Notes under the pieces: generated by a model
What the model saw: the letters and a program-made list of their open reading frames with translations, nothing else
Databases searched by the model: none
What the model was told of the DNA's origin: nothing
Shown: piece after piece, positions 1 through 52,467 of the stretch
Position numbering within the stretch: the stretch's first letter is position 1
Layout: every line of letters begins with the position of its first letter
Program-made: the position numbers and the translations under genes
Sequence record: PZ379545.1
Length of the DNA: 52,467 nucleotides
Origin: a phage
Reading direction: 5' to 3' (one strand)

Positions 1-39
<39 letters not shown>

Positions 40-293
40 TTTTTTATTCTTAATTTGTTTCAATATTAATGAGACTAAAATTCGTAACAAAGCTACGAGA
101 CTCGACTTGTTACAATATTATAATTTTTATTTTTGGGTCGGCGGGGAGGGGAAGCCCAACATCCCTATCGGGATAAATACGGTCCCTTAACCAACTTTTT
201 CCAGCCTATCGGCTCAATTCCAAAACCATAGTAGGCGCTACGCTTATGAGTCAAGGTCAAGACAGCACGCTGTAAGAATGTGCTTATCTCTCC

Positions 294-310
294 ATTAGTT
301 GATTGTGAAT
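294..310 (+). promoter_or_regulatory. Candidate phage-type promoter motif (ATTAGTTGATTGTGAAT) upstream of the RNA polymerase gene
   Basis: Variant of a ~20 nt motif recurring in intergenic regions across the window. Confidence 0.35.
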
Positions 311-373
311 TGTGTAATGGCTACGCAAGCCTAATCCGTTTCAGTTAGAACTATACACAATTTGGAGACTATC

Positions 374-2488
374 GTGACTAATGAAGAATATCGTGCACTG
401 GCTGCTGATGGCGCTCGCTTGAAAGAAGAAGGCCACGGTTGGAAAGACGTGCTTGATACAATGGACCGTTGTAACCAGATGGTTGATGAAATCACCTCCG
501 CTACACAATCTGAAACTAAAACCGAAACTAAATTGGAGACTCGCAAAATGACAACTATCACAACTCAAACTATCAAATCCGTTGTTCCTGCTATCACCGC
601 TCTGGTATACCGTGCTAAAGAGAAACAGAATTACATGCAGCCTCAGACCTGTGCTATTGCTGCCCTTGCTATCTTCAAGATGCTGACCTCATTCACTCGT
701 GAAGATGTTGTACCAGCCATCGCTATGGTTGAACTGGCATCTGGTGCTATTGCTGATGCTAACCGTTACAACAACGACCTGAAAGCAATGCACTATGTTG
801 ACCCAGCTATCAACCTGATTGGTCTGGCTAAACACTTCGGTTTCATCACCATGAACGAAGATAAGTCATTCCAGTTGACCGAAGCATGGATTGAGCTGGT
901 CACAACTAAAGAGACTAGCATCCCGTTAACAGAACGTGTCACCACTGAAACTCGTCGTAAGCCTTTCGTTAAAGGTGGCAAGGTTAAGCCATCCAAGACT
1001 CTGAAAGCTGCAATCGAATTCCTGCAAGATACTGAGTATCATGTTGATGCTCAAATGGTTCAAGTTATTCAGTCCATGATTGAACAACGTACCTACGGTG
1101 GTTTGCAGATGCCAGAAGCTATCCAGACTGAACTTCATGTTTGGAACAATGCTGTAGCAATGGCTGGTCAGGATACTCTGTTCTCTGACTACTTTGCTGA
1201 TAACCGTGGTCGTCTGTATCATGTAGCATGTGCTGGTCCTAACCCACAATCATCTGACTTTGCTCGTTGCTTGTATTCTCACAATGTTGAGAACATCGTT
1301 AAGAAGTTTAACGAAGATGGTTCTACAACTCTGGCATACAACATGTTCATGGCTGAGCTGGAAGATATTTCTGGTGGAGACTGGTGTTCTGCTAAACGTT
1401 TAACTTATGTTGCTCAGAATCCTGCTGGTTCACTTGCTCGCATGATGAACATGCCTAAAGCTGAACGTCCTTCCAAGCCATTCACTTATGTTCGTCTGGC
1501 TCTGGATTGGTTCAAGTTTGAGACTACAGGTGAGTGCGATTCTCGTGTAGGCTTTGGCTTAGATGCTAAATGTTCTGGTACTCAATATCTGGCATTCATT
1601 GCAGGTAACATGGAAATGGCTCGTGCTACAGGTCTGGTTGATTCTGAGACTAAAGCATCTGACCCATACCAGTTGAGTCTCCGTGAACTGTTGAAGCTGC
1701 TGGACAAGTCTTCAATGAAACCTTCTGTTGAAATCATGGAAGAGTTCTTGAACCCTAAAGCTGGTCGTAAGTTTATCAAAACTCCATACATGGCTATTCA
1801 GTATGGTGGTGGTAAAGCTGCTTTAACTGGCTCTTCTGACTTTATCTCTTACATGACTGCATCTCTCCAGATTCCAGTTGAGAAAGCAGAAGCATTTGCT
1901 GAACTGTGTGTGGAAGCAATCCATAACGCATTGGGTGCTAAGATTAACATGTTCATTGAGAAAGCTGCTGATGCTGCATATCAACGTTGTGTTGAGCTTA
2001 ACAAGGAATACATCACCTATAAGCACACTGATGGCCAGGTTGTAATGAAGCCTTGCTTCCCATCTCGTGAAATCTGTGATGCATTCAGCATTCGTGTTGA
2101 CTCTCAAACTCGTGTTATCTTTGGTCAGATTCAGGAAGAGAAACCTTGGACCATTCGTGAATCCAATCCAACTAAAGAGGAATTCAAGCGTACTTTCGTA
2201 GTCAACTATATTCAAGGTATTGACGCATTGGTTGCTCGTACTGTTGCTGTTAAAGCTAAAGAAGCTGGTCTTCGTGGTTTCACTTCAATCCACGATTGTT
2301 TCCGTTGCTGCTTAGCTGATGCTCCACGTATGATGGAAGTTATTCGTGCAGCATATGTTGAAATCTTTGTAACCAACAATCAGTTTGAGAACTTGTCTAA
2401 GCAGATTGGTGGCATCAAGATGTATCATGAGAACATCGTAACTGAAGAGCTTCTGATGAGCGAACACGCTTACTACTTCTGTCAATGA
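374..2488 (+). CDS. T7-like single-subunit DNA-dependent RNA polymerase, short N-terminal region
   Basis: Translation carries the ssRNAP catalytic motifs as read against T7 RNAP from memory: DAKCSGTQY (motif A), RKFIKTPYMAIQYGGG (motif B), FTSIHDCF (motif C). GTG start at 374 with GGAG 6 nt upstream; the ORF track starts at TTG 362. Confidence 0.85.
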   Translation: MTNEEYRALAADGARLKEEGHGWKDVLDTMDRCNQMVDEITSATQSETKTETKLETRKMTTITTQTIKSVVPAITALVYRAKEKQNYMQPQTCAIAALAIFKMLTSFTREDVVPAIAMVELASGAIADANRYNNDLKAMHYVDPAINLIGLAKHFGFITMNEDKSFQLTEAWIELVTTKETSIPLTERVTTETRRKPFVKGGKVKPSKTLKAAIEFLQDTEYHVDAQMVQVIQSMIEQRTYGGLQMPEAIQTELHVWNNAVAMAGQDTLFSDYFADNRGRLYHVACAGPNPQSSDFARCLYSHNVENIVKKFNEDGSTTLAYNMFMAELEDISGGDWCSAKRLTYVAQNPAGSLARMMNMPKAERPSKPFTYVRLALDWFKFETTGECDSRVGFGLDAKCSGTQYLAFIAGNMEMARATGLVDSETKASDPYQLSLRELLKLLDKSSMKPSVEIMEEFLNPKAGRKFIKTPYMAIQYGGGKAALTGSSDFISYMTASLQIPVEKAEAFAELCVEAIHNALGAKINMFIEKAADAAYQRCVELNKEYITYKHTDGQVVMKPCFPSREICDAFSIRVDSQTRVIFGQIQEEKPWTIRESNPTKEEFKRTFVVNYIQGIDALVARTVAVKAKEAGLRGFTSIHDCFRCCLADAPRMMEVIRAAYVEIFVTNNQFENLSKQIGGIKMYHENIVTEELLMSEHAYYFCQ

Positions 2489-2529
2489 TATTAATTGGTC
2501 AAGGATGACCACAAACTTGGAGACTTATA

Positions 2530-2730
2530 ATGAATACCATGCAAATCAATCAAATCGAAAACTGTTTCAATCCTCATCACACCTGTGACATGAGTGATTT
2601 ATCTCGTCCTACAGTGGAGGAGACTAAAGACTTCTTAGAATTGTTGGCAGAATATAAACAAGAGTCGCATGTATTATTGCACGCATTCTTGCATAATTCT
2701 GGATACTTTGATACAGAGATACCGTTCTGA
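2530..2730 (+). CDS. Hypothetical small protein
   Basis: 66-aa ORF, ATG preceded by TTGGAGAC RBS-like motif; followed by a terminator hairpin. Confidence 0.55.
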   Translation: MNTMQINQIENCFNPHHTCDMSDLSRPTVEETKDFLELLAEYKQESHVLLHAFLHNSGYFDTEIPF

Positions 2731-2735
2731 TACTT

Positions 2736-2758
2736 GGGAGCTTCGGCTCCCTATTTTT
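2736..2758 (+). terminator. Rho-independent terminator (GGGAGC-UUCG-GCUCCC plus U tract)
   Basis: Perfect 6-bp GC-rich stem, UUCG tetraloop, then TATTTTT. Confidence 0.7.
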
Positions 2759-2806
2759 GTTCTAATTAATCTTAGAGCTGGCTTCAATATTGTAGCCATC
2801 TGTAAC

Positions 2807-2823
2807 ATTAGTTGGATGTGAAG
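2807..2823 (+). promoter_or_regulatory. Candidate phage-type promoter motif (ATTAGTTGGATGTGAAG)
   Basis: Best match to the recurring intergenic motif. Confidence 0.45.
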
Positions 2824-3264
2824 TAAAAGAATACGGAGAAATATTCCGCATGTCATGTTGAATCATTCTAGAAACATTCAGCATGTCAGCTTTGAGTTAC
2901 AGTGTTGTAATGATGTGGCAATCATTGAACTCCCTAGGTAGGCCACCTACAGTTCCAGCAACCATGGCAAAGAGTAGGATTATATACTTCGAAACTTGTA
3001 CTTCACCTATAGCATGTCTATTAGTTTCAATCTTGGTTCGCCACCTAGTAAAGTGCAATCTGGATTCAATCCTAGCTCAGTGCACAAAATAGCGGACAAC
3101 CTGTTACTCCTATTATCAAGGCCCACCCACAAGCCGGGAGATAACTTTTACAAGACTGGAACTTTTGGACATGCTTCTTCTTTTCGAAGTAAATTCGATA
3201 ACAGAGAAGAGTCGGAGCAAAGCCTCTCGTTTTCACGCAGAAGCCGCCCCGAATTTGAGCAACA

Positions 3265-3664
3265 AATATTGTGGCAATATTGCTACAGTATGGCATGTAA
3301 ATATTGCAACAAATCGGCATGTTAGAATGTGGCAGAATTGTTAGAGGACTAATCACCTCGAAGATACAATCGTCTACCAATCCGGCATGTAGATTTCGTT
3401 GCAGTATTTGTGCCAATTTAAGCATGTAATATTGTAACAGGTTCGTGCTAACCCGCATGAATACTGGCTTCCAGCCAAGCGAAGGCTTTATCATCGCATG
3501 TAATATTGTGACAATATTGGGATAAAACCCTTTATTTAATTAGTTTTATTATGCTGTACATGGTCGGTTTTCCGTACCTGCTTGCTCCAATCTTAATGTG
3601 CCAAATACATCAAGTATGGGAGTAAACCTGTAATTAATGATGCATGTTTAATTGTGACAAAATT
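3265..3664. repeat. Array of at least six AATATTG-N3-CAATATT-like palindromes, several preceded by GCATGT
   Basis: Perfect palindromes at 3265-3281 (spacer TGG) and 3502-3518 (spacer TGA); imperfect copies near 3276, 3301, 3428 and 3648; GCATGT at 3293, 3317, 3385, 3422, 3496, 3642. Region has no convincing ORF. Confidence 0.7.
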
Positions 3665-3712
3665 CGTCTATTTGGCAGATGAATTGGTTGCAATTAAGCA
3701 TGTCCATTTATC

Positions 3713-3729
3713 ATTAGTTGCATGTGAAT
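3713..3729 (+). promoter_or_regulatory. Candidate phage-type promoter motif (ATTAGTTGCATGTGAAT) ahead of the early gene block
   Basis: Motif match at the end of the non-coding repeat region. Confidence 0.4.
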
Positions 3730-4000
3730 AAGACCAAATCTCTGTAAATTCTGCTGAAATTGTGTGACAGATTTTAGAGAGATTATGTCTCCAAGCTAAT
3801 CATTGTAGTTTTCGGCACTTGTTGTGTCACATATAGTCTGTGCAAAAGGTGTGGTTTGCAGGAGTGCAAGAGCTTCGCAATACTAGGAAGTAACCGAGAG
3901 CAGCACACACAGAGATGCTATATAACTCCCTACAACTTTAAGGTGGATTGAGGTAAGACAAGACCTCCACAATCGTTCTGTAGGGAGTTTTCTTTTAACT

Positions 4001-4261
4001 TTGGAGAATAAAATGGATACTGTAATTAAAGCTGCTTGTTTTAAAGACCTGCCAGATGGTCAAATCTTCACTGTTCGTTCTGTGAAGTGGATTAAAGTAA
4101 ATGAGTCAGACAAGTACAATGCTGTAAAGTTCTTTGATTCAAGCAAAGCATGTACTTTTAGCGACAATATTGTTGTCAATATTGAAGTCGAATTAATTCC
4201 TGATGACGAAGATGTTGAAGTGACTCTTCGTAACACTGCTGGATATAATGAGGGATTCTAA
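4001..4261 (+). CDS. Hypothetical early protein with acidic C-terminus
   Basis: 86-aa ORF, first gene after the repeat region, GGAG RBS. Confidence 0.6.
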   Translation: MENKMDTVIKAACFKDLPDGQIFTVRSVKWIKVNESDKYNAVKFFDSSKACTFSDNIVVNIEVELIPDDEDVEVTLRNTAGYNEGF

Positions 4262-4504
4262 ATGAATTATGCACTATATCAATACATCAATCGTGATGGT
4301 GTTGTTTCTCATGCTTTGGTTAATACTAAGACCAGAGCAATAATGTTGGCAGACTTAATGACTGGTTCATCAATTTACGAAAACAAACTGGTGTGGAAGA
4401 ATGCCGCATATCCTGAATATGTTTGGCAAGCAATCCAGAACGACAAACATCACAAAGTTGTGGCAACTGCCGCACATCCAGACTTCCTGAAAGTAAGAGG
4501 CTAA
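4262..4504 (+). CDS. Hypothetical early protein
   Basis: 80-aa ORF immediately following the previous stop. Confidence 0.55.
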   Translation: MNYALYQYINRDGVVSHALVNTKTRAIMLADLMTGSSIYENKLVWKNAAYPEYVWQAIQNDKHHKVVATAAHPDFLKVRG

Positions 4505-4506
4505 TC

Positions 4507-4695
4507 ATGGACTTCATCGTCTTCTTCAAATTAAATGGTGTAGAGCAAAGGTTGTACTTCAATTCTTTACTTCGTTTACAGGAGTGGGCGGAGAAGTTTG
4601 TTGGTTACGACTTTGATTACATCAATGCATGTACAACTGACGAACATGAAGAAATCGTGTTCAGTGGATTAAATCAAATTCTGGAGGCAAGATGA
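4507..4695 (+). CDS. Hypothetical early protein
   Basis: ATG at 4507 directly after the upstream stop; 62 aa. Confidence 0.5.
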   Translation: MDFIVFFKLNGVEQRLYFNSLLRLQEWAEKFVGYDFDYINACTTDEHEEIVFSGLNQILEAR

Positions 4696-4925
4696 CACAG
4701 TTTAAATTAAAGGCTGACTTAATCGAGTTGGCCTCTTACGAAGAGAAAGTAGAATTCCTTCAAGAGAGAATTATTGTCAACTATTGTGGTTGGGCTGACA
4801 CTATTTTAAGTGAGCTTGTTGTTCGTATTAAAGACGAAGTTGGTATTGATATCACTTTCCAACAACTTAACGATGATGTTTTGACTGCCAAAGTGCTGGA
4901 AAATCTGGCAGCAAACTTCTATTGA
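4692..4925 (+). CDS. Hypothetical early protein
   Basis: 77-aa ORF with ATGA overlap to the upstream gene. Confidence 0.55.
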   Translation: MTQFKLKADLIELASYEEKVEFLQERIIVNYCGWADTILSELVVRIKDEVGIDITFQQLNDDVLTAKVLENLAANFY

Positions 4926-4933
4926 GGTTAACC

Positions 4934-5104
4934 ATGTTCGAAAATGAAGAAGTGAGTCTTTGGAGTTTCATGCAAGGTGTTAAGCAAGTTGCAGAAAATC
5001 CGAAAATCGAATCTGTTGTAATTTCTCGTGAAATGGCCCTATTCTTGGGCCAACACATCAATCTTCTTGAAGAACAGCTTGATGCTGCTCGGAGTGGAAA
5101 ATGA
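4934..5104 (+). CDS. Hypothetical early protein
   Basis: ATG at 4934 with GAGG RBS 5 nt upstream; 56 aa. Confidence 0.5.
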   Translation: MFENEEVSLWSFMQGVKQVAENPKIESVVISREMALFLGQHINLLEEQLDAARSGK

Positions 5105-5268
5105 AGAAGAAGCTCAAATATATGACCAAAACAGTTACATATATGGCTATGTATGGTGCTTCAAAGCGTAAGGCTAAGAAATTAGCAAGAGCTGCAAATC
5201 CTCGCATGCCAGCACGTAAGGTGGCTAAAATCGTAAATCTAGTATTCAGGAATTGGAGTATAAAATGA
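5101..5268 (+). CDS. Hypothetical small basic protein (55 aa, Lys/Arg-rich)
   Basis: ORF below the track cutoff, found by hand; ATGA overlaps with both neighbours. Confidence 0.4.
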   Translation: MKKKLKYMTKTVTYMAMYGASKRKAKKLARAANPRMPARKVAKIVNLVFRNWSIK

Positions 5269-5441
5269 ACGACCAGCAATTCAACACATTTCTGCAACAA
5301 ATGAATCATACTGAATTAATGAATCATTTGGAAGGCAAGACTAAACAGCAACAATATGTTCCTCGTGCTCGTGATAAGTATATGCCAACCATTATTGCAT
5401 GTGTTGGATTCCTGATTGTTCTCTACTTCCTGGTGAAATAA
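5265..5441 (+). CDS. Hypothetical small membrane protein with C-terminal hydrophobic helix
   Basis: ATG at 5265 after GGAG; C-terminus PTIIACVGFLIVLYFLVK. Confidence 0.5.
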   Translation: MNDQQFNTFLQQMNHTELMNHLEGKTKQQQYVPRARDKYMPTIIACVGFLIVLYFLVK

Positions 5442-5538
5442 ATGGATATTGTAAAGAAATTTGTATTCTGTATTCTGATGTTCCCACTTGTGTTCCTTGT
5501 TGTTGGCGCATTCATGTACTTTTAATATTGGAGTTATT

Positions 5539-5802
5539 ATGGCTACTAAAACTGGCATGATGCTCGTACCACGCCGTAATAACTCTTTGGCTGGTTTCGA
5601 GCCGTATAAGATTTACCGTGTTATATCTGGAACTGGTGAAGCAAACCTTTCAGAAGTCGCCTTGAAGATGGGCCGTATGGTCCATTCCGAAATGTCTTGT
5701 AACGTAGTTGATGATGAAGGTAAAATCCGATTTGTAACATTGGATTTCTTTCGCGAATTTAAACTTGAATCAGAATTAGGTGTTTTATACCATGAAATTT
5801 AA
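5539..5802 (+). CDS. Hypothetical early protein
   Basis: ATG at 5539 after TTGGAG RBS; 87 aa. Confidence 0.55.
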   Translation: MATKTGMMLVPRRNNSLAGFEPYKIYRVISGTGEANLSEVALKMGRMVHSEMSCNVVDDEGKIRFVTLDFFREFKLESELGVLYHEI

Positions 5803-6019
5803 ATGTGTTGCTTCAACCAAAGACTACGTTCCAGTTGGCTTAATCATTGAAGGTGAAGCTATTTCGCCTTTGGAATTTAAAGTGACTAAATCTGCTGAAA
5901 GCATTTCTCCAGCATTCCGTAAAGGTGCTGTCGTTCCTATGAATGGTGCATTCTGGACATGGCAGCGTGACCATCGTGCAGAATTTGCAGATATTTGTGA
6001 GCAAGGTGCATTACAATGA
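5792..6019 (+). CDS. Early paralog family member 1 (MKFKCV...WTW)
   Basis: Shares N-terminal KFKC(V/I), YVP.G.IIEGE and C-terminal P(M/L)NG..WTW motifs with the next two genes. Confidence 0.6.
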   Translation: MKFKCVASTKDYVPVGLIIEGEAISPLEFKVTKSAESISPAFRKGAVVPMNGAFWTWQRDHRAEFADICEQGALQ

Positions 6020-6246
6020 CAAAGTTTATATGTATAAAATCCTCTTCTTCATCCGAATATGCTCCTAAAGTTGGAGATGTGATTGAAGGAGAACTTGTAC
6101 AAATACAGCGAAAACATGGAATCGACACTCGAATAATTGTTTCGAATGTTGGGGACAGAGTGGCTGCCAATGGCAGACCCTACTGGAGCATTGGTGAAAG
6201 TGTCCCATTAAACGGAAGTATTTGGACTTGGAAAGAGGTTAAATAA
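6016..6246 (+). CDS. Early paralog family member 2 (MTKFICI...WTWKEVK)
   Basis: Same motif set as 5792-6019; ATGA overlap. Confidence 0.6.
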   Translation: MTKFICIKSSSSSEYAPKVGDVIEGELVQIQRKHGIDTRIIVSNVGDRVAANGRPYWSIGESVPLNGSIWTWKEVK

Positions 6247-6312
6247 TTTCCTCAACCACTTTTGTAGTGAGAGTGGTTGCTGAATATTATTAATTAACTT
6301 GGAGTATATGAA

Positions 6313-6798
6313 ATGGCCAAATTCAAATGTGTAAAGGGTTCTGAATACGTTCCAGAAGGAACAATTCTTGAGGGTGTCCAGAGAAAGGGCAGACTCATAC
6401 TTACCAAGCCGTCCGAGCTTCTTGGAATTGACGGAAATCCGAGATTCAGTGAAGGCGATGACCTGCCAATGGAAGGTGTTTTATGGACTTGGGAAGAGAT
6501 TAAAGAGAAAGTGAAACAACGTACTCGTTTACATCGTGACCCAGCCACAGGTCGCATGTTGCCAGCATATTTGAAAGTTGGTGATTTGGTTTACACTCGT
6601 GACTTTGCTTTTGATATTTGTCCTAGCAAAGTTTATGTTGTTCTTGCCACCAGCTTGTCTAAGCCTAAAGTGCTGTTTGGTGCACTTGAGCCAATTCAAT
6701 TAACCGGAACTCAATTTGTCATTAAAGATGAATCTGGTTGCAATCGCACCTTCAGTCTTGAAGGCGGATTATCTAAGTGGGAGAAAGTGAAGAAATGA
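6313..6798 (+). CDS. Early paralog family member 3 with about 85 aa C-terminal extension
   Basis: N-terminal 75 aa match the family motifs (MAKFKCV...LWTWEEIKEK); 161 aa in total. Confidence 0.65.
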   Translation: MAKFKCVKGSEYVPEGTILEGVQRKGRLILTKPSELLGIDGNPRFSEGDDLPMEGVLWTWEEIKEKVKQRTRLHRDPATGRMLPAYLKVGDLVYTRDFAFDICPSKVYVVLATSLSKPKVLFGALEPIQLTGTQFVIKDESGCNRTFSLEGGLSKWEKVKK

Positions 6799-7082
6799 AC
6801 AAGAATTCAATTTTGCGTTATGTTGGTAAAACAAATTACAACTTTACCAACGGTAAGAAGTATAAAATCGTCGCAGGTCGTGGTGACGGAGTTCCTCGCA
6901 ACAACGGTACACTCGGTGCGTATATTCAATCTCCTTTGGGTTTTGTCGTTAATGACGATAACCGTAATTTATCTTATCGTACATTCTCCGATAATTGGGA
7001 ACTTGTGAAAGATTCTGGTGAAGTTAGTTGGTATAAACCTGAATCAAACATGGACCCAATTCCTGTATCGAAGGTGATGTGA
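6795..7082 (+). CDS. Hypothetical early protein
   Basis: ATG at 6795 overlapping the upstream stop; 95 aa. Confidence 0.55.
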   Translation: MNKNSILRYVGKTNYNFTNGKKYKIVAGRGDGVPRNNGTLGAYIQSPLGFVVNDDNRNLSYRTFSDNWELVKDSGEVSWYKPESNMDPIPVSKVM

Positions 7083-7242
7083 GGATTGAATATTAAATAC
7101 CTAATACTGACACTTACTATTAGCGTTGTTATACTTACGATTGTTATAGGCTTTGCCAACCTGCTGCTATTACAAGCAGGAATATAAACTGGCGCGTTAA
7201 ATTAACAAGGAGCATTCATTGAGTGTTCCTGATTAATCTAAC

Positions 7243-7260
7243 ATTAGTTGGATGTGAGAG
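7243..7260 (+). promoter_or_regulatory. Candidate phage-type promoter motif (ATTAGTTGGATGTGAGAG)
   Basis: Motif match in the intergenic region upstream of the SSB-tip gene. Confidence 0.45.
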
Positions 7261-7332
7261 AGACAAAGCTATTCCGTGGTTAGCAATGTCACTGTAACTT
7301 AAACTGTAATTAACTTAATAGAGAAATTAATC

Positions 7333-7710
7333 ATGGCACAATATAACGATTTAAACACTGGCATCATTGGTGCAAACGGCTACAAGAAGCAAGACACTCA
7401 TCCTGATGTTCGTGGCCGCATTAACGTAGAGGGTATCTGGTATTGGGTATCTGGTTGGACCAAAAAGGCTGGTGACAATGAATTTACTTCATTGGCACTG
7501 ACCATCATGACTCAGGAACAAGTTGATGAAATGATGCGTAAGCGTGAAGAGAAAGCTAAAGCCAAAGCTCAACCTCAAGCTGCCGCTCAACAGCAACAGC
7601 CACGCCAGCAACCTTCTGCACAACAGCAAGCACCTGTTCAGCAACAGACGCAGAATAGTAACTACAACCCGAACGAGCCGAAAGACTTCGACGACGACAT
7701 TCCGTTCTAA
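7333..7710 (+). CDS. Small protein with Gln/Ala-rich linker and SSB-type C-terminal tip DFDDDIPF
   Basis: 125 aa: about 75-aa N-terminal domain, low-complexity QQQ/AAQ linker, last eight residues identical to the E. coli SSB C-terminal tip as I recall it. Confidence 0.7.
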   Translation: MAQYNDLNTGIIGANGYKKQDTHPDVRGRINVEGIWYWVSGWTKKAGDNEFTSLALTIMTQEQVDEMMRKREEKAKAKAQPQAAAQQQQPRQQPSAQQQAPVQQQTQNSNYNPNEPKDFDDDIPF

Positions 7711-7717
7711 TAGAGAT

Positions 7718-7747
7718 GCCCTATGAAAATCTTATGTTTTATAGGGC
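7718..7747 (+). terminator. Hairpin downstream of the SSB-tip gene, possible terminator
   Basis: GCCCTAT...ATAGGGC stem with inner AAAA/TTTT pairing; weak U tract. Confidence 0.35.
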
Positions 7748-7831
7748 TACATAATTGGGAAATTTCACACGAAAACGATTATGTAACCATTTGGGTGTGT
7801 AAGCACTGTTCAGCAATGCGTGAGGAATATC

Positions 7832-8557
7832 ATGGGAGCTAGAATCTTCGAAATTCCAGTAAATCTGGTTAAAAATGGTGATACGCTTTGGTATGCAGAT
7901 AAAGAGTACCCAATCGTAAATGTAGTCCGCCTACGAGACTGCACAACACTTAACTACTTATTGGGAAAAGACCGAAGCGGGTACTTTAACTTCGAAAACA
8001 GTCGAATTGTTAAACTTATTGACAAGCAAAACGAATTCAATGTTCCTTACACTGCGGTGTCACCAACAATTGAGTTTCCTAACCAAATAAATCCAGTATT
8101 CCTTCCTGTAGAAGAGTTTAATAAACAGGAAGTATCCGATGAAGAAGATGTTCTCGGAAAAGATGTGGAAGTTGGTGATGTTATTTGGGTAAATAACAAT
8201 TGGGCAACTGTAACAAACGTGTACAAACATCCACATTCGCCAGCCAATAAAGTAAATGTAGACTATGGAAACATTAAAGGTTTACAAGTACGGCTGGCAT
8301 TAACTGGAACATTCTCAAGAAAGGTAAGAGCAGCAATGGAAACATTAAATATTCAAAATGCAATTGAAGCACAACGTATTCTTCTGCAAAAGCTGGAGCA
8401 AATGCTCGACTTAACGCAGCTCCCACCAACAGAAGATGGCAGGATTGCAATTGGCAACTGCAACATTCGCGTGGACAAGGCAACAGTTGTTAAAGCCGCA
8501 CGCGATGAGATGAAAGCTGCCGCAAGCAAATCCGCAGAGCTTATCAAGAAACTGTAA
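7832..8557 (+). CDS. Hypothetical protein
   Basis: 241-aa ORF, ATG at 7832 with GAGG RBS. Confidence 0.6.
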   Translation: MGARIFEIPVNLVKNGDTLWYADKEYPIVNVVRLRDCTTLNYLLGKDRSGYFNFENSRIVKLIDKQNEFNVPYTAVSPTIEFPNQINPVFLPVEEFNKQEVSDEEDVLGKDVEVGDVIWVNNNWATVTNVYKHPHSPANKVNVDYGNIKGLQVRLALTGTFSRKVRAAMETLNIQNAIEAQRILLQKLEQMLDLTQLPPTEDGRIAIGNCNIRVDKATVVKAARDEMKAAASKSAELIKKL

Positions 8558-8609
8558 TTAACAGAGGTCATTCCACTTCGAGTGGCCTCGATTAATTACT
8601 GGAGGAATT

Positions 8610-8969
8610 ATGAAACTTAAGTACATCATTATTTATACTTTAGCATTAATTGTTTTGGCGTTCTTCAGCTTTGAGTCTAAAGCGTCAACAAAGAACTTCA
8701 AATGTGGAGCATATGCTCTTGTAATTGATAATATTGGAGATAGCCAACCTCTGATTGCGTCAATAATTCCTGAAGCTGGTGTTTGGATAGAGGTTCCAAG
8801 TGATGAACCCAATCCTGCAACAGTTTTGTTTTACAACATTAAAGATAGCAGGTTTGCTGCACTGTTTATAAATCATGAAGATAAACTTGTACTTCAGATT
8901 TTCCGTGACGGAGACTTCCTCAAAGCAAACTACCCTATCTTATCCACCAGCTGTACGGAGAAGAAATGA
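8610..8969 (+). CDS. Hypothetical secreted or membrane-anchored protein with N-terminal signal-like segment
   Basis: N-terminus MKLKYIIIYTLALIVLAFFSFESKAS is hydrophobic; GGAGG RBS. Confidence 0.6.
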   Translation: MKLKYIIIYTLALIVLAFFSFESKASTKNFKCGAYALVIDNIGDSQPLIASIIPEAGVWIEVPSDEPNPATVLFYNIKDSRFAALFINHEDKLVLQIFRDGDFLKANYPILSTSCTEKK

Positions 8970-9199
8970 CTTCAACCGAATTTACCATTGATGGGGTTCA
9001 ATACCTGCTGGAATCTGATTGCGAATATCGCCAGTGGGCAGTAATTCACGACCGAGTTGTAAAATACTTGGAACGTGTGGGGAAGGAAACTTCTAAATCT
9101 ATGTTGTTTGAGGCAACAGTTCTTGGGACAACCTCAATCAATAAAGAACTAGTATCCTTCAAATTAACCATTCACCCTAGTGGGAATAATTTTCAATGA
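8966..9199 (+). CDS. Hypothetical protein
   Basis: 77-aa ORF with ATGA coupling. Confidence 0.5.
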   Translation: MTSTEFTIDGVQYLLESDCEYRQWAVIHDRVVKYLERVGKETSKSMLFEATVLGTTSINKELVSFKLTIHPSGNNFQ

Positions 9200-9471
9200 T
9201 TTCAATAGACCAAGTTCCAGTTGAACTAGGTAAGGCAAAAGGTAAGCTAGATAATGCCAAATCCGACTTATCTGCCTTTGATTTAAATGCTCCAGTCGAT
9301 AAAGTTAAAGTTTTCATCGACTGTATTGACGGATGGGTGCTTGTTGAGCACGCAGTCCTTCGAGCATTACTTGTTGATGAAGTTACCAAGGCTCAGGCAT
9401 CATTTGATGAACTTGATAACCTCAACACACTGTTAAACAACACGTTAAACGATGCGTTAAAGGGTAAATAA
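9196..9471 (+). CDS. Hypothetical protein
   Basis: 91-aa ORF with ATGA coupling on both sides. Confidence 0.5.
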   Translation: MISIDQVPVELGKAKGKLDNAKSDLSAFDLNAPVDKVKVFIDCIDGWVLVEHAVLRALLVDEVTKAQASFDELDNLNTLLNNTLNDALKGK

Positions 9472-9884
9472 TGAATGTTAAGCTCGGTCAACGTTCTTTA
9501 GACCGACTTAAGGGAGTAAATCCTTCATTAGTTGCAGTATTCAAACGGGCATGTGAAACCATGCCTTTTGATGTAACTGTTTTAGAAGGTTTGCGCTCTT
9601 ATGAACGTCAACAAGAACTGTTAAAACAAGGTGCAACCAAAGTTTCAGTAAGCCGACACATGTCTGGTAACGCTTTGGACATTGCACCATATCCAATTGA
9701 CTGGAATGACCTCGAACGATTCAAAGTTTTAGCTCATCACATGTTCAAAGCTGCAAAAGAGCTTGGAATTACCATTCGTTGGGGTGGGAACTGGAGCCGT
9801 ATTGATGAAAATCAGCCGTATCCACCACTTGCACCAGGTAAGAAGAAGCTGATTGATATGCCGCACTTCGAACTTCCAGCATAA
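9471..9884 (+). CDS. Peptidase M15 (VanY-like) peptidoglycan peptidase, T5-endolysin-like
   Basis: 137 aa with SxHxxGxAxD ([10 protein letters not shown]) and a downstream His (MPHFELP); size and motif pattern resemble the T5 L-alanyl-D-glutamate peptidase endolysin as recalled. Confidence 0.7.
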
Positions 9885-9904
9885 CTTCATCAATGGAGAA
9901 TCCG

Positions 9905-10171
9905 ATGAATTATCAAGACATACCAGCAGAGATTCAGCATCACTATGCCCGTATAGATAAGGCAAAGAAAGAATTGCATCAAATGTCTGCGCTGAATCTA
10001 AGCGATGAAGTTCGATTAAATGCTTATATGGAGGTTGGAGAAACTTCCATGAAAATTAGCTTCAATGAGAAAGAAGCTATTATGCGGACGCTTATTAAAA
10101 ATAGCGAGGAAAGATTAGTAAAACTTCGTAAAATACATAGTGCATTAACTGACACAATGGAGAGCATATGA
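9905..10171 (+). CDS. Hypothetical protein
   Basis: ATG at 9905 with GGAG 6 nt upstream; an alternative ATG lies at 9893. Confidence 0.5.
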
Positions 10172-10710
10172 GCACCATTATCCAAGCAATAGAAAATCTT
10201 AAGTCCTGGCGTAGAGATGAAACCTTATTGGTTCGTTTCTACACAGGCGAAACTAATTCTGAATTTGTAGATGCGTGGATTGATGGCCTGTCTTGGCGTC
10301 ACTATGATTTCGACATGCGGGATTATTTGCATGAAGAATACGGCATCGAATACCCAAAAGATGGGACTTATGACATACTTGAATCAAGTGAAGCAGATGT
10401 AACAGAAGTTTGCTTTGCCAATGGCCTGTTCAGCATTCGCAAGTATGATAAGTTCAATGAGCTGCTTGTTGACACCGATTTGGATGTAATTCTTGCAGCA
10501 TTCCGCAGTGGTGATATTGATATTTTCACTGTGAATGATTTGAACGACATGTTCATTACTCGTTGCGATTCAATTGCAGACTACTTCAAGCAAAGTGAAG
10601 CACTGGATATTCCAGACCGCCTTGCACCATATATTGATTGGGAAGCAATTGTGAAAGACTTCGGCAGCGACTATATCTTCTCTGAAGGAGTATTATTCCT
10701 AAATGTCTGA
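10168..10710 (+). CDS. Hypothetical acidic protein
   Basis: 180-aa ORF with ATGA coupling. Confidence 0.6.
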
Positions 10711-10939
10711 TTTAAATATCAACTCAATCAAGCCAGAAGATATTCTCTTCCACCAGCCTCGTGGTCACTACTATCGAATTCTGTTTGCTACAAAGATTAA
10801 AACCCACTGCGGCAATTGGGTAGATGGGTTTGCTTACCAGGAAGTTAAGAAGTATGGAAATCATACTTTCTTGGGAATTAATTCGGTAATTTACACAAGA
10901 CCAAAGGAACTGTTTGATTCAGATTGGAAAGCAGTATAG
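10703..10939 (+). CDS. Hypothetical protein
   Basis: 78-aa ORF overlapping the upstream gene end. Confidence 0.5.
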   Translation: MSDLNINSIKPEDILFHQPRGHYYRILFATKIKTHCGNWVDGFAYQEVKKYGNHTFLGINSVIYTRPKELFDSDWKAV

Positions 10940-11009
10940 TTCCAGGCTGTTCCGTCGAAGTGCCAAGCGGGTTTTGTACTCGCATTGGCCTTCGGCTTAA
11001 TTCTGAAAC

Positions 11010-11026
11010 ATTAGTAGAATTTGATT
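11010..11026 (+). promoter_or_regulatory. Degenerate copy of the promoter-like motif (ATTAGTAGAATTTGATTC)
   Basis: Shares the CTGAAACATTAG prefix; core diverged. Confidence 0.25.
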
Positions 11027-11150
11027 CTGACCTCTTAGGGAAGAAAGGCATTATACACTTATCGCCAAATGGGTGTCAAGCACTTTCTTCATTTATTTAA
11101 TTTTATTCTTATTATTCTTTTTGTTTGGAATATTGGAATAATTCTGAAAC

Positions 11151-11170
11151 ATTAGTTGGAATTGAAGAGA
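11151..11170 (+). promoter_or_regulatory. Candidate phage-type promoter motif (ATTAGTTGGAATTGAAGAGA)
   Basis: Motif match preceded by the CTGAAAC prefix. Confidence 0.4.
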
Positions 11171-11817
11171 CAACATCATTGAAGTTCCTTCCATATCGTC
11201 TGGGTAGAAGCCCTGTGCACAAGGGTGGAGTGAAAGGTTCGAGTCCTTCCGATTGCGCGAGGGAACTTCAAGATGGAATGTTTCCATCATATACATTTAT
11301 CTTTTTAACATAGGCCAAAGGGCCGGAATACTTCTTCGCAGAAAAGCTATTCACTTGTTATAGGCGATGTATTGGGATGAATTGGAACTAAATAAGCAAG
11401 CTGTTAGGGCTGAATAATTAGAGGGTTGTGCCTCATGCTTATGTTAGTCATTCGAAAATAGGTTTGTGCCACAAGCTGCTGGTGCTCCGAGGAAGTCGGA
11501 CAAACAGGGCTTAGAGTGGCATAATCCGCACAAAACCGCACCACCAGCTATGCCAAAGCAGGTGGATTGGGTGAATGTATTGGGAAGGGTTGCAAAGCCT
11601 CTGTGAGCACGGTATCGCGTATAATAAGTGACGTCTGCGCTGCGTGTATCGCACCCTAACGGGAGTAACCCTTCGCCAATGCAGTTATCCAGAATTGACA
11701 CAAACGGTAGGCAGTGGCCCGATTTTCGGCCTTCCTGCGCTACTCTGTGGCCTGTTTCATGGGCCAAAAGATGAGAAGAGAAGTCACAAACACTGAATCG
11801 AAAATTGGAGAGTTCCT

Positions 11818-12135
11818 ATGATTCGCAAACATTCTGCCAAAGTTTTAACATTGAGAAATGTTAAAAGGGCTTTTAGTGACGATGTTGAGGAAACATTGCA
11901 CTTCGTACTTATTGGTGGTGTCTGGTGTTACAATGGAACATCGGATTTAAACTACTTAAGTAAGGCCAGTAAAGATGGGTTTTGGGAATATGATATTAAA
12001 TATATTCTCGAAGACAGTCCGAAATTTGATTACGACAGTATTATCGGAAGTTTCTACCACGGCCCAAACAAGTCCATGCAAATTGCGACGCGTGAGTGGA
12101 CGTCAAATCAACGAGTTTACGGAGAGCAGTATTAA
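11818..12135 (+). CDS. Hypothetical protein
   Basis: 105-aa ORF; ATG preceded by TTGGAGAG. Confidence 0.6.
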   Translation: MIRKHSAKVLTLRNVKRAFSDDVEETLHFVLIGGVWCYNGTSDLNYLSKASKDGFWEYDIKYILEDSPKFDYDSIIGSFYHGPNKSMQIATREWTSNQRVYGEQY

Positions 12136-12440
12136 TGGCTCGCAAAACATTGAAGCAAAAACTTCGCAAACAACTTCGCCAAGCCAAGGTGCAGTTGAAC
12201 GAAGAGCATAACCAAGCAGGGCATGTAATCAATTATGAATTACAGGCCATGCAAGCAGTTGCCTTAGCCCACGGCTTAATGGCAGCATTGATTTCTGCCA
12301 AGAATGTTTTGGGTGATGACCCACGTCTTAAAGAAATTGAAGAGCAGTGCCAAGCTCGTATTGCTCAGTGTTATTTGGCATTAGTTGAAATGGGATTCTC
12401 CCATGAAGATGCCAACGCTCGAATTATTAAAGGCCACTAA
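12135..12440 (+). CDS. Hypothetical basic helical protein
   Basis: ATG at 12135 in a TAATG overlap; 101 aa. Confidence 0.5.
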   Translation: MARKTLKQKLRKQLRQAKVQLNEEHNQAGHVINYELQAMQAVALAHGLMAALISAKNVLGDDPRLKEIEEQCQARIAQCYLALVEMGFSHEDANARIIKGH

Positions 12441-13112
12441 ATGTCACACTATGATGACTCTAACATTGCGTTAGAAACCTGCAAGCAGTGGCTCACTGAT
12501 AACGATGCAGTCTATCTAGCCAAGGAAGACGTCATCATTATGTGGGTGCACTTTAATCCAGAATCGAAACGAGGCGAGTGGCAGCGGTACAAGATGAAAG
12601 AGGCTTGCCGCATTATTAAAGCTACTCGCGCAGGGTTTGATGCAATGAAGTATATCAAACCCGAAATGCTTATGCTTGCTGCACAAGAAGAAGAACGTGC
12701 TTACAAGCAGGCTGTTAAATCTCGCTCAACTGTTCCTCCAGAATTCTTTAATCTGGAGCGCGCTGGACACTTCAACAATTTAGAAATGTTGACATTGTGC
12801 ATGTTGCAAGAATTAGTTGGAAGAGGAATGAACATTGAAGCTGTTTGCCTTGGGGAACTCATGAAAGAGTTGTTCTTGACAAAGGGCTTTGCTGTGCCTA
12901 ATCGCACACTTCGTTGGAAACTGCTTCGTGCTGTTGAAGAGGAAGCTGGTGTGATTATACGTGACCGAACCAACCGCATGACCGTAACAGGTGTGGGACG
13001 TTTTGTTGCGATTCAAATCGAGGGCATTGATGACTCGATAACAACTGAACTCACTGTCGCTGAGACAAAGGATTTAGTGATTAAATCAATCGAACGATTC
13101 AATATGTATTGA
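12441..13112 (+). CDS. Hypothetical protein
   Basis: 223-aa ORF starting right after the upstream stop. Confidence 0.65.
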   Translation: MSHYDDSNIALETCKQWLTDNDAVYLAKEDVIIMWVHFNPESKRGEWQRYKMKEACRIIKATRAGFDAMKYIKPEMLMLAAQEEERAYKQAVKSRSTVPPEFFNLERAGHFNNLEMLTLCMLQELVGRGMNIEAVCLGELMKELFLTKGFAVPNRTLRWKLLRAVEEEAGVIIRDRTNRMTVTGVGRFVAIQIEGIDDSITTELTVAETKDLVIKSIERFNMY

Positions 13113-13143
13113 GTTGTTTGTTAAATCAGAGCAGTTCTGAAGC

Positions 13144-13164
13144 ATTAGTTGAATGTGAAAAGAG
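13144..13164 (+). promoter_or_regulatory. Candidate phage-type promoter motif (ATTAGTTGAATGTGAAAAGAG)
   Basis: Motif match about 70 nt upstream of the strongly codon-biased gene at 13236. Confidence 0.45.
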
Positions 13165-13235
13165 AAAGGCTCTTTAATTTTATCTAAGTCACGTCACCGT
13201 GGCGTGCAAAACTATTTAACATAAGGTATATACAA

Positions 13236-13574
13236 ATGGCTAAGATTGTAACCGTAACTCAGTATGAAGCTAACGATGGTTCCCTGTTCCTGAGCGAAGC
13301 TGAATGTAACGCACACGATTTCAAACTGGAAAACGGTGCTAAAATCGACGCAGCTGTTGAAGCGTTCGCTAACACCATGAAACTGGCTGACCGTTCTCGC
13401 TCCATGCAGAGCAACACCGTTGCATCCTTCCTGGCATTCTACCTGCCGTGGGTTGAAGCTGGTTGCCCGGAAGTTGAACGTACTGTGTTCGACACTCCGA
13501 AAGAAGTTAAAGTTGCCGAAGCAGAAGTAGTTGAAGCTGTTGAAGCTGCTGTTGAAGAAGCTCCGGTATTCTAA
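13236..13574 (+). CDS. Hypothetical abundant small protein with acidic Glu/Ala/Val-rich C-terminus
   Basis: 112-aa ORF with markedly different codon choice from neighbours (CTG, CGT, CCG, GAA, AAA preferred); TAAGGT RBS. Confidence 0.7.
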   Translation: MAKIVTVTQYEANDGSLFLSEAECNAHDFKLENGAKIDAAVEAFANTMKLADRSRSMQSNTVASFLAFYLPWVEAGCPEVERTVFDTPKEVKVAEAEVVEAVEAAVEEAPVF

Positions 13575-14468
13575 GTTGCTGATGGCAAACTTGAGAGACT
13601 AAGCTAAATCGATCTGGCACGCACTGGAAGATTTCCGGTACTGCCTTGAACCCATTCCAGAGTGAGTGGGCTTCAATGAGCATTCTTGTGATTAGAGTTG
13701 GGAGGTAGGCCGATGCCCAAGCTCGTGGCCCAGACAAGAGTGTTCATTGAAGTAGTTTTCTGAGTCTTACGACGGGCCTAAGCTGCCTGAAGTTATTGCG
13801 ACTGTTTTATTCATTTAAAATAAATGCAAACGATTCTGAAATGCGAGTTGCAGCTTAATTAAATTTAAGTTCTCTCCGTGGTCTTCCAATCCCATGTAAC
13901 CAAATTTGGCGCATTGTGGCTTCGAGATGTGATTAATAAATCGGAGCAATAATTAATTTGTATTCTGCGATGCAAAGCAGGCTTAAGTCCTCCAGTGCGC
14001 GTGGGGATGTGACAGAGTACAAACTTAATTATGCAGTTGGATATTTCTAGAGGACGGACGAGCACACTGGAATGTCTTCAATTGGTTTAGTGTGAGAAGC
14101 TATGCTAATTTGAAACGTAACTCCTTGAGGAAGTGCTCCTCTGGATTTCCCTCCTCACAGGAATCTCAAACCTGTGGCAGCGACTTCGAAGCTGCACTGC
14201 GTAACCTTATTCGCTTTAAGTGAATTGCCCTGAGCATGGAAATAAACTGCTCAAACCAATGATGCCCATAACGATGGGATAAGTTAGGTTGCCTGTTGGT
14301 ACTTGGGTTCAACACCTGCTTGCACTCGCAAAGTAGTGCCTCGTACCTGAGATGAAGTGAGTCGGGACCATCAATCCCACGTTATGTCAAAACACAGTAG
14401 GCGACTCACAGATTCTACAAGCCTCGCAGTTCGGGAAAACCTGCGTTACCAAAACCCACACCCTATTC

Positions 14469-14564
14469 GGACGAGTAGCTCAGAAGGTCTGCTCCAGAGC
14501 TTAGTCAGGTAGAGCAATCTGTTAGACAGATGTGTCGTTGGTTCGAATCCAACCTTGTCCACCA
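14469..14564 (+). tRNA. tRNA-like element with encoded CCA; anticodon arm unresolved, possible pseudo-tRNA
   Basis: 7-bp acceptor stem (GGACGAG / CTTGTCC, one G-U), perfect T-arm (GTTGG-TTCGAAT-CCAAC), discriminator A and CCA. D-arm halves TAGCTCAG and GGTAGAGC are split by about 24 nt; best anticodon hairpin has a 5-nt loop. Confidence 0.4.
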
Positions 14565-14594
14565 GCTTTAATAACCCGCAACACTGGAGTCCTC

Positions 14595-14735
14595 ATGGAT
14601 TTTGATGCACTTGATAATTTAGACTTCGGTGCTGCCGAAGAAGCAATTGAAGAACTGAAGAAGAAGCAGGACGAAGAAGCAATCGTTCCTGGTGCTGGCG
14701 ACAACGACTGCTCAAGTGGTGCGTGCGCCATCTAA
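14595..14735 (+). CDS. Hypothetical small acidic protein
   Basis: 46-aa ORF, ATG 5 nt after GGAG. Confidence 0.4.
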   Translation: MDFDALDNLDFGAAEEAIEELKKKQDEEAIVPGAGDNDCSSGACAI

Positions 14736-14743
14736 GGTGATTC

Positions 14744-14980
14744 ATGCAACAGCTTAAATCAATCTTTCTTGGCGTCTTGACTGCATTGGGTATTCTCCTT
14801 GCAGTGTTCCTCAAAGGCAAAAGCTCAGGCAAAGCCGAGGAGCGTCAGGAAGCCAAAGAGAAGCAATTCGATTCCATTAAAGAATCTATCGAGATTAAAA
14901 CGCATGTTCAGAAAGAAGTGTCTAGCAGTTCTGATAGCAATGTCGATAGTGAGTTGCTCTCAAAGTGGGTTCGTAAGTGA
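14744..14980 (+). CDS. Putative i-spanin-like membrane protein
   Basis: 78 aa with N-terminal hydrophobic helix (IFLGVLTALGILLAVFL) then charged region; contains a nested lipoprotein ORF in another frame. Confidence 0.45.
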   Translation: MQQLKSIFLGVLTALGILLAVFLKGKSSGKAEERQEAKEKQFDSIKESIEIKTHVQKEVSSSSDSNVDSELLSKWVRK

Positions 14981-15113
14981 TTATTGCATGATTGCACAAC
15001 CAATCTATTTGGATGTTGCAGAAGTGAAAGTTTTGTCACGCGAAACCAAAACACAGATTTTAGTCCACAATGAAACGTGGGCACAAAAGTGTTCGAAACT
15101 TACCCGACAGTGA
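14904..15113 (+). CDS. Putative o-spanin-like lipoprotein, nested and overlapping the previous gene
   Basis: 69-aa ORF with lipobox-like LAVLIAMSIVSC; starts inside 14744-14980 in the +1 frame. Confidence 0.4.
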   Translation: MFRKKCLAVLIAMSIVSCSQSGFVSDYCMIAQPIYLDVAEVKVLSRETKTQILVHNETWAQKCSKLTRQ

Positions 15114-15496
15114 GTGAACATGGCCTAGCTAGTTGGTGGTGTAAAAGACTGACCAAGGTGACGACAGCCAAAGTATGGTCGAGTGGGATGCGCGACTTTA
15201 AATAACGTGAACCCAACCTTTCGAGGAAGTCGGTGAAAGCCCGCACGTTGCTCTGGGCATAACAATTGAAATTGCTGCCTCGCATTGAACGCGAGAAAGT
15301 TCAGGTGGTCACTTCCTAGAACAGTGTCCGAGAACACCCTCGCCAAAGTGCTTGAGAACGTTAGCTCTGTCTTGCCAGCATTAATGGCACGTTGGCCGCG
15401 TAAAGGCCACAGCGTCTGACCAACGTATCGGTTAAATCCGGTTCTAATTCAGGCTCCGGTGTATAAACAAAAGCCTACCAAATTCAATGGGATTTT

Positions 15497-15564
15497 CGTA
15501 TGTACGGGCTTGACCGTGGTGAAACGACCTGACTGGTTCGATTCCAGTGAATCCCCCGAACAAT
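15497..15564 (+). other. tRNA-like acceptor plus T-arm element without recognisable anticodon arm
   Basis: GGGATTT / GAATCCC acceptor pairing and perfect T-arm ACTGG-TTCGATT-CCAGT; the 36 nt between cannot be folded into D and anticodon arms by eye. Confidence 0.3.
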
Positions 15565-15983
15565 GGGTTCGTAGAGTTAAATTAAACCTGCACAATTGAG
15601 CGGGACAATAGTCCGAGGCCGACCGTGTAATTGTGAACGTGGAGTTCACCGAATCCACCACTTTCCTAACAGTTATGCCTCTGTTCAAAAGGCTCAAGAG
15701 AGCGTCTGGCATACCGTAGCGATACGGCTTAGTTGCGCTGATTGTGATGTGTCGAAAAGAAGTTCAGGCTTCTGATTGGAATCCTCCTTGTCCGATGTTA
15801 GCTGTATTCAAAATGCAGACTATGTTCCTATTCACATGAAATATGCAAGCCAAGGTTCTTAATGTTCAAACATGATGCGAGCATTAAGCGGGTTTTATTA
15901 CTTTTCCCCGAAAGTCCCTCATAAACAAGCGTGATTCACTTGGGCGGTTCGAATCAAACCTACTCAATTATCTGGAGAATCTT

Positions 15984-16253
15984 ATGGAAGCATATGTTAT
16001 TCCAATCAAAGACAATACCGAATTCGTTGTTGATGAAGTTGCTAAAGCAATCTTTAAAGACTTCATTGCATCAAACCTGAAGCCAGAAGACTTAGGTGCA
16101 GAACTTGGAGAAATCAAAACAGTTATGCGCGGGTTTGCTCGCTTGTCTTACGAAGCTGCGGAAGCACTTCAAGAAGTTAAATTGCATCGTGAATACGAAG
16201 CACAATCAGTTTTAAATGCGTCGCTAAAAGAAATACACGCGTCGTTAAAATAA
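15984..16253 (+). CDS. Hypothetical protein, first gene of the replication module
   Basis: 89-aa ORF; ATG after CTGGAGAAT RBS. Confidence 0.6.
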   Translation: MEAYVIPIKDNTEFVVDEVAKAIFKDFIASNLKPEDLGAELGEIKTVMRGFARLSYEAAEALQEVKLHREYEAQSVLNASLKEIHASLK

Positions 16254-16309
16254 GACCATTATAATGGTGCGGAGCTAATTAATCTCCCACCATATGAACC
16301 GGAGAGCAA

Positions 16310-16960
16310 ATGATTACTGCAACACTTGTTGACCACATGGGAAACGACCTGACAACTGTTAATGCTGCACGAGTTTCCTATGGTGCACAATCACTGTCTT
16401 TAACTATGCGCGACGAGAAGCTAATTGAGTTTCTTGCAAAGCATAAGCATATTACACCGTTCCGTCATGCACAGGTAACACTGCGCTGCAAAGCTCCAAT
16501 CTTCATTGCACGTCAGCTCGGCAAACATCAAACCGGCTTTAGTTGGAATGAGGTTAGCCGTCGATACAAAGATGGTGAGGCAATTGAAGTTGAATGCTTT
16601 GTTCCAGATAAAATCTTTGCACGACCTGATAAGCTGATGACTCAAACTGCTCAAGCTGTTGAGCCAGAAGTTGCCGATAATATTGCAACATATATTAAGA
16701 ACTTCAATGCTCGTGCAGTGCGTGAATATGAGGCATTAATTGGATTTGGTGTTGCACCAGAGCAAGCCCGAATGGTTCTTCCACAATCCATGATGACTGA
16801 ATGGGTTTGGACCGGCTCCCTCTACGGCTGGGCATCCATGTATAATCAACGTTCCTCCGAACATGCGCAATATGAAGTTCGCTTGTTTGCGGAAGAAGTG
16901 AATAAAATTATGTCAGAGTTGTTCCCAATTTGCTGGAAGGCTTTGACCAATCAGGAATAA
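16310..16960 (+). CDS. ThyX-family (flavin-dependent thymidylate synthase-like) protein with non-canonical active-site residues
   Basis: 216 aa; MGNDLTTVNAARVSY and KAPIFIARQ...SWNEVSRRY resemble ThyX, but the signature RHR position reads KHQ (QLGKHQ). Confidence 0.7.
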   Translation: MITATLVDHMGNDLTTVNAARVSYGAQSLSLTMRDEKLIEFLAKHKHITPFRHAQVTLRCKAPIFIARQLGKHQTGFSWNEVSRRYKDGEAIEVECFVPDKIFARPDKLMTQTAQAVEPEVADNIATYIKNFNARAVREYEALIGFGVAPEQARMVLPQSMMTEWVWTGSLYGWASMYNQRSSEHAQYEVRLFAEEVNKIMSELFPICWKALTNQE

Positions 16961-16964
16961 CTAA

Positions 16965-18728
16965 ATGAACGTCAAGCAATGTGTTGCCAAGATTAAACAC
17001 GATGTACCAGACTGTAAATCCACATCTGGCAAGTCTTTACAGGTTTGGTTGAATGTCGATGAAGCTGGTAATAAGAATTTCTCTGGTTACTGCTTTGCAT
17101 GTGGCGTTCTTGTACCAAATCCTTATGGCAATAATCCGGAGAACATTCCAGAGATTAAAGTCAAAACTCCAGAAGAAATTCAGGAAGAAATTGATGAAGT
17201 CACTGCTTGTCCTCCGTTTGATTTAGACCATCGCAGCATTGAGCCAGAATTTTGGAAAGCTGCTGGTGTCCGACTTCTGTATTCAGAGTATGATGGGAAG
17301 ACTCCAAATGCTCTGGCACATGGCTATACCAAAAATGGTAAACTTGTTCGTTGGAAGATTAAACTCCTGAACAAGAAAGTTATGTGGTCTGTTGGTGATA
17401 CACAAGGCAACGACCCATACAACTGGATGGCTGCAAAAGCAATTGGCGGTAAGACACTGTTCATCACAGAAGGTGAAGAAGATTGTATCGCATTGCGTCA
17501 AATCCTCAAGACTATGAACCGTGGTGGTGCATATGAAGATTTGGATTTTGCTGTAATTAGTTTGAGTGATGGAAGTGATTCCGTACACAAATGTTTGTCA
17601 CCAGTTGCAGAAGAAATTAAGCAACGTTGGGAGCAGGTTGTTATCGTATTTGATGATGATGAACCTGGACGTAAAGCTGCCAAAGAAGCGTGTCGTCTAT
17701 TGCCTGGTGCAATGATTGCAACTCTTCCAGCTAACGATGCCAACGACTGTCTGAAACGTGGCTTACTTAAAGCTACTCAGTCTGCTGTTGTATTCCGTGC
17801 TGCTCGTCCTTTGCCAACTGCACTCGTCAACAAAGAACTTCTTATGGAAGAACTTGATGATGAAGTTGAACAGGGTGTGGATTATCCTTGGACTAAGCTG
17901 ACCGACTTAATGTTTGGTCAACGTCGTGCCGAAGTTATCTCAATCGGTGGTGCAGAAGGTGGTGGTAAAACTACACTGTCTCGTCAGATTGTGCATCACA
18001 ACATTGTTCAGCATGATTGGGGTGTGTTTACTGCATACATGGAGGAAACTCCAGCGGAAACATTACGCCGTATGGCTGGCCTCAATGACAATTTACCATA
18101 TTGGGAACCTGCGTTTACACGCGAAGACCCTCGATATGATGAAGCTAAGTTCCGTCAAACTGCTGCGAAGATGCTTCGTAACATGGAGATTTGGGACCGC
18201 AAGCAAGCTGGAGAAGACCCTTATGAAACTTGGGATGGGTTAAAGACGATTCTTCGTCAGATTGGTCCAGACATTGATATGTTTGTTCTCGATAACTTAA
18301 CCTACTTATCGGAAGGGATTTCTGCGTCAGAGAAGAACGACTTTCTGGGCAAGCTGTATGCAGACATTACAAAGTTAGCAGACCAGTACCAGTTCCACGT
18401 TAATATTCTGTCGCACCTTAACCCTGTGGCAAAAGGTCAGCGACCTCATGAAGATGGTGGACGAATCAAGAAGTCAGACTTTACTGGCTCTCGTGCTGCT
18501 GCTAAATATTCTCATGGCATGTTTGGCTTTGAGCGTAATAGCCAGGCGGTAGACCCAAACTGCTCTATTATTCGTTCCATCAAAGCTCGTAAGAGTGGTA
18601 AAACAGAAGGTTTCAAGACGTACTATGATACCGACTCTGGTCGAATCATTCAACGCTCTTGGGAAGATTCACTGTTCGAAACTAAAGAGATTGTTCAACT
18701 TACTAAGAAGAACGGTCCACACCAATAA
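16965..18728 (+). CDS. Bifunctional DNA primase / replicative helicase (T7 gp4-like)
   Basis: 587 aa; N-terminal Cys cluster (CFACG), Toprim-like acidic motifs, Walker A GAEGGGKTT. Confidence 0.8.
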   Translation: MNVKQCVAKIKHDVPDCKSTSGKSLQVWLNVDEAGNKNFSGYCFACGVLVPNPYGNNPENIPEIKVKTPEEIQEEIDEVTACPPFDLDHRSIEPEFWKAAGVRLLYSEYDGKTPNALAHGYTKNGKLVRWKIKLLNKKVMWSVGDTQGNDPYNWMAAKAIGGKTLFITEGEEDCIALRQILKTMNRGGAYEDLDFAVISLSDGSDSVHKCLSPVAEEIKQRWEQVVIVFDDDEPGRKAAKEACRLLPGAMIATLPANDANDCLKRGLLKATQSAVVFRAARPLPTALVNKELLMEELDDEVEQGVDYPWTKLTDLMFGQRRAEVISIGGAEGGGKTTLSRQIVHHNIVQHDWGVFTAYMEETPAETLRRMAGLNDNLPYWEPAFTREDPRYDEAKFRQTAAKMLRNMEIWDRKQAGEDPYETWDGLKTILRQIGPDIDMFVLDNLTYLSEGISASEKNDFLGKLYADITKLADQYQFHVNILSHLNPVAKGQRPHEDGGRIKKSDFTGSRAAAKYSHGMFGFERNSQAVDPNCSIIRSIKARKSGKTEGFKTYYDTDSGRIIQRSWEDSLFETKEIVQLTKKNGPHQ

Positions 18729-18793
18729 CAGAGCTGCTGCGCTGCATGGTTCGCCCACCAGCGTAGCCCTCACCTATCCATTGGAGCCATACT

Positions 18794-20728
18794 GTGTTGT
18801 ATCCTTGGGAAAATATGTATGCCAGTGACATTGAAACAACTGGTCTGTTGGAGCAGATGGGGAAACAGGCTGCACCACGTCTTCACAACATTGGATACAT
18901 TGATGTTCAAACTCGTGAAGAAACTGTAATTGAGTGGACGAAACGAAAATCCATTCAGGACTTTCTGGACACAGGTCCAACACTAATCATGCACAACGGC
19001 GCAACCTTTGACTTTGAAGCACTGAAGTTCCTTGGTTACGACGTTTCAAAATGTACCCTTATTGATACCTTATTTATTAGTTGGTATCTCCAACCTCGTC
19101 GTGTTAAGCACGGCCTTGAAGGTTATGGTGAAGAGTTTGGTGTGCCGAAACCAGTCATTGATGATTGGGAAAACCAAACGCAAGAAGAGTACAACCATCG
19201 CGTACTGGAAGACTGCAAGATTCAGCACAAATTGTGGGAACAGCAATATATCCAGTTACTCAAGATTTATAAGACTCCATCTGAAGTTAGACGCTTCGTT
19301 GAATACTTGATGACGAAAGCTCGCCAGCAGGTTATCCAACAACGTACTCGTTGGAAGTTGAACATTGAGAAGGCATTGGCATTTAAAGCCAAGCTGGAGC
19401 CAATGATTAAAGAGAAGACGGACGCATTGGAAGCATCAATGCCACGTATTCCAGAATATGTAATCAAAACTCGTCCAGCTAAATGCCACAAGCTGAACGG
19501 ACAACTGTCTGCCACTGGCCTTAAGTGGAAAGCTGTTTGTGATGCAAATGGTTTAGACTGGAAAGACCCAGACTTGGCTATCAAAGTCTTGAAGGGTTAT
19601 AAGGAACCTAATGCTGGTTCTCATGTACAGATTAAAGATTGGTTGTTCAGCCTAGGTTGGGAACCAGAAACATTTAAGTTTGACCGCAATAAGGAAACAG
19701 GTGAAACTCGCCAGATTCCTCAAATCACTGTGAAGGATGAAGATGGCAATCCTGAAATATGTCCGAGCTTGCATAAGCTGGCAGAAAGAAACCCCGAATC
19801 TGGTATTCAACATCTTATTGGGTTGGGCGTGTATAAACACCGTCTCTCTGTTGTTAATGGTTTCCTTCGCGACGTCGATGAAGACGGATACCTTACTGCA
19901 CGATGTGGTGGCCTTACCAATACTTTACGCCTTAAACACCGCGAACTTGTTAACCTCCCTTCTATTCGTGTATTTGGCGGTGAAGAACTGCGTTCATTGT
20001 TGGAAGCGTTTCGCGAAGACTACGAACAGTTAGGTTCTGACTTGTGTTCTTTGGAAGACCGCTGTAAGCACCACTTCCAATGGATGTATGACCCTGAGTA
20101 TGTTAAGAAGCAGTTGGCACCAGATTATGATGCTCACCTTGCAATTGGCGTAATCGGTGGATTTATTACAGAGAAAGAATCTCAGGACCACAAAGACGGC
20201 ATACAGAAATGTAAGCAACGTCCAATGTTTAAGACCACAAACTATGCTTGTCAGTATGGTGCTGGTATTCCTACAGTTGCTCGTTCTGCTGACTGTGACC
20301 AGGCTACTGCTGCACGACTGCATAAAGCATATTGGGACTTGAACTGGTCTATTAAAGAAATTGCTGCTAACACTAAAGTTATCACAGTTGATGGTCAGAT
20401 GTGGCAACAGAATCCAGTAAACAAATTCTGGTATTCGTTGCGTACAGAGAAAGACCGCTTCTCCACATTGTGTCAGGGTACTGGTGCATATGTGTTTGAT
20501 ATTTGGTGTAACAACATTATTGCAATTTGCAACGAACGTTGGGGCTGTGACCCGCTTCTGTCTGGACAATTCCATGATGAATTGATTCTCCAAGTTAAGA
20601 AAGGTTTCCGTGATTTGTGGACGGACTTGCTTAATGAGGCAATGGACCGAACCAACAAAGAACTTAAACTTAACCGTGATTGTGCATGTGATGTGCAGTT
20701 CGGTGATAACTATGCGGAGATTCACTAA
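18794..20728 (+). CDS. Family A DNA polymerase with 3'-5' exonuclease domain
   Basis: Exo I-like MYASDIETTGL near N-terminus; motif B-like RPMFKTTNYACQYGAG. GTG start at 18794 has TTGGAG upstream; ATG at 18815 is an alternative. Confidence 0.85.
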   Translation: MLYPWENMYASDIETTGLLEQMGKQAAPRLHNIGYIDVQTREETVIEWTKRKSIQDFLDTGPTLIMHNGATFDFEALKFLGYDVSKCTLIDTLFISWYLQPRRVKHGLEGYGEEFGVPKPVIDDWENQTQEEYNHRVLEDCKIQHKLWEQQYIQLLKIYKTPSEVRRFVEYLMTKARQQVIQQRTRWKLNIEKALAFKAKLEPMIKEKTDALEASMPRIPEYVIKTRPAKCHKLNGQLSATGLKWKAVCDANGLDWKDPDLAIKVLKGYKEPNAGSHVQIKDWLFSLGWEPETFKFDRNKETGETRQIPQITVKDEDGNPEICPSLHKLAERNPESGIQHLIGLGVYKHRLSVVNGFLRDVDEDGYLTARCGGLTNTLRLKHRELVNLPSIRVFGGEELRSLLEAFREDYEQLGSDLCSLEDRCKHHFQWMYDPEYVKKQLAPDYDAHLAIGVIGGFITEKESQDHKDGIQKCKQRPMFKTTNYACQYGAGIPTVARSADCDQATAARLHKAYWDLNWSIKEIAANTKVITVDGQMWQQNPVNKFWYSLRTEKDRFSTLCQGTGAYVFDIWCNNIIAICNERWGCDPLLSGQFHDELILQVKKGFRDLWTDLLNEAMDRTNKELKLNRDCACDVQFGDNYAEIH

Positions 20729-20973
20729 TGCGTGTTCTAGCCTTGTACGACAAACAACAGATGGAACTCTATCAAGCGGCTGGAGATATTCCGGCCACAG
20801 AACTGGCGGTGTCTGCAATTGAGATGCACGCCTCGGCATTATTTGGAAGTGATTATCAGGGCGATATTACCTATGAAGGTGCCCTGAAAGCACTAAAGGA
20901 ATCGAAAGATTTCGCAGTAACACAATCTATCCTGTCCGACCTGGACATTGACTCTAACATTATTGAAATTTAA
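20728..20973 (+). CDS. Hypothetical protein
   Basis: 81-aa ORF with TAATG overlap to the polymerase. Confidence 0.55.
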   Translation: MRVLALYDKQQMELYQAAGDIPATELAVSAIEMHASALFGSDYQGDITYEGALKALKESKDFAVTQSILSDLDIDSNIIEI

Positions 20974-20984
20974 AGGTACTCAAA

Positions 20985-21851
20985 ATGGCATTTGCTGCTC
21001 CTACCCTGGCCTCGAACAAGACTCCTTCTGCTGCACCATTACTGGAAGCGGGTGGTTATCCTGCTCGTGTTTGCCGTATTATCGACCTGGGCTTACAGCC
21101 TGGTTCTGCTAAATATCCTACTCCATCTCTGAAACTTCTGGTGACTTTCGAACTGCTCGACGAGTACATGAAGGAAGTTGATGGTGAAGGCAAAATGGTC
21201 ATGGTTCAAGACCCTGACGAAGATGACGGCATCATGATGGCGAAGAATCTTGAAGACAAGCCACGTTGGTTTGACTTTGAGTTTACCTATAATGCTGACG
21301 GCTTCATGGGTGACAATTCGCACATCTACAAATTCGCTAAGGCGATTGATGCACTGGAAGTTAAACCTAACCTGGAACAAGCTATTCAAGGCCATCCGGC
21401 TAAGAACCTTCCAGATTGGTTGGGCGAACCCCTGGTTGTTGGCATTGTTCAATACACCAAGCAGTCCGGCAAGAATGCTGGCCAGGTTGCGAACAAAGTT
21501 GCTACCTTCTCTCCGATGAAGTCTAAAGAGAAGAAAGAAGCTAAAGCTCTGGTTAACCCGACCGTCTTCTTTGACATGTCTGAACCAGACCTGGAAGTAT
21601 TCAACAAGCTGCCTGGTGGCGAATCTCCGTATGCAATCAAGAACCGTATTACTTCCGGTGTTGATTTCTACAAGACCAAGCTGTCTGCACTGTTAGGCGG
21701 TAAGCCTGCTGATGCTGGTGCAGTACCGAATCAGGCTTCTGATGAAGAAGTCGATGCAGCTATGAAAGCTGAACTGGAAGCACAGGCTGCTGCGAAAGCA
21801 CAGCGTGAAGCTGAGGGTGGTGCTGCTGGCGGTACAGGTATGCCGTTCTAA
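20985..21851 (+). CDS. Hypothetical abundant protein, possibly ssDNA-binding or recombination-associated
   Basis: 288 aa with strongly biased codon usage, Ala/Gly-rich acidic C-terminal region ending MPF; followed by a strong terminator. Function is a guess from position. Confidence 0.6.
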   Translation: MAFAAPTLASNKTPSAAPLLEAGGYPARVCRIIDLGLQPGSAKYPTPSLKLLVTFELLDEYMKEVDGEGKMVMVQDPDEDDGIMMAKNLEDKPRWFDFEFTYNADGFMGDNSHIYKFAKAIDALEVKPNLEQAIQGHPAKNLPDWLGEPLVVGIVQYTKQSGKNAGQVANKVATFSPMKSKEKKEAKALVNPTVFFDMSEPDLEVFNKLPGGESPYAIKNRITSGVDFYKTKLSALLGGKPADAGAVPNQASDEEVDAAMKAELEAQAAAKAQREAEGGAAGGTGMPF

Positions 21852-21865
21852 TTGTTGAACAATAT

Positions 21866-21890
21866 GGCTCCTTCGGGAGCCTTTAATTTT
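21866..21890 (+). terminator. Rho-independent terminator (GGCUCC-UUCG-GGAGCC plus U-rich tract)
   Basis: Perfect 6-bp stem, UUCG tetraloop, followed by TTTAATTTT. Confidence 0.7.
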
Positions 21891-21903
21891 GGAGCTTACC
21901 AAA

Positions 21904-22926
21904 GTGAGTAAGAAACGAGTATTGTTGCTGGTTGACGGCGACATGGTTGCATTCAGTCACTGTGCTGCTGAAGAATACGGCAAAGATGCAGAAGATATTA
22001 ACTTTGCTAAGATTCAAATGTCAATGGATTCCAAGATGGAATTCCTTGCAAAACGTGCAGGAGCTACAGAAGTAATTACCTGCATTTCACCATCCAAAAC
22101 ATTGCGTAACGTTCTTGCCGAAGATTATAAAGGCAACCGTGATAATGTTTGGCGACCAGAGAACTTGAAGAATGCGAAAGCACATCTCATGGTTGCTTGG
22201 AATGGTGTGTGGATGAAAGGTCTGGAAGCAGATGACCTTCTCGCAGTATTCGCTCGTCATGAATATGAAATGACAATGGGTAAACGTAATGAGATTAAGA
22301 GCCTCACTCGTATTGGTCCGTGCACATATGATGAAGTCTGGATTGCATCGTTGGACAAAGACTTGCGCCAAATCGGGCAGAACGGTGGTGTTGGTCCAGT
22401 AATCAAACATTACCAATGGGAACGTGAAACCCAGGGTATTGGTGAGAAAATTGTAATCCCTAAAGATTATGGTGAACTCAAATTAATCATCAAGGATAAT
22501 GGCAAAACGAAGAAGAAAGAAGTTAAAGGCAATGGCCCTAAATTCTTCCTGCATCAATTGCTTATTGGCGACTCAACGGATAACGTTATGGGTTGCGGAG
22601 TTCTTGAAGAAAAGATTTACAAAACTGGTGCCAAAGCCGGAGAAACTTATTTCCGTCGTGATGGCGTTGGTGCAGTTGCTTCATTCGAGATGCTGGATGG
22701 TACAACCTCCTATGCAGAAGGTTTGAAGAAAGTTATTGGTGCATTTATTGTGCGCTTCGGGGATGGTTGGGAACAAGAACTGCTCAAAGTGGGTCGTCTT
22801 GTCTACATGCACCATCAAGTTGAAAAGGGAAATTGTGTTCGCTTGTGGCATTACAAGAACATCAACGAATACTTTGACCTTAAAGAGAATCGTATCCTCA
22901 CTCAAGAAGAGTACCTCCAGAAATAA
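21904..22926 (+). CDS. 5'-3' exonuclease / flap endonuclease (FEN family)
   Basis: N-terminal VLLLVDGDMVAF resembles the FEN/PIN acidic motif. GTG 21904 after GGAG; track start is TTG 21889. Confidence 0.7.
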   Translation: MSKKRVLLLVDGDMVAFSHCAAEEYGKDAEDINFAKIQMSMDSKMEFLAKRAGATEVITCISPSKTLRNVLAEDYKGNRDNVWRPENLKNAKAHLMVAWNGVWMKGLEADDLLAVFARHEYEMTMGKRNEIKSLTRIGPCTYDEVWIASLDKDLRQIGQNGGVGPVIKHYQWERETQGIGEKIVIPKDYGELKLIIKDNGKTKKKEVKGNGPKFFLHQLLIGDSTDNVMGCGVLEEKIYKTGAKAGETYFRRDGVGAVASFEMLDGTTSYAEGLKKVIGAFIVRFGDGWEQELLKVGRLVYMHHQVEKGNCVRLWHYKNINEYFDLKENRILTQEEYLQK

Positions 22927-22937
22927 TTGGAGTTGGA

Positions 22938-23462
22938 ATGGCTTACGGTTATTGTGGAACGGAAGCCAAGTTTGTATCTTGGCTCCAATCTGCTATTCGA
23001 AGTGTTTGGTCTAAACACCCAAGCAAACTTGCGCTTATACAATCACGTCGCATTGCATTGAAGGTAGGTGACTCAAAGAAACCAATCTTCCACATTCAAT
23101 GCTACCATTGCAAGAAGTTGTATAAGCTCAAAGAGATTGAAGTAAACCACAAAGTTCAAGTTGGTGGCCTCCTTAAGTTGGAGGATTTACACCGCTTTGT
23201 GGACAACTTACTACTGGTTCAGCCAGAAGATTTGGAATTGCTGTGTAAAGATTGTCACGGCATTATTACATATATGGAACGATATGGTGTATCACGACGT
23301 GATGCAGTCATTGAGAAGAAGTGTATTGCATTTGCCAAACTAACTGACGAAGAGCAAATTGCCAAGTGCAATCTTGCCAAGATAGAGCCAGTTCCTAAAA
23401 CCAAAATCGGACGCAAGAATGCTGTTCGAGAATACCTGAGAAAGAATCTTAATGTCTATTAA
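22938..23462 (+). CDS. HNH endonuclease
   Basis: CYHCKK ... EVNHKV ... CKDCHG forms an HNH zinc-finger nuclease motif; 174 aa. Confidence 0.7.
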   Translation: MAYGYCGTEAKFVSWLQSAIRSVWSKHPSKLALIQSRRIALKVGDSKKPIFHIQCYHCKKLYKLKEIEVNHKVQVGGLLKLEDLHRFVDNLLLVQPEDLELLCKDCHGIITYMERYGVSRRDAVIEKKCIAFAKLTDEEQIAKCNLAKIEPVPKTKIGRKNAVREYLRKNLNVY

Positions 23463-24207
23463 GCTCCTCGATGATGGTACACGCTACACAAAGGCCCACG
23501 CACATGATTGGGAAGACCCAGACTGTCTTATTCGTGGTCGATGTGAACTGTACATCAAAATTGACGGCATACGAGCGATTCGTAATGCTTCTGGTGAGGT
23601 ATGGAGCCGCAACTCTAAACCTCTCCCTCACTGCGACCATCTCGAATTTAAAGATGCAGAAATCTTTCGCGGTTCCTGGAACGAGACTTCATCTATCCTT
23701 GGGCGTATCGACCCTCCGACCGTACCGTTATCGCAAGAAAACGTTTACGAGTTGAGTGATGGTGCTGTTGACCCACGCCTGTACATCGGCTGGTGCAAAG
23801 ACCCAAGCAATGAAAACCTTAAGGCATTGATGGATAAATATCTGGCGCTTGGTCATGAAGGTATTATTGTCCGTGATGCAAAAGGTAAGTGGTGGAAGAT
23901 TGTACCATACAAATACGCCGATGTGAAGATTACCGGTATGAAAGAAGGTACTGGTGCTCTTAAAGGTATGTGTGGCTCCATTTCCTCAAACTACGGCAGT
24001 GCTGGTTCAATGGTGAAAGATTGTCTGGCAGACCACGGTATTCCAGAATCTAACACATTGATTCGTAAGTGGTTGTGGGAACATCGTCACGAGCTAGTTG
24101 GTTCGATTATGCAAGTGCGTTATCGTGAGAAAACAGAAGCTGGTAAGTTCCGGTTCCCGTCACTCGTCCGTTTACGTGCAGACAAGAGCGAGGAAAGTTT
24201 TGACTAA
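23452..24207 (+). CDS. ATP-dependent DNA ligase, minimal (251 aa)
   Basis: Motif I KIDGIR, motif IV-like EGIIVRD, motif V-like KWWKIV; starts 11 nt before the HNH stop. Confidence 0.7.
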   Translation: MSIKLLDDGTRYTKAHAHDWEDPDCLIRGRCELYIKIDGIRAIRNASGEVWSRNSKPLPHCDHLEFKDAEIFRGSWNETSSILGRIDPPTVPLSQENVYELSDGAVDPRLYIGWCKDPSNENLKALMDKYLALGHEGIIVRDAKGKWWKIVPYKYADVKITGMKEGTGALKGMCGSISSNYGSAGSMVKDCLADHGIPESNTLIRKWLWEHRHELVGSIMQVRYREKTEAGKFRFPSLVRLRADKSEESFD

Positions 24208-24832
24208 TCTTGCCGTAATTCTAAATGGCCCACCTGGTTGCGGGAAAGACACCATAGCCAACTTAATTGTAGAACGGTGCAACTCTCTCAATCCAGTCAT
24301 CAAACATCAATTTAAGGATGCGCTGTATGAGCACACTGCTAAACATTATCAAGTTGACTTGGATAAGTTTATCCATTTCGCCAGTGACCGCGAGCTTAAA
24401 GACTCCGTGTCGTTGGCTGGGCTGCACGGGAAAACCCCGCGTCAGGCACTCATTCATGTTAGCGAAGACATATACAAGCCTCGCTACGGCAATGATTACT
24501 TTGGCTCGGTTGAGGCTAATCGTATCCGCGAACTTAAGGGGCGTGTACGTGGCCCTATTAATGTCATTTATCCCGATGGTGGCTTTGGAGATGAAGTTCT
24601 CGCAATTGAGTCTGAGTTTGATTGTGTACTCATTGTGCGCCTTCATCGTGATGGTTATGATTTCACGGGCGATTCTCGTAATTACCTCAACCTGCCAAAC
24701 ACTAAAACACGTTGGTCAGTTGACGAACACCTTTTAAATAACAAAATCTTTGATGGAGTCTGGAAAGTTGAAAACTGGATGGACCGAATCAAATGGAGCA
24801 TCGAAAATGAGTTGCATCACCCAAGTTGTTAA
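24200..24832 (+). CDS. P-loop nucleotide kinase, dNMP kinase-like
   Basis: Walker A GPPGCGKDT near N-terminus. Proposed TTG start at 24200 with GAGGAAAG RBS; the track ORF extends to 24098 and would overlap the ligase. Confidence 0.6.
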   Translation: MTNLAVILNGPPGCGKDTIANLIVERCNSLNPVIKHQFKDALYEHTAKHYQVDLDKFIHFASDRELKDSVSLAGLHGKTPRQALIHVSEDIYKPRYGNDYFGSVEANRIRELKGRVRGPINVIYPDGGFGDEVLAIESEFDCVLIVRLHRDGYDFTGDSRNYLNLPNTKTRWSVDEHLLNNKIFDGVWKVENWMDRIKWSIENELHHPSC

Positions 24833-25259
24833 AGTCAAGCGAGTACATCCTAATGCGAAATTACCTGTATATGCTACCACTGGTGCCGCTGCTGCTGATG
24901 TTTGTACAGTATCCGATAGCACTGTTGTTATCAATCCCGGCTGCTCTGTTGCTTTCGATACTGGCCTCCAGTTCGAAGTACCAGTTGGATACGAACTCAA
25001 AGTACATAGCCGTTCTGGTCATGGTTTTAAGTCTGGCATTCGCCTCGCTAACTGCACAGGAATTCTGGATTCCGACTATCGCGGTAATCTTATGGTTAAG
25101 CTCCATAACGACTCCGATACAGCCTTTGTGGTTCAACCAGGCGAACGAATCTGTCAAGTCCAAGTTAGTAAAGCTACTCAACACCATTTCGTTGAAGCTG
25201 TAGAACTTGATGCCACAGAGCGTGGAACTTCTGGTTTCGGCTCTACTGGTCGAGTTTAG
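24807..25259 (+). CDS. dut: dUTP diphosphatase (dUTPase)
   Basis: Motifs RSGHGFKSGIRLANCTGILDSDYRGNLMV and C-terminal GFGSTGR; ATG 24807 gives an E. coli Dut-sized product (150 aa). Confidence 0.85.
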   Translation: MSCITQVVKVKRVHPNAKLPVYATTGAAAADVCTVSDSTVVINPGCSVAFDTGLQFEVPVGYELKVHSRSGHGFKSGIRLANCTGILDSDYRGNLMVKLHNDSDTAFVVQPGERICQVQVSKATQHHFVEAVELDATERGTSGFGSTGRV

Positions 25260-25303
25260 TAGATTGTGGAGAAACCACTCTAACTTATTGGAACCTAATT
25301 GAA

Positions 25304-25633
25304 ATGAAACTGTCCTCTCCTGTTGTAACAAATAACCGTAAAGTTAAATTTGCTTATTTGAAATCTACTGTCACCTCAACTGGTGGCGGTACTTATCTCA
25401 CTCGTGCCCTTGCAACCCGCAATGCCACTGGTGCAGATGTAATTGTTTTCATGCTTCCTCGTGGTGAAAACACAATCAAGAACGTCGAACGTATTAAGCG
25501 TGGGCGCGAAGATTTAATGTCGGCTGTGAAGCCGCTAATTCTACCATTTAAGATTGTGGTAGTGGTTGGGTCAACCCAAGCGTATCTCGAAGATTTCTAC
25601 AAAGATATGAATTGGAGTGATATTAAATATTAG
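25304..25633 (+). CDS. Hypothetical protein, possible small terminase subunit by position
   Basis: 109-aa ORF just upstream of the large terminase; no motif recognised. Confidence 0.5.
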   Translation: MKLSSPVVTNNRKVKFAYLKSTVTSTGGGTYLTRALATRNATGADVIVFMLPRGENTIKNVERIKRGREDLMSAVKPLILPFKIVVVVGSTQAYLEDFYKDMNWSDIKY

Positions 25634-25686
25634 TGTCCACTTATGTCGAGGGTCTATCCGGCCCTCTATCTAATTGGAATTACACT

Positions 25687-25872
25687 ATGCAAACAATATC
25701 ATGCCCACAATGCGGTCACTCAATAGCAGAGGACGACTTCATTACTCAACAGTGTCCGGTATGCGACAGCTATATGCGGTTGTCGCGTCTTGACACCAAG
25801 GCTCACCCAGACCTTGGGAAAATCATTCGCATCAATCCTGTGCAAACTTCAACATTAGTAGAACGGGATTAA
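25687..25872 (+). CDS. Small zinc-ribbon protein
   Basis: CPQCG ... CPVCD double CxxC; ATG 25687, or GTG 25633 if longer. Confidence 0.45.
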   Translation: MQTISCPQCGHSIAEDDFITQQCPVCDSYMRLSRLDTKAHPDLGKIIRINPVQTSTLVERD

Positions 25873-25891
25873 AAACAAAGAGAACGAATCA

Positions 25892-27910
25892 ATGTCAAAG
25901 ACTGAAGATTTGGGTCCAGAGTTTAACGAAACAGTTGCCAGCTATCTCGTTAAGAACTATGGAGACGTACTCAAAGTATCACGAGAGAGATTCTGTATTC
26001 TATCTTTGCCATTGCTCCGTCGCTATATTTCAGAAAATACTGAGATTGTTGATAGCTACGAAGAACAAATTCGTGGCGAGATGGAAGGTCAGGGTGTTGA
26101 CTCTGATGCCGTACTTCGCTCCGTGTTCCATGCCCAATTGGAGCGTCTCCGTTCAGGGGACAAGAAAGATTCAACTGCGTATGCCGACGAGTTGAAGAAA
26201 GGGATTCAAGCAGGTATCACCGACCGTGTAGCAGGCTCTACCTTAGAAGAGAGCACAGCAGAACACGATAACGTTAAAGAGCTTGTAGACAAGATTCTAC
26301 ACGACCCTCTGAACGTTGATGCTGCTTCCATTCCTAAGAAGGTTGCGGACGAAGTTCGTAAAATCCTAATGGGAAGTTTTAAAGTGTTTGGTAAATGGAC
26401 GTTCCATCTTCAGATGGGATTCCCGTTCCAAGCCCAGGACTTCCATGATGTAATATTCGACACAATTCAGCGAGTTGTTGATGGTGAGATTGACCGATTA
26501 ATTATCACCATTCCGCCACGACATTCGAAAACACAACTGTGTGCGATTGCTCTTCCTTTGTATTCATTCTGCCACAATGAAACAAGCCACAACATTATCA
26601 CTTCATATGCAGAAGACGTTGTACTGGAATCGAGCGGCTATATTCGTACAGTTATGTTGGACCCGATATTCCAGAAGATATTCCCGAAGGTTCGCATCGA
26701 CCCTAACAAACGTTCTCTTGAACGCTGGGGTACGACTAAACAGGGCGTAATGCACGCTGTTCCTACTGGTGGTAAGATGACTGGTAAAGGTGCTGGACTT
26801 CTTGTCCCGTCTTATGCCGGATGCTTTGTGGTTGATGACGTTATCAAACCAAAGGATGCATACTCCGACACAGTTCGAGCAGAAATTAACGACCGATATG
26901 ATAACACCTTTATGTCCCGTCTCGCCAATGACGGATGCGTGACCGATTCTCGTGGAAACGAAGTTAAGTGCGCACGTACACCAATGGTTGTAATCATGCA
27001 GCGGGTGCACGACCAAGATTTAGTTGGATACCTACTTCGTGGAGGTTCCTCTGATAAGTACCATTATCTCAACATTCCGGCAATCATTACCAAGGAAGTT
27101 GGGAGTGAGGCTTGGTACGACAAGCTAATGAAGAAGCAGGCATACACACATGCGTTGCCAATCTTGTTCGACTTAGGTCGCGGAGAGGGTGAATCTGCTT
27201 TGTGGTCTTCTCGTAAGAGCCTGGAATCACTTAAGGCAATGCAACTTGCTAACCCATATACATACAACTCTCAGTATGCTGGCGACCCTTCTGCACAAGG
27301 TCATGGCATGGTGAAAGAGGAATGGTGGCAAGAGTATGACCCTGAAACATTTGACCGTAAACGCATTATTCGCAGCTTAATCACTGCTGATACTGCATCA
27401 ACGGACAAAGAGTATTCCGACTACTCTGTTCTCAAGCATTGGGGCATAACCAAAGAAGGTGATGCAATCTGTTTAGATATAATGCTTGGCAAATTTGAAG
27501 TACCAGAATTGAAAGAAGCTGTTATTGATTTCTGGAATAAGTGCACCAAACTTGATATGCGCTGGCCTTCTTGTATTCCCCGTGCAGTATACATGGAAGA
27601 TAAATCTGCTGGTCAATTCCTTAACCAACAATTTATCAAAGATGGTAGCGTTCGTGTTATGCCTGTCCCTCGTGATGGAACTAATGCCAACAACAAAGTA
27701 ACACGATTCATGAACACCATTCCTTATTGGGCGCAGAAGAGATTCTACTTCCCAGCTGGACATAAGCACTTAGAGCATGTGAAACGAGAAGTCCTCGGAT
27801 TTACCTCACTAGGTTCTGGTACTGGTCATGATGACTGTGTTGATAATATATCAGACTTGGTAGCAATTGAATTTTCTGGCCTGAGTGCCAACTACTTAGC
27901 GTGGGTGTAA
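25892..27910 (+). CDS. Terminase large subunit
   Basis: 672 aa, position before the portal; ATPase-like segment ITIPPRHSKTQ and C-terminal acidic nuclease-like region. Confidence 0.75.
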   Translation: MSKTEDLGPEFNETVASYLVKNYGDVLKVSRERFCILSLPLLRRYISENTEIVDSYEEQIRGEMEGQGVDSDAVLRSVFHAQLERLRSGDKKDSTAYADELKKGIQAGITDRVAGSTLEESTAEHDNVKELVDKILHDPLNVDAASIPKKVADEVRKILMGSFKVFGKWTFHLQMGFPFQAQDFHDVIFDTIQRVVDGEIDRLIITIPPRHSKTQLCAIALPLYSFCHNETSHNIITSYAEDVVLESSGYIRTVMLDPIFQKIFPKVRIDPNKRSLERWGTTKQGVMHAVPTGGKMTGKGAGLLVPSYAGCFVVDDVIKPKDAYSDTVRAEINDRYDNTFMSRLANDGCVTDSRGNEVKCARTPMVVIMQRVHDQDLVGYLLRGGSSDKYHYLNIPAIITKEVGSEAWYDKLMKKQAYTHALPILFDLGRGEGESALWSSRKSLESLKAMQLANPYTYNSQYAGDPSAQGHGMVKEEWWQEYDPETFDRKRIIRSLITADTASTDKEYSDYSVLKHWGITKEGDAICLDIMLGKFEVPELKEAVIDFWNKCTKLDMRWPSCIPRAVYMEDKSAGQFLNQQFIKDGSVRVMPVPRDGTNANNKVTRFMNTIPYWAQKRFYFPAGHKHLEHVKREVLGFTSLGSGTGHDDCVDNISDLVAIEFSGLSANYLAWV

Positions 27911-27911
27911 T

Positions 27912-28127
27912 ATGTCTGTAATGACCCGTATTGACGCTCGCTCACAAAATAATAACTCCATCCAAGTCCATGATGCGGATGGAAACATTCTTGCTGTGAT
28001 TGAAGCGGTAAAATCTGTTGAAGAGAGCAACATTCCTAAACTCCGGAATGAAGCAAATCTTCGTGTAACAACTGCCGACGGCATTAAAATTGTCAAAGGC
28101 AATGGCGCAATCTTAAGGAAGAAGTAA
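27912..28127 (+). CDS. Hypothetical small protein between terminase and portal
   Basis: 71-aa ORF tightly packed between neighbours. Confidence 0.5.
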   Translation: MSVMTRIDARSQNNNSIQVHDADGNILAVIEAVKSVEESNIPKLRNEANLRVTTADGIKIVKGNGAILRKK

Positions 28128-29465
28128 ATGGCTTCTACCCAAGACTCACATGTTGGTCGGCACAAATCTCGTAAAGAGAAGAAGTTGGCAGACGGATTAG
28201 AGAACTTAGTATCCGGCATGGGGGGAATTGACGATAAGTCTTCTCACAACCGCTGGACATTCTCTAACAAGAACGCAAACTATCGTGAACTCATGAACCG
28301 CTACCGTGAGGATTGGGTTAGTCAGAAGGTTTGCGAAGTAGTTCCCCAAGATATGACGCGTAAATGGCGGCTCATTGATACCGAAGAAGGGCGACAAGCT
28401 GATGCCGAATTAGGTATTTGTGAACTCTTCAAGATGGGCTATCAGTGGGCGCGACTCTATGGAACATCGTTTGTTCTTCTGGACCTAAAAGGTACAGGTG
28501 CACTCAATACTCCATTGAATCTGGATAAGCTGAAGAAGGGATGTATCAAGTCCTTGAGGATTATCGACCGTTCACGCATGTATGCTGCCGGACCTGTAAT
28601 ACTTGATGCGTTGAGTCCTAATTATGGCCTACCAGAGTTTTACACTCTGTCTGGCTATTCTGGCATGATTCACCATACTCGTTTCTTGCGTTTCGAAGGT
28701 ACTGAACTCCCGTTGTTCGAATTCCAACGAAACATGTGGTATTCTGATTCAGTGTTGATACCGCTGCTGAAAACCATTGACCAATTCTACACAACTGCTG
28801 CTGCTGCAAGTAACCTTGCACAAGAAGCCACAGTAGATGTAGTCTCAGTCGCAGGGTTGCAAAGTCTATTGACCAACCCAGAAGGCGAACAAGCGGTCCT
28901 TAAACGATTCAAGCTCATGAAGTTAGCAAAGAGCATTTATAATGTTCTCATACTTGATGACAGTGAAAAGTACGACACGAAGTCCATTGCATTGTCAGGT
29001 GTTAAAGACCTGATTTGGGAATACCTCAAGATAGTAGCTGCTGCTGTCGGCATTCCTGCTACACGTTTCCTTTCTGCATCTCCAGACGGTATGAATGCTA
29101 CGGGTGAATCCGACCTCGTAAACTATATCGACAAACTGACAGGATTGCAGAACTCAGTCTTCCGTCCTCGATTAAAAATCATCGACAAGATTGTTCAAGC
29201 ACACTACGGAATTGCACCATATAAGTATGAGTGGCGGGATATATTCCCTGAATCAAACGTAGAACGTGCGAAGCGTGCTAAAGACTTGGCTGTTGCTGTT
29301 GACCTATTAGTTGATAATGGAACCATTACAACTGAAACAGCAAACTTAATCATGTGTCACTCCAAAGTATTTGGAGAGATTGAACTTGGTAAGCCAAACC
29401 CTAATCCACCAAACGCAAATACAGGTGCTTCAGATGCGAAATCTGGTTCCAGTAAGGTTAAGTGA
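28128..29465 (+). CDS. Portal protein
   Basis: 445 aa, follows terminase, precedes head genes. Confidence 0.7.
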   Translation: MASTQDSHVGRHKSRKEKKLADGLENLVSGMGGIDDKSSHNRWTFSNKNANYRELMNRYREDWVSQKVCEVVPQDMTRKWRLIDTEEGRQADAELGICELFKMGYQWARLYGTSFVLLDLKGTGALNTPLNLDKLKKGCIKSLRIIDRSRMYAAGPVILDALSPNYGLPEFYTLSGYSGMIHHTRFLRFEGTELPLFEFQRNMWYSDSVLIPLLKTIDQFYTTAAAASNLAQEATVDVVSVAGLQSLLTNPEGEQAVLKRFKLMKLAKSIYNVLILDDSEKYDTKSIALSGVKDLIWEYLKIVAAAVGIPATRFLSASPDGMNATGESDLVNYIDKLTGLQNSVFRPRLKIIDKIVQAHYGIAPYKYEWRDIFPESNVERAKRAKDLAVAVDLLVDNGTITTETANLIMCHSKVFGEIELGKPNPNPPNANTGASDAKSGSSKVK

Positions 29466-29490
29466 TGAAGAGTCTGTTGAGTCAGTAGTA

Positions 29491-30495
29491 ATGTTTGCTG
29501 ACCGCCAGACGATTCAATCAGCACGAGTGTTGCGCGATTCCGGAGAAATGATTGCTCCAGTAACAATCGCTCGCACTGGTTTAATGCAGTATTATGCCAA
29601 AGAGTTAGGTCCGCAATTTGCTGACTTACCTGCCAACCAAATTGTTATGGTTGATACTCCGGCATCTGTTCTGTTTGATGAAGCGACTATTGAGTTGTGT
29701 CGTTCGATGGCTGTTACTATTGGTCATCCTAAACAGGACGTAGATTTAACGAATAACAAAGAACTCCAGAAAGGCTTTGTTGAGGGTGTGCCTATGGCAG
29801 ATGGCTCTCACTTAAGCGGCTACATTGTACTGAACGACAAAGATGCTATTGCATTAGTTGATTCTGGCGTAGACCAAACTTCCTGGGGCCATGACGCAGT
29901 TCTGGAACGCGTCGAGAAAGATGGTGTTGTCTCTGCTGTTAAGACCAAGATTACTTCTGTTAATCACTTGGCGATTGTTCGCCGTGGTCGTGCACAGACT
30001 ACTCGTATCGGTGATTCCGGTGAAGAAATCGAAATCGTTGACAAGGCTAAGTTTGATGTAGTTGAAGCCGAGCGTGACAATGCTCTGGACAAGATTGCCA
30101 AGCTGGAAGCTAAACTGGCTGATGCCTCTGCTTCTAAATTGTCTGACGCCGATGTTCAAGCAATGGTTGATGAACGTGTTGTATCTCGTACAGCGTTGCT
30201 TATGGAAGTGGCCAAGCTGGGTGATGAATATGCCAAGATGGAATTCGCTGCCAAGACTGATGCCCAAATTCGTCGTGAAGTTGTTCAGAAGATTTACGAC
30301 AAGCAGTATGAAGACCGCAGTGATGATTACATCCTTGCTCGCTTTGAAGCTGCATTGGAAGATGCTGATACCGTAACTTTGGGTGACGCTCTTTCACAAT
30401 CTCTGGTTGATGCTGGTAAGAAAGAAAATACCAAGCGTGAACCTTCTCCTGACGAAGCTGCATACGCTCGTCGAATGGCTCGTTACAATAAATAA
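29491..30495 (+). CDS. Head scaffolding protein, possibly protease-scaffold fusion
   Basis: C-terminal half is charged and coiled-coil-like (AKLEAKLADASASKL...); lies between portal and capsid genes. First in-frame ATG after the portal stop is 29491. Confidence 0.55.
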   Translation: MFADRQTIQSARVLRDSGEMIAPVTIARTGLMQYYAKELGPQFADLPANQIVMVDTPASVLFDEATIELCRSMAVTIGHPKQDVDLTNNKELQKGFVEGVPMADGSHLSGYIVLNDKDAIALVDSGVDQTSWGHDAVLERVEKDGVVSAVKTKITSVNHLAIVRRGRAQTTRIGDSGEEIEIVDKAKFDVVEAERDNALDKIAKLEAKLADASASKLSDADVQAMVDERVVSRTALLMEVAKLGDEYAKMEFAAKTDAQIRREVVQKIYDKQYEDRSDDYILARFEAALEDADTVTLGDALSQSLVDAGKKENTKREPSPDEAAYARRMARYNK

Positions 30496-30504
30496 GGGTT
30501 TCAA

Positions 30505-30978
30505 ATGCCGGTACAAGAATGGCGTATTAATACTCGTGAAGCGTATGCTGGTGAACAGTATGGCCTTGCGACCACTAACTCTCAGCGTCTGACCTACAAT
30601 GCAGAAGAAGACATGCTGAACTTTGGCCTTGCAGTTGTTCAAGGCACTGCCGCAAATCAGGTTAAGCCTGGTATTGAGGCTGACGGCACTGTTCTGGGCA
30701 TTACTATGCGTCAGATTAACATCGAATCTGCTACCCGTCCTGGCAATGGCACTGTCAACATCAAAGCTGGCTGGCCTCTGGGTGTAATGATTTCTGGCCC
30801 AATCATGGTCAAACTGGTAACTGCAATCACTGACAAGAACATTGGCGTATCTGCCACTGGTCAATTTGGTGGCGTTGGTGCTGGCTATACTAAGGCAACC
30901 AACCTGACTGCACTTCGTTATCCGGCTGCTGCTGGTGATGTTGTTCCGGTCATGATTAACGTCCTCCCAAAGGCGTAA
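30505..30978 (+). CDS. Head decoration / minor capsid protein, zero-frame product
   Basis: 157-aa ORF with AAGGG RBS; ends in slippery heptamer C CCA AAG just before the stop. Confidence 0.65.
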   Translation: MPVQEWRINTREAYAGEQYGLATTNSQRLTYNAEEDMLNFGLAVVQGTAANQVKPGIEADGTVLGITMRQINIESATRPGNGTVNIKAGWPLGVMISGPIMVKLVTAITDKNIGVSATGQFGGVGAGYTKATNLTALRYPAAAGDVVPVMINVLPKA

Positions 30979-31271
30979 CGCCACCGCCAGCACCTACAGT
31001 ATCTGCTGTAGCTGCGGCTGTAACTGCGGATGCATCTTCTTCTGATGCTACTGTGACTGTGGATAAGTTATTTACATTCGGCAACTCTACAGCAACGGAC
31101 TATAATTTCGCTGTTACACCTGCTGTGACTGGTGTTTCTGTGGCGGCAAACGGCACTGTGACCGTCCTAAATGAGACAACCACTGCCACTTCTGCAACAA
31201 TTAAGGCAACAAACAAAACAGTACCTAGCGTAACTGCAACTAAAGAAATAGTTATTACGCCGAAGCCTTAA
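30505..31271 (+). CDS. Predicted -1 frameshift product: head protein with C-terminal Ig-like (Big_2-type) domain
   Basis: A -1 slip at CCCAAAG (30966-30972) joins the gene to the open -1 frame running to 31271, adding about 99 aa rich in T/V/A/S. Confidence 0.5.
30966..30972 (+). other. Putative -1 programmed ribosomal frameshift slippery site C_CCA_AAG
   Basis: X_XXY_YYZ heptamer in the zero frame, three codons before the stop; -1 frame open from 30960. Confidence 0.5.
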
Positions 31272-31278
31272 TTGTACT

Positions 31279-31299
31279 GGCGCAATTAATAGTTGCGCC
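31279..31299 (+). terminator. Hairpin GGCGCAA-N7-TTGCGCC after the frameshift extension
   Basis: Perfect 7-bp stem; no strong U tract. Confidence 0.35.
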
Positions 31300-31325
31300 T
31301 AATCAACCAATAACGGAATTAATTA

Positions 31326-32330
31326 ATGAAGATTATCAAACTGGCAGACGGTTCTGAATTCGAACTGCGTGACGCTATTGCAACCCTGCAAGACTCTGCC
31401 GCTGTTGTCTTAAGTGACGACGATGCAGTGTTCTTCCAACGTCAGCTTGAGTTCATTGAGGCTCAAACTTACGACACCCTGTATCCTGAACTGGAAGCTC
31501 GTGAAGCGTTCGGTACAGACACCACTGGTGGTGCTGGTATCAACACTCTGACCTACCGTTCATACAACCATGTTGGTAAAGCCCAGGTTATTAACGCCCG
31601 TGCTACCGACCTGCCGAAGTCCAGCATTTCTGGTATTGAAGTATCCATCGCTGTTAAGTCTGTCGGTACTGCATTCGACTACGACATTGATGAAGTTGCT
31701 TCTGCTGCTGTTACTGGCCTGCCGCTGGAAACTCGTAAAGCGAATGCTGCTACTCGTGGTTACGAGCAGTATGTTAACTCCGCTGCATGGTACGGCGATG
31801 CTGCAAACGGCTTCGTTGGCTTCTTCGAGAACCCGGATGTAACCAAAGCTACTGTAGCTGCTGGTACTGGCGGTTCTACCAAGTGGGCAGAGAAGACTCC
31901 GACCGAAGTTATTGCCGACCTGACCACTGCTGTGTCTGCAATGTATGCTTCTACTCTGAAGATTATGCGTCCTGACGAAATCTGGATGCCTGTTGAGCAT
32001 GAGCAGTACATCTTTAACACTGCACGTTCTGAACAGTCTGATAAGACTATCGGTGCATTCTTCATCGCCAACAACCAGTTCATCAACTCCCGCGATAAGA
32101 TTAAAGGTCTGAACGCAATCAAGGGTCATGGTGCATCTGGTGCAGATTGCTTCGTTGTTGTTGCACGTACCGCACAGGGTAACAAGACTTTCCGTCTGCG
32201 TGAACCTCTGCCGCTGACTTGGCAACCAGTACAGTTGCATGGTCTGGTGTACGAAGTACCTGGCCGTGGTCGTTTCGCTGGCTTCCAGGCAATGTATCCG
32301 GCTGCTATCAGCATCAACTCCGGCATCTAA
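31326..32330 (+). CDS. Major capsid protein
   Basis: 334 aa, strongly biased codon usage, positioned after scaffold and decoration genes, followed by a hairpin. Confidence 0.75.
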   Translation: MKIIKLADGSEFELRDAIATLQDSAAVVLSDDDAVFFQRQLEFIEAQTYDTLYPELEAREAFGTDTTGGAGINTLTYRSYNHVGKAQVINARATDLPKSSISGIEVSIAVKSVGTAFDYDIDEVASAAVTGLPLETRKANAATRGYEQYVNSAAWYGDAANGFVGFFENPDVTKATVAAGTGGSTKWAEKTPTEVIADLTTAVSAMYASTLKIMRPDEIWMPVEHEQYIFNTARSEQSDKTIGAFFIANNQFINSRDKIKGLNAIKGHGASGADCFVVVARTAQGNKTFRLREPLPLTWQPVQLHGLVYEVPGRGRFAGFQAMYPAAISINSGI

Positions 32331-32338
32331 GTGTAATC

Positions 32339-32358
32339 GGGCGGGAATCATCTCGCCC
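32339..32358 (+). terminator. Hairpin after the capsid gene (GGGCGGG...CTCGCCC)
   Basis: GC-rich stem directly after the capsid stop; weak U tract. Confidence 0.35.
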
Positions 32359-32375
32359 TTAACAAGAGAAAGAAA

Positions 32376-32819
32376 ATGCAACTTAAGAATACTAAATCTG
32401 GCAACATCCAACTGTTCTTCTACAAAACTCAGAAGGGTGTGAAAGAACCTGTTCTGGATTTTGTGCATATTCCTGGTGGCGCTACTGTTGAAATCGAAGA
32501 CTCTGTTTTCGAAGCATGTCGCAAATCCAAGACTCGCGTGCAGGGAATCAAACTGGTTGAAACTCAACTGGTTGAAGATGCCATTGGTGCACAGGTTCAG
32601 ACTGATAAGAAACCATTGGTCATTAAAGAATATTACGAGACTGGCGAATCACGCGAAGTAAGTCTGGTTGACGAAATGGTTAAAGATGGCACTCTGGTTA
32701 TTCTTCAGCGTGTTGCAGTATCTCAGGAACAAATTGATAAGTTCCTCAACGGTCAGGGCATCTCCATTAAAGACATGTCTGCTGAACAGAAACTGGCTCT
32801 CTACGACAAGTTGGCATAA
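32376..32819 (+). CDS. Hypothetical virion protein
   Basis: 147-aa ORF in the head-tail joining region. Confidence 0.6.
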   Translation: MQLKNTKSGNIQLFFYKTQKGVKEPVLDFVHIPGGATVEIEDSVFEACRKSKTRVQGIKLVETQLVEDAIGAQVQTDKKPLVIKEYYETGESREVSLVDEMVKDGTLVILQRVAVSQEQIDKFLNGQGISIKDMSAEQKLALYDKLA

Positions 32820-33196
32820 TGTTAACACTAACCGATTTGGTAAAGCGTTATCCTGCTATGGCTGAAATGACAGAAGGTCGTTTTGATATTCTGTTGGAAG
32901 ATGCCAAGCTAGTCATGGGAACAATTGAATCACGTTGGTTAGGTTTCTACAATCCAGCTATGGCATCACTGATTGCACATTGGTCTTCAACGATTGATGA
33001 CCTTCTGCCTGGTGATGCCCCGTTGCCTGCTCTTCCTGTAAGTCGTACAGATGTTGATGACGTACAGGTTGAGTTTAGCGACCGAATGATTTCAACTATT
33101 CCTTATCAAGAAGCTGACCTTATGTCTACGGTCTATGGTCAGGCTTATTTGCGCTGGCGTCGTATGGCATTCGCAGGTCCACGAGTTGCGTGGTAA
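32819..33196 (+). CDS. Head-tail connector / head completion protein (putative)
   Basis: 125-aa ORF, position and TAATG coupling. Confidence 0.5.
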   Translation: MLTLTDLVKRYPAMAEMTEGRFDILLEDAKLVMGTIESRWLGFYNPAMASLIAHWSSTIDDLLPGDAPLPALPVSRTDVDDVQVEFSDRMISTIPYQEADLMSTVYGQAYLRWRRMAFAGPRVAW

Positions 33197-33199
33197 TCT

Positions 33200-33565
33200 A
33201 TGATTAATCAGCGCCTAGCTTTTAACAGATATACAACCACTGGAAGACCAACACTTGCTGTATATGTGGAAGGGCATTACGACAACCTAAACAATTGGGT
33301 TGAAGATTCTTGGGAAACTCCTAAGAAGTTTCGATGCACACCTATCGCATATGGTGACAGGGATTCTGGTGTAGCTGGTCAACAGCTTAAAGCCACGGAT
33401 GTTGGTGAACGTCAACCTGCATTCATGAAGATTCATAGTCGTACTGAAATGCCGATGAAGTCCATCATCAATATTTATGGCATAGATTATAAAGTTATTG
33501 CAATAAACGATTATGAAGATGCCGGATTCTTCTCTGTAATTGCCGCTCGCGTATTGGAGAAGTAA
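33200..33565 (+). CDS. Head-tail joining protein (putative)
   Basis: 121-aa ORF, position. Confidence 0.5.
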   Translation: MINQRLAFNRYTTTGRPTLAVYVEGHYDNLNNWVEDSWETPKKFRCTPIAYGDRDSGVAGQQLKATDVGERQPAFMKIHSRTEMPMKSIINIYGIDYKVIAINDYEDAGFFSVIAARVLEK

Positions 33566-34080
33566 TGGATATTCGACTTGAAGAACTACAATCAATGAAA
33601 GAGATTGTAGATGTGTGTGTAGGTATTCCACAATTTACATACAACATGCAGATTAATGCTCCCAGACCACATGGAGAGTATGCAGCAATAAAATGCTTAT
33701 CCAGCATGAATCCGGGATTCGACGAGAACAGAGTAGTAACCATTGGTGGTGAAGAAATGTTCCGTACTCGTGGTGTTCGAATCCTAACATTTGCAATAAT
33801 GTTTTCTCGTGAGGGTGATGAATTTATCAAGTTTGATAATTCGTTTTACCGTCCCGATGTTCAAGCCAAATTGAAGCAGGAGAAGTTTGCTGCTCTTGGT
33901 AAAGAACCTTTAAATCTTGCCACCATACAAATGGAAACCAATTGGGAAGTTCGCCAAGCGGTTAAAATGCAATTCAATATTATTCGTGAAGACTTGAGTC
34001 CAATTGGTGTCATGTCTAACGCATATGTTGGTGGCAACTTCTATGATGGTAATACACTTATCACAACCAAAAAGGTTTAA
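33565..34080 (+). CDS. Tail completion / neck protein (putative)
   Basis: 171-aa ORF immediately upstream of the sheath gene. Confidence 0.5.
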   Translation: MDIRLEELQSMKEIVDVCVGIPQFTYNMQINAPRPHGEYAAIKCLSSMNPGFDENRVVTIGGEEMFRTRGVRILTFAIMFSREGDEFIKFDNSFYRPDVQAKLKQEKFAALGKEPLNLATIQMETNWEVRQAVKMQFNIIREDLSPIGVMSNAYVGGNFYDGNTLITTKKV

Positions 34081-34082
34081 TA

Positions 34083-35531
34083 ATGTCAATTCCAATTTCT
34101 GACTTAGTTCAGGTTGATATTGCAATCTCTCCGAACGCCATTGCTACTGATGGGTTTGGTCCGCTCCTGTTCATGAGCAAAGAGTTTGTTCCGACCGTTG
34201 ACGTGTATCCGGTCCGTTCGTATTCCAGCCTTAAAGAAGTTCTCGCAGACTTCCCAGGTGGCGAGATTGCCAAAGCTGCTACAGCATGGTATTCCCAGAA
34301 GCCGACTCCGAAGACTTTCCTGGTTGGTGCTATCAAGTACGATACTCTGACTCCGGCAACTCCTGCCACTGTAACTGCTGCAACTGCTGCTGTTCTGGCA
34401 ACCATTAAGCTGGAAACTGCTGCCACCCTGCAACTTAGTGTTAGCGGTGTTCAGTATGTTACTGACCCAATTGACTTCTCTGCTGCTGCTGACTTTGGCG
34501 AAGTTGCTACACTAGTAACTGGTGCATTAGCTGCTGTAGGTGCTGGCGTTACTGCAACTCAAGAGGCTGGCAAGTTTAAGCTGACTTCTTCTGCAACTGG
34601 TGTTAACGCAACCATTAGCAACATCGGTGGTAAAGTTGGTGAAGTCCTGAAGCTGCAGTCTTCCGACAATGCTGTTACTGTTAATGGCAAGAACGAACTG
34701 TCTATCTCCACCGACCTGGCAACTATTGCCGATGCTCCGTTCAACTTCTTCTACGTTGGTCTGGACCGTCAGTATCGTGGCAAGTCTACTCCGGTTGACA
34801 ACCAAATGTCTGTTGCTAAATGGTGTGAAGCCTCTGGCAAAGTATTTGGCTGGGCTGACAACGATGCAAACATTCTGATTGCTGGCACTAATAACAGCTT
34901 CCGTCGTGCGAAGAATCAGAACCTGCGTAACACCTTGTGTGTTTATGACGCATCTGTGAACGGCGACGAATATCCAGAAGTTTCTATCCTGGGTCGTGCA
35001 TCCACTGTTAACTTCAACGTTGCAAACTCCGTCCTTATTCTTGCATACAAGAAAGGTCCAGGCATCTCCACTGCTGACTTGTCTTCCGGTCAGGTAAGCG
35101 CACTGCTCGCTTGTGGTGGTAACGCATTTATCTCTGTTGCTGGCAACACCATGTTCTTCAACGGCCGTATGGCTGACGGGACTTGGTTCGATTCAGTACA
35201 GGGCGTTGAATGGCTGACTCAGAAAGTTCGCCTGAACGTGTTCAACTTGTTCTACACCTCCACTACCAAGATTCCTTGGACGGACACTGGTGTAGCAATG
35301 GTTAACCAACAAGTAACTCTGGCGCTTGAACTAGCTAAGACCAACGGCCTTATCGCTCCGGGCTATGATAACGAAGGCACCTTCTACCCAGAAGGCTACA
35401 AAGTTATCTCGACTCCGTTGGAACTCTTGCAGTCGCAGAAGGGTGAACGTATTTGGGAAGGTACTTCCTTTATTGCTATCGGTTCCGGTGCAATCCAGGG
35501 TGCTGTAATTACTGGCAACTTCATTCAGTAA
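34083..35531 (+). CDS. Tail sheath protein (contractile tail)
   Basis: 482 aa, Ala/Thr/Val/Gly-rich, followed by a 151-aa tube-like gene. Confidence 0.65.
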   Translation: MSIPISDLVQVDIAISPNAIATDGFGPLLFMSKEFVPTVDVYPVRSYSSLKEVLADFPGGEIAKAATAWYSQKPTPKTFLVGAIKYDTLTPATPATVTAATAAVLATIKLETAATLQLSVSGVQYVTDPIDFSAAADFGEVATLVTGALAAVGAGVTATQEAGKFKLTSSATGVNATISNIGGKVGEVLKLQSSDNAVTVNGKNELSISTDLATIADAPFNFFYVGLDRQYRGKSTPVDNQMSVAKWCEASGKVFGWADNDANILIAGTNNSFRRAKNQNLRNTLCVYDASVNGDEYPEVSILGRASTVNFNVANSVLILAYKKGPGISTADLSSGQVSALLACGGNAFISVAGNTMFFNGRMADGTWFDSVQGVEWLTQKVRLNVFNLFYTSTTKIPWTDTGVAMVNQQVTLALELAKTNGLIAPGYDNEGTFYPEGYKVISTPLELLQSQKGERIWEGTSFIAIGSGAIQGAVITGNFIQ

Positions 35532-35540
35532 GGGTGAACA

Positions 35541-35996
35541 GTGAAGCAATATTCGTTTTATAATACAGACCTCCTGATTGATGGTGCTCGTGTAGACGGC
35601 TTTCAGGCTGGGCAATCTGTTATTACGGCACGCTACAACGTGCCACAACACGTTCCTGTAATGGATGCATATGGCAAACTTGCTGTGGCAACCACGGCTG
35701 ACCAGTCTGGGGTAATTACTTTCCCTCTGCTGCAAACTGCTGACTGGAACGAAATTCTGTATCAACGTGCACAGCTTACTCGTGCAACTGGTTTGTCTGG
35801 TAACAAATCCTTGTGGGAACCTTTGCAGATTCAGTTGGTGGATAAGATGGGTGACGTTCTGGTTAACGGTGTTAACGGTGCAATCCTGCAACAGCCTGCC
35901 ATTGTTCGTGGTGTAACCTTTACATCCAACATGTGGGCTATCTTTGTAGAGCGCCTCACCATCGTAACTGGTCAGTATCCAGAAATCGGCGTATAA
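35541..35996 (+). CDS. Tail tube protein
   Basis: 151 aa, GTG start with AAGGGTG RBS, directly after the sheath gene. Confidence 0.6.
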   Translation: MKQYSFYNTDLLIDGARVDGFQAGQSVITARYNVPQHVPVMDAYGKLAVATTADQSGVITFPLLQTADWNEILYQRAQLTRATGLSGNKSLWEPLQIQLVDKMGDVLVNGVNGAILQQPAIVRGVTFTSNMWAIFVERLTIVTGQYPEIGV

Positions 35997-36011
35997 CATT
36001 AAGGTAAGAGC

Positions 36012-36470
36012 ATGGCTTGTGAACTTCGTCAACGCGAGTTACAGGCCGACTCTGGTGATGTAGTCTTGGTTGGTACTCGTCAATTGGGTGCCAGCCAAGC
36101 TCTTGACCTTCAAGTCGAGCTTGTTCAGAAACTCGGAACTTCAATCTTCCCATTCGTTGAGAATAAATATAACTTTGCAGACATTATTTATCTGATGCAG
36201 CAAGGTGGGACGAGCAATGAAGTAACAGAATTAATTAAACGTGTAGTGTGTATGGCAACCATTGATGGTGTCGAAGTTACTCCACGCACTATGCAGATGA
36301 AATACAACGGCAACTTGATGCTCATGCACCATGTGTTTGCATTTGTTTTGGAATCGAACTTCCTTGATTTTTTCAAGCAAGGGCTCGAACTCAACGAACG
36401 CAGACGATTGGAGGCGGTGGAAGCATCCAAGATGGCCGAGCAGAAGAATTCGAGTCCGGAAACGATTTAA
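36012..36470 (+). CDS. Tail assembly chaperone (putative)
   Basis: 152-aa ORF between tube and tape measure genes. Confidence 0.5.
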   Translation: MACELRQRELQADSGDVVLVGTRQLGASQALDLQVELVQKLGTSIFPFVENKYNFADIIYLMQQGGTSNEVTELIKRVVCMATIDGVEVTPRTMQMKYNGNLMLMHHVFAFVLESNFLDFFKQGLELNERRRLEAVEASKMAEQKNSSPETI

Positions 36471-36638
36471 CTGCAAAGTTCCCGGAAATAAGATACTTCT
36501 TGCACCGTCCTGTAATAGAGGACAGTTCACTCTGTTCTCTTAAAGAGTTACAAGATGGGACCTACTCTATTATGGATTTGTTGACCTTCCACGCAATACT
36601 TGATTTGCGTAATGAATTAAAACCTAAAGAAGAAGACA

Positions 36639-39600
36639 ATGGCTAATAACTTAAAAGATTTAATGAGAATGTCTGAAGCCGAATTGATTGGCTTGGGTGC
36701 TCAATATGGTCTGTCATTCAATCCAGGTATGCGCAAACGAGATATGGCACAGCAACTTGAATCAAGTGCTGCCTCTGGTTGGATGGAAACAAATTCACAG
36801 CTTATGGAAGAAACCTATACAGAAGATGATGGCATCTCTTATGGCACTTCCGACATGATTTCAGACTCAGCCCATATCGCACAAATGATTTCTGGTGCTG
36901 GGCTGACTGAAACATTTCATGCTGCAATGAACGGTCCAAGTCACCATGTAGAAGCTGTACATGCCTACATGGAGAAACTAGGTGTGTCCACCGATGATGT
37001 GTGGATGCACATGCCTAAAGCAAACCCAAACAAGCCGGAAGGGCATTGGGGAACGCTTAATGCGTACATGCGTGATACGCTGGCAGGTCATCAAGATATA
37101 ATGCCGGAACTTCCTGGACATTATACAGGTGACATTATGGGCGAATACTCTACAAACCGTGGAGATATTGCCAAATCTATGGGCTACCTTGCTCATATGT
37201 ATGTTGACCGTCAACAATATGACGACCCAGACCGCTATGCACGAGATGTTTATCGTGTAGCCAAACGTTTAGAATCAGAATTACCGCAAAACTTCCGTGA
37301 AGTTGCTGCCGTATCTGCAATGAATGTAGGTAATAAGTCGGGGCCGAGAGTTTCATACATGGATTCATTGCCGCAACTTGGCTCAGAATCTATTGTTGGT
37401 GATATTCAGCATCCTCGACAACCTCTTAACGCATCTGGCCTACCATTAGGTTCTATGGGTTCTGGCATTAAGCCCGAATATTCTTTATCTGCATCCCTTT
37501 CTGGTTCTCCAGGTTGGTCTGATGCAAGTAAATCGCTGTACCAAGATGTATCTGGTGTGGTTAAGTCTGCTGCACAGGTATATGCTGGTGGTTCAGAACG
37601 AGGAATGAATGCATATCGTACTCAATCCTCTGACCGAGATTTAATTCTTGACTCCGCTTCTCGTTATACAGACCTTGCAGATGCTCGCTCTGGTTATGAC
37701 AACCTCAAGAAAGATATTGGGGATGACCCTCGTTACTCTGGTGCATCAATTCGTAGTGTTCTTGAAAATGCTCACCAGTATAATGAGGCAGAAGTAAGCA
37801 AGACATTTGACCCTGCTGAACGTTTAAGAAATACTGGACCTACTGAACTCAGTACATCCAATGAGTTTACGGCAAATCTAAATGAACCGACAAGTTGGAA
37901 TTCTGCAAGGGATAGAAGAGAGTCTATTGCTATTGCAAATCTCGATAGTGCTGGTGCTGGACAGCCTAGTTCGGTTAAATACCACAATGCACTCGAACAA
38001 GGTACGCAGGAGTGGCTTGATTTTCGTAAGCAGTACGATATTACTGGCTCTACTATTGGTGATTATCTGGGCCACAACCCCGCAACCAATAATAGCCCAA
38101 TACATACAATGGGCGAGAAGATTGGCCTCACAGTAAGAAAGGATTCTCCACGAGCACGTGAGAACTTTGAGCGTGGTCATAGGCTGGAAGCATGGGCCAG
38201 GCCAAGAGTTGGTGAGAAGTACGGGGTTGAGATAACCGAAACTGGCGCAATCACTAACGATAACTATCCTGGCATGATGTACTCGCCAGATGGATTAATT
38301 GGTGATGACGCTCTGTGGGAACATAAGGCTCCAAACAACTTTAAAGATTTGGAATCAACTCCCAACTACATGGACCAGATGCAACTTGGTATGCATTTGA
38401 GTGGTCGTAGTCGTACCCTGTTTACCCAAACTGTTGGCGAAGAATCTCGTAGCCAGTGGGTCGATGCTGACCCAACGTGGTTCGAACGTAACAAGAATAA
38501 GATTGCATCCTCACAAGCACGCATGAATGCTGGTCGTGAGTTTATGGAAAGCTCTGACCTTGAAGGCAAAGACCTTATTAATGCAACTCGTGAAGTTATG
38601 TCCGGTGGTGGCATCTGGGGATACCAAACTCGTGACCACAGAGATGGTGAAGGGTACACGGCTGGTAAGCGTGGAATGGCAAAGTACAGTGCTGCTGCTG
38701 GCACTGATGATGACCCGTTCTTAAGAAACCGTACCGATGCTGGGATTGGTGCTGCTACAGCCTCTGCTGTTGGCGCTGATAGCACAACTGGCAATGACCT
38801 GATGGCTGTGTCGGTTAAGAAAGGTATCCTCGCAGCACAGGAAGAAAACAAACTTCGTGGTCAGGATGCAGATTTCGGTGGTGGCGACAGTGGGCGCTCA
38901 GGCGGCTTCTGGGACAACATTGATGCTAGTAGCTATGGTATTAGTGGTGGCGGTTCTGGTGGCGGTGGTGGACGTCGTGGGTGGCAAGCTGGTGGCAGCT
39001 TCGGTGATGACTTTGGTCGAATGGGTGGGGCATTAGCTGCTGGCGTAGCTGGTGGCAGTATTGGCTCTTTATCCAATGGCGCTATGAATGCCATGATGAT
39101 GACTCCGTGGGGTCGTGTCGCTGGTATGGCTATTGGAGCTACCCAAATTGGTAACGAAGCTCTGGAAGGTCTGAATGACTTCTATGGTAACTCGTTAGAT
39201 GCTGGTGTGAACAATCCTAACGCATACTCTTCCATGACTCAGGGCTTGGAGATGTTAGGACTCAATTCACAACAAGCCAACCGGCTGAATCAAACCACAC
39301 ATAGTGCCTACAATACCCTGCTAAATGGCGACCCCAGCGGCGCTGTGAACATTGTTCAGGGAACCCGTGGCCTTATCACAATTGGCGACATTCGTGCGGC
39401 ACAGGGCGACCCTGTGGCCTTAGCGCGGGTCATGCGTGAACGTGGTCAGGAACGGGGCTGGAGTCAGGCTCGTATAGCTGGTGCAATGCAAATGGCTGGC
39501 CTGGACGGTATGGCTCGTGCCTATGACCGTACAGAATACAGCATGGGCGAGGCTGAGGCGAACGTTCAGCGTGGGGCTGACTCAAACTATGCCGAAGGCG

Positions 39601-40328
39601 TTGCACAGCTAGGAATCGCGCAGACGGAGCGTGCTGGCGTACTGCCTGGTTACGCTGTTCCGCAAGCTGCAATCTCATACGGAAGCACCTTTATTGAGGC
39701 AGGCGGTGACGCAGCCAGAGTGATGCGTGTGGCCTCCAACGGTACAGCCGATGCAGCACGTAATGTTTACGACTTTATCGCAGGAGAAGAGTCAGGGAAC
39801 CGCGATTTGAACGCAGATGGTTCGGTGGTTACATCGCCAACTGGTGCTAAAGGTCGTATGCAGGTTCTTGATTCAACTTCCCGTGACCCTGGCTTTGGTG
39901 TTCGTCCTGCCAAAGATAACTCACTGGAAGAACGTGCTCGCGTTGGTCGTGACTACTATGATGCAATGCTCAAGCGATATAATGGTGACGCAGAGAAGGC
40001 TATGGCTGCGTATACTGATGGTGCCGGAACTGTTGATGATGCTATCAATAAGCACGGAACTGATTGGCTCAATGCTGTTCCTTTGCAGGCTCAGAATCGT
40101 GTCAAGAAATATCGTGAGTGGGCTAATCAGGGTGATGCAATTGTTGAGGGTGCTGCTGGCTTTACACGTAATGGATTGTCTTATGGACAAACACAACCAA
40201 CCGTGGTTAACGTGGAAGTTAAGGCAACCGTAAACAACAAGCAAGCCTCTGCAACCGTATCAACTCCAAATGGACAAACTGTTACCCAAACAATCAACAT
40301 GGGCAATGGTGCAATGGAACGCAGGTAA
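36639..40328 (+). CDS. Tail tape measure protein with Gly-rich segment and C-terminal lytic transglycosylase (SLT-like) domain
   Basis: 1229 aa; Gly-rich stretch (GGGSGGGGGRRGW...); SLT-like IAGEESGNRDL...GAKGRMQVLDSTSRDPGFG near the C-terminus. Confidence 0.7.
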   Translation: MANNLKDLMRMSEAELIGLGAQYGLSFNPGMRKRDMAQQLESSAASGWMETNSQLMEETYTEDDGISYGTSDMISDSAHIAQMISGAGLTETFHAAMNGPSHHVEAVHAYMEKLGVSTDDVWMHMPKANPNKPEGHWGTLNAYMRDTLAGHQDIMPELPGHYTGDIMGEYSTNRGDIAKSMGYLAHMYVDRQQYDDPDRYARDVYRVAKRLESELPQNFREVAAVSAMNVGNKSGPRVSYMDSLPQLGSESIVGDIQHPRQPLNASGLPLGSMGSGIKPEYSLSASLSGSPGWSDASKSLYQDVSGVVKSAAQVYAGGSERGMNAYRTQSSDRDLILDSASRYTDLADARSGYDNLKKDIGDDPRYSGASIRSVLENAHQYNEAEVSKTFDPAERLRNTGPTELSTSNEFTANLNEPTSWNSARDRRESIAIANLDSAGAGQPSSVKYHNALEQGTQEWLDFRKQYDITGSTIGDYLGHNPATNNSPIHTMGEKIGLTVRKDSPRARENFERGHRLEAWARPRVGEKYGVEITETGAITNDNYPGMMYSPDGLIGDDALWEHKAPNNFKDLESTPNYMDQMQLGMHLSGRSRTLFTQTVGEESRSQWVDADPTWFERNKNKIASSQARMNAGREFMESSDLEGKDLINATREVMSGGGIWGYQTRDHRDGEGYTAGKRGMAKYSAAAGTDDDPFLRNRTDAGIGAATASAVGADSTTGNDLMAVSVKKGILAAQEENKLRGQDADFGGGDSGRSGGFWDNIDASSYGISGGGSGGGGGRRGWQAGGSFGDDFGRMGGALAAGVAGGSIGSLSNGAMNAMMMTPWGRVAGMAIGATQIGNEALEGLNDFYGNSLDAGVNNPNAYSSMTQGLEMLGLNSQQANRLNQTTHSAYNTLLNGDPSGAVNIVQGTRGLITIGDIRAAQGDPVALARVMRERGQERGWSQARIAGAMQMAGLDGMARAYDRTEYSMGEAEANVQRGADSNYAEGVAQLGIAQTERAGVLPGYAVPQAAISYGSTFIEAGGDAARVMRVASNGTADAARNVYDFIAGEESGNRDLNADGSVVTSPTGAKGRMQVLDSTSRDPGFGVRPAKDNSLEERARVGRDYYDAMLKRYNGDAEKAMAAYTDGAGTVDDAINKHGTDWLNAVPLQAQNRVKKYREWANQGDAIVEGAAGFTRNGLSYGQTQPTVVNVEVKATVNNKQASATVSTPNGQTVTQTINMGNGAMERR

Positions 40329-40335
40329 GAATGGT

Positions 40336-40353
40336 GCCGGGATTCGTCTCGGC
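40336..40353 (+). terminator. Hairpin after the tape measure gene (GCCGGGA-N-TCTCGGC)
   Basis: GC-rich stem just past the stop; followed by a promoter-like motif. Confidence 0.4.
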
Positions 40354-40365
40354 TACCTCTTTAAT

Positions 40366-40380
40366 ATTAGTTGAACATGT
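40366..40380 (+). promoter_or_regulatory. Promoter-like motif variant (ATTAGTTGAACATGT) upstream of the baseplate genes
   Basis: Partial match to the recurring motif. Confidence 0.3.
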
Positions 40381-40403
40381 ATTAATTTCAATAGGTGTAT
40401 AAC

Positions 40404-41501
40404 ATGCCGTGGATGCGTGGTATAGAGATAGTTGTCTCTCGTAAGGATGACCCTGAAACTAAGTCTGTGTTTAAAGCACACAAGATTGATTTCACCATCC
40501 GGTCAACTGTTGGTTGGCCTGCTGACACTGCCGACATTACTCTATACAACCTGGGCGTTGATGAAGTGAAGTTCCTTCAAGACAAGTCCTATGGTGATAT
40601 GTATATTGAAATTCGTGCAGGATATTTCGAAGACGAGCGTGGAGTAAACGCTGGTCACAGTAAGTACCAAAGTCCAGAACAGGCTGATTCAGAAGTAAGG
40701 ATTGAAATTGGTCCTAAACTTCCTACAATCTTTTCTGGCATAGTTACAAACGCAGTTGGATTCAGACGTCCTCCAGAACATGTAACACAATTGTTTTGCA
40801 TTTCCAAAGCATATGGTGCATCAACCGAATTCACTCAAATGAATGATATTCCAAACGGTGCAACTCTTGAGGATGCTATTCGTTCAATGTGTGCTGATTA
40901 TGGGTTCTCTACAATTTCATCTTTTGGTGTTGAAGAATCTGTTTTCAAATCTGTTCTTAAACTTGGGCGTGTATTTCATGACACATTCTTGGAAGAGTTC
41001 AGAACCCTTCTTGGTGAATACAACCTTCTGTTCTCTGTAACCACTGGTGAGATTCAAATCTTCCCAGATACCTACGGAAATAAAGATGCCGTAGATAGAA
41101 TGTCGAAAGACCGTGAGCCAATCAAGCTGGATGCCAACCAAGTTATAGGCAACCCGATTGCTGGCATTGCAACATACTCATTGAACACATTCTTGAATGC
41201 AAGTTATCAACCAGGAATGATTCTCGATGTATCTCCACTGTTGGGAGAGCAACTGCTTGCAAATGGTGTAACATCTGTTACCGGAAAGGGTGTAGTTCTT
41301 AACACAGACCAGAGTGTATTCCGCTGGGCTATGGAAGATAAATACTTCATTACAGAAGTTGTTCATCATGGCTCAACCCATGAAACTGTCTTCCAGACTA
41401 CCATCACAGCAATGCTTGGTGGCAATACTGCAATGGGCGGTAAAGAAGCTGCCTGGCAGCAAATGTATTTAAACAGTGGAATGGCGATGGAGTCTTTCTA
41501 A
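40404..41501 (+). CDS. Tail / baseplate-associated protein (putative)
   Basis: 365 aa, ATG 40404 after AGGTG; first gene after the tape measure. Confidence 0.55.
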   Translation: MPWMRGIEIVVSRKDDPETKSVFKAHKIDFTIRSTVGWPADTADITLYNLGVDEVKFLQDKSYGDMYIEIRAGYFEDERGVNAGHSKYQSPEQADSEVRIEIGPKLPTIFSGIVTNAVGFRRPPEHVTQLFCISKAYGASTEFTQMNDIPNGATLEDAIRSMCADYGFSTISSFGVEESVFKSVLKLGRVFHDTFLEEFRTLLGEYNLLFSVTTGEIQIFPDTYGNKDAVDRMSKDREPIKLDANQVIGNPIAGIATYSLNTFLNASYQPGMILDVSPLLGEQLLANGVTSVTGKGVVLNTDQSVFRWAMEDKYFITEVVHHGSTHETVFQTTITAMLGGNTAMGGKEAAWQQMYLNSGMAMESF

Positions 41502-42403
41502 TGGCATTAATAGATACAAGTTTGTTGGGTGATGGAATCTCCGCACTCACAAAATCTTTTAGTTATGGACATAACCCGTCTGTAATTATGTGGTCAAATG
41601 GGCCAGTTGCACAGAAGGAAGATGAAGGACTGTTTGGCAAAGCCTTTGGTGGAATTGCCAAGACTCTCGAATCGTTGGTTACTTCCGATGCACCAGAAAG
41701 TTTCAACTCTTTCAAGTTTGATGCAATGGTTAGTGAAGAGCATGATGCGCAATCCACTGTTACAAAGTTCCCTGTAAGTTCTGGGTTCCTTGTCAGTGAC
41801 CACATCATAAAACATAACCGAGTCCTTAAGTTAACTGCTGTTGCTTCCAACATGCAGAACTCCTCCATGTGGACTGCATCGGTACAAGGTTTATCTGTTG
41901 CAACTGGTGCAATCTTTAATAACCCAATCATACCAATCTTAGGCTCTGCTGCTGGTGCTGTTGCTTCTGCATTCGAAACAAGCAACCGAATCCAGTCTAC
42001 CTACGAATTGTTCAATGGCTTTCGGGCAAACGGAACCAAGCTATACATCTCTACGATTGTTGGGCCTTATTTGAATTGCGTGGTTACAGGCATTCGAACC
42101 AAAACCGACAAGATGACTTCTGCAATATTGGCTGTTGAAATCACAGTAGAAGAGCTGCAAGTTATCGGAGAAGATACGCTCGCGATTGAAGCCCGTAAGG
42201 CAATGCAATCAATGACAGACTATTCAGAGTTTGCAAAGATTGCACAGAGTGCTGGAATAGGTGCTCTTGGTGGTGCTGGCATTTCTCTTCCTGGGTTGGG
42301 TGCTGTTGGTGCATCTGCCGTAAGTCAGCTTGGAACTTTGAAAGATAAGTTAGCCAAGTTGGATTCACCATTATCCTCGGTTAAAGGAAGATTGTTCAAA
42401 TGA
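41501..42403 (+). CDS. Tail / baseplate protein (putative)
   Basis: 300 aa with Gly/Ala-rich C-terminal region; TAATG coupling. Confidence 0.55.
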   Translation: MALIDTSLLGDGISALTKSFSYGHNPSVIMWSNGPVAQKEDEGLFGKAFGGIAKTLESLVTSDAPESFNSFKFDAMVSEEHDAQSTVTKFPVSSGFLVSDHIIKHNRVLKLTAVASNMQNSSMWTASVQGLSVATGAIFNNPIIPILGSAAGAVASAFETSNRIQSTYELFNGFRANGTKLYISTIVGPYLNCVVTGIRTKTDKMTSAILAVEITVEELQVIGEDTLAIEARKAMQSMTDYSEFAKIAQSAGIGALGGAGISLPGLGAVGASAVSQLGTLKDKLAKLDSPLSSVKGRLFK

Positions 42404-42762
42404 CAGAACAACAGGCAATGCAAGAAATCATGTCCCTACTTCCTCCGGGATATGTTAAGACAGTTCCGTTCGATATATCTAAAGATGTATCATTCGAATT
42501 CCGTGGCGTAACTGTCAAAATGTCTGCACTATATTTAAACGAGTATTTGAACTGCTACATGTTTGACCTCGCTTGGGGTTCTTCGAACAAGATTTATGGA
42601 ATCCCGATGCGAGGTGGTATTGATATTCTCAAGCAATATAAGACACCACTCCCAAACATGTATGTAACGAATACTGTAAGCCCAGGCGAAGAGATATATA
42701 CTTGGCGACAAATGTTTCTCTTCATTGTAGACGAGAGTGTACTAGAACGTGGCGAGTCATAA
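42400..42762 (+). CDS. Baseplate assembly protein (putative)
   Basis: 120-aa ORF with ATGA coupling. Confidence 0.5.
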   Translation: MTEQQAMQEIMSLLPPGYVKTVPFDISKDVSFEFRGVTVKMSALYLNEYLNCYMFDLAWGSSNKIYGIPMRGGIDILKQYKTPLPNMYVTNTVSPGEEIYTWRQMFLFIVDESVLERGES

Positions 42763-43525
42763 TAATGATGTAAAGTCTGCAACTGTTAATACAGGATACC
42801 CAGGCCATATATATAACTTCGATGCAGCAACTCAAACTTGTGAGGTGCAACTAGCTATCGAGAATCTCTTCACAGGTTACTCAGAAGCATACACGCTTGA
42901 GAAGAAGAAAAGAATCCGCAACGTTCCTGTTCAATTTATTCAGGGAGGTGGCTGGAGTCTTACGCATCCTGTGCCAGACGGAACACCATGCTATGTACAT
43001 TTTGCACAGCGTGGTATTGAGCATTGGCTGGCTGACAATAGTGATTCTGCCGGAATGATTGGTGGAAGACCTGCACCAGCATTTAGCCAACTGTTCTCCC
43101 ACAACTCTGCCGTATGTATCATCGGTACTCAACCTATTCCGGCTGCTATACCAGGATTCAATGGCGGTGTTGCAGAACTCCGCAATGCCACTCGTGACCA
43201 ACGTCTCACACTCCATGGTGATGGTAAAGTCGAATTAATAACTGGTGCTGCCAAGATTACAATCACGAAAGATTCGGAGATTCAAATTGAGGTTACAGCA
43301 CAAGCGACAGTTAAGGCACCGCAGATTACATTGGATGGCGACACGACAGTTACCAAGTCACTCACAGTGCTTGGGGGAATGTCTGTATCCGGTGGCTCCA
43401 GTGGTGGAACAATGTCAATCACAGGCGACATGGTTCAACAAGGTTCGTTCACCATTAACGGAATCAAAGTTGATGGACACGTTCACTCTAACCCAGAAGG
43501 CGGCAAAGTAGGGCCGATGGAATAA
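42749..43525 (+). CDS. Baseplate central spike (gpV-like, putative)
   Basis: 258 aa; C-terminal repetitive beta-rich segment (KITITKDSEIQIEVTAQATVKAPQITLDGDTTVTKSLTVLGG...); GTG start. Confidence 0.5.
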   Translation: MASHNNDVKSATVNTGYPGHIYNFDAATQTCEVQLAIENLFTGYSEAYTLEKKKRIRNVPVQFIQGGGWSLTHPVPDGTPCYVHFAQRGIEHWLADNSDSAGMIGGRPAPAFSQLFSHNSAVCIIGTQPIPAAIPGFNGGVAELRNATRDQRLTLHGDGKVELITGAAKITITKDSEIQIEVTAQATVKAPQITLDGDTTVTKSLTVLGGMSVSGGSSGGTMSITGDMVQQGSFTINGIKVDGHVHSNPEGGKVGPME

Positions 43526-43896
43526 TGGCTGGAAACTTACTCCTTGATTCTAACCACGACATAATTATTGGTCGTGGTGCTACCAGGGTGGGTGGTGTTG
43601 AAGAAGTTAGTCAAATCGTAAAGTGCAGACTCTTAACAGTGTTTGGTGAATGGAAACATGACACCTCTGTTGGTCTGCCTTGGTTTGACGGCATCTTCAC
43701 CAAAACCGTTCGAACTGCTGATATTGAGGCTGCTGTTGCCAATGTCATTCGAAGCACTCCTGGTGTACAACAACTTATCTCCATAACAATTGACACAGAC
43801 TTCCGTGAACGAGAGGTTCGAATATCTTTCGTAGCAATCTCAGATTATGGAAGCCTTGAGGATTACTTAACGTGGCAACAATCCAGTACGGCGTAA
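43525..43896 (+). CDS. Baseplate protein (gpW-like, putative)
   Basis: 123-aa ORF in the baseplate cluster. Confidence 0.45.
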   Translation: MAGNLLLDSNHDIIIGRGATRVGGVEEVSQIVKCRLLTVFGEWKHDTSVGLPWFDGIFTKTVRTADIEAAVANVIRSTPGVQQLISITIDTDFREREVRISFVAISDYGSLEDYLTWQQSSTA

Positions 43897-45026
43897 CTGA
43901 AAACGGGTTTGTCCAAAAGCCTGTTGAGGTAATCGTTAACCACATTAACAACCGATTCCTTAGTGTGTTTGGTTCCAACTTCGACATTAGTCCTGAAGGA
44001 CCAGATGGTCAGGTTATCGGAATCATCTCTGAAGAAATCTCCAAGTGTTGGCAGCAAGCTGAACAAGTGTTCAATGCCTACAGACCTGGCGCAATGCAGA
44101 AGGTTGGTTTGGATAACATCTGTGAACTCACCTTCACCAAACGATTAGTTGATTGGCCTTCTCGTGTAGGTCTTCGCTGTGAAGGGCAGGCTGGTACTCG
44201 TGTCCCTGCTGGTTCAGTTGCCAGTGATGGGACAATGCGATTCGTAACTCAATACGATGTAATCCTTCCAGGCGATGTTACCGCAGTTGCATCCGAGGTT
44301 GGTGAATACTATGTTGCCGCAAACACTGTTAACAAAATTGAAACTCCTGTCGCTGGTTGGGAAACAGTAAACAACCCAGAGATTGGACAAACTGGTGTTG
44401 ACTATGAATCTGACCCAGCACTTCGTATCCGTCGTGACAGAACGACTGCACACACAGGTTCAGCGTTTGTGGAAGCTATTTACGCTGCACTCGCTGACCT
44501 TAATCTTTCTTACATCCGTATTCGTGATAATGATACCGGCGCTCCTATTGGGACTCAGCCTTCGGGTACTGTCTTTGTTGTCGTAGAAGGTGGGACTGCT
44601 GACGAGATTGCTCGACGTATTTATTCTGCAAAGACTGGTGGTGTTCCGACTCATGGGACCACAACTGTTAGTATTTATGACAGTAGAGGTTATCCGCATA
44701 ATGTTAAGTTCAGTCGTCCAGAAGATGCAACCATTTATGTAAGTGGTACATTCAAACGTCGTCCTGGTTCAAACATTAGTTCTAACGATGCTGCTCGCCA
44801 ATTACAGGCAGCAATGATGAATTACATCAATTCATTAAATCCAGGTGATTCTGTTATCTGGTCTGAGTGCTTTAAGCCAATCATGGATGCCACCAATGGT
44901 GTTCAGGTTGACTCATTGTTTATCGGACTAAGTGCAAGTCCTACTGGAATTGCCACTATCGAACTTGATATTGATAAGAAAGCAGAAGCAACAGAAGCGT
45001 CTGTTATATTTACTGAATCCCCATAA
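43872..45026 (+). CDS. Baseplate wedge protein (gpJ-like, putative)
   Basis: 384 aa, GTG start overlapping the upstream gene. Confidence 0.5.
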   Translation: MATIQYGVTENGFVQKPVEVIVNHINNRFLSVFGSNFDISPEGPDGQVIGIISEEISKCWQQAEQVFNAYRPGAMQKVGLDNICELTFTKRLVDWPSRVGLRCEGQAGTRVPAGSVASDGTMRFVTQYDVILPGDVTAVASEVGEYYVAANTVNKIETPVAGWETVNNPEIGQTGVDYESDPALRIRRDRTTAHTGSAFVEAIYAALADLNLSYIRIRDNDTGAPIGTQPSGTVFVVVEGGTADEIARRIYSAKTGGVPTHGTTTVSIYDSRGYPHNVKFSRPEDATIYVSGTFKRRPGSNISSNDAARQLQAAMMNYINSLNPGDSVIWSECFKPIMDATNGVQVDSLFIGLSASPTGIATIELDIDKKAEATEASVIFTESP

Positions 45027-45034
45027 GGTTAATC

Positions 45035-45679
45035 ATGGCTGGTAAATCTGGTTTAGATATGCTGCTAATGCAGTATAGCGATTCTCCAAATCTAAGAGCT
45101 TACATCCAGATTTTCTTGGATGAATTAAAGCTCGTCCAAGATGCCCAAGAAGAGGCTATTAAATATCGCTACCTTGCCGATGCATTTGGCGTAATGGTGG
45201 ATGATATTGCATACCTTGTTGGTGCCAGCCGTACTATCTATGGTGCAGCACCACTTGGGTACTTTGGTTTCTACTCCGACCCAAGTGCATTCCCTGCTGG
45301 CGATGATAATAATCCTGGTGTTGGTGGTGTACTTAAATCCGACAGCGACCGTGACTCTGGCGACTTTGTTCGAACAGATACGCAGCTTAAAGATGCAATA
45401 CGTGCTCGCATAAGAAAGATTGTTGGTAGCTGTACGATAGAAGAACTTATCGTATACGTTGACCTTGTTCTTGGTCGTACTCTGAATCTCGAAATTATAG
45501 AGGGATTCCAGACGTTACACTACCAAATACACAATACACTTTCTGTTGCAGAGAAGGTGTTGTTGGCATACATGCTTCCAGACTTTAAGCCAGTTGGAAT
45601 CTCAATTTCTCTTGCAGACAATGGTGGTGCAATAGACCTACCTTACGTCTCTAAAGTTTATCCTCCGGAGAACCAATGA
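45035..45679 (+). CDS. Baseplate / tail fiber attachment protein (putative)
   Basis: 214-aa ORF immediately before the fiber genes. Confidence 0.5.
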   Translation: MAGKSGLDMLLMQYSDSPNLRAYIQIFLDELKLVQDAQEEAIKYRYLADAFGVMVDDIAYLVGASRTIYGAAPLGYFGFYSDPSAFPAGDDNNPGVGGVLKSDSDRDSGDFVRTDTQLKDAIRARIRKIVGSCTIEELIVYVDLVLGRTLNLEIIEGFQTLHYQIHNTLSVAEKVLLAYMLPDFKPVGISISLADNGGAIDLPYVSKVYPPENQ

Positions 45680-46875
45680 CAAAGCGTTTAAGTTATCCAG
45701 AGTATTGGGCGCAAGATGGTGTTGCACTTGACCCAGACTTAGATACAACAGCACCTTCCTATGTCCCAGACCGCTACGAAACTGTTGGCTGGGAGGCTGA
45801 AAAGCCGCCGGAACAGTGGCAGAACTTCCTTACTCAAATCGGTGATTTGAAGATTAAGGATATGCTCGAAGGTGGGATATTGCAATGGTGCGATACTGTT
45901 ACATACTCGCTTGGTGCTTTTGCCATAGTTGATGGTAAGATTTATAAGAAGCATGAAGAGGTTGCAGGAAACATTAATCCTTCTACGTCTGGAAGTGGTT
46001 GGCAGGAAGTTCTTGAAACAAACCTTGCTGCATATAATGAAAAAGTTCAGTATTTAAAGAACACATTCAATGCGCACATGGCAGAACAGAATCCTCACAA
46101 AGATACTGTCGATACAATTGTTGATGGAACCTACCTCCAAGAGTATGTGTACGACCGCTATGCAAGTGTCGATAGAATCACAACCATTGTGTACCACATG
46201 TCCAGAACTGGCGCTACCGTTCACCGTGTGACTCCAGCACAGCTTGGAACACTTCCAGTAGGAGGTGGTACTTTCACAGGTCCAGTAAGTTTCTTGGAAG
46301 AAGCATATGCTGGTAATGGTGTTTCTCAATATGCCCACCGCAATGATTCTACCGGCATCTTCGAACTTGTTAATGGTACGTTTGCCATTGGTGTTGATAG
46401 TGGTGGCCATGCCTGGTATGTAAGCTCAGCTGGCGCATTTGAGATTATTACCGAAGCAAACTACAACAACTTCAACATCAAGTATGGAAACTCTTTTGCA
46501 CTGCCAGTGCCAATGTTGTTTGCCAACTTCCGTGAAGACATTAACGATGCGGAATCTGTTGGTGTCTGGACTGTTGAAACAACGAACAACCCAGAATTTT
46601 GGTACGGAGGGTTCAAGATTACGGACAACGGCATAACAATGTTTGGTCCCATCCTTAATGTCGATGTAACCATTGTTGCTGCTGTGACTACGGATGAAGT
46701 TGATGTTGTTATGCGCAACGTAAGTGCATCTGGCTTTAACTATCCTGACGGTCTTAATCTTAAGGATTACATAGCCAATACATTGTTCCCAGACAAGAAC
46801 GTTGTGGCGCTTCGATACTTTGCCGTCTACCCAAGACTGTCAACTAACCAACTCTCAATGCTTGCGAGACGATAA
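45676..46875 (+). CDS. Tail fiber protein 1
   Basis: 399 aa; shares NPHK ... TPAQLG.LPVGGGTFTG motif with fiber 2. Confidence 0.6.
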   Translation: MTKRLSYPEYWAQDGVALDPDLDTTAPSYVPDRYETVGWEAEKPPEQWQNFLTQIGDLKIKDMLEGGILQWCDTVTYSLGAFAIVDGKIYKKHEEVAGNINPSTSGSGWQEVLETNLAAYNEKVQYLKNTFNAHMAEQNPHKDTVDTIVDGTYLQEYVYDRYASVDRITTIVYHMSRTGATVHRVTPAQLGTLPVGGGTFTGPVSFLEEAYAGNGVSQYAHRNDSTGIFELVNGTFAIGVDSGGHAWYVSSAGAFEIITEANYNNFNIKYGNSFALPVPMLFANFREDINDAESVGVWTVETTNNPEFWYGGFKITDNGITMFGPILNVDVTIVAAVTTDEVDVVMRNVSASGFNYPDGLNLKDYIANTLFPDKNVVALRYFAVYPRLSTNQLSMLARR

Positions 46876-48266
46876 TGTTAAGACCAAAACTTAATAGAAT
46901 CTGGACTTCAAACAATGCCAATTTACGGCGTGACCCAGGAGATGCCAAATATCTCCAGGGCTGGATTGCAGAAATCCCTACGTTCCAGGTTCTTAACTAT
47001 TTGCAGTACAAGGTTGATACTACGCTTCTGGCATTAGCAGAGCGTGGTGTCTTCGAGTGGGGGACCGATGTTCAATACGGACTCGGCTCTCTTGTGTGGG
47101 ATGATGCAACTAAGACTATTTATGTTGCAACTGTTGGTGCTCCAAGCCGTACACTGCGTCCTAGCCAAAACTTAGGCCAATGGGCTGCAAGTGCTATTCA
47201 GGTATCTCGTTACGACTACGATGATATTGTTGCGAAGATTTCGGCACACATTGCAGATGTAACGACCAACCCACACAAACTTACTGCCAACATGATTGGC
47301 GCATACAACAAGGCCCAGATTGATTCTTTAATCTTGCAGTATAACACCCTTGTTGCCAACCATGCTAATGACCGTAATAACCCTCACAAGGTTACTGCTG
47401 CTCAAGCTGGTGCTGTTCCAATCACAGGCGGTACTTACACTGGTGCAGTTACATTCCAACAGGGTATGTTGTTTGATGCAGCAGGTACAACTAAACTCTC
47501 CTTTGGTGAGCAGGGTTTCTACATGCAGTCGGGCGATACACGTATCGGACTTGATGCAAGTGGTGTACCTGTAATTGGTAATGCCTCAACAAATTCCAAT
47601 TCTCGAATCATTACTGACTCCACCTTCGCAGAAGTTAAGGCTCGTGAAGAACCTAAGTATGCAGTGCCTGAACCAAACTTCTGCCAGCATCTTATTGGTG
47701 ATTTTAATATTTACTATGGTAAGGGTGCAATCAACGCATCCGATAGTTTATATTTTAATAACGATTATGGTGGTGCTCTGTACAGAACTGCTGGACAAGA
47801 TGTTCGAGAAACTCTGTTCGAAGGTGATGGATATGGGTTTACTGATTGTACAATCTGTGTTGATATTCTTTCTAACACACCTCGTGCACCAAATAGCGAC
47901 GACTCTGTTGGCGTATACTTTGCCCTTAACGGTATTAACAACGAGAACATAGGCTTCTACTTGCAGAACAAAGGTCAACTCAATATTAACCGAAACTCTG
48001 CTGCTGGTTCCGATTGGATTTACTATGTTCTTCCAGGTCAGGTAAACAGATGGTACCGCATAGCTGCGACGCTAAGTACGACCACTGGACTTGAAATATA
48101 TGTCGATGGTGTACGTGTAGCATCTGATGCATCACAGAATGCTGCTGCTGCATGTGTTGGCAGGTATCCACAGATTCACTTCCAACCAACATCAAGAAAC
48201 TATGCTGTTCGCAACTTCCGAGTTTGGGATTTTAAAATGACCCCGAATCAGGTATCAACTTTATAA
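46875..48266 (+). CDS. Tail fiber protein 2 (paralog of fiber 1)
   Basis: 463 aa; NPHKLTA and NPHKVTAAQAGAVPITGGTYTG repeats. Confidence 0.6.
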   Translation: MLRPKLNRIWTSNNANLRRDPGDAKYLQGWIAEIPTFQVLNYLQYKVDTTLLALAERGVFEWGTDVQYGLGSLVWDDATKTIYVATVGAPSRTLRPSQNLGQWAASAIQVSRYDYDDIVAKISAHIADVTTNPHKLTANMIGAYNKAQIDSLILQYNTLVANHANDRNNPHKVTAAQAGAVPITGGTYTGAVTFQQGMLFDAAGTTKLSFGEQGFYMQSGDTRIGLDASGVPVIGNASTNSNSRIITDSTFAEVKAREEPKYAVPEPNFCQHLIGDFNIYYGKGAINASDSLYFNNDYGGALYRTAGQDVRETLFEGDGYGFTDCTICVDILSNTPRAPNSDDSVGVYFALNGINNENIGFYLQNKGQLNINRNSAAGSDWIYYVLPGQVNRWYRIAATLSTTTGLEIYVDGVRVASDASQNAAAACVGRYPQIHFQPTSRNYAVRNFRVWDFKMTPNQVSTL

Positions 48267-48275
48267 GGTAATGTA

Positions 48276-49628
48276 ATGGCTAAAGGTTGGTCATTTGGCG
48301 GCTTAGTTGCCGCCTTAAAGTCTGCTGCATTCTTAAATGCAGGTACTGCTCGTGGTGAAGTAATCACTGTTGGACAAAAGAATGCCCAGATTCCAACCAC
48401 AGCATTTGTAAGAAACTTCAACTTCAATACCTACACTTTTGTAAATGGCGAAGTTCTATACGTTGAAATGAACTCTGCCGTAAACGTTCCTCCAGAGTTA
48501 CAGAAGTGGGACCTATCTTCTGTAAGCGGTGCGTATATGATTATAACTGTTCTCGGTATATCTGATAACAGTAATGCGACAATCTTAGTATCGCATGGTC
48601 AAGCAGCACGACCTCCAATTATGTACTACTCGCAAGGTCCATCCGGTAGCAGGTCGTATACAGCACATGCTGTAATGACTTGCAAGAATGCCGGAAACAT
48701 GAACATTAACCTGCTTACAGGTGCGTCAGATGTTGGTGTTTACTATCAAGAGTCTGATGCTGTTGCTGGCTCTGCTGGTGGTTATCCGGCAGCAAATGCT
48801 GGTACACTGGAAGTTCTTCCATCTGCATATAATGTTCAACAACGCTACACATCAATATATGGAAACGTTTGGGTTCGCAGTCGTGTACTAGATTCCTCTC
48901 AGAATTGGGCCGATTGGAGAGAGCTTGCACGAGTAAATCAGCGCGACCGCATCACAGAAGTTGGTGCAATAGAGTTGTATAACAACACTCCATATATTGA
49001 CTTCCACTATGCAAACTCTGGCCTGGACTTTACTGCACGTTTTATTGCAGAGGGTTACAACCAACTTAAATTACTTGGCACTGGCCAAGACTTTAAGCTC
49101 CACTTGCTTGGTCAATATCGCGGCATAACTTGGGGTCGTGGCTGGGGACAAGAGGCAGATGGCAACGTCCCTTATGGTGTGTATAGTTGTGAAGTTGCCC
49201 CAGATTCCTGGGTTCCTCTTGCAACACTGAACACAATCACAACTGGTTATGGATATGGCTCTTGGATTTCCTTTGGTGCATACACCAGAACAAGCGACTT
49301 TTCAAGCCCAGTAATCTCCCGTCGGAGTGATAATGGTGCAGTGCATAACTGGATATTCGGTCTTGATGGTAACATCGACTACACTGGCAATGGTGGTCCA
49401 TTCCGATTTGCACGAGAGAATTGGGTTAACGCCTACTTCATGAGCGACATTCGATTGGCATCCTACCAAGAAAATGCTGCATGGCGTGGTCCTGGCTACC
49501 GTGATGAATCTGGTTGGGTAATTACATCATGCTATAACACAACTTCTGATGAATTTATTGACTACGTTGGTCGTCGTAAATTACAGAAATATATGAACGG
49601 AACATGGTATGACAGCTATTCTGTGTAA
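48276..49628 (+). CDS. Tail fiber protein 3, distal receptor-binding fiber (putative)
   Basis: 450 aa, Gly/Tyr/Trp-rich C-terminal half; followed by a fiber-assembly-like gene. Confidence 0.55.
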   Translation: MAKGWSFGGLVAALKSAAFLNAGTARGEVITVGQKNAQIPTTAFVRNFNFNTYTFVNGEVLYVEMNSAVNVPPELQKWDLSSVSGAYMIITVLGISDNSNATILVSHGQAARPPIMYYSQGPSGSRSYTAHAVMTCKNAGNMNINLLTGASDVGVYYQESDAVAGSAGGYPAANAGTLEVLPSAYNVQQRYTSIYGNVWVRSRVLDSSQNWADWRELARVNQRDRITEVGAIELYNNTPYIDFHYANSGLDFTARFIAEGYNQLKLLGTGQDFKLHLLGQYRGITWGRGWGQEADGNVPYGVYSCEVAPDSWVPLATLNTITTGYGYGSWISFGAYTRTSDFSSPVISRRSDNGAVHNWIFGLDGNIDYTGNGGPFRFARENWVNAYFMSDIRLASYQENAAWRGPGYRDESGWVITSCYNTTSDEFIDYVGRRKLQKYMNGTWYDSYSV

Positions 49629-50139
49629 CTATAAAGGGTTTGTTGAGAATACAAACTTAACTGAAAACCAGCAAGTGCTCAAGGACGAGCACAAAATTAT
49701 CTTCGGTTGTGACGAGAATGGTAAGTGCTGGTATAAGATTCGAAAGAGTCTTAAAGATGGAACTGCCAAGGTTGTGTATGAGAATGATGGCTCTATTCGT
49801 CATATCGACTTCGGACCTGGTGACACTGTGGCTACACCGCTCGGTGGAAACATAGTTGAATTGGATGCTCTGCCAGAAGGTGTTGCGGAAGAAATGCACT
49901 TCTGGAAGTTTGATGGTGAGAAGTTTGTTGAGCATAAAGAAAACCGTGTGAAATATAACGAGTTTATGCGTAAGAAGAAACTTGCACCATTGACGGAAGA
50001 AATCGGTATCCTCACCGACATGGTTGAGCTTGGCATGGCCAAGAAGTCTGACAACGAATTGTTGATTAGTCTCAAGAAGAAGCGTATCAAACTGTCTCAA
50101 CTTGACCCAACCGAAACAATCGACTGGAATGAATTCTAA
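49609..50139 (+). CDS. Tail fiber assembly chaperone (putative)
   Basis: 176-aa ORF directly after the last fiber gene. Confidence 0.5.
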   Translation: MTAILCNYKGFVENTNLTENQQVLKDEHKIIFGCDENGKCWYKIRKSLKDGTAKVVYENDGSIRHIDFGPGDTVATPLGGNIVELDALPEGVAEEMHFWKFDGEKFVEHKENRVKYNEFMRKKKLAPLTEEIGILTDMVELGMAKKSDNELLISLKKKRIKLSQLDPTETIDWNEF

Positions 50140-50480
50140 TGGATAGACAAACTTTCCAGATGGTATGGGAAGCAATGCACCAGTATGGAGTCCTTCATGG
50201 GCTTCTTGCTGGATTGACTGCACTTATTCGTGGAGCATACGAGAAGGAAGGCTTATTGAAGGCCATTCTCGATGCCCTATTATGTGTTGTCATTGGGACA
50301 TTCGTGTTCTCCCTCCCAGGTTTCGTAGACATATTCAAAGACGAGCCTCGCTATGCAACAATCGCTGCAATGGTGATTGGACTGATTGGGGCTAACCTAA
50401 TCATTACAACGATTCGTGATTGCTTCACTGCTGCAATCAAACAACTCAACCCACTAAATTGGTTTAAGAAGGCCAAATAA
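50139..50480 (+). CDS. Holin (putative)
   Basis: 113 aa with two or three hydrophobic helices and a charged C-terminus (NWFKKAK); immediately upstream of the endolysin. Confidence 0.6.
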   Translation: MDRQTFQMVWEAMHQYGVLHGLLAGLTALIRGAYEKEGLLKAILDALLCVVIGTFVFSLPGFVDIFKDEPRYATIAAMVIGLIGANLIITTIRDCFTAAIKQLNPLNWFKKAK

Positions 50481-50498
50481 TGCAAACAAGGAACTTCA

Positions 50499-51056
50499 AT
50501 GCTACAAGCACAAGTTCTTGCATTTCTGTTGGTGAGTATGTTTCACGCAAATGTCCCAGCTTCGGCTGGGGCAGTGAACACCACTATTACAGATTTTGCA
50601 AGTCACTCCTACTTAAATGGAACAACCAAACTATCTACTTCACAACGCAAAGATATAGAATGCTATGCAAAAGTAGTGTGGTATGAAGCTCGTGGTGAGA
50701 GCAAACATGGAAAGATTCTGGTAGCTAATGTCGTCCGTAATCGAATGAAATTCGGGAAGCCATTCGCTAACACCGTTTGCGATGTAGTATATCAACGCAA
50801 CCAGTTTGCCTGGACACGAGAGTCAAAGAAGAAACATGCACAATGGAAGTCAATAATGAAGACAAATTGGAAGACCGAATCTAAACAGGTTTGGGATACC
50901 TTGAATGTCGCCATTAACTTCGCTGTGCTCAATGCACCTGATGTAACTGATGCCACTCATTTCTGTACTGCTACAGAGAAATGCAACTTTAAGAGAGTTG
51001 AAGGCCGAGGCCAGTATGGTGGTCATAAATTTTATAAGTATTTAGGAAATAAATAA
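50499..51056 (+). CDS. Cell wall hydrolase, SleB-like, with N-terminal signal or SAR segment (endolysin)
   Basis: N-terminus [25 protein letters not shown] is hydrophobic; core [11 protein letters not shown]...ANVVRNRM resembles the SleB cell-wall-hydrolase family. Confidence 0.65.
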
Positions 51057-51058
51057 TA

Positions 51059-52159
51059 ATGGCATACACTACTTTTTCACAAACCAAGAATGACCAACTT
51101 AAGGAACCAATGTTCTTTGGTCAGAACGTTAACGTTGCACGATATGACCAGCAGAAATATGGTATCTTTGAGAAACTTATCGAGAAACAATTGTCATTCT
51201 TCTGGCGTCCTGAAGAAGTAGATGTTTCCCAAGACCGTATTGATTATGCTGGTCTTCCTGATTGTGAGAAGCACATCTTCACAAGCAACTTACGCTACCA
51301 AATCCTGCTTGATTCCATTCAGGGACGTGGACCAACTACAGTTTTATTACCAATTGTGAGCATTCCTGAACTGGAAACTTGGATTGAAACTTGGTCCTTC
51401 TCAGAGACAATTCACTCTCGTTCTTACACACATATTATTCGTAACATTGTTACAGACCCAAGTGTAATCTTCGATGAAATTGTTGAGAATGAGCATATCC
51501 GCACTCGTGCAATTGGCATCTCCCAATATTATGACGAGCTTCAGCACCTAACTTCTATGTGGCATCTGCATGAAGATGAAGTAGACCTCCGTGAACTCAA
51601 GAAGAAACTCTACTTATGCCTCATGTCCATCAATGCTCTGGAAGCAATCCGCTTCTATGTTAGCTTTGCTTGCTCATTTGCCTTCGCTGAACGCAAGTTA
51701 ATGGAAGGAAATGCCAAGATTATTCGTCTGATTGCTCGTGATGAAGCACTCCATTTGACAGGAACTCAGCACATGCTGAACCTTCTTGCAAGTGGTGTTG
51801 ATGACTCAGAAATGGCTGAAATTGCCAAAGAATGTCACCAAGAATGCCAAGAAATGTTCGAAAATGTGGCCCAACAAGAGAAAGATTGGGCTGATTATTT
51901 GTTCAAAGATGGCTCAATGATTGGCTTAAACAAGCAAATTCTGTCTGGATATGTCGAATATATTACAAATATTCGTATGCAAGCAGTTGGATTAGATGCT
52001 CCATTCAAAGGTGCAACTAACCCGATTCCGTGGATTAACGCATGGTTAAACTCGGATGCTGTACAGGTTGCTCCACAAGAAACAGAGATTAGTTCGTATC
52101 TTGTTGGGCAGATTGACGCTGAAGTTGACACCGATGCTCTGGGTGGATTTGAATTATGA
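51059..52159 (+). CDS. nrdB: Ribonucleotide reductase class Ia small (R2) subunit
   Basis: 366 aa; N-terminus [22 protein letters not shown] and diiron/tyrosyl-radical segment [17 protein letters not shown] match enterobacterial NrdB as recalled. No nrdA-like ORF in the window. Confidence 0.85.
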
Positions 52160-52276
52160 TTGGATACGGTGAAGGCTGACGTTTGTCAGTTATTATGCGA
52201 GAAGAGATTCGATGCGTTAGCGTCGTTTCTCTTTAAGCTAGAATAAAATAAGTAAGTTAAAATATTACTTATTCCC

Positions 52277-52293
52277 AATATTGCTACAATATC
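52277..52293. repeat. Isolated copy of the AATATTG-N3-CAATAT palindrome near the right end
   Basis: AATATTGCTACAATATC; nearly identical to AATATTGCTACAGTAT at 3276-3291. Confidence 0.6.
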
Positions 52294-52339
52294 AAGAGTA
52301 ATATTAGGAATGCGTAAAGTTCAAACCAAAATGGTACAT

Positions 52340-52395
52340 GGTCGGCCAACTGTACTTGGACCAATCTTCGTTCACGGTCGGTCGACTGTATCTAG
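52340..52395. repeat. Two direct 20-nt repeats (GGTCGGCCAACTGTACTTGG / GGTCGGTCGACTGTATCTAG) near the right terminus
   Basis: 15 of 20 positions identical, 36 nt apart; a GGTCGG core also occurs at 138-143. Confidence 0.5.
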
Positions 52396-52433
52396 CCGGA
52401 ATTTGTTCGAACAGAAGTCCGACTATGAATGAT

Positions 52434-52467
<34 letters not shown>

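Follow-up and report, generated by a model that had tools for sequence, protein, structure and literature searches.

Phages of the family Chaseviridae have dsDNA genomes of 52-56 kbp, a single-subunit RNA polymerase (RNAP) and their genes on one strand, and according to the ICTV profile of the family their promoters are still to be identified (PMC12842549). Direct repeats some 2.3-3.2 kb long at the genome ends were reported for phage PYps23T (PMC8762354) and also for Mangalitsa; in relatives, in contrast to T7, the RNAP gene sits within the repeat. The polymerases with which a chasevirus enzyme can be compared are the RNAP of T7 (883 aa; PDB 1cez, 3e2e, 1qln), the RNAPII of N4, which is a heterodimer of gp15 (269 aa) and gp16 (404 aa; PDB 6dt7), and the mitochondrial enzymes, yeast Rpo41 and human POLRMT, which are much larger, carry long extensions at the N-terminus and cannot initiate without dedicated factors.

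The polymerase considered here is encoded by 374..2488 of the window, by which we mean the whole stretch of DNA that was analysed, 52,467 bases; features given below with a first and a last position lie on its + strand. We consider the gene to encode the early single-subunit RNAP of a Carltongylesvirus, a minimal form of T7-family RNAP, and assign this reading a probability of about 80%. The overall interpretation builds on published descriptions of these phages (PMC12842549, PMC6266442, PMC6989608, PMC8762354).

The phage and its genome

In essence the window is the complete genome of a Carltongylesvirus (Chaseviridae). Its DNA is 85-92% identical to the published phages Mangalitsa, JL1, Bp10, the GJ1 type and PYps over 88-96% of the queried regions, and this nucleotide similarity supports membership of the genus. 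The species threshold in Chaseviridae and Carltongylesvirus is >95% identity across the genome, and because identity is below 95% to every record found, the comparison suggests that the phage is probably a distinct species. At 52,467 bases the genome has the size of the family. RNAP comes first among its genes, and the principal ORFs of gene size, those for RNAP, replication, packaging and tail, are on the + strand. The orthologues in Carltongylesvirus have the same place, RNAP being the first gene after nrdB and the terminal-repeat boundary. The assembly is circular and was opened within a homopolymer, leaving exactly 31 T at either end; a search for long direct terminal repeats found no duplicated end in this collapsed circular assembly.

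The structural genes are those of a myovirus. The tail sheath protein (34083..35531) matches the PHROG 'tail sheath' with E=3e-93 and solved sheath proteins with E=7e-15 and below, and the tail tube protein (35541..35996) matches solved tube proteins with E=1e-7; baseplate hub and wedge matches are also present. The module (sheath, tube, baseplate) is the one found in Chaseviridae and in the Carltongylesvirus relatives; misassigned tail genes in a podovirus are ruled out. The first-pass annotation had compared the phage to the phiEcoM-GJ1 type, and the placement in Carltongylesvirus, with an RNAP 92% identical to that of GJ1, bears this out. It had also described a T7-like RNAP together with a contractile tail as an uncommon pairing; the pairing is there, but it is already the mark of a recognised family (PMC12842549). 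For Chaseviridae, a T7-type polymerase alongside a contractile tail is textbook knowledge and nothing new. This pairing has reportedly been known since 2008.

A short polymerase with a complete catalytic core

The full ORF (374..2488), confirmed at the position given in the first-pass annotation, has a GTG start, encodes 704 aa and includes its TAA stop. The protein is 95.3% identical to the RNAP of Mangalitsa (QEG07803.1, 704 aa) over all 704 aa; over the core it is 93.8% identical to that of flopper (QHR68766.1, 646 aa) and 92.1% identical to gp01 of phiEcoM-GJ1. Pfam RNA_pol PF00940 scores 70 bits at residues 381-679, well above its cut-off of 22 (E=2.3e-19). The residues were placed in the T7 register, which was checked on the T7 sequence from NC_001604. 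The DxxGR motif (D276-R280; 1199..1213) pairs with T7 D421/R425, motif A GFGLDAKCSGTQ (1550..1585) has its catalytic D397 at T7 D537, motif B RKFIKTPYMAIQYGG (1766..1810; R465, K469, Y477) places K469/Y477 at T7 K631/Y639, motif C, SIHDCF (2285..2302), pairs H640 and D641 with T7 H811/D812, and the C-terminal F702 pairs with T7 F882. The catalytic core of palm and fingers is therefore complete, as the first reading of the sequence had claimed: D276, R280, D397, R465, K469, Y477, H640, D641 and F702 are invariant across 64 homologues and G478 is at least 90% conserved.

The assignment to the T7 family also rests on the predicted fold. A full-length AlphaFold model has a pLDDT of 89.3 and a pTM of 0.81 and is confident from residue 61 to the C-terminus; the best PDB match by Foldseek is T7 RNAP (E=6e-19, TM 0.56), followed by yeast Rpo41 and human POLRMT, which share the polymerase fold. 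In sequence, similarity to T7 RNAP (98.2%, E=5e-14) exceeds that to N4 gp16 (94.9%) and is absent for gp15. Identity to T7 RNAP is only about 15-19%, and the enzyme is 179 aa shorter than that of T7, its core 237 aa shorter. A specific kinship with N4 RNAPII was considered and, on sequence, rejected, as gp15 has no similarity, gp16 is a weaker match than T7 and homologues of N4 gp1 and gp2 were not found. No break interrupts the polymerase ORF, either in the window or in any of the 113 homologue clusters, and the two-subunit split of N4 was not encountered.

The motif A Asp is residue 397 compared with 537 in T7, and motif A is thus 140 residues closer to the start; the shortening of about this size which the first-pass annotation had estimated is thereby confirmed. 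Because the enzyme conserved in the family consists of only 646 of the 704 residues (from ATG 548), this core lacks about 198 residues ahead of motif A. The RNAP family comprises 113 clusters, mostly of 626-650 aa, and in an alignment of 64 sequences the median length is 644 aa with motif A at a median position of 346. Small size is, by this comparison, a family trait conserved over more than 100 sequence clusters. In the hhalign register the N-terminal domain has about 150 aa against about 316 in T7, the thumb is about 39 aa shorter (residues ~216-275, 1019..1198; 65 aa at 211-276 compared with 104 aa at T7 317-421), and about 22 aa are missing between motifs A and B, 9 between B and C and 8 at the C-terminus. 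The thumb and fingers are, in this register, shortened in addition to the N-terminal domain.

The compact N-terminal domain (residues 59-215; 548..1018) is predicted to have five to six helices, a short beta-hairpin and a conserved basic coil RRKPFVKGGKVKPSK. It has no significant sequence similarity to that of T7 (hhalign probability 0.6%), and no sequence homology to T7 or to N4 gp15 was found, hhalign returning nothing significant and only a forced, collinear alignment. In T7 the promoter-binding N-terminal domain has an AT-rich recognition loop and an intercalating hairpin, and promoter-specific transcription is independent of factors. The predicted hairpin, ITM-NEDK-SFQL (residues 158-168; 845..877), is a candidate counterpart of the T7 intercalating hairpin, or of a winged-helix wing; its match to the former is positional and comes from the non-significant forced alignment only. 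The domain would be a reduced version of the T7-type promoter-binding domain, in which a short hairpin takes the place of the intercalating hairpin. A second beta-hairpin (residues ~578-597; 2105..2164) with predicted strands 580-583 and 592-595 aligns by hhalign with T7 739-770, the region of the specificity loop, a beta-hairpin of the fingers which reads the promoter, its base-contacting residues not being conserved; a specificity-loop-like hairpin would thus be retained.

The 58-residue add-on and the start codons

The longest ORF call in the ORF list is 362 (TTG)..2488. An in-frame TAA (332..334) bounds the ORF, so that no start upstream of 362 is possible; the worry that the true start might lie further upstream can be dismissed. 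A longer form was considered nonetheless, as the RNAP of 2KOFFS is annotated 20 codons longer, and is excluded here by the same TAA. GTG 374 stands six bases past a GGAG (364-367), and its position reads ATG in 9 related phages. The Shine-Dalgarno GGAG is held in the first copy of a 9-bp direct repeat TTGGAGACT (362..370). The second copy (533..541) doubles as the codons Leu-Glu-Thr and contains the retained GGAG (535-538) for ATG 548, and the conserved 646-aa core which begins there (548..2488) corresponds, in phiEcoM-GJ1, flopper, ST32, Bp7 and others, to the complete RNAP as annotated. ATG 548 and its ribosome-binding site are, judged from these comparisons, the original start surviving inside a fusion.

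Between the two starts lies an N-terminal add-on of 58 aa (374..547), predicted to consist of two helices (residues 3-46) and a disordered linker rich in Thr, Glu and Lys. It is unlike the extensions of the mitochondrial enzymes in size and unrelated to them, and it is present in the window RNAP but not in GJ1, flopper or ST32. It is found in 13 phage records and absent from about 33, the difference being a clean indel between the TTGGAGACT repeats, always in frame and always of 174 nt. The add-on is conserved as coding sequence: its variable sites are distributed 5/1/18 over the codon positions, and with the DNA about 91% identical the proteins are 95-100% identical.

A stand-alone homologue of 62 aa (P0114) was found in one metagenomic relative, where its gene lies 72 nt upstream of a 641-aa RNAP gene; it is 47% identical to the add-on over 51 aa (E=5.8e-6 against 1.84 billion proteins). 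It is the only one found: tblastn of the phage collection returned just the 13 fused records, IMG/VR gave one Mangalitsa-like contig and the JGI metagenomes none, and a family search of Pfam and PHROGs gave nothing significant (best phrog_14095, E=0.009). Residues 1-58 are, as this homologue indicates, a once-separate upstream gene fused to the polymerase, clade-specific and not ancestral. The fused upstream gene is the only new detail about this RNAP. The add-on is absent from two separate sub-clades, and in a neighbour-joining tree of the RNAP core neither carriers nor non-carriers were monophyletic in any of 200 bootstraps. It has, on this tree, been lost at least twice; recombination could mimic repeated loss because the tree is neighbour-joining on one gene. 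As most family members lack it, the add-on cannot be essential, and it would be an accessory module, functionally linked to the polymerase yet dispensable. Both isoforms, of 704 and 646 aa, may be made, the upstream start being here the weaker GTG.

Promoter-like motif, alternatives and meaning

A promoter-like 17-mer, CATTAGTTGATTGTGAA, is located at 293..309, 65 nt upstream of the RNAP start, and is conserved in the relatives. An exact consensus copy, CATTAGTTGGATGTGAA, is found at 2806..2822, further copies at 3712, 7242, 11009, 11150 and 13143, also on the + strand, and weaker copies in a PWM scan at 12379, 16734, 20837, 25853 and 40365. The 17-mer gave 7 matches, all on the + strand, where 0.17 were expected, and the same motif is annotated as 'putative phage promoter 1-9' in EF460875. 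Several copies of a promoter-like motif of about 17-20 nt on one strand, together with an early polymerase gene, are likewise features of T7, from which the present case differs by having the motif ahead of the RNAP's own gene and by its virus being a myovirus. The phage RNAP probably recognises the ~17-nt motif CATTAGTTGGATGTGAA (the CATTAGTTGG motif) ahead of blocks of + strand genes, its own gene included. Expression would begin with the host RNAP; the phage enzyme would take over from there, boosting expression of its own gene and transcribing the remainder of the genome. A sigma-70 scan of 1-4200 gave fewer sites than shuffled sequences and, ahead of the RNAP gene, no convincing one on the + strand. 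The region upstream of the RNAP gene contains no structured leader RNA (z-score 0.08), and Rfam has no match anywhere in the window. It should be noted that the window counterpart of the GJ1 'putative host promoter' has, by eye, a degraded -35 element.

That a normal 880-aa polymerase merely looks short here, through truncation or a frameshift of its ORF or through mis-assembly of the contig, has next to no probability. The circular assembly was indeed cut within a homopolymer (31 T each end), but the same length and ends recur in 113 independent clusters and in dozens of isolate genomes, confidence in the model is high all the way from residue 61 to the C-terminal end, and 27 of the 64 aligned sequences, all closest relatives among them, have a tail of 63 residues after motif C; the comparative data have already refuted this reading. 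It is improbable, though less so, that ATG 548 is the true and sole start and that 374-547 is a leader, or a translated remnant which gives the enzyme nothing. Besides phiEcoM-GJ1, flopper and ST32, about 30 other records start at ATG 548, with a GGAG nine bases before it; this start signal is unchanged in all phages with the add-on, where 1 codon varies in the last 12 against 20 in the first 46, and the upstream start has been weakened from ATG to GTG in the window. However, none of 10 genomes has a stop between 374 and 548, the insert is fixed at 174 nt, variation is strongly biased to third codon positions, the protein identity is as high as described above, and a ribosome starting at 374 necessarily yields the fused protein.

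A more serious, if still somewhat unlikely, possibility is that the enzyme, as N4 RNAPII and the mitochondrial RNAPs do, depends on accessory factors: having less than half of the promoter-binding domain of T7, it could not recognise and melt double-stranded promoters alone, and the small upstream protein, fused here, could be a cofactor or a recruitment module. N4 RNAPII (673 aa) too has a truncated N-terminal domain and thumb, and it needs gp1 and gp2 and otherwise binds single-stranded DNA only (PMC4496689); a passage of PMC7145618, citing Molodtsov & Murakami 2018, holds that its N-terminal domain is thought to recruit cofactors and not to bind promoters. The chasevirus core of 626-648 aa is smaller still, and the occurrence of the small gene on its own in one genome but fused in others suggests that the two are linked in function. 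At variance with such dependence, tblastn against the window found no homologues of N4 gp1 or gp2 at E up to 10 (this applies to sequence; analogous factors are possible), T7 RNAP is closer than gp16, the recurrent motif, with its ~17 nt, is long and specific where the middle promoter of N4 is short and AT-rich, the specificity-loop-like hairpin is kept, and the small protein is missing altogether from most relatives.

The reading we prefer, a minimal early RNAP of the T7 family, leaves room for a bolder one which we regard as unlikely: the 58-aa module would be a new polymerase-associated factor, free, fused or lost by lineage and perhaps tuning initiation or tethering a host or phage partner, and the 626-648-aa core would be the smallest single-chain T7-family enzyme that reads a ~17-nt double-stranded promoter unaided. 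The fused, separate and absent states of the module constitute a natural experiment for finding a polymerase partner and a ready test for two isoforms from one gene. The size of the enzyme could matter. It is a single chain, unlike N4 RNAPII, and goes with a long, specific promoter-like motif. If the core reads this double-stranded promoter unaided, most of the T7 N-terminal domain, the refolding subdomain H included, would be needed neither for specific initiation nor for switching to elongation. If it works free of cofactors, the enzyme would be a candidate of compact size for use in in vitro transcription and in orthogonal expression systems, and it would define the minimal T7-type promoter-binding domain.

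The polymerase and the phage that carries it

The polymerase frame lies on the + strand and runs, in the ORF listing of the window, from a TTG at 362 to the stop at 2488. The start chosen in the first-pass annotation, the GTG at 374, is located six bases 3' of GGAG (364-367) and takes the position of an ATG in nine related phages, and the TTG at 362 falls within the Shine-Dalgarno sequence itself. That annotation left room for a true start further upstream; this is ruled out because the frame is closed by an in-frame TAA at 332-334.

The 704-aa product matches Pfam RNA_pol (PF00940) with 70 bits (cut-off 22), and a plain sequence search of the PDB gave T7 RNA polymerase as the sole match, a weak one (E=0.004). 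With a profile built from 64 homologues, hhalign aligned residues 211-665 with T7 317-836 (98.2% probability, E=5e-14). In this register the catalytic residues D276 and R280 correspond to T7 D421 and R425, D397 to D537, K469 and Y477 to K631 and Y639, and H640 and D641 to H811 and D812; F702 corresponds to F882. The earlier description of a T7-like enzyme with its catalytic motifs, motif A lying about 395 residues from the start against about 537 in T7, is thus borne out. Among PDB structures, the confident AlphaFold2 model derived from the 64 aligned sequences (mean pLDDT 89.3, pTM 0.81) is best matched by T7 RNA polymerase complexes (3e2e_A, E=6e-19, TM 0.56, 15% identity), followed by the yeast and human mitochondrial RNA polymerases.

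For the first 2.6 kb of the window there are matches in 66 phage records (DNA identity up to 91.6%), and those examined are assigned to Chaseviridae, Cleopatravirinae, mostly to Carltongylesvirus. The central 25 kb show 85-88% DNA identity across 88-92% of their length, and the polymerase protein is 95.3% identical to that of Mangalitsa, 93.8% to flopper and 92.1% to phiEcoM-GJ1, the phage type named at first reading. We take the window to be the essentially whole genome of a probable new species in the known genus Carltongylesvirus. The contractile tail, too, holds: the sheath gene (34083-35531; PHROG 'tail sheath' E=3e-93, solved sheath proteins E=7e-15) and the tube gene (35541-35996; solved tube proteins E=1e-7) are accompanied by baseplate hub and wedge, portal, terminase and capsid genes, so that a podovirus with misassigned tail genes is no longer to be considered. 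A T7-type polymerase in a contractile-tailed phage is, however, already known biology. The pairing is the published hallmark of Chaseviridae (PMC12842549, the ICTV profile; PMC8762354; PMC6989608) and already figures in the title under which PMC12842549 and PMC6266442 cite the 2008 paper on phiEcoM-GJ1.

Some further observations concern the relatives and the gene content. PP952070.1 (hit H71), 'Staphylococcus phage Pel53' (host Staphylococcus hyicus, 53,660 bp), is 85% identical upstream of the polymerase gene, its matches sit alongside E. coli and Yersinia chaseviruses, and the structural region matches too; its host label looks doubtful. ARAGORN found no tRNA genes in the whole window; phiEcoM-GJ1 is annotated with a tRNA-Arg (14456-14550), and the same presence/absence polymorphism was noted among relatives (PMC8762354, the PYps paper). 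The 1229-aa tail protein encoded by 36639-40328, for which the GJ1 annotation gives tail fibre and T4 gp5 analogue, has an SLT transglycosylase domain at its C-terminus and, in an odd location, an internal YqaJ-like recombinase/exonuclease domain (residues 458-590; Pfam 43 bits, cut-off 22, E=5e-11).

Genome ends and promoter-like motifs

The window has exactly 31 T at both ends (1-31 and 52437-52467), a pattern suggestive of a k-mer overlap left where a circular assembly was cut within a homopolymer. The runs of relatives are only T9-T11 here (flopper), and the length of the tract may be an assembly artefact. A non-coding block 5' of the polymerase gene, at ~137-215 (GGGGAAGCCCAACATCCCTATCGGGATAAATACGGTCCCTTAACC...CCTATCGG), is strongly conserved, even in L016, a metagenomic contig whose polymerase is 72% identical. 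No unusual RNA folding was found in it. Position 1 of the Mangalitsa record, the left end predicted by PhageTerm, corresponds to about window 172, within the block, which may be a genome-end or packaging signal. Window 172 to ~3400 is homologous to Mangalitsa 1-3234, and the long direct terminal repeat of the relatives, predicted at 3,234 bp in Mangalitsa and experimentally shown at 2,339 bp in PYps23T (PMC8762354), encloses the whole polymerase gene; the packaged DNA of these relatives therefore holds two copies of it. Two matching places are found in the PYps23T and JL1 records.

The 17-mer CATTAGTTGGATGTGAA has seven copies with <=3 mismatches, every one of them on the + strand (shuffled mean 0.17), and a position-weight scan adds 11009 and the weaker 12379, 16734, 20837, 25853 and 40365; most copies lie between ORFs. 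Its ATTAG block and 17-nt length are similar to positions -16 to -12 of K11 and SP6-type promoters, which we treat as a lead only. The copy at 293-309 (+, two mismatches), conserved in relatives, is found 65 nt 5' of the polymerase start; it suggests that, in contrast to T7 gene 1, the polymerase gene is itself among the targets of the enzyme. In the GJ1 GenBank record the 17-mer motif carries the label 'putative phage promoter 1-9', and similar predictions exist for PP101 (PMC6989608); the ICTV profile states that promoters are still not identified (PMC12842549).

A small enzyme with a compact N-terminal domain

A search of 5.8 billion proteins gave 113 clusters of polymerase homologues, nearly all of 626-650 aa. 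The 64 aligned sequences have a median length of 644 aa, with the Asp of motif A at a median position of 346 (minimum 321); a 63-residue tail after motif C is present in 27 of the 64, including all closest relatives. The short length is a family trait which is not confined to the N-terminus. Compared with T7 in the hhalign register, the window's enzyme differs by -106 aa from start to thumb (-164 for the conserved core), -39 from thumb to DxxGR, +5 from DxxGR to motif A, -22 from motif A to B, -9 from motif B to C and -8 in the C-terminal tail.

The N-terminal domain of the core (residues 59-215, pLDDT 89) is predicted to form five to six helices and a tight beta-hairpin (ITM-NEDK-SFQL, residues 158-168), together with a basic coil that is conserved (RRKPFVKGGKVKPSK). 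Between this domain and the N-terminal domain of T7, hhalign detected nothing significant in sequence; a forced alignment is collinear and sets the beta-hairpin opposite the T7 intercalating-hairpin region, at a probability of only 0.6%. We read residues 59-215 as a putative cut-down T7-type promoter-binding domain, the helix-helix-helix-hairpin core of which is winged-helix-like in the model. With the T7 boundaries as we assume them, and not at residue level, the domain appears to have no counterpart of subdomain H or of the N-terminal ~70 residues of T7. A second predicted hairpin (residues 580-595) aligns with the T7 specificity-loop region in hhalign.

N4 RNAPII also has a truncated N-terminal domain and thumb, and depends on gp1 and gp2 (PMC4496689). 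It is longer than the chasevirus core, and the chasevirus enzyme is single-chain and closer in sequence to T7, N4 gp16 reaching only 94.9% probability. Sequence comparison gave no similarity to N4 gp15, and tblastn at E<=10 found no homologues of N4 gp1 or gp2 in the window.

A 632-aa polymerase with 34% identity (P0097) is encoded in the 6.26-Mb Pseudomonas brenneri chromosome (CP122540.1, 3123141-3145039; locus L015 1-21899). Myovirus baseplate and lysozyme genes lie upstream of it, and a tyrosine integrase ~7 kb downstream adjoins host ahpC and ahpF. The locus looks like an integrated, apparently temperate chasevirus-like prophage, whereas Chaseviridae are lytic according to ICTV. Proteins akin to P0097 occur on a 4.8-Mb Hafnia alvei contig and a P. 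laurylsulfatiphila contig.

Probable origin and loss of the first 58 residues

Comparison with relatives shows 374-547, encoding residues 1-58, to be a clean 174-nt indel. It is bordered by the two copies of a 9-bp direct repeat, TTGGAGACT (362-370 and 533-541), the sequence of the ribosome-binding site. The add-on is carried by 13 records, ~10 phages (among them Mangalitsa, JL1, Bp10, 2KOFFS, SKA49 and TH23/26/28/33/37), and is missing in ~33, including phiEcoM-GJ1, flopper, ST32, Bp7 and the Yersinia PYps phages, in which a polymerase of 646-648 aa begins at the ATG corresponding to window 548. We infer that the insert is translated because it is 174 nt and in frame in all nine copies compared, its variable sites fall 5/1/18 on the three codon positions, and its protein identity (95-100%) exceeds its DNA identity (~90-92%). 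In the model its residues 3-46 fold as two helices (pLDDT ~65-72), which a disordered linker rich in Thr, Glu and Lys connects with the enzyme. All fused genomes retain the ancestral start signal (GGAG, nine bases, ATG 548), the insert varies hardly at all in its last 12 codons, and the upstream start in the window is now GTG; long and short isoforms are therefore plausible. GenBank records disagree on the start and gene calls here: the Shigella phage vB_Shi_2KOFFS polymerase (L019 374-2548) is annotated as 724 aa, 20 codons longer than in other add-on phages, and PYps23T has no CDS across its polymerase gene.

When 1.84 billion representative proteins were searched exhaustively with phmmer, a single real relative of the add-on emerged, the stand-alone 62-aa P0114 (47% identity across residues 1-51, E=5.8e-6). 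Its gene, on the metagenomic contig L016, immediately precedes the gene for a 641-aa polymerase that is 71.6% identical to the window's core; in the 72 nt between the two genes are a stem-loop, another promoter-like motif and a ribosome-binding site. Pfam, PHROGs, the phage collection, IMG/VR and JGI metagenomes gave no other family or homologue. The first 58 residues appear to be a fused gene, and three states can thus be recognized among relatives: separate gene, fused gene and no gene. When the polymerase cores were placed in a neighbour-joining tree with the P0114 contig as root, neither the add-on phages nor those without it were monophyletic in any of 200 bootstraps. Two add-on-less sub-clades have 88% and 76% support, and the second is sister to the add-on carrier TH23 (97%). 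The topology points to two or more losses of the add-on, for which deletion between the 9-bp repeats is a plausible route, or alternatively to recombination.

What the analysis adds to the known biology of these phages is a quantitative picture of a minimal T7-family enzyme, evidence for a predicted compact promoter-binding-like domain that survives in it, and a probable gene-fusion origin and repeated loss of its 58-aa add-on.

Follow-up and report, generated by a model that had tools for sequence, protein, structure and literature searches.

The promoters of phages T7, T3 and SP6 are 23-bp elements, extending from -17 to +6, that are read by single-subunit RNA polymerases (RNAPs). A common core (e.g., CACTATAG or CACTAAAG) is shared by these members of the Autographiviridae, and GAAGAG forms a purine-rich stretch in the SP6 promoter. 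T7-group promoters also act as module boundaries. In T7, the primary replication origin is made up of the tandem promoters phi1.1A and phi1.1B with an AT-rich stretch downstream of them; a further promoter, phiOL, lies close to the end of the genome.

Closer to the DNA considered here is phage phiEcoM-GJ1 (GJ1), whose record (NC_010106) lists nine features of 20 nt each as "putative phage promoter 1-9", alongside one "putative host sigma70 promoter". In the record of vB_EcoM_SA91KD (NC_079183), orthologous sites are labelled [quoted passage not shown], and each of these promoters directly follows a predicted terminator. The GJ1 entries are predictions only, and the ICTV profile lists the promoters of chaseviruses as unidentified. 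A literature search that did not extend to the original GJ1 and Y2 papers brought up no mapping of 5' ends, no run-off transcription and no reporter data; the papers on ST32, 4HA13, PYps23T and Tiny make no mention of promoters, chaseviruses fall outside a 2025 survey of RNAP-promoter pairs, and a search of papers for the motif string gave nothing relevant.

Here, we describe the corresponding motif in a stretch of phage DNA of 52,467 nucleotides (sequence record PZ379545.1), referred to in full as the window. Because orthologous sites were annotated as putative promoters in the GJ1 record and copied later, the feature was already known and is not new. The promoter interpretation dates from the 2008 GJ1 annotation and predates this analysis; the comparative evidence is the new part.

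The phage and its RNA polymerase

A megablast search with the first 25 kb of the window returned 80 phage records, headed by Escherichia phages PO103-1, MLP1 and Mangalitsa at 87-90% identity and including phages of Yersinia, Erwinia and Pectobacterium. The Mangalitsa record assigns that phage to the Chaseviridae, Cleopatravirinae, Carltongylesvirus, and describes a 3234-bp direct terminal repeat that includes the RNAP gene. Almost all long ORFs of the window are carried by its + strand. On the basis of these relatives, the classification and RNAP-bearing repeat of Mangalitsa, and the orientation of the ORFs, the window is a GJ1-like myovirus of the genus Carltongylesvirus (Chaseviridae) with a T7-type single-subunit RNAP.

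The RNAP gene (Table 1) has its canonical ATG at 548, and its frame extends upstream as an in-frame ORF from 374 that would yield a 704-aa form. The protein matches the Pfam family RNA_pol (PF00940) with an E value of 2.4e-19. As a single query it matched no solved structure; a profile of 20 homologues matched T7 RNAP chains (E ~3e-17), aligning T7 residues 317-850, a span that takes in the stretch matching the T7 specificity loop. An AlphaFold model of the 646-aa protein (pLDDT 89, pTM 0.83) was used as a Foldseek query, and T7 RNAP structures ranked best (E 2.6e-20, probability 1.00). Residues ~506-537 form a beta-hairpin region that aligns with the T7 specificity loop. As judged from the predicted structure, a cognate single-subunit RNAP with a genuine T7 fold is encoded in the same genome as the motif.

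Detection and anatomy of the motif

Both strands of the window were searched for ATTAGTTGRATGTGAAG with at most three mismatches, using 100 shuffles as a control. All six matches were on the + strand (Table 1); the shuffles averaged 0.40 matches and never exceeded 3, so that none of the 100 reached six. Sites 11010 and 40366 exceed the mismatch limit and were accepted as copies on the grounds of their orthology to annotated GJ1 sites and their preserved flanking context. A position weight matrix, the check proposed in a preliminary description of this DNA, was built from the six strong sites (294, 2807, 3713, 7243, 11151 and 13144) and scanned over the whole window. These sites scored 24.6-39.0 bits, as against a top score of 9.3 bits on the minus strand; four weaker + strand sites lay between 13.8 and 19.2 bits. 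A sequence-only covariance model, run over both strands of eight sequences (350 kb) at E<=5, gave 50 matches, every one on the + (coding) strand. For loci L003, L005, L006 and L008, the examination consisted of pattern and model searches only. The repeated motif of ~22 bases is real, non-random and strand-specific.

The preliminary description had listed eight sites. All eight are genuine copies, six of them strong and two (11010 and 40366) weak by both mismatches and matrix bits. Its account of the flanks was overstated: CTGAAAC, said to be the usual upstream sequence, is exact at two of the eight sites (11010 and 11151) and within one mismatch at 13144 and 2807, and AGAGA follows the motif at about three of the eight (7243, 11151 and 13144).

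Table 1. Motif copies, neighboring hairpins and the RNAP gene in the window, with GJ1 counterparts of the motif copies.
Feature	Position (site)	Strand	Match or score	GJ1 counterpart
Single-subunit (T7-type) RNAP gene, 646 aa	548..2488	+	Pfam, profile, fold	
Motif copy ahead of RNAP frame, medium, ATTAGTTGATTGTGAAT	288..310 (294)	+	2 mismatches; 24.6 bits; model E 3.3e-4	573, without annotation
Terminator-like hairpin, then T run, before copy 2807	2736-2751			
Best-matching motif copy	2801..2823 (2807)	+	0 mismatches; 39.0 bits; model E 1.4e-8	Promoter 1, 2897-2916
Long hairpin ending a few nt before copy 3713	3642-3703		z -5.8	
Motif copy ending ~1.2-kb gene desert, ahead of early gene block from ~4013	3707..3729 (3713)	+	2 mismatches; 33.6 bits	Promoter 2, 3833
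Hairpin before copy 7243	7201-7237		z -2.8	
Motif copy ~77 nt upstream of SSB gene (7333-7710)	7237..7259 (7243)	+	2 mismatches	Promoter 3, 7044
Hairpin before copy 11010	10943-11005		z -5.0	
Tandem pair, first motif copy, weaker, ATTAGTAGAATTTGATT	11004..11026 (11010)	+	4 mismatches; 19.2 bits; model E 7.6e-5	Promoter 4, 10496
Tandem pair, second motif copy, strong	11145..11167 (11151)	+	2 mismatches; 33.8 bits	Promoter 5, 10637
Doubtful motif copy inside 223-aa gene (12441-13112)	12806..12828 (12812)	+	13.9 bits	Promoter 6, 12790, inside gp28
Hairpin before copy 13144	13091-13120		z -2.9	
Motif copy ~79 nt upstream of gene 13236-13574	13138..13160 (13144)	+	1 mismatch; 36.7 bits	Promoter 7, 13122
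Weaker motif copy 38 nt upstream of terminase large-subunit ATG (25892)	25848..25870 (25854)	+	18.6 bits; model E 0.011	~26977, weak, without annotation
Weak motif copy upstream of baseplate-hub gene (40395-41501)	40360..40382 (40366)	+	4 mismatches; 13.8 bits; also a covariance-model match	Promoter 9, 41980

The conserved block is contiguous and asymmetric, covers ~22 bp, and can be written T-N4-CATTAGTTG-RATG-TGAA. Among 28 sites from four genomes, the information-rich stretch begins 6 nt before ATTAG and continues to 15 nt past the first A of that sequence. An alignment of 20 sites from five genera revealed invariant TAG, a G three bases on, and TGA (motif positions 3-5, 8 and 13-15); one T, one C and two more T's are near-invariant in the same alignment.

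No -35/-10 pair lies within this block, and TAnnnT occurs at no fixed offset from it across the 28 sites, the peaks being 5/28 downstream and 7/28 upstream. The view that a contiguous block suits a single-subunit polymerase better than a bipartite sigma70 promoter is borne out by the ~22 consecutive informative positions and the lack of a fixed -10. A bacterial sigma70 promoter was considered and rejected: on manual inspection, the TTGNNN of the motif has no -10 hexamer 16-18 bp downstream, and no motif copy coincides with any promoter-like site listed by a sigma70 scan. That scan, which covered the window on either side of 16-33 kb, found no enrichment of sigma70-type sites relative to shuffles (25 versus 35.3 and 33 versus 38.1 expected). 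A MotA-type upstream box combined with a -10 element was likewise rejected, since no downstream position has TAnnnT in more than 5 of the 28 sites. Rfam matched no family at gathering thresholds in the window, giving one meaningless weak match within 10900-11860, and ARAGORN found no tRNA.

Placement of the copies in the window

Regions lacking + strand ORFs (minimum length, 50 aa) make up 8% of the window and harbor five of the six strong copies, and the genes found downstream of motif copies include those for the RNAP, the single-stranded-DNA-binding protein (SSB), terminase and the baseplate hub. The next start codon lies anywhere between ~25 and ~290 nt past the motif, and copies 2807 and 11010 have no credible gene directly downstream. 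Stable hairpins lie a few nucleotides upstream of five copies (z -2.8 to -5.8; Table 1). In a seven-genome alignment of the spacer ahead of the SSB gene, the motif stands out as a conserved island, and the sequence of the upstream hairpin differs between genera. NC_079183 has the same arrangement of terminator and promoter at the position of window 13144.

As had been noted beforehand, one copy precedes the polymerase gene: site 294 lies 254 nt upstream of the RNAP ATG at 548, 68-80 nt upstream of the extended ORF start (362/374), and ~120 nt from the predicted physical left end. Copy 2807 is located past the RNAP operon terminator and within the terminal repeat. The tandem copies 11010 and 11151, spaced 141 nt apart, are joined by a 27-nt direct repeat and bracket a 70-nt AT-rich tract in a ~210-bp block that is near-invariant among relatives. 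Related genomes are nearly identical up to copy 11151 and wholly divergent a few bases past it. The tandem block also contains a perfect sigma70 consensus on the opposite strand. The conservation of the doubtful copy at 12812 may reflect protein-coding constraint alone.

The strong copies are all located within the first ~13 kb, in agreement with the earlier statement that most copies belong to the early half. The structural half had been credited with one weak copy; its copies are indeed weak, but there are two, 40366 and the previously unlisted 25854, which opens the packaging/structural module. These are the only copies in the ~27-kb structural region, and none lies ahead of the major capsid gene. 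The suggestion that late genes use another signal found no backing: a pairwise search of ORF-free segments recovered the known motif only, and inspection of the late-region gaps revealed nothing recurrent. When the whole genome was compared with itself by k-mers, noise from codon repeats predominated.

Conservation among chaseviruses

The first seven annotated 20-mers of GJ1 read NNNCATTAGTTGGATGTGAA, the same consensus as that of the window motif, and GJ1 promoters 1-7 and 9 can be paired with individual window sites (Table 1). Some differences are evident. GJ1 has an extra copy right after the RNAP gene (GJ1 2641), also present in Mangalitsa, that the window lacks; conversely, the copies ahead of the RNAP and terminase genes have no annotation in GJ1. 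Copies ahead of the RNAP gene occur in GJ1 (573), Mangalitsa (133), Y2 (189), PM1 (186), Myduc (174) and 4HA13 (115).

More broadly, the motif is found at syntenic positions in Carltongylesvirus, Loessnervirus Y2, Suwonvirus PM1, Myducvirus and Sabourvirus. Y2, PM1, Myduc and 4HA13 carry + strand copies on either side of the RNAP gene, ahead of the SSB gene, as a tandem pair downstream of the anti-restriction gene, and ahead of both the gene block that comes next and the baseplate hub gene. The 25854 copy is conserved in three genera, with syntenic weak copies in GJ1 (~26977) and Myduc (26994, 30 nt before the terminase gene), and the 40366 copy has syntenic counterparts in PM1 (41337), Y2 (43698) and 4HA13 (42332). 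In VPs20 (Nefertitivirinae), the covariance model gave no match at E<=5.

Co-variation of the motif with the specificity loop

The specificity loop and the recurrent motif were compared across seven lineages, the distant ones, metagenomic or prophage relatives among them, taken from public assemblies, with RNAP identities expressed relative to the window enzyme. In the window and the Cleopatravirinae (RNAP 68-100%), the loop reads SIRVDSxTRVIFGQ and the + strand motif CATTAGTTGGATGTGAAG. L010 (56%) combines the loop SIRLDPRTRVIFGN with the motif (G/C)TTAGTTGG, found both before and after the RNAP gene. L014, an element in a Hafnia alvei chromosome (53%), has the loop SIRTGLQDRVIFGN and the motif CATTAGTTG(A/G)AAGTGAA; good matrix matches in that chromosome are confined to its phage-derived part, and the bare 7-mer TTAGTTG occurs 13 times on the + strand and not once on the - strand. 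In L011 (40%), the loop is AVRVDLKTRVIFGD and the motif TTAGTTGATWATGGA, with 10 matches within two mismatches (9 on the + strand) against 0.10 expected. The L011 motif itself provides the GGAG of the ribosome-binding site, and start codons follow ~10 nt after the motif ends.

The remaining lineages have other loops. L012 (41%), with the loop SIFLGSGEKTMHFGK, has no TTAGTTG and carries the motif ACTTGGGTAGG, which is present in three exact + strand copies, one of them 7 nt after the RNAP stop codon (6 matches against 0.47 expected). Vibrio phage VPs20 (~34%), with the loop VSLGNGGKGVIFGA, has CTCGCCCACTAGAA instead (5 matches against 0.27 expected); a generic repeat finder applied to VPs20 returned nothing but noise. 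For L013 (P0090 lineage; 36%), with the loop SIRYTQNTIISFGS, no motif was found, a crude de novo search giving nothing convincing.

Thus, TTAGTTG is present in all four lineages with a loop of the form (I/V)R-x5-(T/D)RVIFG (the window, L010, L014 and L011) and absent from the three with other loops, two of which (L012 and VPs20) carry a recurrent motif of their own. The window RNAP is as distant from that of L011 as from that of L012, and only L011 shares both loop and motif; the motif therefore follows the loop and not overall divergence. This co-variation, correlative and drawn from seven lineages, is the behavior that would be expected of an RNAP-promoter pair and supports such a relationship.

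Comparison with T7-group systems

The chasevirus arrangement resembles that of T7, T3 and SP6 in several respects: a single contiguous, asymmetric element of ~22 bp, co-oriented with the genes; a homologous enzyme with a specificity-loop hairpin, which would here read the motif; and lineage-specific sequence classes that track changes in the loop. With SP6, it also shares purine-rich bases after the conserved block. The sequences themselves are not similar. Membership of the T7/T3/SP6 consensus group was considered and rejected, as the aligned motif sites lack the core of that group. Because only the general design is common to both, the motif would constitute a separate specificity class.

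There are further differences. At 646 residues, the window RNAP is ~240 aa shorter than that of T7 (883 residues), and its first ~170 residues were not aligned by sequence. The 5' half of the chasevirus motif is the most conserved across lineages and the 3' half is variable, whereas the T7 group shows the reverse pattern. The strongest window copies are found at early and middle genes, not at late genes as in the T7 group. The 11010/11151 pair around its AT-rich tract recalls the T7 primary origin, and the copy ~120 nt from the predicted left end recalls phiOL; both are analogies only, and the sigma70 consensus opposite the tandem block has no equivalent at the T7 origin.

Proposed function and alternative explanations

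Taken as a whole, the comparisons indicate that the motif is most probably the promoter of the phage's own T7-type single-subunit RNAP (548-2488). The promoter reading put forward in the preliminary description is supported by the contiguous asymmetric block, the bias to the coding strand, the location of copies in ORF-free gaps after hairpins, the presence of an RNAP and the tracking of its specificity loop by the motif. Binding of the RNAP to the motif, the start site and the strength of individual copies are what we infer from this pattern. In the proposed mechanism, the RNAP would bind one face of a contiguous duplex element of ~22 bp, with the conserved 5' half, CATTAGTTG, serving as a binding domain read by the specificity-loop hairpin (residues ~506-537). 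The enzyme would then melt the 3' part and initiate within GTGAAG, where either G could be +1: the second (motif position 14, window 2820) is invariant and followed by A, and the first would better fit a -17 to +6 frame. Transcription would proceed rightward into the downstream genes, and the hairpins would end or process the upstream transcript, so that the early and middle region would be cut into hairpin-promoter-gene units. Transcription of the early and middle blocks (2.8-13 kb) would start at strong copies, and late genes would be supplied by read-through in addition to the weaker copies at 25854 and 40366; the copy at 294, ahead of the RNAP gene, would provide positive autoregulation.

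Some features sit less easily with this mechanism. The association of the strongest copies with early and middle genes is unusual for a T7-type phage, and the leader in L011 would be very short if the proposed start site holds. A further difficulty concerns the onset of transcription. In the window, as in Mangalitsa, Myduc and 4HA13, the interval from the predicted physical left end to the RNAP gene yielded no sigma70-type site, and a motif copy is the sole conserved signal in that interval. The sigma70 promoter annotated in GJ1 maps to window ~95-128, where the -35 hexamer is degraded; the left terminal repeat begins only at window ~175 and does not include this position. The lack of a sigma70-type site ahead of the RNAP gene inside the repeat thus poses a bootstrapping problem for the first RNAP molecules. 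One conceivable though unlikely solution is a self-starting circuit, made up of the motif and the 646-aa RNAP, that dispenses with a host promoter, through either a virion-borne RNAP or weak use of the motif by the host enzyme, with a T7-like transcription-primed origin at ~10960-11170 in addition. The text on the 4HA13 virion proteome contains no statement on RNAP packaging.

The same gap at the left end bears on a different proposal, namely that the motif serves as a box of the T4 MotA type, bound by another phage-encoded factor through which host RNA polymerase is redirected or activated. As no sigma70 promoter is seen ahead of the RNAP gene, something other than the phage RNAP must act first there, and lineage-specific conservation and coding-strand bias would likewise be expected of such a site. 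However, a -10-like element is found at no fixed distance among the 28 sites, the scanned genome regions are not enriched in sigma70-type sites, and the motif changes with the RNAP loop even at equal divergence (L011 versus L012). Such a factor would also leave a dedicated RNAP without an identifiable promoter, and we consider this proposal quite improbable.

A role at the RNA level, in processing or stability together with the adjacent hairpins or as part of a translation-initiation region, would account for the constant presence of the motif on the transcribed strand beside stable hairpins, its overlap with the ribosome-binding site in L011, and the nature of its invariant triplets, TAG and TGA. 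Such a role is hard to reconcile with the variable distance to start codons, with copies such as 2807 and 11010 that lack a credible downstream gene, and with hairpins that vary between genera as the motif stays constant; the Rfam search of the window also lends it no help, making it very improbable. The abrupt loss of similarity just past copy 11151, and the differences in copy number and downstream cargo among close relatives (e.g., the extra post-RNAP copy in GJ1 and Mangalitsa), instead call to mind a recombination or module-boundary sequence maintained mainly by exchange between phages, with no transcriptional role. Boundary function is compatible with a promoter and not an alternative to it, as the T7 group illustrates, and recombination does not explain why the orientation is strict, why particular positions stay invariant over 40-100% RNAP identity and why the motif switches with RNAP lineage. 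As the sole function of the motif, it is extremely improbable.

Implications

Chaseviruses, myoviruses with a podovirus-type RNAP, are candidate agents for use in phage therapy and biocontrol. For this family, the comparative evidence turns the promoter prediction into a concrete, testable definition: an element of ~22 bp with invariant TAG, G and TGA. The partner enzyme, at 646 aa, is among the shorter T7-type polymerases; if the pairing is confirmed, the RNAP and its promoter could be used as a compact orthogonal expression system.

A tandem-copy block with an origin-like layout

The tandem copies of the putative T7-type promoter motif belong to a block of ~210 bp (window ~10960-11170) composed of a hairpin, the copy at 11010, a 70-nt AT-rich tract, and the copy at 11151. 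This block is nearly invariant in phiEcoM-GJ1 (GJ1), Mangalitsa, and vB_EcoM_SA91KD (SA91KD), despite an overall genome identity of ~88%, and sequence relatedness between the window and these phages is lost a few bases beyond the 11151 copy. Tandem promoters and an AT-rich stretch also make up the primary origin of T7, which, by analogy, the block resembles in layout. Between the two copies, and opposite in direction to all genes, lies a perfect sigma70 consensus that is kept exactly in GJ1 and SA91KD.

A 93-nt hairpin (window 11179-11271; fold z -4.4) whose T arm resembles that of a tRNA (GGTTCGAGTCC) begins 15 nt past the 11151 copy's candidate start, and similar T-arm strings were located in other non-coding stretches further downstream (see table). 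The string at ~14540 has CCACCA at its 3' end and occupies the position at which the GJ1 record annotates an intron-containing tRNA-Arg; none of the four sites was called by ARAGORN or Rfam. Two long stretches, window 13575-14356 (782 nt) and 15114-15595 (482 nt), contain no plus-strand ORF of at least 50 aa and no motif copy; the tRNA-like strings are the only content recognised in them.

Coordinates of repeats, promoter-like sequences, and the chromosomal element
Feature	Record	Position	Remarks
Perfect sigma70 consensus (TTGACA, 18 nt, TATAAT; 12/12)	window	11050-11079	minus strand
GCATGT-N3-5-ATTGT(G/A)ACA units	window	3293, 3317, 3385, 3422, 3496, 3642	
T-arm strings similar to that of the 93-nt hairpin	window	14480-14570, ~15535, ~15946	non-coding stretches
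ACTTGGGTAGG	L012, metagenomic contig	8507, 11960, 12980	candidate promoter
CTCGCCCACTAGAA	L007, Vibrio phage VPs20 (Nefertitivirinae)	2473, 3555, 5107, 20997	candidate promoter
Chasevirus-like element (L014)	Hafnia alvei GCA_002206365.2, NJFP02000002.1	2778075-2800021	

Terminal repeat boundary and left end

Where the terminal repeat ends on the right, GCATGT repeats fill the ~1.2-kb gene desert that separates motif copies 2807 and 3713; of 28 copies in the window, 11, all on the same strand, fall within 2848-3725 (binomial P ~1e-12). Among them are iteron-like units of ~20 nt. The repeats could serve as packaging or repeat-boundary signals, or as origin iterons.

The window itself opens with a run of ~30 T residues followed by two repeats that contain GAGACT and by a hairpin rich in G+C (window 1-174), a segment that matches GJ1 300-430. 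The predicted physical left end lies at window ~175, equivalent to Mangalitsa nt 4; because nucleotides 1-174 precede this end, they are part of the junction preceding the right-hand terminal repeat.

Leaders of the RNA polymerase and SSB genes

The interval from the predicted physical left end to the RNA polymerase (RNAP) gene contained no sigma70-type promoter in any of four phages (window 172-548; Mangalitsa, L001, 1-400; Myduc, L006, 1-260; 4HA13, L008, 1-450), and the sole signal common to it in all four is a weak motif copy. In the window, a 58-codon ORF (window 374-547) that carries a separate copy of the ribosome-binding context TTGGAGACT is in frame with the RNAP gene, with no intervening stop, so that the fused reading frame spans 704 aa. 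The ORF is absent from GJ1, and 4HA13 has a separate small gene in its place; a form of 704 aa has been called in 271 sequences from the database.

ORF2 of ST32 is annotated from the TTG of 'cattagTTG' (PMC6266442, Table 2), which falls inside a motif copy equivalent to GJ1 2641, suggesting that the annotation of at least one genome has taken the element for a start codon.

In the SSB leader, a conserved block, TGTC(A/G)CTG(A/T)AACTTAAAC(C/T)GTAAATTA (window 7295-7330), lies downstream of the promoter-like motif. This block is kept as far as Y2 and 4HA13 and may constitute an autoregulatory operator for SSB.

Other polymerase lineages and integrase-bearing relatives

Two other RNAP lineages, those of L012 and VPs20, each have their own candidate promoter motif, and that of VPs20 loosely recalls the T3 promoter core. 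No description of either motif was found in the searchable literature.

The ICTV text describes the family as strictly lytic. A chasevirus-like element lies within a 4.8-Mb Hafnia alvei chromosome contig, adjoining ordinary host genes; it encodes an integrase, a holin, an endolysin, an RNAP 53% identical to that of the window, and ArdA, and it carries the window's motif. An integrase is likewise encoded (18330-19304) by a 53.6-kb metagenomic relative (L010).

What the first reader, a model, noticed from the sequence alone, without database searches (positions are those of the whole stretch)
3265..3664. Non-coding 1.2 kb region with an array of AATATTG-N3-CAATATT palindromes, plus a copy at the right end
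Between the RNA polymerase operon terminator and the first early gene there is no credible ORF. Instead there are at least six copies of a 17-bp inverted repeat, two of them perfect, several preceded by GCATGT. A near-identical site sits at 52277-52293. A perfect palindrome with a 3-bp spacer in multiple copies is typical of operators for a dimeric DNA-binding protein or of replication-origin iterons. Its presence on both sides of the poly(T) junction suggests the sites flank the genome ends.
Basis: seen in the sequence. Interest (0 to 1): 0.65.

Follow-up and report, generated by a model that had tools for sequence, protein, structure and literature searches.

The report
Repeat array beside phage terminal repeat
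The palindromes are real and belong to a conserved, never-annotated array of protein-binding-type repeats that sits a fixed ~50 bases outside both edges of this phage's 3-kb terminal repeat, so it most likely helps to define or process the genome ends, although a role in early transcription control is not excluded.

Summary
The window is a Chaseviridae (phiEcoM-GJ1/Mangalitsa-like) coliphage. The motif is real. AATATTG-N3-CAATATT occurs perfectly at 3265 and 3502 and with one mismatch at 52277, against about 0 expected. Only these are true palindromes. The real unit is a directional 23-mer, GCATGT+AATATTGTGACAATATT, with 11 GCATGT on the + strand in the 1.25-kb gene-free gap (P=2e-11). The array is syntenic in six genera. 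More distant relatives carry arrays of other short motifs in the same gap. By homology with seven genomes whose ends are annotated or present in the record, and with the start of the Faunus record, the terminal repeat is about window 170-3213, so the poly(T) junction is not a genome end. The first palindrome lies 49-51 nt outside the right repeat boundary in 9 of 10 genomes (60 in PM1), although most of that spacer is not conserved in sequence. A related box lies about 50 nt outside the left boundary, and a second shared element (ATGGTCGG...) follows a palindrome on both flanks. My best reading (0.38) is binding sites that position terminal-repeat cutting or duplication and packaging. The rivals are an early promoter/operator cluster, T7-type origins and a T5-like injection-stop region. 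No function has been tested, and no paper found describes the array.

The parts
3265..3292 (+). First box cluster outside the terminal repeat: AATATTGTGGCAATATTGCTACAGTATG. It holds three CAATATTG-like boxes 11 bp apart, and the first 17 bp form a perfect AATATTG-N3-CAATATT match.
   Evidence: It is conserved in 10 phages of 6 genera. It starts 49-51 nt after the repeat boundary in 9 of 10 genomes.
3293..3339 (+). Two tandem GCATGT units with 24-nt spacing: GCATGTAAATATTGCAACAAATCG and GCATGTTAGAATGTGGCAGAATT.
   Evidence: families D1, D6. A PWM built from other genera scores them 23.0 and 25.2 bits. Orthologous units are present in all genera.
3340..3367 (+). Conserved non-repeat block GTTAGAGGACTAATCACCTCGAAGATAC.
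   Evidence: Nearly invariant in Escherichia, Yersinia and Erwinia phages, and recognisable in PM1 and Myduc. It lies within the stretch that blastn finds at ~68% identity in Erwinia and Pantoea phages.
3385..3444 (+). GCATGT units at 3385 and 3422 (GCATGTAGATTTCGTTGCAGTAT and GCATGTAATATTGTAACAGGTTC).
   Evidence: 19.6 and 23.2 bits.
3496..3518 (+). Best-conserved unit, GCATGTAATATTGTGACAATATT. It contains the perfect 17-bp palindrome at 3502-3518 and is followed by GGGA and an AT-rich stretch.
   Evidence: 23.9 bits. It is identical in Mangalitsa, GJ1, SA91KD and 4HA13, and the core is kept in Faunus, Y2 and Myduc.
3556..3577 (+). GTACATGGTCGGTTTTCCGTAC, the right-flank copy of the ATGGTCGG element. 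It lies about 40 nt downstream of the palindrome.
   Evidence: Conserved in all 10 aligned phages. Counterparts lie at 52336-52357 and 52374-52390. GGTCG-N3-CGACC versions occur in Vibrio phage VPs20.
3642..3664 (+). Last full unit, GCATGTTTAATTGTGACAAAATT.
   Evidence: (19.7 bits).
2848..3017 (+). Units inside the terminal repeat: GCATGTC at 2848, 2881 and 3012, and the box TGTAATGATGTGGCAATCATTG at 2906-2927.
3207..3220 (.). Inferred right boundary of the direct terminal repeat (AAGAGTC|GGAGCAA, about 3213|3214, within 5 nt).
   Evidence: Inferred by homology with exact repeats in the Y2, PM1 and JL1 records, with the terminal-repeat annotations of the Mangalitsa, 4HA13 and Myduc records (attributed there to PhageTerm), and with the start of the Faunus record. 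Not measured for this phage.
160..180 (.). Inferred left boundary of the direct terminal repeat (CCCTATC|GGGATAAATACGG, about 169|170, within 5 nt).
   Evidence: A TCGG/CGGAC motif is shared with the right boundary.
61..124 (+). Left-flank array: CAATATT box (61-67), GAGACT-prefixed units (71-, 97-) and the last box TTGTTACAATATT+TATAAT (107-124). The last box ends about 50 nt before the left boundary.
   Evidence: Mangalitsa has four such units.
52276..52390 (+). Right-genome-end module: CAATATTGCTACAATATC palindrome (52276-52293), then ACATGGTCGGCCAACTGTAC (52336-) and ACGGTCGGTCGACTGTA (52374-52390).
   Evidence: Both parts are conserved in six genera.
2803..2822 (+). 'Putative phage promoter 1' of the GJ1 record (TAACATTAGTTGGATGTGAA), upstream of the array.
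   Evidence: (D7).
3709..3728 (+). 'Putative phage promoter 2' (TATCATTAGTTGCATGTGAA), downstream of the array.

Best explanation
The palindromes are the core of a family-conserved array of duplex-DNA binding sites. These are CAATATTG boxes about one helical turn apart, most of them carrying a 5' GCATGT hexamer. The array fills the untranslated DNA just outside the right edge of the ~3-kb direct terminal repeat, which carries the RNA polymerase gene. A smaller counterpart lies just outside the left edge.

I propose that a phage protein binds these boxes as dimers or multimers. A small-terminase-like subunit or another end-processing factor is the obvious candidate. Binding on both flanks of the single repeat copy in a concatemer would fix the position of the two cuts or nicks at the shared TCGG/CGGAC motif about 50 bp away. 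The repeat could then be duplicated by inward strand-displacement synthesis and the genome packaged.

Shown here: the motif, its enrichment, its conservation, its position relative to the ends, and the constant spacing. Inferred: that a protein binds, which protein it is, and the cutting and duplication steps.
For: 1. The array is localized, not dispersed. A PWM built only from other genera gives 11 hits of 12 bits or more, all on the + strand at 2667-3720, and one hit elsewhere.
2. The repeat boundaries of seven genomes (Y2, PM1, JL1, Mangalitsa, 4HA13, Myduc, plus the start of the Faunus record) map to the same two homologous sites. Both sites carry TCGG/CGGAC.
3. The distance from the right boundary to the first palindrome is 51, 51, 51, 50, 51, 50, 49 and 49 nt in eight genomes. 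In Myduc a different palindrome (AATATGTTACATATT) sits at 50 nt. In PM1 the distance is 60 nt, about one extra helical turn. Across four genus representatives, the 27-nt stretch compared within this spacer is only 3-9/27 identical in five of six pairs (14/27 for 4HA13 against Y2); the box-proximal ~20 nt is conserved.
4. The last left-flank box ends 46-51 nt before the left boundary in the window, Mangalitsa, 4HA13 and JL1.
5. The two-part module (palindrome, then ATGGTCGG...GTAC about 40 nt later) occurs on both flanks in six genera.
6. In the distant Aeromonas phage ZPAH14 (exact 3373-bp repeat) the array uses another motif (GTATGAGAC). TATGA(C/T)AC units lie 47 nt before and 45 nt after the boundaries. 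Shewanella phage Spp001 has GTGTC-N3-GACAC palindromes on both sides of its RNA polymerase gene.
7. Precedents, from my own knowledge: lambda cosB sites begin about 50 bp from cosN; P1 pac has hexamer arrays on both sides of the cut; T7 has short-repeat arrays next to its terminal repeat. The T5 1.2-kb untranslated repeat region straddling the repeat edge is described in bioRxiv 10.1101/866236.
Against: No binding protein is identified. The two ORFs upstream of the large terminase (25304-25633 and 25633-25872) match only families of unknown function, plus sub-threshold zinc-ribbon hits.

The ends of this particular phage were not measured. They are transferred by homology.

The experimentally derived PYps23T repeat (2339 bp) ends elsewhere, inside the ATTAGTTGGA promoter-like motif on both sides.

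All units on both flanks point the same way as transcription, and each array is followed by a promoter-like site and an operon. That arrangement is what a transcription element would also show.

The boxes lie outside the DNA end that each cut creates, which is the opposite of lambda cosB. GCATGT units also occur inside the repeat and up to 500 nt from the boundary, and a cut-positioning role alone does not explain that. The left-flank spacer is conserved in sequence, so its constant length is weak evidence.
Confidence: 0.38

Rival explanations
1. The arrays form an early transcription control region. The units would be promoters read by the phage's divergent single-subunit RNA polymerase or by a modified host polymerase, or operators for a dimeric regulator. 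They would sit upstream of the two transcription units that must fire first: the RNA polymerase operon (left-flank boxes) and the early-gene block (right-flank array).
For: All units are co-oriented with the genes. Each array is followed by a GJ1-type putative phage promoter and then genes, at 287-306 before the polymerase gene and at 3709-3728 before 4013. The best unit, AATATTGTGACAATATT|GGGA, matches the SP6 promoter ATTTAGGTGACACTATAG at 12 of 18 positions with the same GTGACA placement (my own comparison against a remembered sequence). After GCATGT, the two most informative positions are the A at +2 and the T at +6, as in an extended -10 element. The last left-flank box abuts a perfect TATAAT. 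The ICTV profile states that Chaseviridae promoters are not identified (PMC12842549).
Against: The motif is confined to one locus, whereas the ATTAGTTGGATGTGAA motif is the one dispersed behind terminators. The consensus scan found no sigma-70-type promoter at any unit on the + strand. The invariant part is GCATGT, not the would-be -10. GJ1 and SA91KD have TGGAAT where others have TAGAAT, and orthologous would-be -10 hexamers often lose A2 or T6. The motif changes with phage lineage, which argues against a universal sigma-70 target. The polymerase is too far from T7 to infer promoter specificity (PDB phmmer E=0.004; Pfam RNA_pol 2e-19). No regulator was found among the ten proteins scanned. 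This reading does not explain the constant 50-nt distance to the repeat boundary.
Confidence: 0.28
2. The two modules flanking the repeat are T7-style replication origins, comparable to the primary origin or to phiOL/phiOR. A promoter-like unit would fire rightwards through an AT-rich stretch. The displaced strand would expose a TGGTC primase site that primes leftward synthesis. Forks from these origins could also duplicate the terminal repeat.
For: The expected order of elements is present on both flanks: a unit or palindrome (3496-3518; 52276-52293), then about 35-40 nt of fairly AT-rich DNA, then ATGGTCGG containing TGGTC, a T7 primase recognition sequence (my own knowledge). The phage encodes a fused helicase/primase and a DNA polymerase but no annotated initiator. 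The ATGGTCG element is the most deeply conserved part, reaching VPs20 and Spp001. Putative phage promoter 1 fires into DNA that contains no gene.
Against: The primase specificity of this family is unknown. The AT-rich stretch at 3523-3552 is not among the most AT-rich 40-mers of the genome. Cumulative GC skew is uninformative because all genes share one strand. Unit spacings of 24, 68, 37, 33, 41 and 146 nt are not iteron-like. DnaA boxes are not enriched (5 found against 8.1 expected).
Confidence: 0.16
3. The region is a T5-like injection-stop or two-step-entry signal. The terminal repeat with the polymerase gene would enter first and entry would pause at the repeat-rich untranslated DNA. The newly made phage polymerase, starting at promoter 1, would then pull in the rest of the genome.
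For: The architecture resembles T5 Repeat Region 3, which is 1.2 kb, untranslated, full of palindromes and direct repeats, better conserved than neighbouring ORFs, lies mostly in the left repeat and overruns into unique DNA by 270 bp (10.1101/866236). Here the gap is 1.25 kb and straddles the boundary (about 450 nt inside, 800 nt outside). The repeat carries only the polymerase gene and one small ORF. A phage-type promoter faces the gene-free DNA.
Against: There is no evidence of two-step injection in any Chaseviridae. It is unknown which end enters first. No DnaA-box pattern like that of T5 is present. The reading does not explain the counterpart array on the other flank.
Confidence: 0.08

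Closest known systems
Terminase recognition arrays next to a cut site (lambda cosB R3-R2-R1; P1 pac hexamer clusters)
   Same: Several copies of a short motif lie next to a defined cleavage site. Motif clusters lie on both sides of the processed region, as in P1 pac. The spacing is conserved while most of the spacer sequence is not.
   Different: The two clusters are separated by a 3-kb repeat, not about 100 bp. The boxes lie outside the DNA end that each cut creates. No small terminase has been identified. The motif sequence is unrelated. Binding has not been tested.
T7/T3 short-repeat arrays (SRL/SRR) and the phiOL/phiOR promoters flanking the terminal repeat
   Same: This is also a phage with a single-subunit RNA polymerase, one-directional genes and an exact terminal repeat. 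Arrays of short repeats and promoter-like or origin-like elements sit just inside the unique DNA on both sides of the repeat (my own knowledge of Dunn and Studier 1983; the positions here come).
   Different: The repeat is 3 kb and contains the polymerase gene, against 160 bp without genes in T7. The units are 23-mers with an internal palindrome, not 7-mers. The function of the T7 arrays is itself not established.
T5 Repeat Region 3 / injection stop signal
   Same: Both are ~1.2-kb untranslated stretches rich in palindromes and direct repeats that straddle the inner edge of the left terminal repeat. Both are conserved across the family more than neighbouring ORFs (10.1101/866236; here).
   Different: There are no paired DnaA boxes. 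A second, smaller array exists on the other flank. Two-step injection is not known for this family.
GJ1-type 'putative phage promoters' (NNACATTAGTTGGATGTGAA)
   Same: They occur in the same genomes and on the same strand, and they bracket the array at 2803-2822 and 3709-3728. Promoter 2 contains GCATGT.
   Different: That motif is dispersed behind terminators across the genome, whereas the GCATGT/palindrome units are confined to the repeat flanks. The sequences align only at CAT and TGTGA.
Operator arrays of dimeric phage repressors (17-bp sites such as lambda OR/OL)
   Same: There is a perfect 17-bp palindrome, with several neighbouring sites of graded match, upstream of early operons.
   Different: This is a strictly lytic phage with no recognizable repressor. 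Most copies keep one arm only, and an invariant asymmetric hexamer (GCATGT) accompanies them.

Membership tests
Terminase (pac/cosB-type) recognition array | Repeated motif adjacent to the physical genome terminus or cut site | tested here: met
   The first box lies 49-51 nt from the right repeat boundary in 9 of 10 genomes. The last left-flank box lies 46-51 nt from the left boundary. Boundaries come from seven genomes plus the Faunus record start. The termini of this phage are inferred by homology only.
Terminase (pac/cosB-type) recognition array | Bound by the small terminase subunit and required for cutting and packaging | not testable with these tools
   No small terminase is recognizable. 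The ORFs upstream of TerL give only unknown-function PHROG matches and sub-threshold zinc-ribbon hits.
T7-like phage RNA polymerase promoter | About 20 bp of conserved sequence dispersed upstream of gene clusters across the genome | tested here: not met
   PWM hits are confined to 2667-3720 with one exception. The dispersed motif is ATTAGTTGGATGTGAA.
T7-like phage RNA polymerase promoter | Recognition by the cognate polymerase, with a start at a fixed position | not testable with these tools
   The polymerase is too divergent to read promoter specificity from homology.
Sigma-70 promoter cluster (T7 A1-A3 type) | -35 and -10 hexamers 16-18 bp apart, or TGn plus a conserved -10 with A at position 2 and T at position 6 | tested here: not met
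   No + strand consensus site was found at any unit. Orthologous would-be -10 hexamers are not conserved, for example TGGAAT in GJ1 and SA91KD. The motif differs between phage lineages.
Iteron-type or T7-type replication origin | Repeats or a promoter next to an AT-rich unwinding region and a priming site | tested here: inconclusive
   The order unit, then AT-rich stretch, then TGGTC exists on both flanks. The AT-rich stretch is modest, unit spacing is irregular, and no initiator or primase specificity is known.
T5-type injection stop region | Large untranslated repeat-rich region at the inner edge of the left terminal repeat | tested here: met
   The 1.25-kb gene-free region at 2760-4012 straddles the inferred boundary at about 3213. 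Compare 10.1101/866236.
T5-type injection stop region | Conserved paired DnaA boxes, and two-step DNA transfer | tested here: not met
   TTWTNCACA occurs 5 times against 8.1 expected, and none lies in 3250-3700. Two-step transfer cannot be tested here.
N4-type hairpin promoter | Stable 5-7 bp stem with a 3-nt loop, extruded and read as single-stranded DNA | tested here: inconclusive
   The geometry fits (7-bp stem, 3-nt loop), but stability is low at -2 to -3 kcal/mol. Most units lack the second arm.
Structured non-coding RNA | Match to a known family, or covariation-supported structure | tested here: not met
   No Rfam hit up to E=5 in 1-4300. Conservation is at the sequence level, in invariant hexamers. 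One small hairpin near 3473-3487 shows compensatory stems by eye, but no formal test was run.

The most novel reading that the evidence does not exclude
Chaseviridae may define their exact 3-kb terminal repeats with two mirror-positioned protein-binding arrays about 50 bp outside each repeat boundary. These arrays would direct nicks at a shared TCGG/CGGAC motif and inward strand-displacement copying of the repeat. This would be a concrete, testable mechanism for how long exact terminal repeats are made. The same GCATGT/palindrome units might also be the family's missing early promoters, coupling transcription to end processing as proposed for T7.
Probability: 0.2. Interest if true: 0.78.

Novelty: new variant of a known kind. 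Interest (0 to 1): 0.55.

Why it matters
Two questions are open for this family. The ICTV profile states that its promoter sequences have not been identified (PMC12842549). To my knowledge, it is also unsettled how phages generate long, exact terminal repeats. This array is the most conserved non-coding feature of the family. It sits at a fixed distance from both repeat boundaries and has lineage-specific equivalents in distant members. That gives defined sequences to mutate, footprint and test for packaging, replication and transcription. It also gives a practical marker for placing genome ends in new Chaseviridae assemblies, many of which are deposited opened at arbitrary points. This window, for example, is opened in a poly(T) run.

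Tried and rejected
- **Coding potential.** ORFs in 2760-4000 are not conserved in relatives. Rejected.
- **Known RNAs.** Rfam at E up to 5 and ARAGORN found nothing.
- **Sigma-70 promoters.** The consensus scan found none at the units. Hand checks of -35/-10 and extended -10 readings fail on conservation.
- **Sigma-54 reading of TGGCAT-N-TTGCA.** The spacing is 2 nt too long (by eye).
- **DnaA boxes, as in the T5 region.** Not enriched.
- **Host transcription-factor sites (CRP, Fur, CytR, FadR, LacI-type).** Recalled from memory, only partial resemblances. Not pursued.
- **Inferring promoter specificity from the polymerase specificity loop.** The polymerase barely aligns with T7, so the SP6-like look of the best unit stays a lead.
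- **A DNA-binding regulator.** The scan of the 66-aa ORF and nine early ORFs gave only unknown families. The 66-aa ORF after the polymerase gene is not annotated in Y2 and PM1, which still have the array, so it is unlikely to be the binder.
- **Genome-wide approximate-repeat search.** My script timed out. It was replaced by k-mer counts.
- **Covariation between the array motif and the dispersed motif across lineages.** Cleopatravirinae have GCATGT against GGATGT. ZPAH14 has GTATGAGAC against TATGGTAAC. This is suggestive at best.
- **Hairpin or cruciform stability.** Weak.
- **AT-richness and GC skew as origin markers.** Uninformative.
- **Exact 18-mer scan of viral contigs.** It returned five contigs whose lengths equal those of isolate genomes seen earlier, one metagenomic relative (L026) and one apparent chance hit in a 379-kb contig.
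- **Literature.** Two full-text searches for Chaseviridae, phiEcoM-GJ1 and the genus names, one for polymerase-promoter terms and one for the motif strings found no description of the array. The GJ1 and Y2 genome papers are not held.
Full report
**What the window is.** The 2-kb stretch around the finding matches 78 phage records. The best matches are Escherichia and Yersinia myoviruses of the family Chaseviridae: FXie-2024a at 92%, and Mangalitsa, PYps23T, MLP1, GJ1 and ST32 at lower identity. [quoted passage not shown] The large ORF at 362/374-2488 is the family's single-subunit RNA polymerase (Pfam RNA_pol, E=2e-19). It is very distant from T7: phmmer against the PDB gives only E=0.004 over the catalytic motifs. 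A 66-aa ORF follows at 2530-2730, then a terminator at 2736-2751. The next gene starts at 4013.

**Is the region non-coding?** Yes. No ORF of 45 aa or more in 2760-4000 is conserved in relatives. GJ1 has none, and the 140-aa minus-strand ORF is unique to this window. Rfam and ARAGORN find nothing.

**Checking the observation.**
- AATATTG-N3-CAATATT is perfect at 3265 and 3502 and has one mismatch at 52277. Shuffles give 0.00 and 0.01 expected.
- CAATATTG occurs 7 times against 1.34 expected. Six copies lie at 2785-4184 or at 52276.
- The other 'copies' at 3300, 3392, 3428 and 3648 have four mismatches and keep only one arm. 'At least six inverted repeats' is therefore an overstatement.
- The real repeat is a directional 23-mer, GCATGTAATATTGTGACAATATT.
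- 11 of the 28 + strand GCATGT lie in the 1.25-kb gap (P=2e-11).
- A weight matrix built only from units of other genera finds 11 sites of 12 bits or more in the window. All are on the + strand between 2667 and 3720, and only one further site lies elsewhere.
- The 3502 site is a perfect 17-bp palindrome with 8-bp arms. At 3265-3292 three CAATATTG-like boxes follow each other at 11-bp intervals.
- As single strands the hairpins are weak, at -2 to -3 kcal/mol. Recognition as duplex DNA is more likely.

**Conservation.** An alignment of ten phages from six genera shows the whole gap to be syntenic. The genera are Carltongylesvirus, Sabourvirus, Faunusvirus, Loessnervirus, Suwonvirus and Myducvirus. 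Every orthologous unit keeps an invariant GCATGT, and TGTGACA cores are conserved. Further conserved blocks are GTTAGAGGACTAATCACCTCGAAGATAC, ATGGTCGGTTTTCCGTAC, TGTGCCAAATAC and ATTTGGC. Part of this DNA (window about 3314-3610) is still found by blastn at 68% identity in Erwinia and Pantoea phages.

More distant members also have a 1.0-1.3-kb gene-free gap after the polymerase gene. These are Aeromonas phage ZPAH14, Vibrio phage VPs20 and Shewanella phage Spp001, whose polymerases are about 33% identical to this one. Their gaps are filled with + strand arrays of other short motifs (GTATGAGAC, GTATGA, GTGTGAC) and other palindromes with 3-nt spacers (GTCTC... replaced here by GTGTC-N3-GACAC and GGTCG-N3-CGACC). 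The architecture is family-wide, and the sequence is lineage-specific.

**Relation to the genome ends.**
- The family has direct terminal repeats of about 3 kb (PMC12842549).
- The Mangalitsa, 4HA13 and Myduc records annotate repeats of 3234, 3120 and 3202 bp, attributed to PhageTerm (PMC6753284; PMC9699118).
- The Y2, PM1 and JL1 records contain both copies as exact repeats of 2608, 2665 and 2995 bp.
- The Faunus record starts at the same homologous point.
- All of these map to two sites in the window. The left boundary is CCCTATC|GGGATAAATACGG at about 169|170. The right boundary is AAGAGTC|GGAGCAA at about 3213|3214. Both carry TCGG/CGGAC.
- The poly(T) run at the window's ends is therefore only where the assembly was opened.
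- PYps23T is discordant. Its 2339-bp repeat, found by ligation-PCR, ends inside ATTAGTTGGA on both sides. That pattern could arise from an artefact at a repeated sequence, but I cannot show this.

**The key measurement.**
- The distance from the right boundary to the first palindrome is 51, 51, 51, 50, 51, 50, 49 and 49 nt in eight genomes. It is 60 nt in PM1. In Myduc a different palindrome (AATATGTTACATATT) sits at 50 nt.
- A 27-nt stretch of this spacer is essentially unconserved between four genus representatives. Five of six pairs share 3-9 of 27 positions, and 4HA13 against Y2 shares 14 of 27. The box-proximal ~20 nt (CCCGAATTTGAGCAACA) is conserved.
- On the other flank the last box (TTGTTACAATATT, 107-119) ends about 50 nt before the left boundary. 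The figure is 46-51 nt in four genomes.
- A two-part module occurs on both flanks in all six genera: a palindrome, then ATGGTCGG...GTAC about 40 nt later.
- In ZPAH14, which has a different motif and an exact 3373-bp repeat, TATGA(C/T)AC units lie 47 nt before and 45 nt after the boundaries.

**What is already annotated.** The GJ1 GenBank record marks 'putative phage promoters' of the form NNACATTAGTTGGATGTGAA. The SA91KD record marks about ten of these behind terminators. In the window they lie at 2803-2822 and 3709-3728, bracketing the array, and at 287-306, 7243, 11151 and 13144 among others. Nobody annotates the GCATGT/palindrome array. Two full-text searches for the family, genus and phage names, one for polymerase-promoter terms and one for the motif strings found no description of it.

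**Interpretation.** Four facts point to a role in generating or handling the genome ends. The spacing to the terminus is constant although most of the spacer sequence varies. Counterparts lie at similar distances outside both repeat boundaries. The array is strictly local. Distant relatives keep the same geometry with a different motif.

I therefore favour binding sites that position the cuts or nicks and the duplication of the single repeat copy in concatemers. The comparison is with lambda cosB, P1 pac and the T7 short-repeat arrays. My confidence is 0.38. Binding, the binder and the cutting steps are all inferred.

**Rivals.**
- **Early promoter/operator cluster (0.28).** For: the units share the orientation of the genes, each array is followed by a promoter-like site and an operon, one unit looks SP6-like, and a TATAAT abuts the last left-flank box. 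Against: the motif is local, it lacks a sigma-70 consensus, the would-be -10 positions are not conserved, and the motif changes with phage lineage.
- **T7-type origins (0.16).** For: the order unit, then AT-rich stretch, then TGGTC, and the deep conservation of ATGGTCG. No direct evidence exists.
- **T5-like injection-stop region (0.08).** For: a strikingly similar layout to T5 Repeat Region 3 (10.1101/866236). Against: no DnaA boxes and no known two-step entry.

These roles are not mutually exclusive. In T7, transcription, origin function and repeat processing are linked (my own knowledge).

**Verdict.** The feature is real, strongly non-random and conserved across the family. No description of it turned up in the searches made. 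Function remains untested. I rate it a new variant of known end-associated repeat arrays, with interest 0.55.

Noticed in passing
window 52436-52467 and 1-31: There is a run of about 63 T across the artificial junction. Mangalitsa has only T10 and T9 around a TATAA at the homologous place, and Y2, PM1 and Myduc also have short runs. The run is either a homopolymer expansion or an assembly artefact. The window was evidently opened there.
   Followed up: partly
window 160-180 and 3207-3220: Both inferred terminal-repeat boundaries carry the same short motif, TCGG or CGGAC. In JL1, CGGAC is shared at both junctions. This is a candidate cut or nick site.
   Followed up: partly
window 287-306, 2803-2822, 3709-3728, 7243, 11151, 13144 and others: The GJ1-type motif (A)ACATTAGTTGGATGTGAA is dispersed on the + strand, usually behind terminators. 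One copy lies in the leader of the polymerase gene in all genera. ATTAGTTG occurs 14 times. It remains the best candidate for the family's phage-polymerase promoter, which the ICTV profile calls unidentified.
   Followed up: partly
L002/L003 (Yersinia phage PYps23T): The published 2339-bp terminal repeat begins and ends at the same position inside two copies of ATTAGTTGGA|. This disagrees with seven other genomes and may be a template-switch or recombination artefact.
   Followed up: partly
window 4148-4184: Inside the first early gene there is a GCATGT followed by two perfect CAATATTG boxes 12 nt apart. The element is conserved in Mangalitsa, GJ1 and PYps23T.
   Followed up: no
window ~3461-3487: A small hairpin (AGCC-AAGCGAA-GGCT) lies just upstream of the best unit. 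Its stems differ but still pair in Faunus (GCTG/CAGC), Y2 (GCTAAC/GTTAGC) and PM1 (TGCTG/CAGCA). No formal covariation test was run.
   Followed up: no
L017/L020 (ZPAH14) 2767, 2797, 3510, 4722, 9193; L019 (Spp001) 5393, 5422, 5451: The distant subfamily has a recurring hairpin motif, GGCTC-TNC-GAGCC followed by AAAAG. It occurs in the gap after the polymerase gene and in other intergenic regions. ZPAH14 also has TATGGTAAC behind terminator-like hairpins. These are possible promoter or processing signals.
   Followed up: no
window 135-165 and homologues: A T-run followed by a G-rich block (GGGGAGGGG) precedes the left repeat boundary in every lineage examined, including ZPAH14 and Spp001.
   Followed up: no
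window 25633-25872: The small ORF immediately upstream of the large terminase gene has sub-threshold zinc-ribbon matches and otherwise only unknown-function PHROG matches. It is a candidate DNA-binding packaging subunit.
   Followed up: partly
L031 6630-6647: An exact 18-mer match of GCATGTAATATTGTGACA occurs in a 379-kb viral contig. It has no array around it and appears to be a chance hit.
   Followed up: yes

Follow-up and report, generated by a model that had tools for sequence, protein, structure and literature searches.

Three adjacent small genes of an E. coli phage, here called A, B and C, had been read from sequence alone as a tandem paralog family whose third member carries an additional domain. 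This raises the questions of whether the three are truly related, where the extra part of C comes from, and what such proteins might do. The stretch of DNA in which they lie (the window; 52,467 bp) comprises all, or nearly all, of the genome of a Carltongylesvirus-like myophage (Chaseviridae, Cleopatravirinae). A megablast search with positions 5400–7400 as query identified 46 related records at 80–95% identity, including phiEcoM-GJ1, ST32, Mangalitsa, MLP1 and Yersinia PYps phages.

Three paralogous genes and their setting

The features of the region are listed here in order of position.

292 (weak), 2805, 3711, 7241, 11149 and 13142, plus strand: matches to the phage-promoter consensus ACATTAGTTGGATGTGAA
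3711–3728, plus strand: putative phage-RNA-polymerase promoter (consensus match only) at the start of the transcription unit of the cluster
5539–5802, plus strand: gene U (87 aa; phrog_18131), overlapping A by 11 nt, a conserved partner of the block
5792–6019, plus strand: paralog A (75 aa; phrog_18786, E = 9.5e-33)
6016–6246, plus strand: paralog B (76 aa; phrog_18786, E = 3.7e-19), its start overlapping the stop of A (ATGA)
6242–6291, plus strand: RNA hairpin in the B–C spacer, core stem 6253–6279 (−17.7 kcal/mol; z = −3.4 against shuffles)
6313–6798, plus strand: gene C, whole open reading frame (161 aa)
6313–6510, plus strand: third paralog, codons 1–66 of C (phrog_18786, E = 9.9e-18; phrog_24403, E = 1e-14)
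6795–7082, plus strand: gene D (95 aa; phrog_18403), its start overlapping the stop of C (ATGA)
7241–7258, plus strand: putative promoter before the SSB gene (consensus with one mismatch), putative end of the unit
7333–7710, plus strand: SSB gene (phrog_7364), just downstream of the cluster

The open reading frames of A, B and C lie exactly where the sequence-only reading had placed them, and each of the motifs that it named is present: an N-terminal motif (MKFKCV in A, MTKFICI in B and MAKFKCV in C), a segment resembling YVP.G.IIEGE (DYVPVGLIIEGE, EYAPKVGDVIEGE and EYVPEGTILEGV, respectively), and a C-terminal motif (PMNGAFWTW, PLNGSIWTW and PMEGVLWTW). When 616 stop-to-stop segments from the six frames of the window were compared by BLASTP, A matched C with E = 1.3e-8 and B with E = 2e-6, B matched C with E = 1.4e-12, and no fourth copy was found; a family HMM searched over the window likewise recovers A, B and C(1–66) and no others. 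The program hhalign relates A to B with 97% probability (E = 6e-11), all three products match phrog_18786 end to end, and phrog_24403 is matched by A, B and C alike. By these comparisons A, B and C(1–66) are true paralogs, with similarity well past chance, and the tandem family of diversified small proteins is real. It is not a new family, as it is already contained in PHROG 18786 and 24403, where it has no assigned function.

The string U–A–B, hairpin, C–D sits between a single-subunit RNA polymerase gene (362–2488; Pfam RNA_pol, E = 2.4e-19) and the SSB gene. The consensus ACATTAGTTGGATGTGAA, built from promoters annotated in phiEcoM-GJ1, has six plus strand matches in the window, where chance would give 0.08; the match at 7241 is the counterpart of "putative phage promoter 3" of phiEcoM-GJ1. 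Together the six outline phage-RNA-polymerase transcription units of the left arm, and their positions place the paralog cluster within a group of ~14 small plus strand genes extending from 3711 to 7241. The earlier assignment of the genes to an early region therefore needs some refinement: lying downstream of the RNA polymerase gene and the 3711 match and upstream of the SSB gene, the cluster is probably pre-replicative, and it is likely dependent on the phage RNA polymerase rather than plainly "early", the consensus matches being the sole basis for this view.

The small genes are translationally coupled, as U–A–B on one side of the hairpin and C–D on the other. The B–C hairpin is kept in relatives, with substitutions that preserve G–U pairing on the plus strand, and a terminator is annotated at its site in the record of vB_EcoM_SA91KD. 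It may act as a partial terminator, or be a site of processing, and so separate U–A–B from C–D.

The third gene and its junction with CC

An extra domain of 85 aa had been attributed to the third gene. An extra C-terminal part does exist, but it comprises residues 67–161 (95 aa), and rather than being a domain of the paralog family it is a neighbouring gene of phrog_21002, here called CC, joined in frame. Residues 73–161 of C cover positions 1–92 of the phrog_21002 HMM, which is the full 92-position profile. CC is a separate gene of 95–96 aa in Mangalitsa, MLP1, Ecp_YSF, BSBP01 and phiEcoM-GJ1, in all five of which it lies directly 3′ of B, and also in the Logan contig L010 (SRR29657913). The phiEcoM-GJ1 genes gp10, gp11 and gp12 are the counterparts of the phrog_18786/24403 and phrog_21002 genes, with the difference that gp12 is always separate. 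Three further features are needed to describe the junction.

6308–6334, plus strand: relic of the former CC start (ATG AAA), which now opens an eight-codon out-of-frame mini-ORF; left insertion junction (alignment and direct reading)
6508–6513, plus strand: fusion junction, AAA GTG as against AAG TGA in L010 (pairwise DNA alignment, open reading frames and junction strings)
6511–6798, plus strand: CC, the C-terminal 95 aa of C (phrog_21002, E = 1.7e-44)

Alignment with Mangalitsa, MLP1, BSBP01 and Ecp_YSF reveals an insertion of ~200 bp in the window exactly at the CC start codon. It begins just after TATGAAA, its left junction, and its right junction reads GTGAAA, so that TGAAA is repeated. 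The inserted DNA is absent from all 46 related records, each of which covers 45% of a query spanning 6240–6600.

A stand-alone third copy of 66 aa (P0038), 91% identical to that of the window, is present on L010, and the sequence bearing it is also found in an NCBI third-party-annotation record of 52,547 bp. L010 is the nearest three-copy relative and the only other genome with a third copy, and its two genes are unfused: P0038 ends in GAG AAG TGA, which overlaps the GTG start of a 96-aa CC gene. The window reads GAG AAA GTG, with one A more (at 6508–6510), and the GTG at 6511–6513 is the CC start codon of L010. The extra A thus abolishes the GTGA stop/start overlap and makes the third copy and CC one protein of 161 aa.

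No fusion protein was found among 5.8 billion protein clusters, and the exact 161-aa protein is not on record. When IMG/VR, JGI metagenomes and GTDB genomes were scanned by single protein and by DNA pattern, neither the fusion nor further third copies came to light. Since no such fusion occurs in the other databases searched, it reflects either a recent mutation or a sequencing error, and the fused frame, whether a fixed change in the DNA or an error, is confined to the window genome. There is a substantial chance, although we would put it somewhat below even, that the 161-aa gene is an artefact, the extra A having arisen in sequencing or assembly of a phage that truly has a 66-aa paralog and a 95-aa gene overlapping by GTGA. 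The empty searches point in that direction, as does L010, the sole other third-copy genome, where the genes are separate and the junction differs by exactly one A within a short stretch of A's; stretches of two to three A's are, however, not typical hot-spots for errors. Similarly, CC is separate in every relative examined and is under strong purifying selection (dN/dS of 0.06), but both halves of C are intact and in frame, and fusions of the barrel domain described below to a downstream module are common in the family, which makes a real fusion plausible.

The arrangement resembles other fusions that arise by loss of a stop/start overlap (ATGA or GTGA), in which two coupled genes become one open reading frame by a one-base indel. 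There is no sign of programmed frameshifting, and no classical X XXY YYZ slippery heptamer was noticed when the junction was read by eye. Under the adaptor reading given below, the fusion would be a snapshot of the birth of a two-module protein, or else a one-base sequencing error. As a one-base event it offers a concrete route from overlapping small phage genes to two-module proteins, and for annotators it means that the 161-aa open reading frame needs comparison with the reads.

CC itself has a poor AlphaFold2 (AF2) model (pLDDT 47). It was considered as a distant barrel member, but hhalign gives this a probability of 1.9% and MAFFT had mis-aligned the family onto CC; a resemblance to RPA14 (OB fold) went from E = 0.03 in phmmer to E = 0.62 with a profile and was treated as chance. 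U, CC and D may form a second, very distant paralog family. Common to them are a K-x-Y-x-V...G segment and a hydrophobic-DD-x-G hairpin (the segments of the set being NVVDDEGKIRF, FVIKDESGCNR and FVVNDDNRNLS), U and D cross-match in PHROG in both directions, though weakly (E ~0.08), and hhalign relates U to CC with 53% probability (E = 1.4e-4) after the addition of divergent homologs (L013 3940–4489 and L014 4403–4690).

Conservation, copy number and spread of the family

Presence and absence across relatives differ strongly among the three paralogs: A is universal in the 46 related records, B is sometimes missing, and a third copy is seldom found. Identity of A is 90% or more in 46 of 46, and its 90% cluster contains 259 member sequences. 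B orthologs are 51–89% identical; B is absent in TH24 and apparently also in Bp10, where a third-copy query matched the A position only. Family copy number varies from one to three across genomes, with relatives in phage collections carrying two or one.

Conservation of the block U–A–CC–D–SSB reaches out to Erwinia phage Faunus, which has U, barrel gene, CC, D and SSB in that order; L014 has the same order apart from D. Identities are 57–59% for U and 39–43% for CC in the two genomes, and the D of Faunus is 47% identical. In L013 and L014 the barrel gene comes directly after a U homolog, and in Faunus one gene lies between them. L013 has its U homolog (73% identical), a single barrel gene, and then remote CC-like and D-like genes. 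Faunus and L013 each have one barrel gene, and L014 encodes a two-domain protein whose second domain is of A type.

Selection was estimated by the Nei–Gojobori method in nine genomes, with dN/dS values of 0.09 for U, 0.14 for A, 0.19 for B, 0.06 for CC and 0.19 for D. The dS of B is 1.27, as against 0.28 for the adjacent A, which indicates that the diversity of B consists of old alleles moved by recombination, and constraint appears relaxed in the central loop region of B (pN/pS 0.53). Between the third copy and P0038 there are seven non-synonymous and four synonymous changes, a ratio of ~0.46 from only these 11 differences. By these estimates A, B and the third copy are all under purifying selection.

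Pairwise scores form two groups, one composed of A, the Faunus copy and domain 2 of L014, the other of the B alleles, the third copy and the Gamaleyavirus gp02. Taken together, conservation, selection and grouping suggest that A is the core copy, probably the ancestral one of Chaseviridae type, and that B and the third copy belong to an accessory, horizontally shared subfamily. By the same data B represents a second subfamily, with anciently diverged and exchanged alleles and with some phages lacking it, with the third copy as a further, seldom found member of this B/Gamaleyavirus-like subfamily.

Several smaller features of the relatives were noted. In Faunus (MH191398.1) an unannotated open reading frame at ~2447–2653, partly overlapping a CDS at 2086–2484, is the barrel member (HMM E = 3e-16; 39% identical to A). 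Between U and A, L010 has an insertion with an HNH-endonuclease-like gene of 142 aa, and BSBP01 has one with a Cys-rich gene of 63 aa (1393–1584); the stop codon of B in L010 is mutated from TAA to GAA, extending B to 93 aa (these L010 features lie at 2040–2468 and 2704–2985). Small indels and gained genes are concentrated in the block. A weak Macro-domain protein of 146 aa is encoded in L013 at 2240–2680, directly upstream of the U homolog and single barrel gene. The record PP952070.1 (Staphylococcus phage Pel53) is Carltongylesvirus-like and ~85–93% identical in the region, and its label as a Staphylococcus hyicus phage looks doubtful.

Beyond these relatives, an exhaustive search of 1.84 billion representatives with the family HMM recovered 56 proteins at E up to 1e-3, corresponding to ~56 clusters at 50% identity, nearly all with members of 59–186 aa. 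One of these, P0115, a 2926-aa cadherin-like repeat protein, owes its score to 12 weak repeats and was considered spurious. In this search the family is confined to phages, with members in Carltongylesvirus, Faunusvirus, the N4-like Gamaleyavirus, the T1-like Veterinaerplatzvirus, and jumbo phages of Erwinia and Xanthomonas. All of the homologs are labelled "hypothetical", with no functional annotation among them; a literature search on the phrog numbers and DUF7279 returned nothing, and that on Chaseviridae early genes nothing on A, B or C.

The barrel domain is usually N-terminal, beginning at M-x-K-F-x-C, although a few members have N-terminal extensions. In Gamaleyavirus it is followed by an acidic helical tail; elsewhere it is joined to an 80-aa helical module that also occurs alone (P0095–P0098), to a Cys4 ribbon-like segment (P0119), or to DUF7279 (PF23945; P0111 and P0114, above the Pfam threshold), and three proteins contain two barrel copies (P0088, P0105 and P0106). 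DUF7279 is also encoded in the L010 cluster and by gp03 of Gamaleyavirus U1G, which adjoins the family member gp02; no DUF7279-like sequence is present in any frame of the window.

Like the window genes, gp02 of Escherichia phage U1G lies in an early region, and it shares their N-terminal domain, being 41–46% identical to the third copy and in the same subfamily as B and C; it differs in being 119 aa long, with an acidic helical tail in place of the CC module. Its gene is in the first early operon, between homologs of N4 gp1 and gp2 and adjoining the DUF7279 gene. Because gp02 occupies the place of N4 gp2 (the RNAPII cofactor), we considered whether it is a non-orthologous replacement of that gene and rejected this, because the family HMM misses N4 gp2 and U1G keeps a true gp2 homolog at 1237–1710.

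Predicted fold and possible roles

The AlphaFold2 model of C(1–66), made from a 62-sequence alignment, has a pLDDT of 95.2 and strands at residues 2–8, 18–24, 27–30, 50–52 and 59–62. Structure prediction thus assigns the ~65-residue domain, with high confidence, to the SH3-like small beta-barrels, the model having the five antiparallel strands and ~60 residues of that class. Kin in fold class are SH3, KOW, the PhnA C-terminal domain, OapB and PsaE. Membership in particular families within the class is not indicated, as there is no Pfam match at E up to 1 to the peptide-binding SH3 domains proper (identity 6–19%) and the Pfam motif of KOW domains (NusG, Spt5 and L24) is not matched. Foldseek found nothing in the PDB at E below 1 for the barrel model, the BFVD structure search returned uncharacterised family members and no others, Pfam, NCBIfam and PADLOC gave no relevant match, and profile searching of the PDB produced no credible match. 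Although the class of fold is clear, no close solved or annotated relative was found.

As the best explanation of the locus as a whole, we favour three SH3-like paralogs, the third fused to CC by one base, in which the barrel is an adaptor module; this seems to us reasonably probable. The barrel would be a binding module acting in the pre-replicative phase. The invariant residues, in strand 1 (K-F-x-C), in strand 5 (W-x-W) and in Gly/Pro turns, would build its scaffold, with specificity carried by the variable β2–β3 hairpin and the long loop of residues 31–49. The recurrent fusion of an N-terminal barrel to interchangeable C-terminal modules suggests that it brings varied partners to a common target; it would dock these modules before replication, and its target may be either a protein of the host or a neighbour conserved alongside it (U, CC or D).

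The sequence-only reading had taken tandem diversified small early proteins as a signature of host takeover or anti-defence. On such a view each small barrel would neutralise one protein of the host, from its defences or its housekeeping, and having several copies in tandem would widen the range of targets. For the family as a whole we regard this as unlikely, if worth keeping in mind. The proteins are small, encoded in the pre-replicative region and present in one to three copies, but they have no resemblance to characterised inhibitors or defence models in Pfam, NCBIfam, PADLOC, the PDB or BFVD. B is dispensable in TH24 and has deeply diverged alleles, with relaxed or diversifying pressure in its central loops (pN/pS 0.53); nevertheless its divergence is matched by high dS, which speaks for recombination and alleles of old date and does not demonstrate positive selection, and overall dN/dS is well below 1. 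The B/C-type subfamily is common to unrelated enterobacterial phage families, and the Gamaleyavirus copy is part of the first early operon, flanked by homologs of N4 gp1 and gp2, whereas A, conserved at 90% or more in 46 of 46 records and syntenic across genera, is unlike typical anti-defence islands. The earlier proposal thus survives in part: B and the third copy fit the pattern of an accessory arms race in their copy number, diverged alleles and sharing, and for these two host takeover or anti-defence is possible, but A is strongly conserved and not accessory.

A distinctly improbable alternative is that the proteins are nucleic-acid-binding regulators, with a barrel of KOW, Sm or OapB type that, encoded next to the SSB gene, tunes phage transcription, translation or replication. 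DUF7279, which has a strongly basic conserved KPTKKQIRKLRR segment, is a fusion partner or neighbour of the family, and ssDNA-binding-protein genes lie alongside in both Chaseviridae and Gamaleyavirus. The A, B and C barrel proteins are near-neutral in charge as counted from their sequences, which favours neither nucleic-acid binding nor DNA mimicry.

The adaptor reading can be extended to a bolder form, in which the barrel is an unrecognised plug-and-play targeting domain of enterobacterial phages, docking onto one conserved hub protein of host or phage, with swappable C-terminal effectors and B and the third copy as arms-race variants. We think this rather doubtful. If it were true, the effectors delivered would be DUF7279, the zinc-ribbon-like segments, the acidic tails and CC, and the fused C would be a Rosetta-stone fusion, with the barrel family and CC sharing a target. 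In other respects the family is another uncharacterised small-gene family of the phage early region, of an ordinary and catalogued kind. The domain is compact, confidently modelled and common to Chaseviridae, N4-like, T1-like and jumbo phages, and knowing what it does would provide an annotation for an early gene that recurs in several groups of therapeutic coliphages.

Two observations were made on genes beyond the cluster. A 180-aa open reading frame at 10168–10710 is the positional counterpart of phiEcoM-GJ1 gp22, which is annotated as anti-restriction; its own match to ArdA is sub-threshold (E = 0.0077; 17 bits, where the cut-off is 27). At its C-terminus the phage SSB has DFDDDIPF, the same acidic tip with which E. 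coli SSB recruits host replication and repair proteins, and through this tip the phage SSB may use, or compete for, host SSB partners.

Follow-up and report, generated by a model that had tools for sequence, protein, structure and literature searches.

A gene on the plus strand of phage sequence record PZ379545.1 (positions 7333 to 7710, ATG start, TAA stop at 7708-7710) raises the question of what is done by a 125-residue protein that joins the C-terminal tip of E. coli SSB to a folded domain of about half the size expected for an OB fold. The whole stretch of DNA analysed, 52,467 nucleotides and called the window below, is approximately the complete genome of a Carltongylesvirus (Chaseviridae) that has phiEcoM-GJ1 and ST32 among its relatives. 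A preliminary description of the locus had proposed either a minimal phage SSB or a decoy for host proteins that dock on SSB, and had suggested a profile search and a structure prediction of the N-terminal domain as well as a comparison of homologs, all of which are included here.

The protein, whose C-terminus reads ...NEPKDFDDDIPF in the translation of the ORF, is a homolog of phiEcoM-GJ1 gp15 and ST32 ORF19 and 71 homologs of it were found; in more than 40 related phage genomes the gene is already annotated 'single-stranded DNA-binding protein'. This label goes back to similarity alone, the GJ1 note citing two other protein accessions (also PMC6266442). PHROG 7364, 'single strand DNA binding protein', matches residues 1-89 (E=5.8e-41), its label being an annotation and not a tested function, and PHROG 18154 matches the protein as well (E=9.3e-17). 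We take the two accessions cited in the GJ1 note to be proteins of Vibrio phages VP2 and VP5. The identity of the protein as an SSB is not new, and the finding is less dramatic than the preliminary description suggested because databases already label the gene in this way. What appears to be undescribed in the searched literature is a DNA-binding module of this kind, that is, a minimal PC4-like, DUF736-related domain, and the fact that the architecture defines a very large family.

The 125 residues fall into four parts, all encoded on the plus strand. Residues 1-60 (7333..7512) are predicted to make up a four-strand antiparallel beta-meander, which is the conserved core of the family and presumably its ssDNA-binding and dimerisation module. 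They are followed by an amphipathic helix predicted by AlphaFold2 at residues 61-79 (7513..7569; QEQVDEMMRKREEKAKAKA), by a Gln/Pro/Ala-rich linker at residues 80-116 (7570..7680) and by an SSB-type acidic docking tip, KDFDDDIPF, at residues 117-125 (7681..7707). The linker counts 15 Gln, 6 Pro and 5 Ala in 37 residues, with pLDDT values of 32-46, and residues 82-116 are predicted to be disordered (AlphaFold2 pLDDT <50). The succession of a short N-terminal domain, a Gln/Ala-rich linker and a tip, as first described from the translation, is therefore confirmed. The length of the linker differs between homologs, and the NCBIfam SSB models align it with the linker region of SSB, with scores far under the model cut-offs. 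As in bacterial-type SSBs, a disordered linker leads to an acidic tip ending in Ile-Pro-Phe.

The last eight residues (118-125), DFDDDIPF, are identical to the C-terminus of E. coli SSB, ...PSNEPPMDFDDDIPF, in the alignments with PDB entries 1eqq and 7f2n, as the preliminary description had it. With 29 of the 71 homologs aligned, no substitution is seen at I123, P124 or F125 and D120 is kept in at least 90%, meaning that the tip is not a chance match. This tip is an established interaction hub in SSB (PMC3632105, PMC5872125). Among the ORFs of at least 40 residues in the six frames of the window, no second one has such an acidic-then-aromatic ending. At the DNA level, the 3' part of the gene matches E. 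coli ssb over 39 nt with 81% identity (E=6); this match is not significant and thus gives no evidence of a recent DNA transfer. About 600 E. coli plasmid records also have short stretches that match the 3' end of the gene (query 7540..7713) with 95-99% identity; presumably these belong to plasmid ssb genes for the same tip.

The N-terminal domain is the best-conserved part of the protein. N8, G10, N15, K18, H23, P24, D25, G28, G34, W42 and L54 are invariant, and conservation is 90% or more at Y37, W38, K44 and S53. In the full-length AlphaFold2 model, built as a monomer with 29 homologs, strands are predicted at residues 10-14, 26-32, 35-46 and 49-59, with pLDDT values of 82-95 (about 90) over residues 1-60, and the helix extends from 61 to 79. 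Modelling of the N-terminal domain alone gave four strands and a helix (residues 61-76) in the same succession, with a mean pLDDT of 85. The helix is conserved as MTQxEVDxMMxKR among the Chaseviridae homologs and is a feature of that branch, being absent in many short members of the family and in its tandem members; what all members share is the four-strand meander alone. The beta domain has 7 aromatic residues and no basic character (pI 6.5, 6 Lys/Arg versus 6 Asp/Glu). No Pfam domain was found in the protein, in its N-terminal domain or in distant relatives: hmmscan gave no match to PF02229 (PC4), PF00436 (the SSB OB domain) was not matched by the protein, and PF05037 (DUF669, the N4/HK620-type SSB) was matched neither by the protein nor by its relatives. 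When Pfam and PDB were searched with the protein or the family profile, nothing was matched beyond the SSB tail and low-complexity sequences such as PAT1 and LptE, save for a marginal match to the B subunit of Shiga toxin (E about 0.1), which is a small OB fold; this match was taken as chance.

The predicted structure, a four-strand antiparallel sheet followed by a helix, has the layout of the PC4-like fold, under which the structures 8chw (human PURA), 3n1h (StWhy2) and 3nm7 (Borrelia Pur-alpha) are listed for this domain. A profile of 241 N-terminal domains of the family was compared by hhalign with a profile of the PC4 C-terminal domain built from PF02229 members, whose query sequence is identical to 1pcf. 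The score obtained was 26.0 (probability 51-60%), to be compared with a mean of 9.5 (sd 2.1, maximum 14.8) for 150 column shuffles. With a single PC4 sequence the score was 24.6, when 150 real control proteins gave a mean of 9.9 (sd 2.7, maximum 19.9). In the register of the alignment, G28 falls on G79, Y37-W38 on Y88-W89 and S53-L54 on S104-L105 of PC4. W89 is the DNA base-stacking residue of PC4 (PMC4350104), and the conserved aromatic residue at this position is W38 in the phage protein. These scores suggest a remote homology of the domain to PC4, short of a confident call, and on the strength of the structure prediction and the remote profile match the domain is probably PC4-like and not an OB fold.

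At E<=1e-3, a profile restricted to the N-terminal domain retrieved at least 4,814 cluster representatives (50% identity), 1,098 of them at E<=1e-10, and this family is without a Pfam model of its own. Among the best 150 of these representatives the median length is 100 residues, and 104 (about 70%) have a hydrophobic-Pro-aromatic ending, which is D[ILV]PF in 53 and DDDIPF in 28; about 30% of the top representatives keep the domain without a terminal tip. One representative (P0177) ends in APSNEPPMDFDDDIPF, 16 residues of which are identical to the C-terminus of E. coli SSB. That up to 16 residues are shared suggests that tails were captured from ssb genes and did not arise by convergence alone. 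In one subfamily (L015, L025, L036 and L038 in bacterial genomes; P0076 and P0166) the D-D-[IVL]-P-F motif is not terminal, and five more residues, of a recurring type, follow it (APEFR, APEVR, LMEWR, LCEWR or SAEFR). Docking of an SSB tip normally requires a free C-terminal Phe, and the variant with an internal motif may therefore dock differently.

Tandem pairs of the domain were found in about 20 of the best 150 representatives. Such members (P0074, P0079, P0092, P0105, P0139, P0188 and P0193, and phages of the Vibrio VP2/VP5/phiVC8 group, where the domain is found at two places per record) carry both copies in one chain with no helices between them, and the SSB-like tip is usually kept. 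PC4-like domains, of which a type I and a type II are distinguished, are found either in homodimers or repeated within one chain (PMC7549692), and the tandem members fit a functional unit of two domains of this sort. The family is present in phage records from Chaseviridae, the Vibrio VP2/VP5/phiVC8 group, VpV262 and phages of Klebsiella, Providencia, Acinetobacter and Burkholderia, where its members are annotated as SSB or as hypothetical. DUF736 (PF05284) matches 8 of 104 family members at E<=0.01 (best 3.5e-7) and gives no match with the 125-residue protein of the window; at the level of these profile matches the link is a remote one and not membership. The structural neighbours found in BFVD are mostly unnamed members of the same family, with other Chaseviridae genera and one DUF736 protein. 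Our literature searches found no experimental study on the family or on DUF736.

We then looked at the genes that accompany the family, using 150 ORFs located within three genes of its members at 30 bacterial genome loci. The Pfam families most often represented were ERF (12 ORFs), YqaJ exonuclease (5) and HNH_3 (5); others included DnaB (2) and, with one ORF each, Sak, Rad52, DNA_pol_A and RecA_dep_nuc. Annealases of the Erf, Sak or Rad52 types thus account for 14 of the neighbouring ORFs. Metagenomic relatives lie near a faint Rad52-like match and NinB, and adjoin Sipho_Gp157. In other phages and prophages the family therefore occupies the classic position of a phage SSB beside an annealase, an enzyme whose activity depends on the C-terminal tail of SSB (PMC5928155, PMC12054835, PMC13490951). 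In the phage studied here, no annealase or other recognisable recombination gene adjoins 7333..7710.

The gene belongs to a group of small genes that follow the RNA polymerase gene. A promoter of the phiEcoM-GJ1 type for the phage RNA polymerase is predicted at 7240..7259 on the plus strand, where the sequence is an exact match to AACATTAGTTGGATGTGAGA, 73 nt upstream of the start codon at 7333. This motif has three matches in the window at up to 3 mismatches (2804..2823, 7240..7259 and 13141..13160, all on the plus strand), versus 0.01 expected by chance, and the three copies would mark units transcribed by the phage RNA polymerase. The site at 7240-7259 corresponds to an annotated promoter upstream of the homolog in SA91KD and to 'putative phage promoter 3' in phiEcoM-GJ1. 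In both of these phages the annotated promoter follows a terminator, just upstream of the homolog. The segment 7208..7240 (plus strand) is nearly identical to positions 6723-6755 of vB_EcoM_SA91KD, annotated as a rho-independent terminator, and may close the upstream block of small genes; support for this putative terminator is weak because our own simple terminator scan missed it. No enrichment was obtained in a scan for sigma-70 promoters and terminators. Given the exact promoter copy, the phage RNA polymerase probably transcribes 7333..7710, and the gene probably heads a transcription unit read by this enzyme. Location and promoter lend partial support to the designation of the protein as early in the preliminary description.

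The window encodes another protein with an SSB-like tail. It is 288 residues long (20985..21851, plus strand) and is encoded with the DNA polymerase gene on one side and the 5'-3' exonuclease gene on the other; its tail is Ala/Glu-rich and ends in ...GGTGMPF. Among the 120 homologs listed, the ending is IPF in 36, MPF in 18 and VPF in 9; DDDIPF is seen in a single distant one, and in others an acidic run precedes a final Pro-Tyr or Pro-Trp. The protein is hypothetical in almost all records listed (PHROG 862, 6599, 2544). No link was found to DUF669/HK620 SSB, T7 gp2.5, the SSB OB domain, PC4 or the family of the 125-residue protein, apart from a weak DUF669 match in 1 of 33 homologs (E=0.0046). 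This protein may act as another SSB-like hub, perhaps a replicative one. The presence of such a protein in the replication module means that the 125-residue protein need not be replicative or the sole SSB of the phage.

Our preferred reading, which we hold to be fairly probable, is that the 125-residue protein is a dimeric, non-OB, PC4-like ssDNA-binding protein that coats phage ssDNA and whose copied tip recruits host SSB partners and/or phage replication proteins. The phage has its own T7-like primase-helicase, family A polymerase, exonuclease and ligase (also PMC6266442) and therefore needs a factor that coats ssDNA. The beta-meander of about 60 residues, with its one helix, would bind ssDNA through the conserved and presumably exposed residues Y37, W38, W42, K18, R27 and K44, and the Gln/Pro/Ala-rich disordered linker would join this domain to the tip. 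The protein would thus cover the ssDNA exposed during replication, recombination or repair of the phage while presenting the DFDDDIPF tip, which would draw in the usual host partners of SSB and perhaps the phage polymerase, primase-helicase or exonuclease too, in parallel with the recruitment of partners by the tails of other phage SSBs. Several results speak against this reading: the missing PF02229 match, a helix that is not family-wide, a beta domain that is not basic, the existence of the 288-residue protein and the lack of a recognised annealase nearby. More tentatively, and with somewhat less than an even chance of being right, the data can be brought together by assuming a very large class of minimal SSBs, in which a PC4-like, DUF736-related domain of about 60 residues, as a dimer or in tandem, has captured the linker and tip of SSB and usually partners an Erf-type annealase. 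In the present phage this protein would share the coating of ssDNA and the recruitment of host partners with the unrelated 288-residue protein, one serving replication and the other recombination or repair.

The other function considered in the preliminary description was that of a decoy or titrator. The protein would then not coat DNA at all; early and numerous copies of the host SSB tip would compete for ExoI, RecQ, PriA, Pol III chi and RecO, so that host replication and repair would stop or host defences relying on these proteins would be weakened, and the N-terminal domain would serve only for oligomerisation or stability. Such a role would suit a small protein with its own promoter in an early block of small genes, a tip exactly equal to that of the host, a beta domain without net positive charge, and a genome whose replication module holds a larger protein that could be the real replicative SSB. 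However, most of the invariant residues are in the N-terminal domain and not in the tip, and they include aromatic and basic residues of the exposed type aligned with the DNA-contact positions of PC4. Moreover, the same architecture recurs in thousands of clusters, typically with annealase and exonuclease genes as neighbours, the setting expected of a true SSB, and the domain without a terminal tip is kept by the above-mentioned 30% or so of the top representatives; nor would a decoy have an obvious need for a long disordered linker mirroring that of SSB. We thus regard a decoy as unlikely, and of the two functions first proposed it is the minimal SSB that is favoured by the conserved N-terminal domain, its likeness to PC4 and the annealase neighbours. 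A role as a transcription or regulatory cofactor, like those of PC4, N4 SSB or LUZ7 Drc, in which the protein would bind melted DNA and help the single-subunit phage RNA polymerase or the host enzyme and not replication, seems quite improbable to us. The likeness of the fold to that of a transcription coactivator, the position of the gene, which is early and a short way downstream of the phage RNA polymerase gene, and the precedent of Drc, a phage ssDNA-binding RNA polymerase cofactor (PMC7145618), point in this direction, but the neighbours of the family are recombination and replication genes and not polymerase genes, the tip is the motif by which SSB docks replication and repair proteins, and most phages and prophages that carry the family are devoid of a polymerase of their own.

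There is very little to be said for the last possibility, namely that the N-terminal domain is a truncated OB fold and the gene a shrunken bacterial or plasmid ssb. The NCBIfam SSB models do align with residues 40-125 (E=3.8e-7), HMMER pairing WTKKAGDNEFT with KWTDQSGQDKYT of SSB, and the identity of up to 16 C-terminal residues with E. coli SSB (P0177) would be expected from such an origin. Yet the alignment scores 30 bits against a curated cut-off of 260 bits and the score comes mainly from the linker and the tip. The N-terminal OB-fold match to PF00436/TIGR00621 that goes with a bacterial-type SSB is absent, and the family profile scored 8.6 (probability 0.1%) against a bacterial SSB OB profile made from manually entered SSB sequences, lower than the average of 10.1 for shuffles. 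On this score we rejected a degenerate SSB OB fold. The impression gained at the outset from length, that the domain looks too short for a standard OB fold, is consistent with these results, and the conventional OB fold that the preliminary description had set against its own proposals left no signal in Pfam, hhalign or AlphaFold2. It is plausible, on the other hand, that the tail alone came from an ssb gene, by capture of its 3' end.

Compared with known systems, the 125-residue protein resembles E. coli SSB (PF00436; PDB 1EQQ, 4MZ9) in having, one after the other, a folded N-terminal domain, a disordered linker rich in Gln and Pro, and an acidic tip, and beyond the eight identical final residues the preceding NEP is common to both if one gap is allowed. 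It differs in its N-terminal domain, of about 60-77 residues and without OB signal versus about 115 residues in SSB, and in that a dimer would be expected whereas SSB is a tetramer. The known proteins to be considered on the side of the fold are the PC4-like protein of phage T5 (4BG7), proposed to be the replicative SSB of T5, human PC4 (1PCF) and the bacterial proteins BPSL1147 (5A4N), YdbC (DUF2128) and SP_0782. The T5 protein covers the fold half of the picture, and we found no report of an SSB-type tail for it. The tail half, with recruitment of an annealase, is covered by the SSB of HK620 (HkaK; DUF669, N4-SSB-like), a non-canonical phage SSB with the SSB-like tail NDYPPF. These last six residues are required to stimulate the neighbouring annealase Sak4 (PMC5928155), just as relatives of the 125-residue protein are found beside Erf, Sak or Rad52. 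The HK620 protein has a different fold, in a much larger domain (196 residues in all, with an apparent mass of about 95 kDa by SEC versus 21.3 kDa for the monomer). DUF736, to which the family has the remote matches described above, belongs to the backbone of conjugative elements and is uncharacterised. Every conjugative element in a comparison from Mesorhizobium carries a DUF736 gene, and what these elements transfer is ssDNA (PMC8627217). The T7 SSB, gp2.5, has an acidic C-terminal tail ending in Phe that contacts the phage polymerase and helicase; it is a 232-residue OB-fold protein, and its tail, as described, is different and not a copy of the host SSB tip.

If the preferred reading of a PC4-like ssDNA-binding protein is true, a domain unrelated to the OB fold and half as large would suffice for the work of an SSB that has the whole host SSB network within its reach, and the linker and tip of SSB would be a portable module that phages fit to different DNA-binding domains. 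As the family comprises at least 4,814 clusters, with neither a Pfam model nor a published experiment that we could find, a single study, biochemical and structural, would annotate thousands of genes, and it might also inform on DUF736 in conjugative elements. Recombineering based on annealases depends on the match between annealase and SSB tail (PMC12054835, PMC13490951), and a portable SSB of 90-125 residues that is a natural companion of Erf-family annealases could serve as a co-factor there.

Some other genes of the window drew our attention. Three consecutive small early genes at 5792..6019, 6016..6246 and 6313..6540 (plus strand) are paralogs, with 36-38% identity and the common motifs KFKCV...SEYVP.G.I.EG and P..G..WTW; the third has a C-terminal extension, for 161 residues in total, and was the only one of the three scanned against Pfam, with no match. 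The 180-residue protein encoded at 10168..10710 (plus strand) is called 'antirestriction protein' in relatives and has a marginal ArdA match (E=0.0077), below the cut-off. Finally, directly downstream of the SSB-like gene, a 39-residue ORF (7723..7842, plus strand), homologous to GJ1 gp16 and without a Pfam match, shows a Cys/His pattern (C5, H10, H16, C26, H28, C29) that suggests a small zinc-binding peptide.
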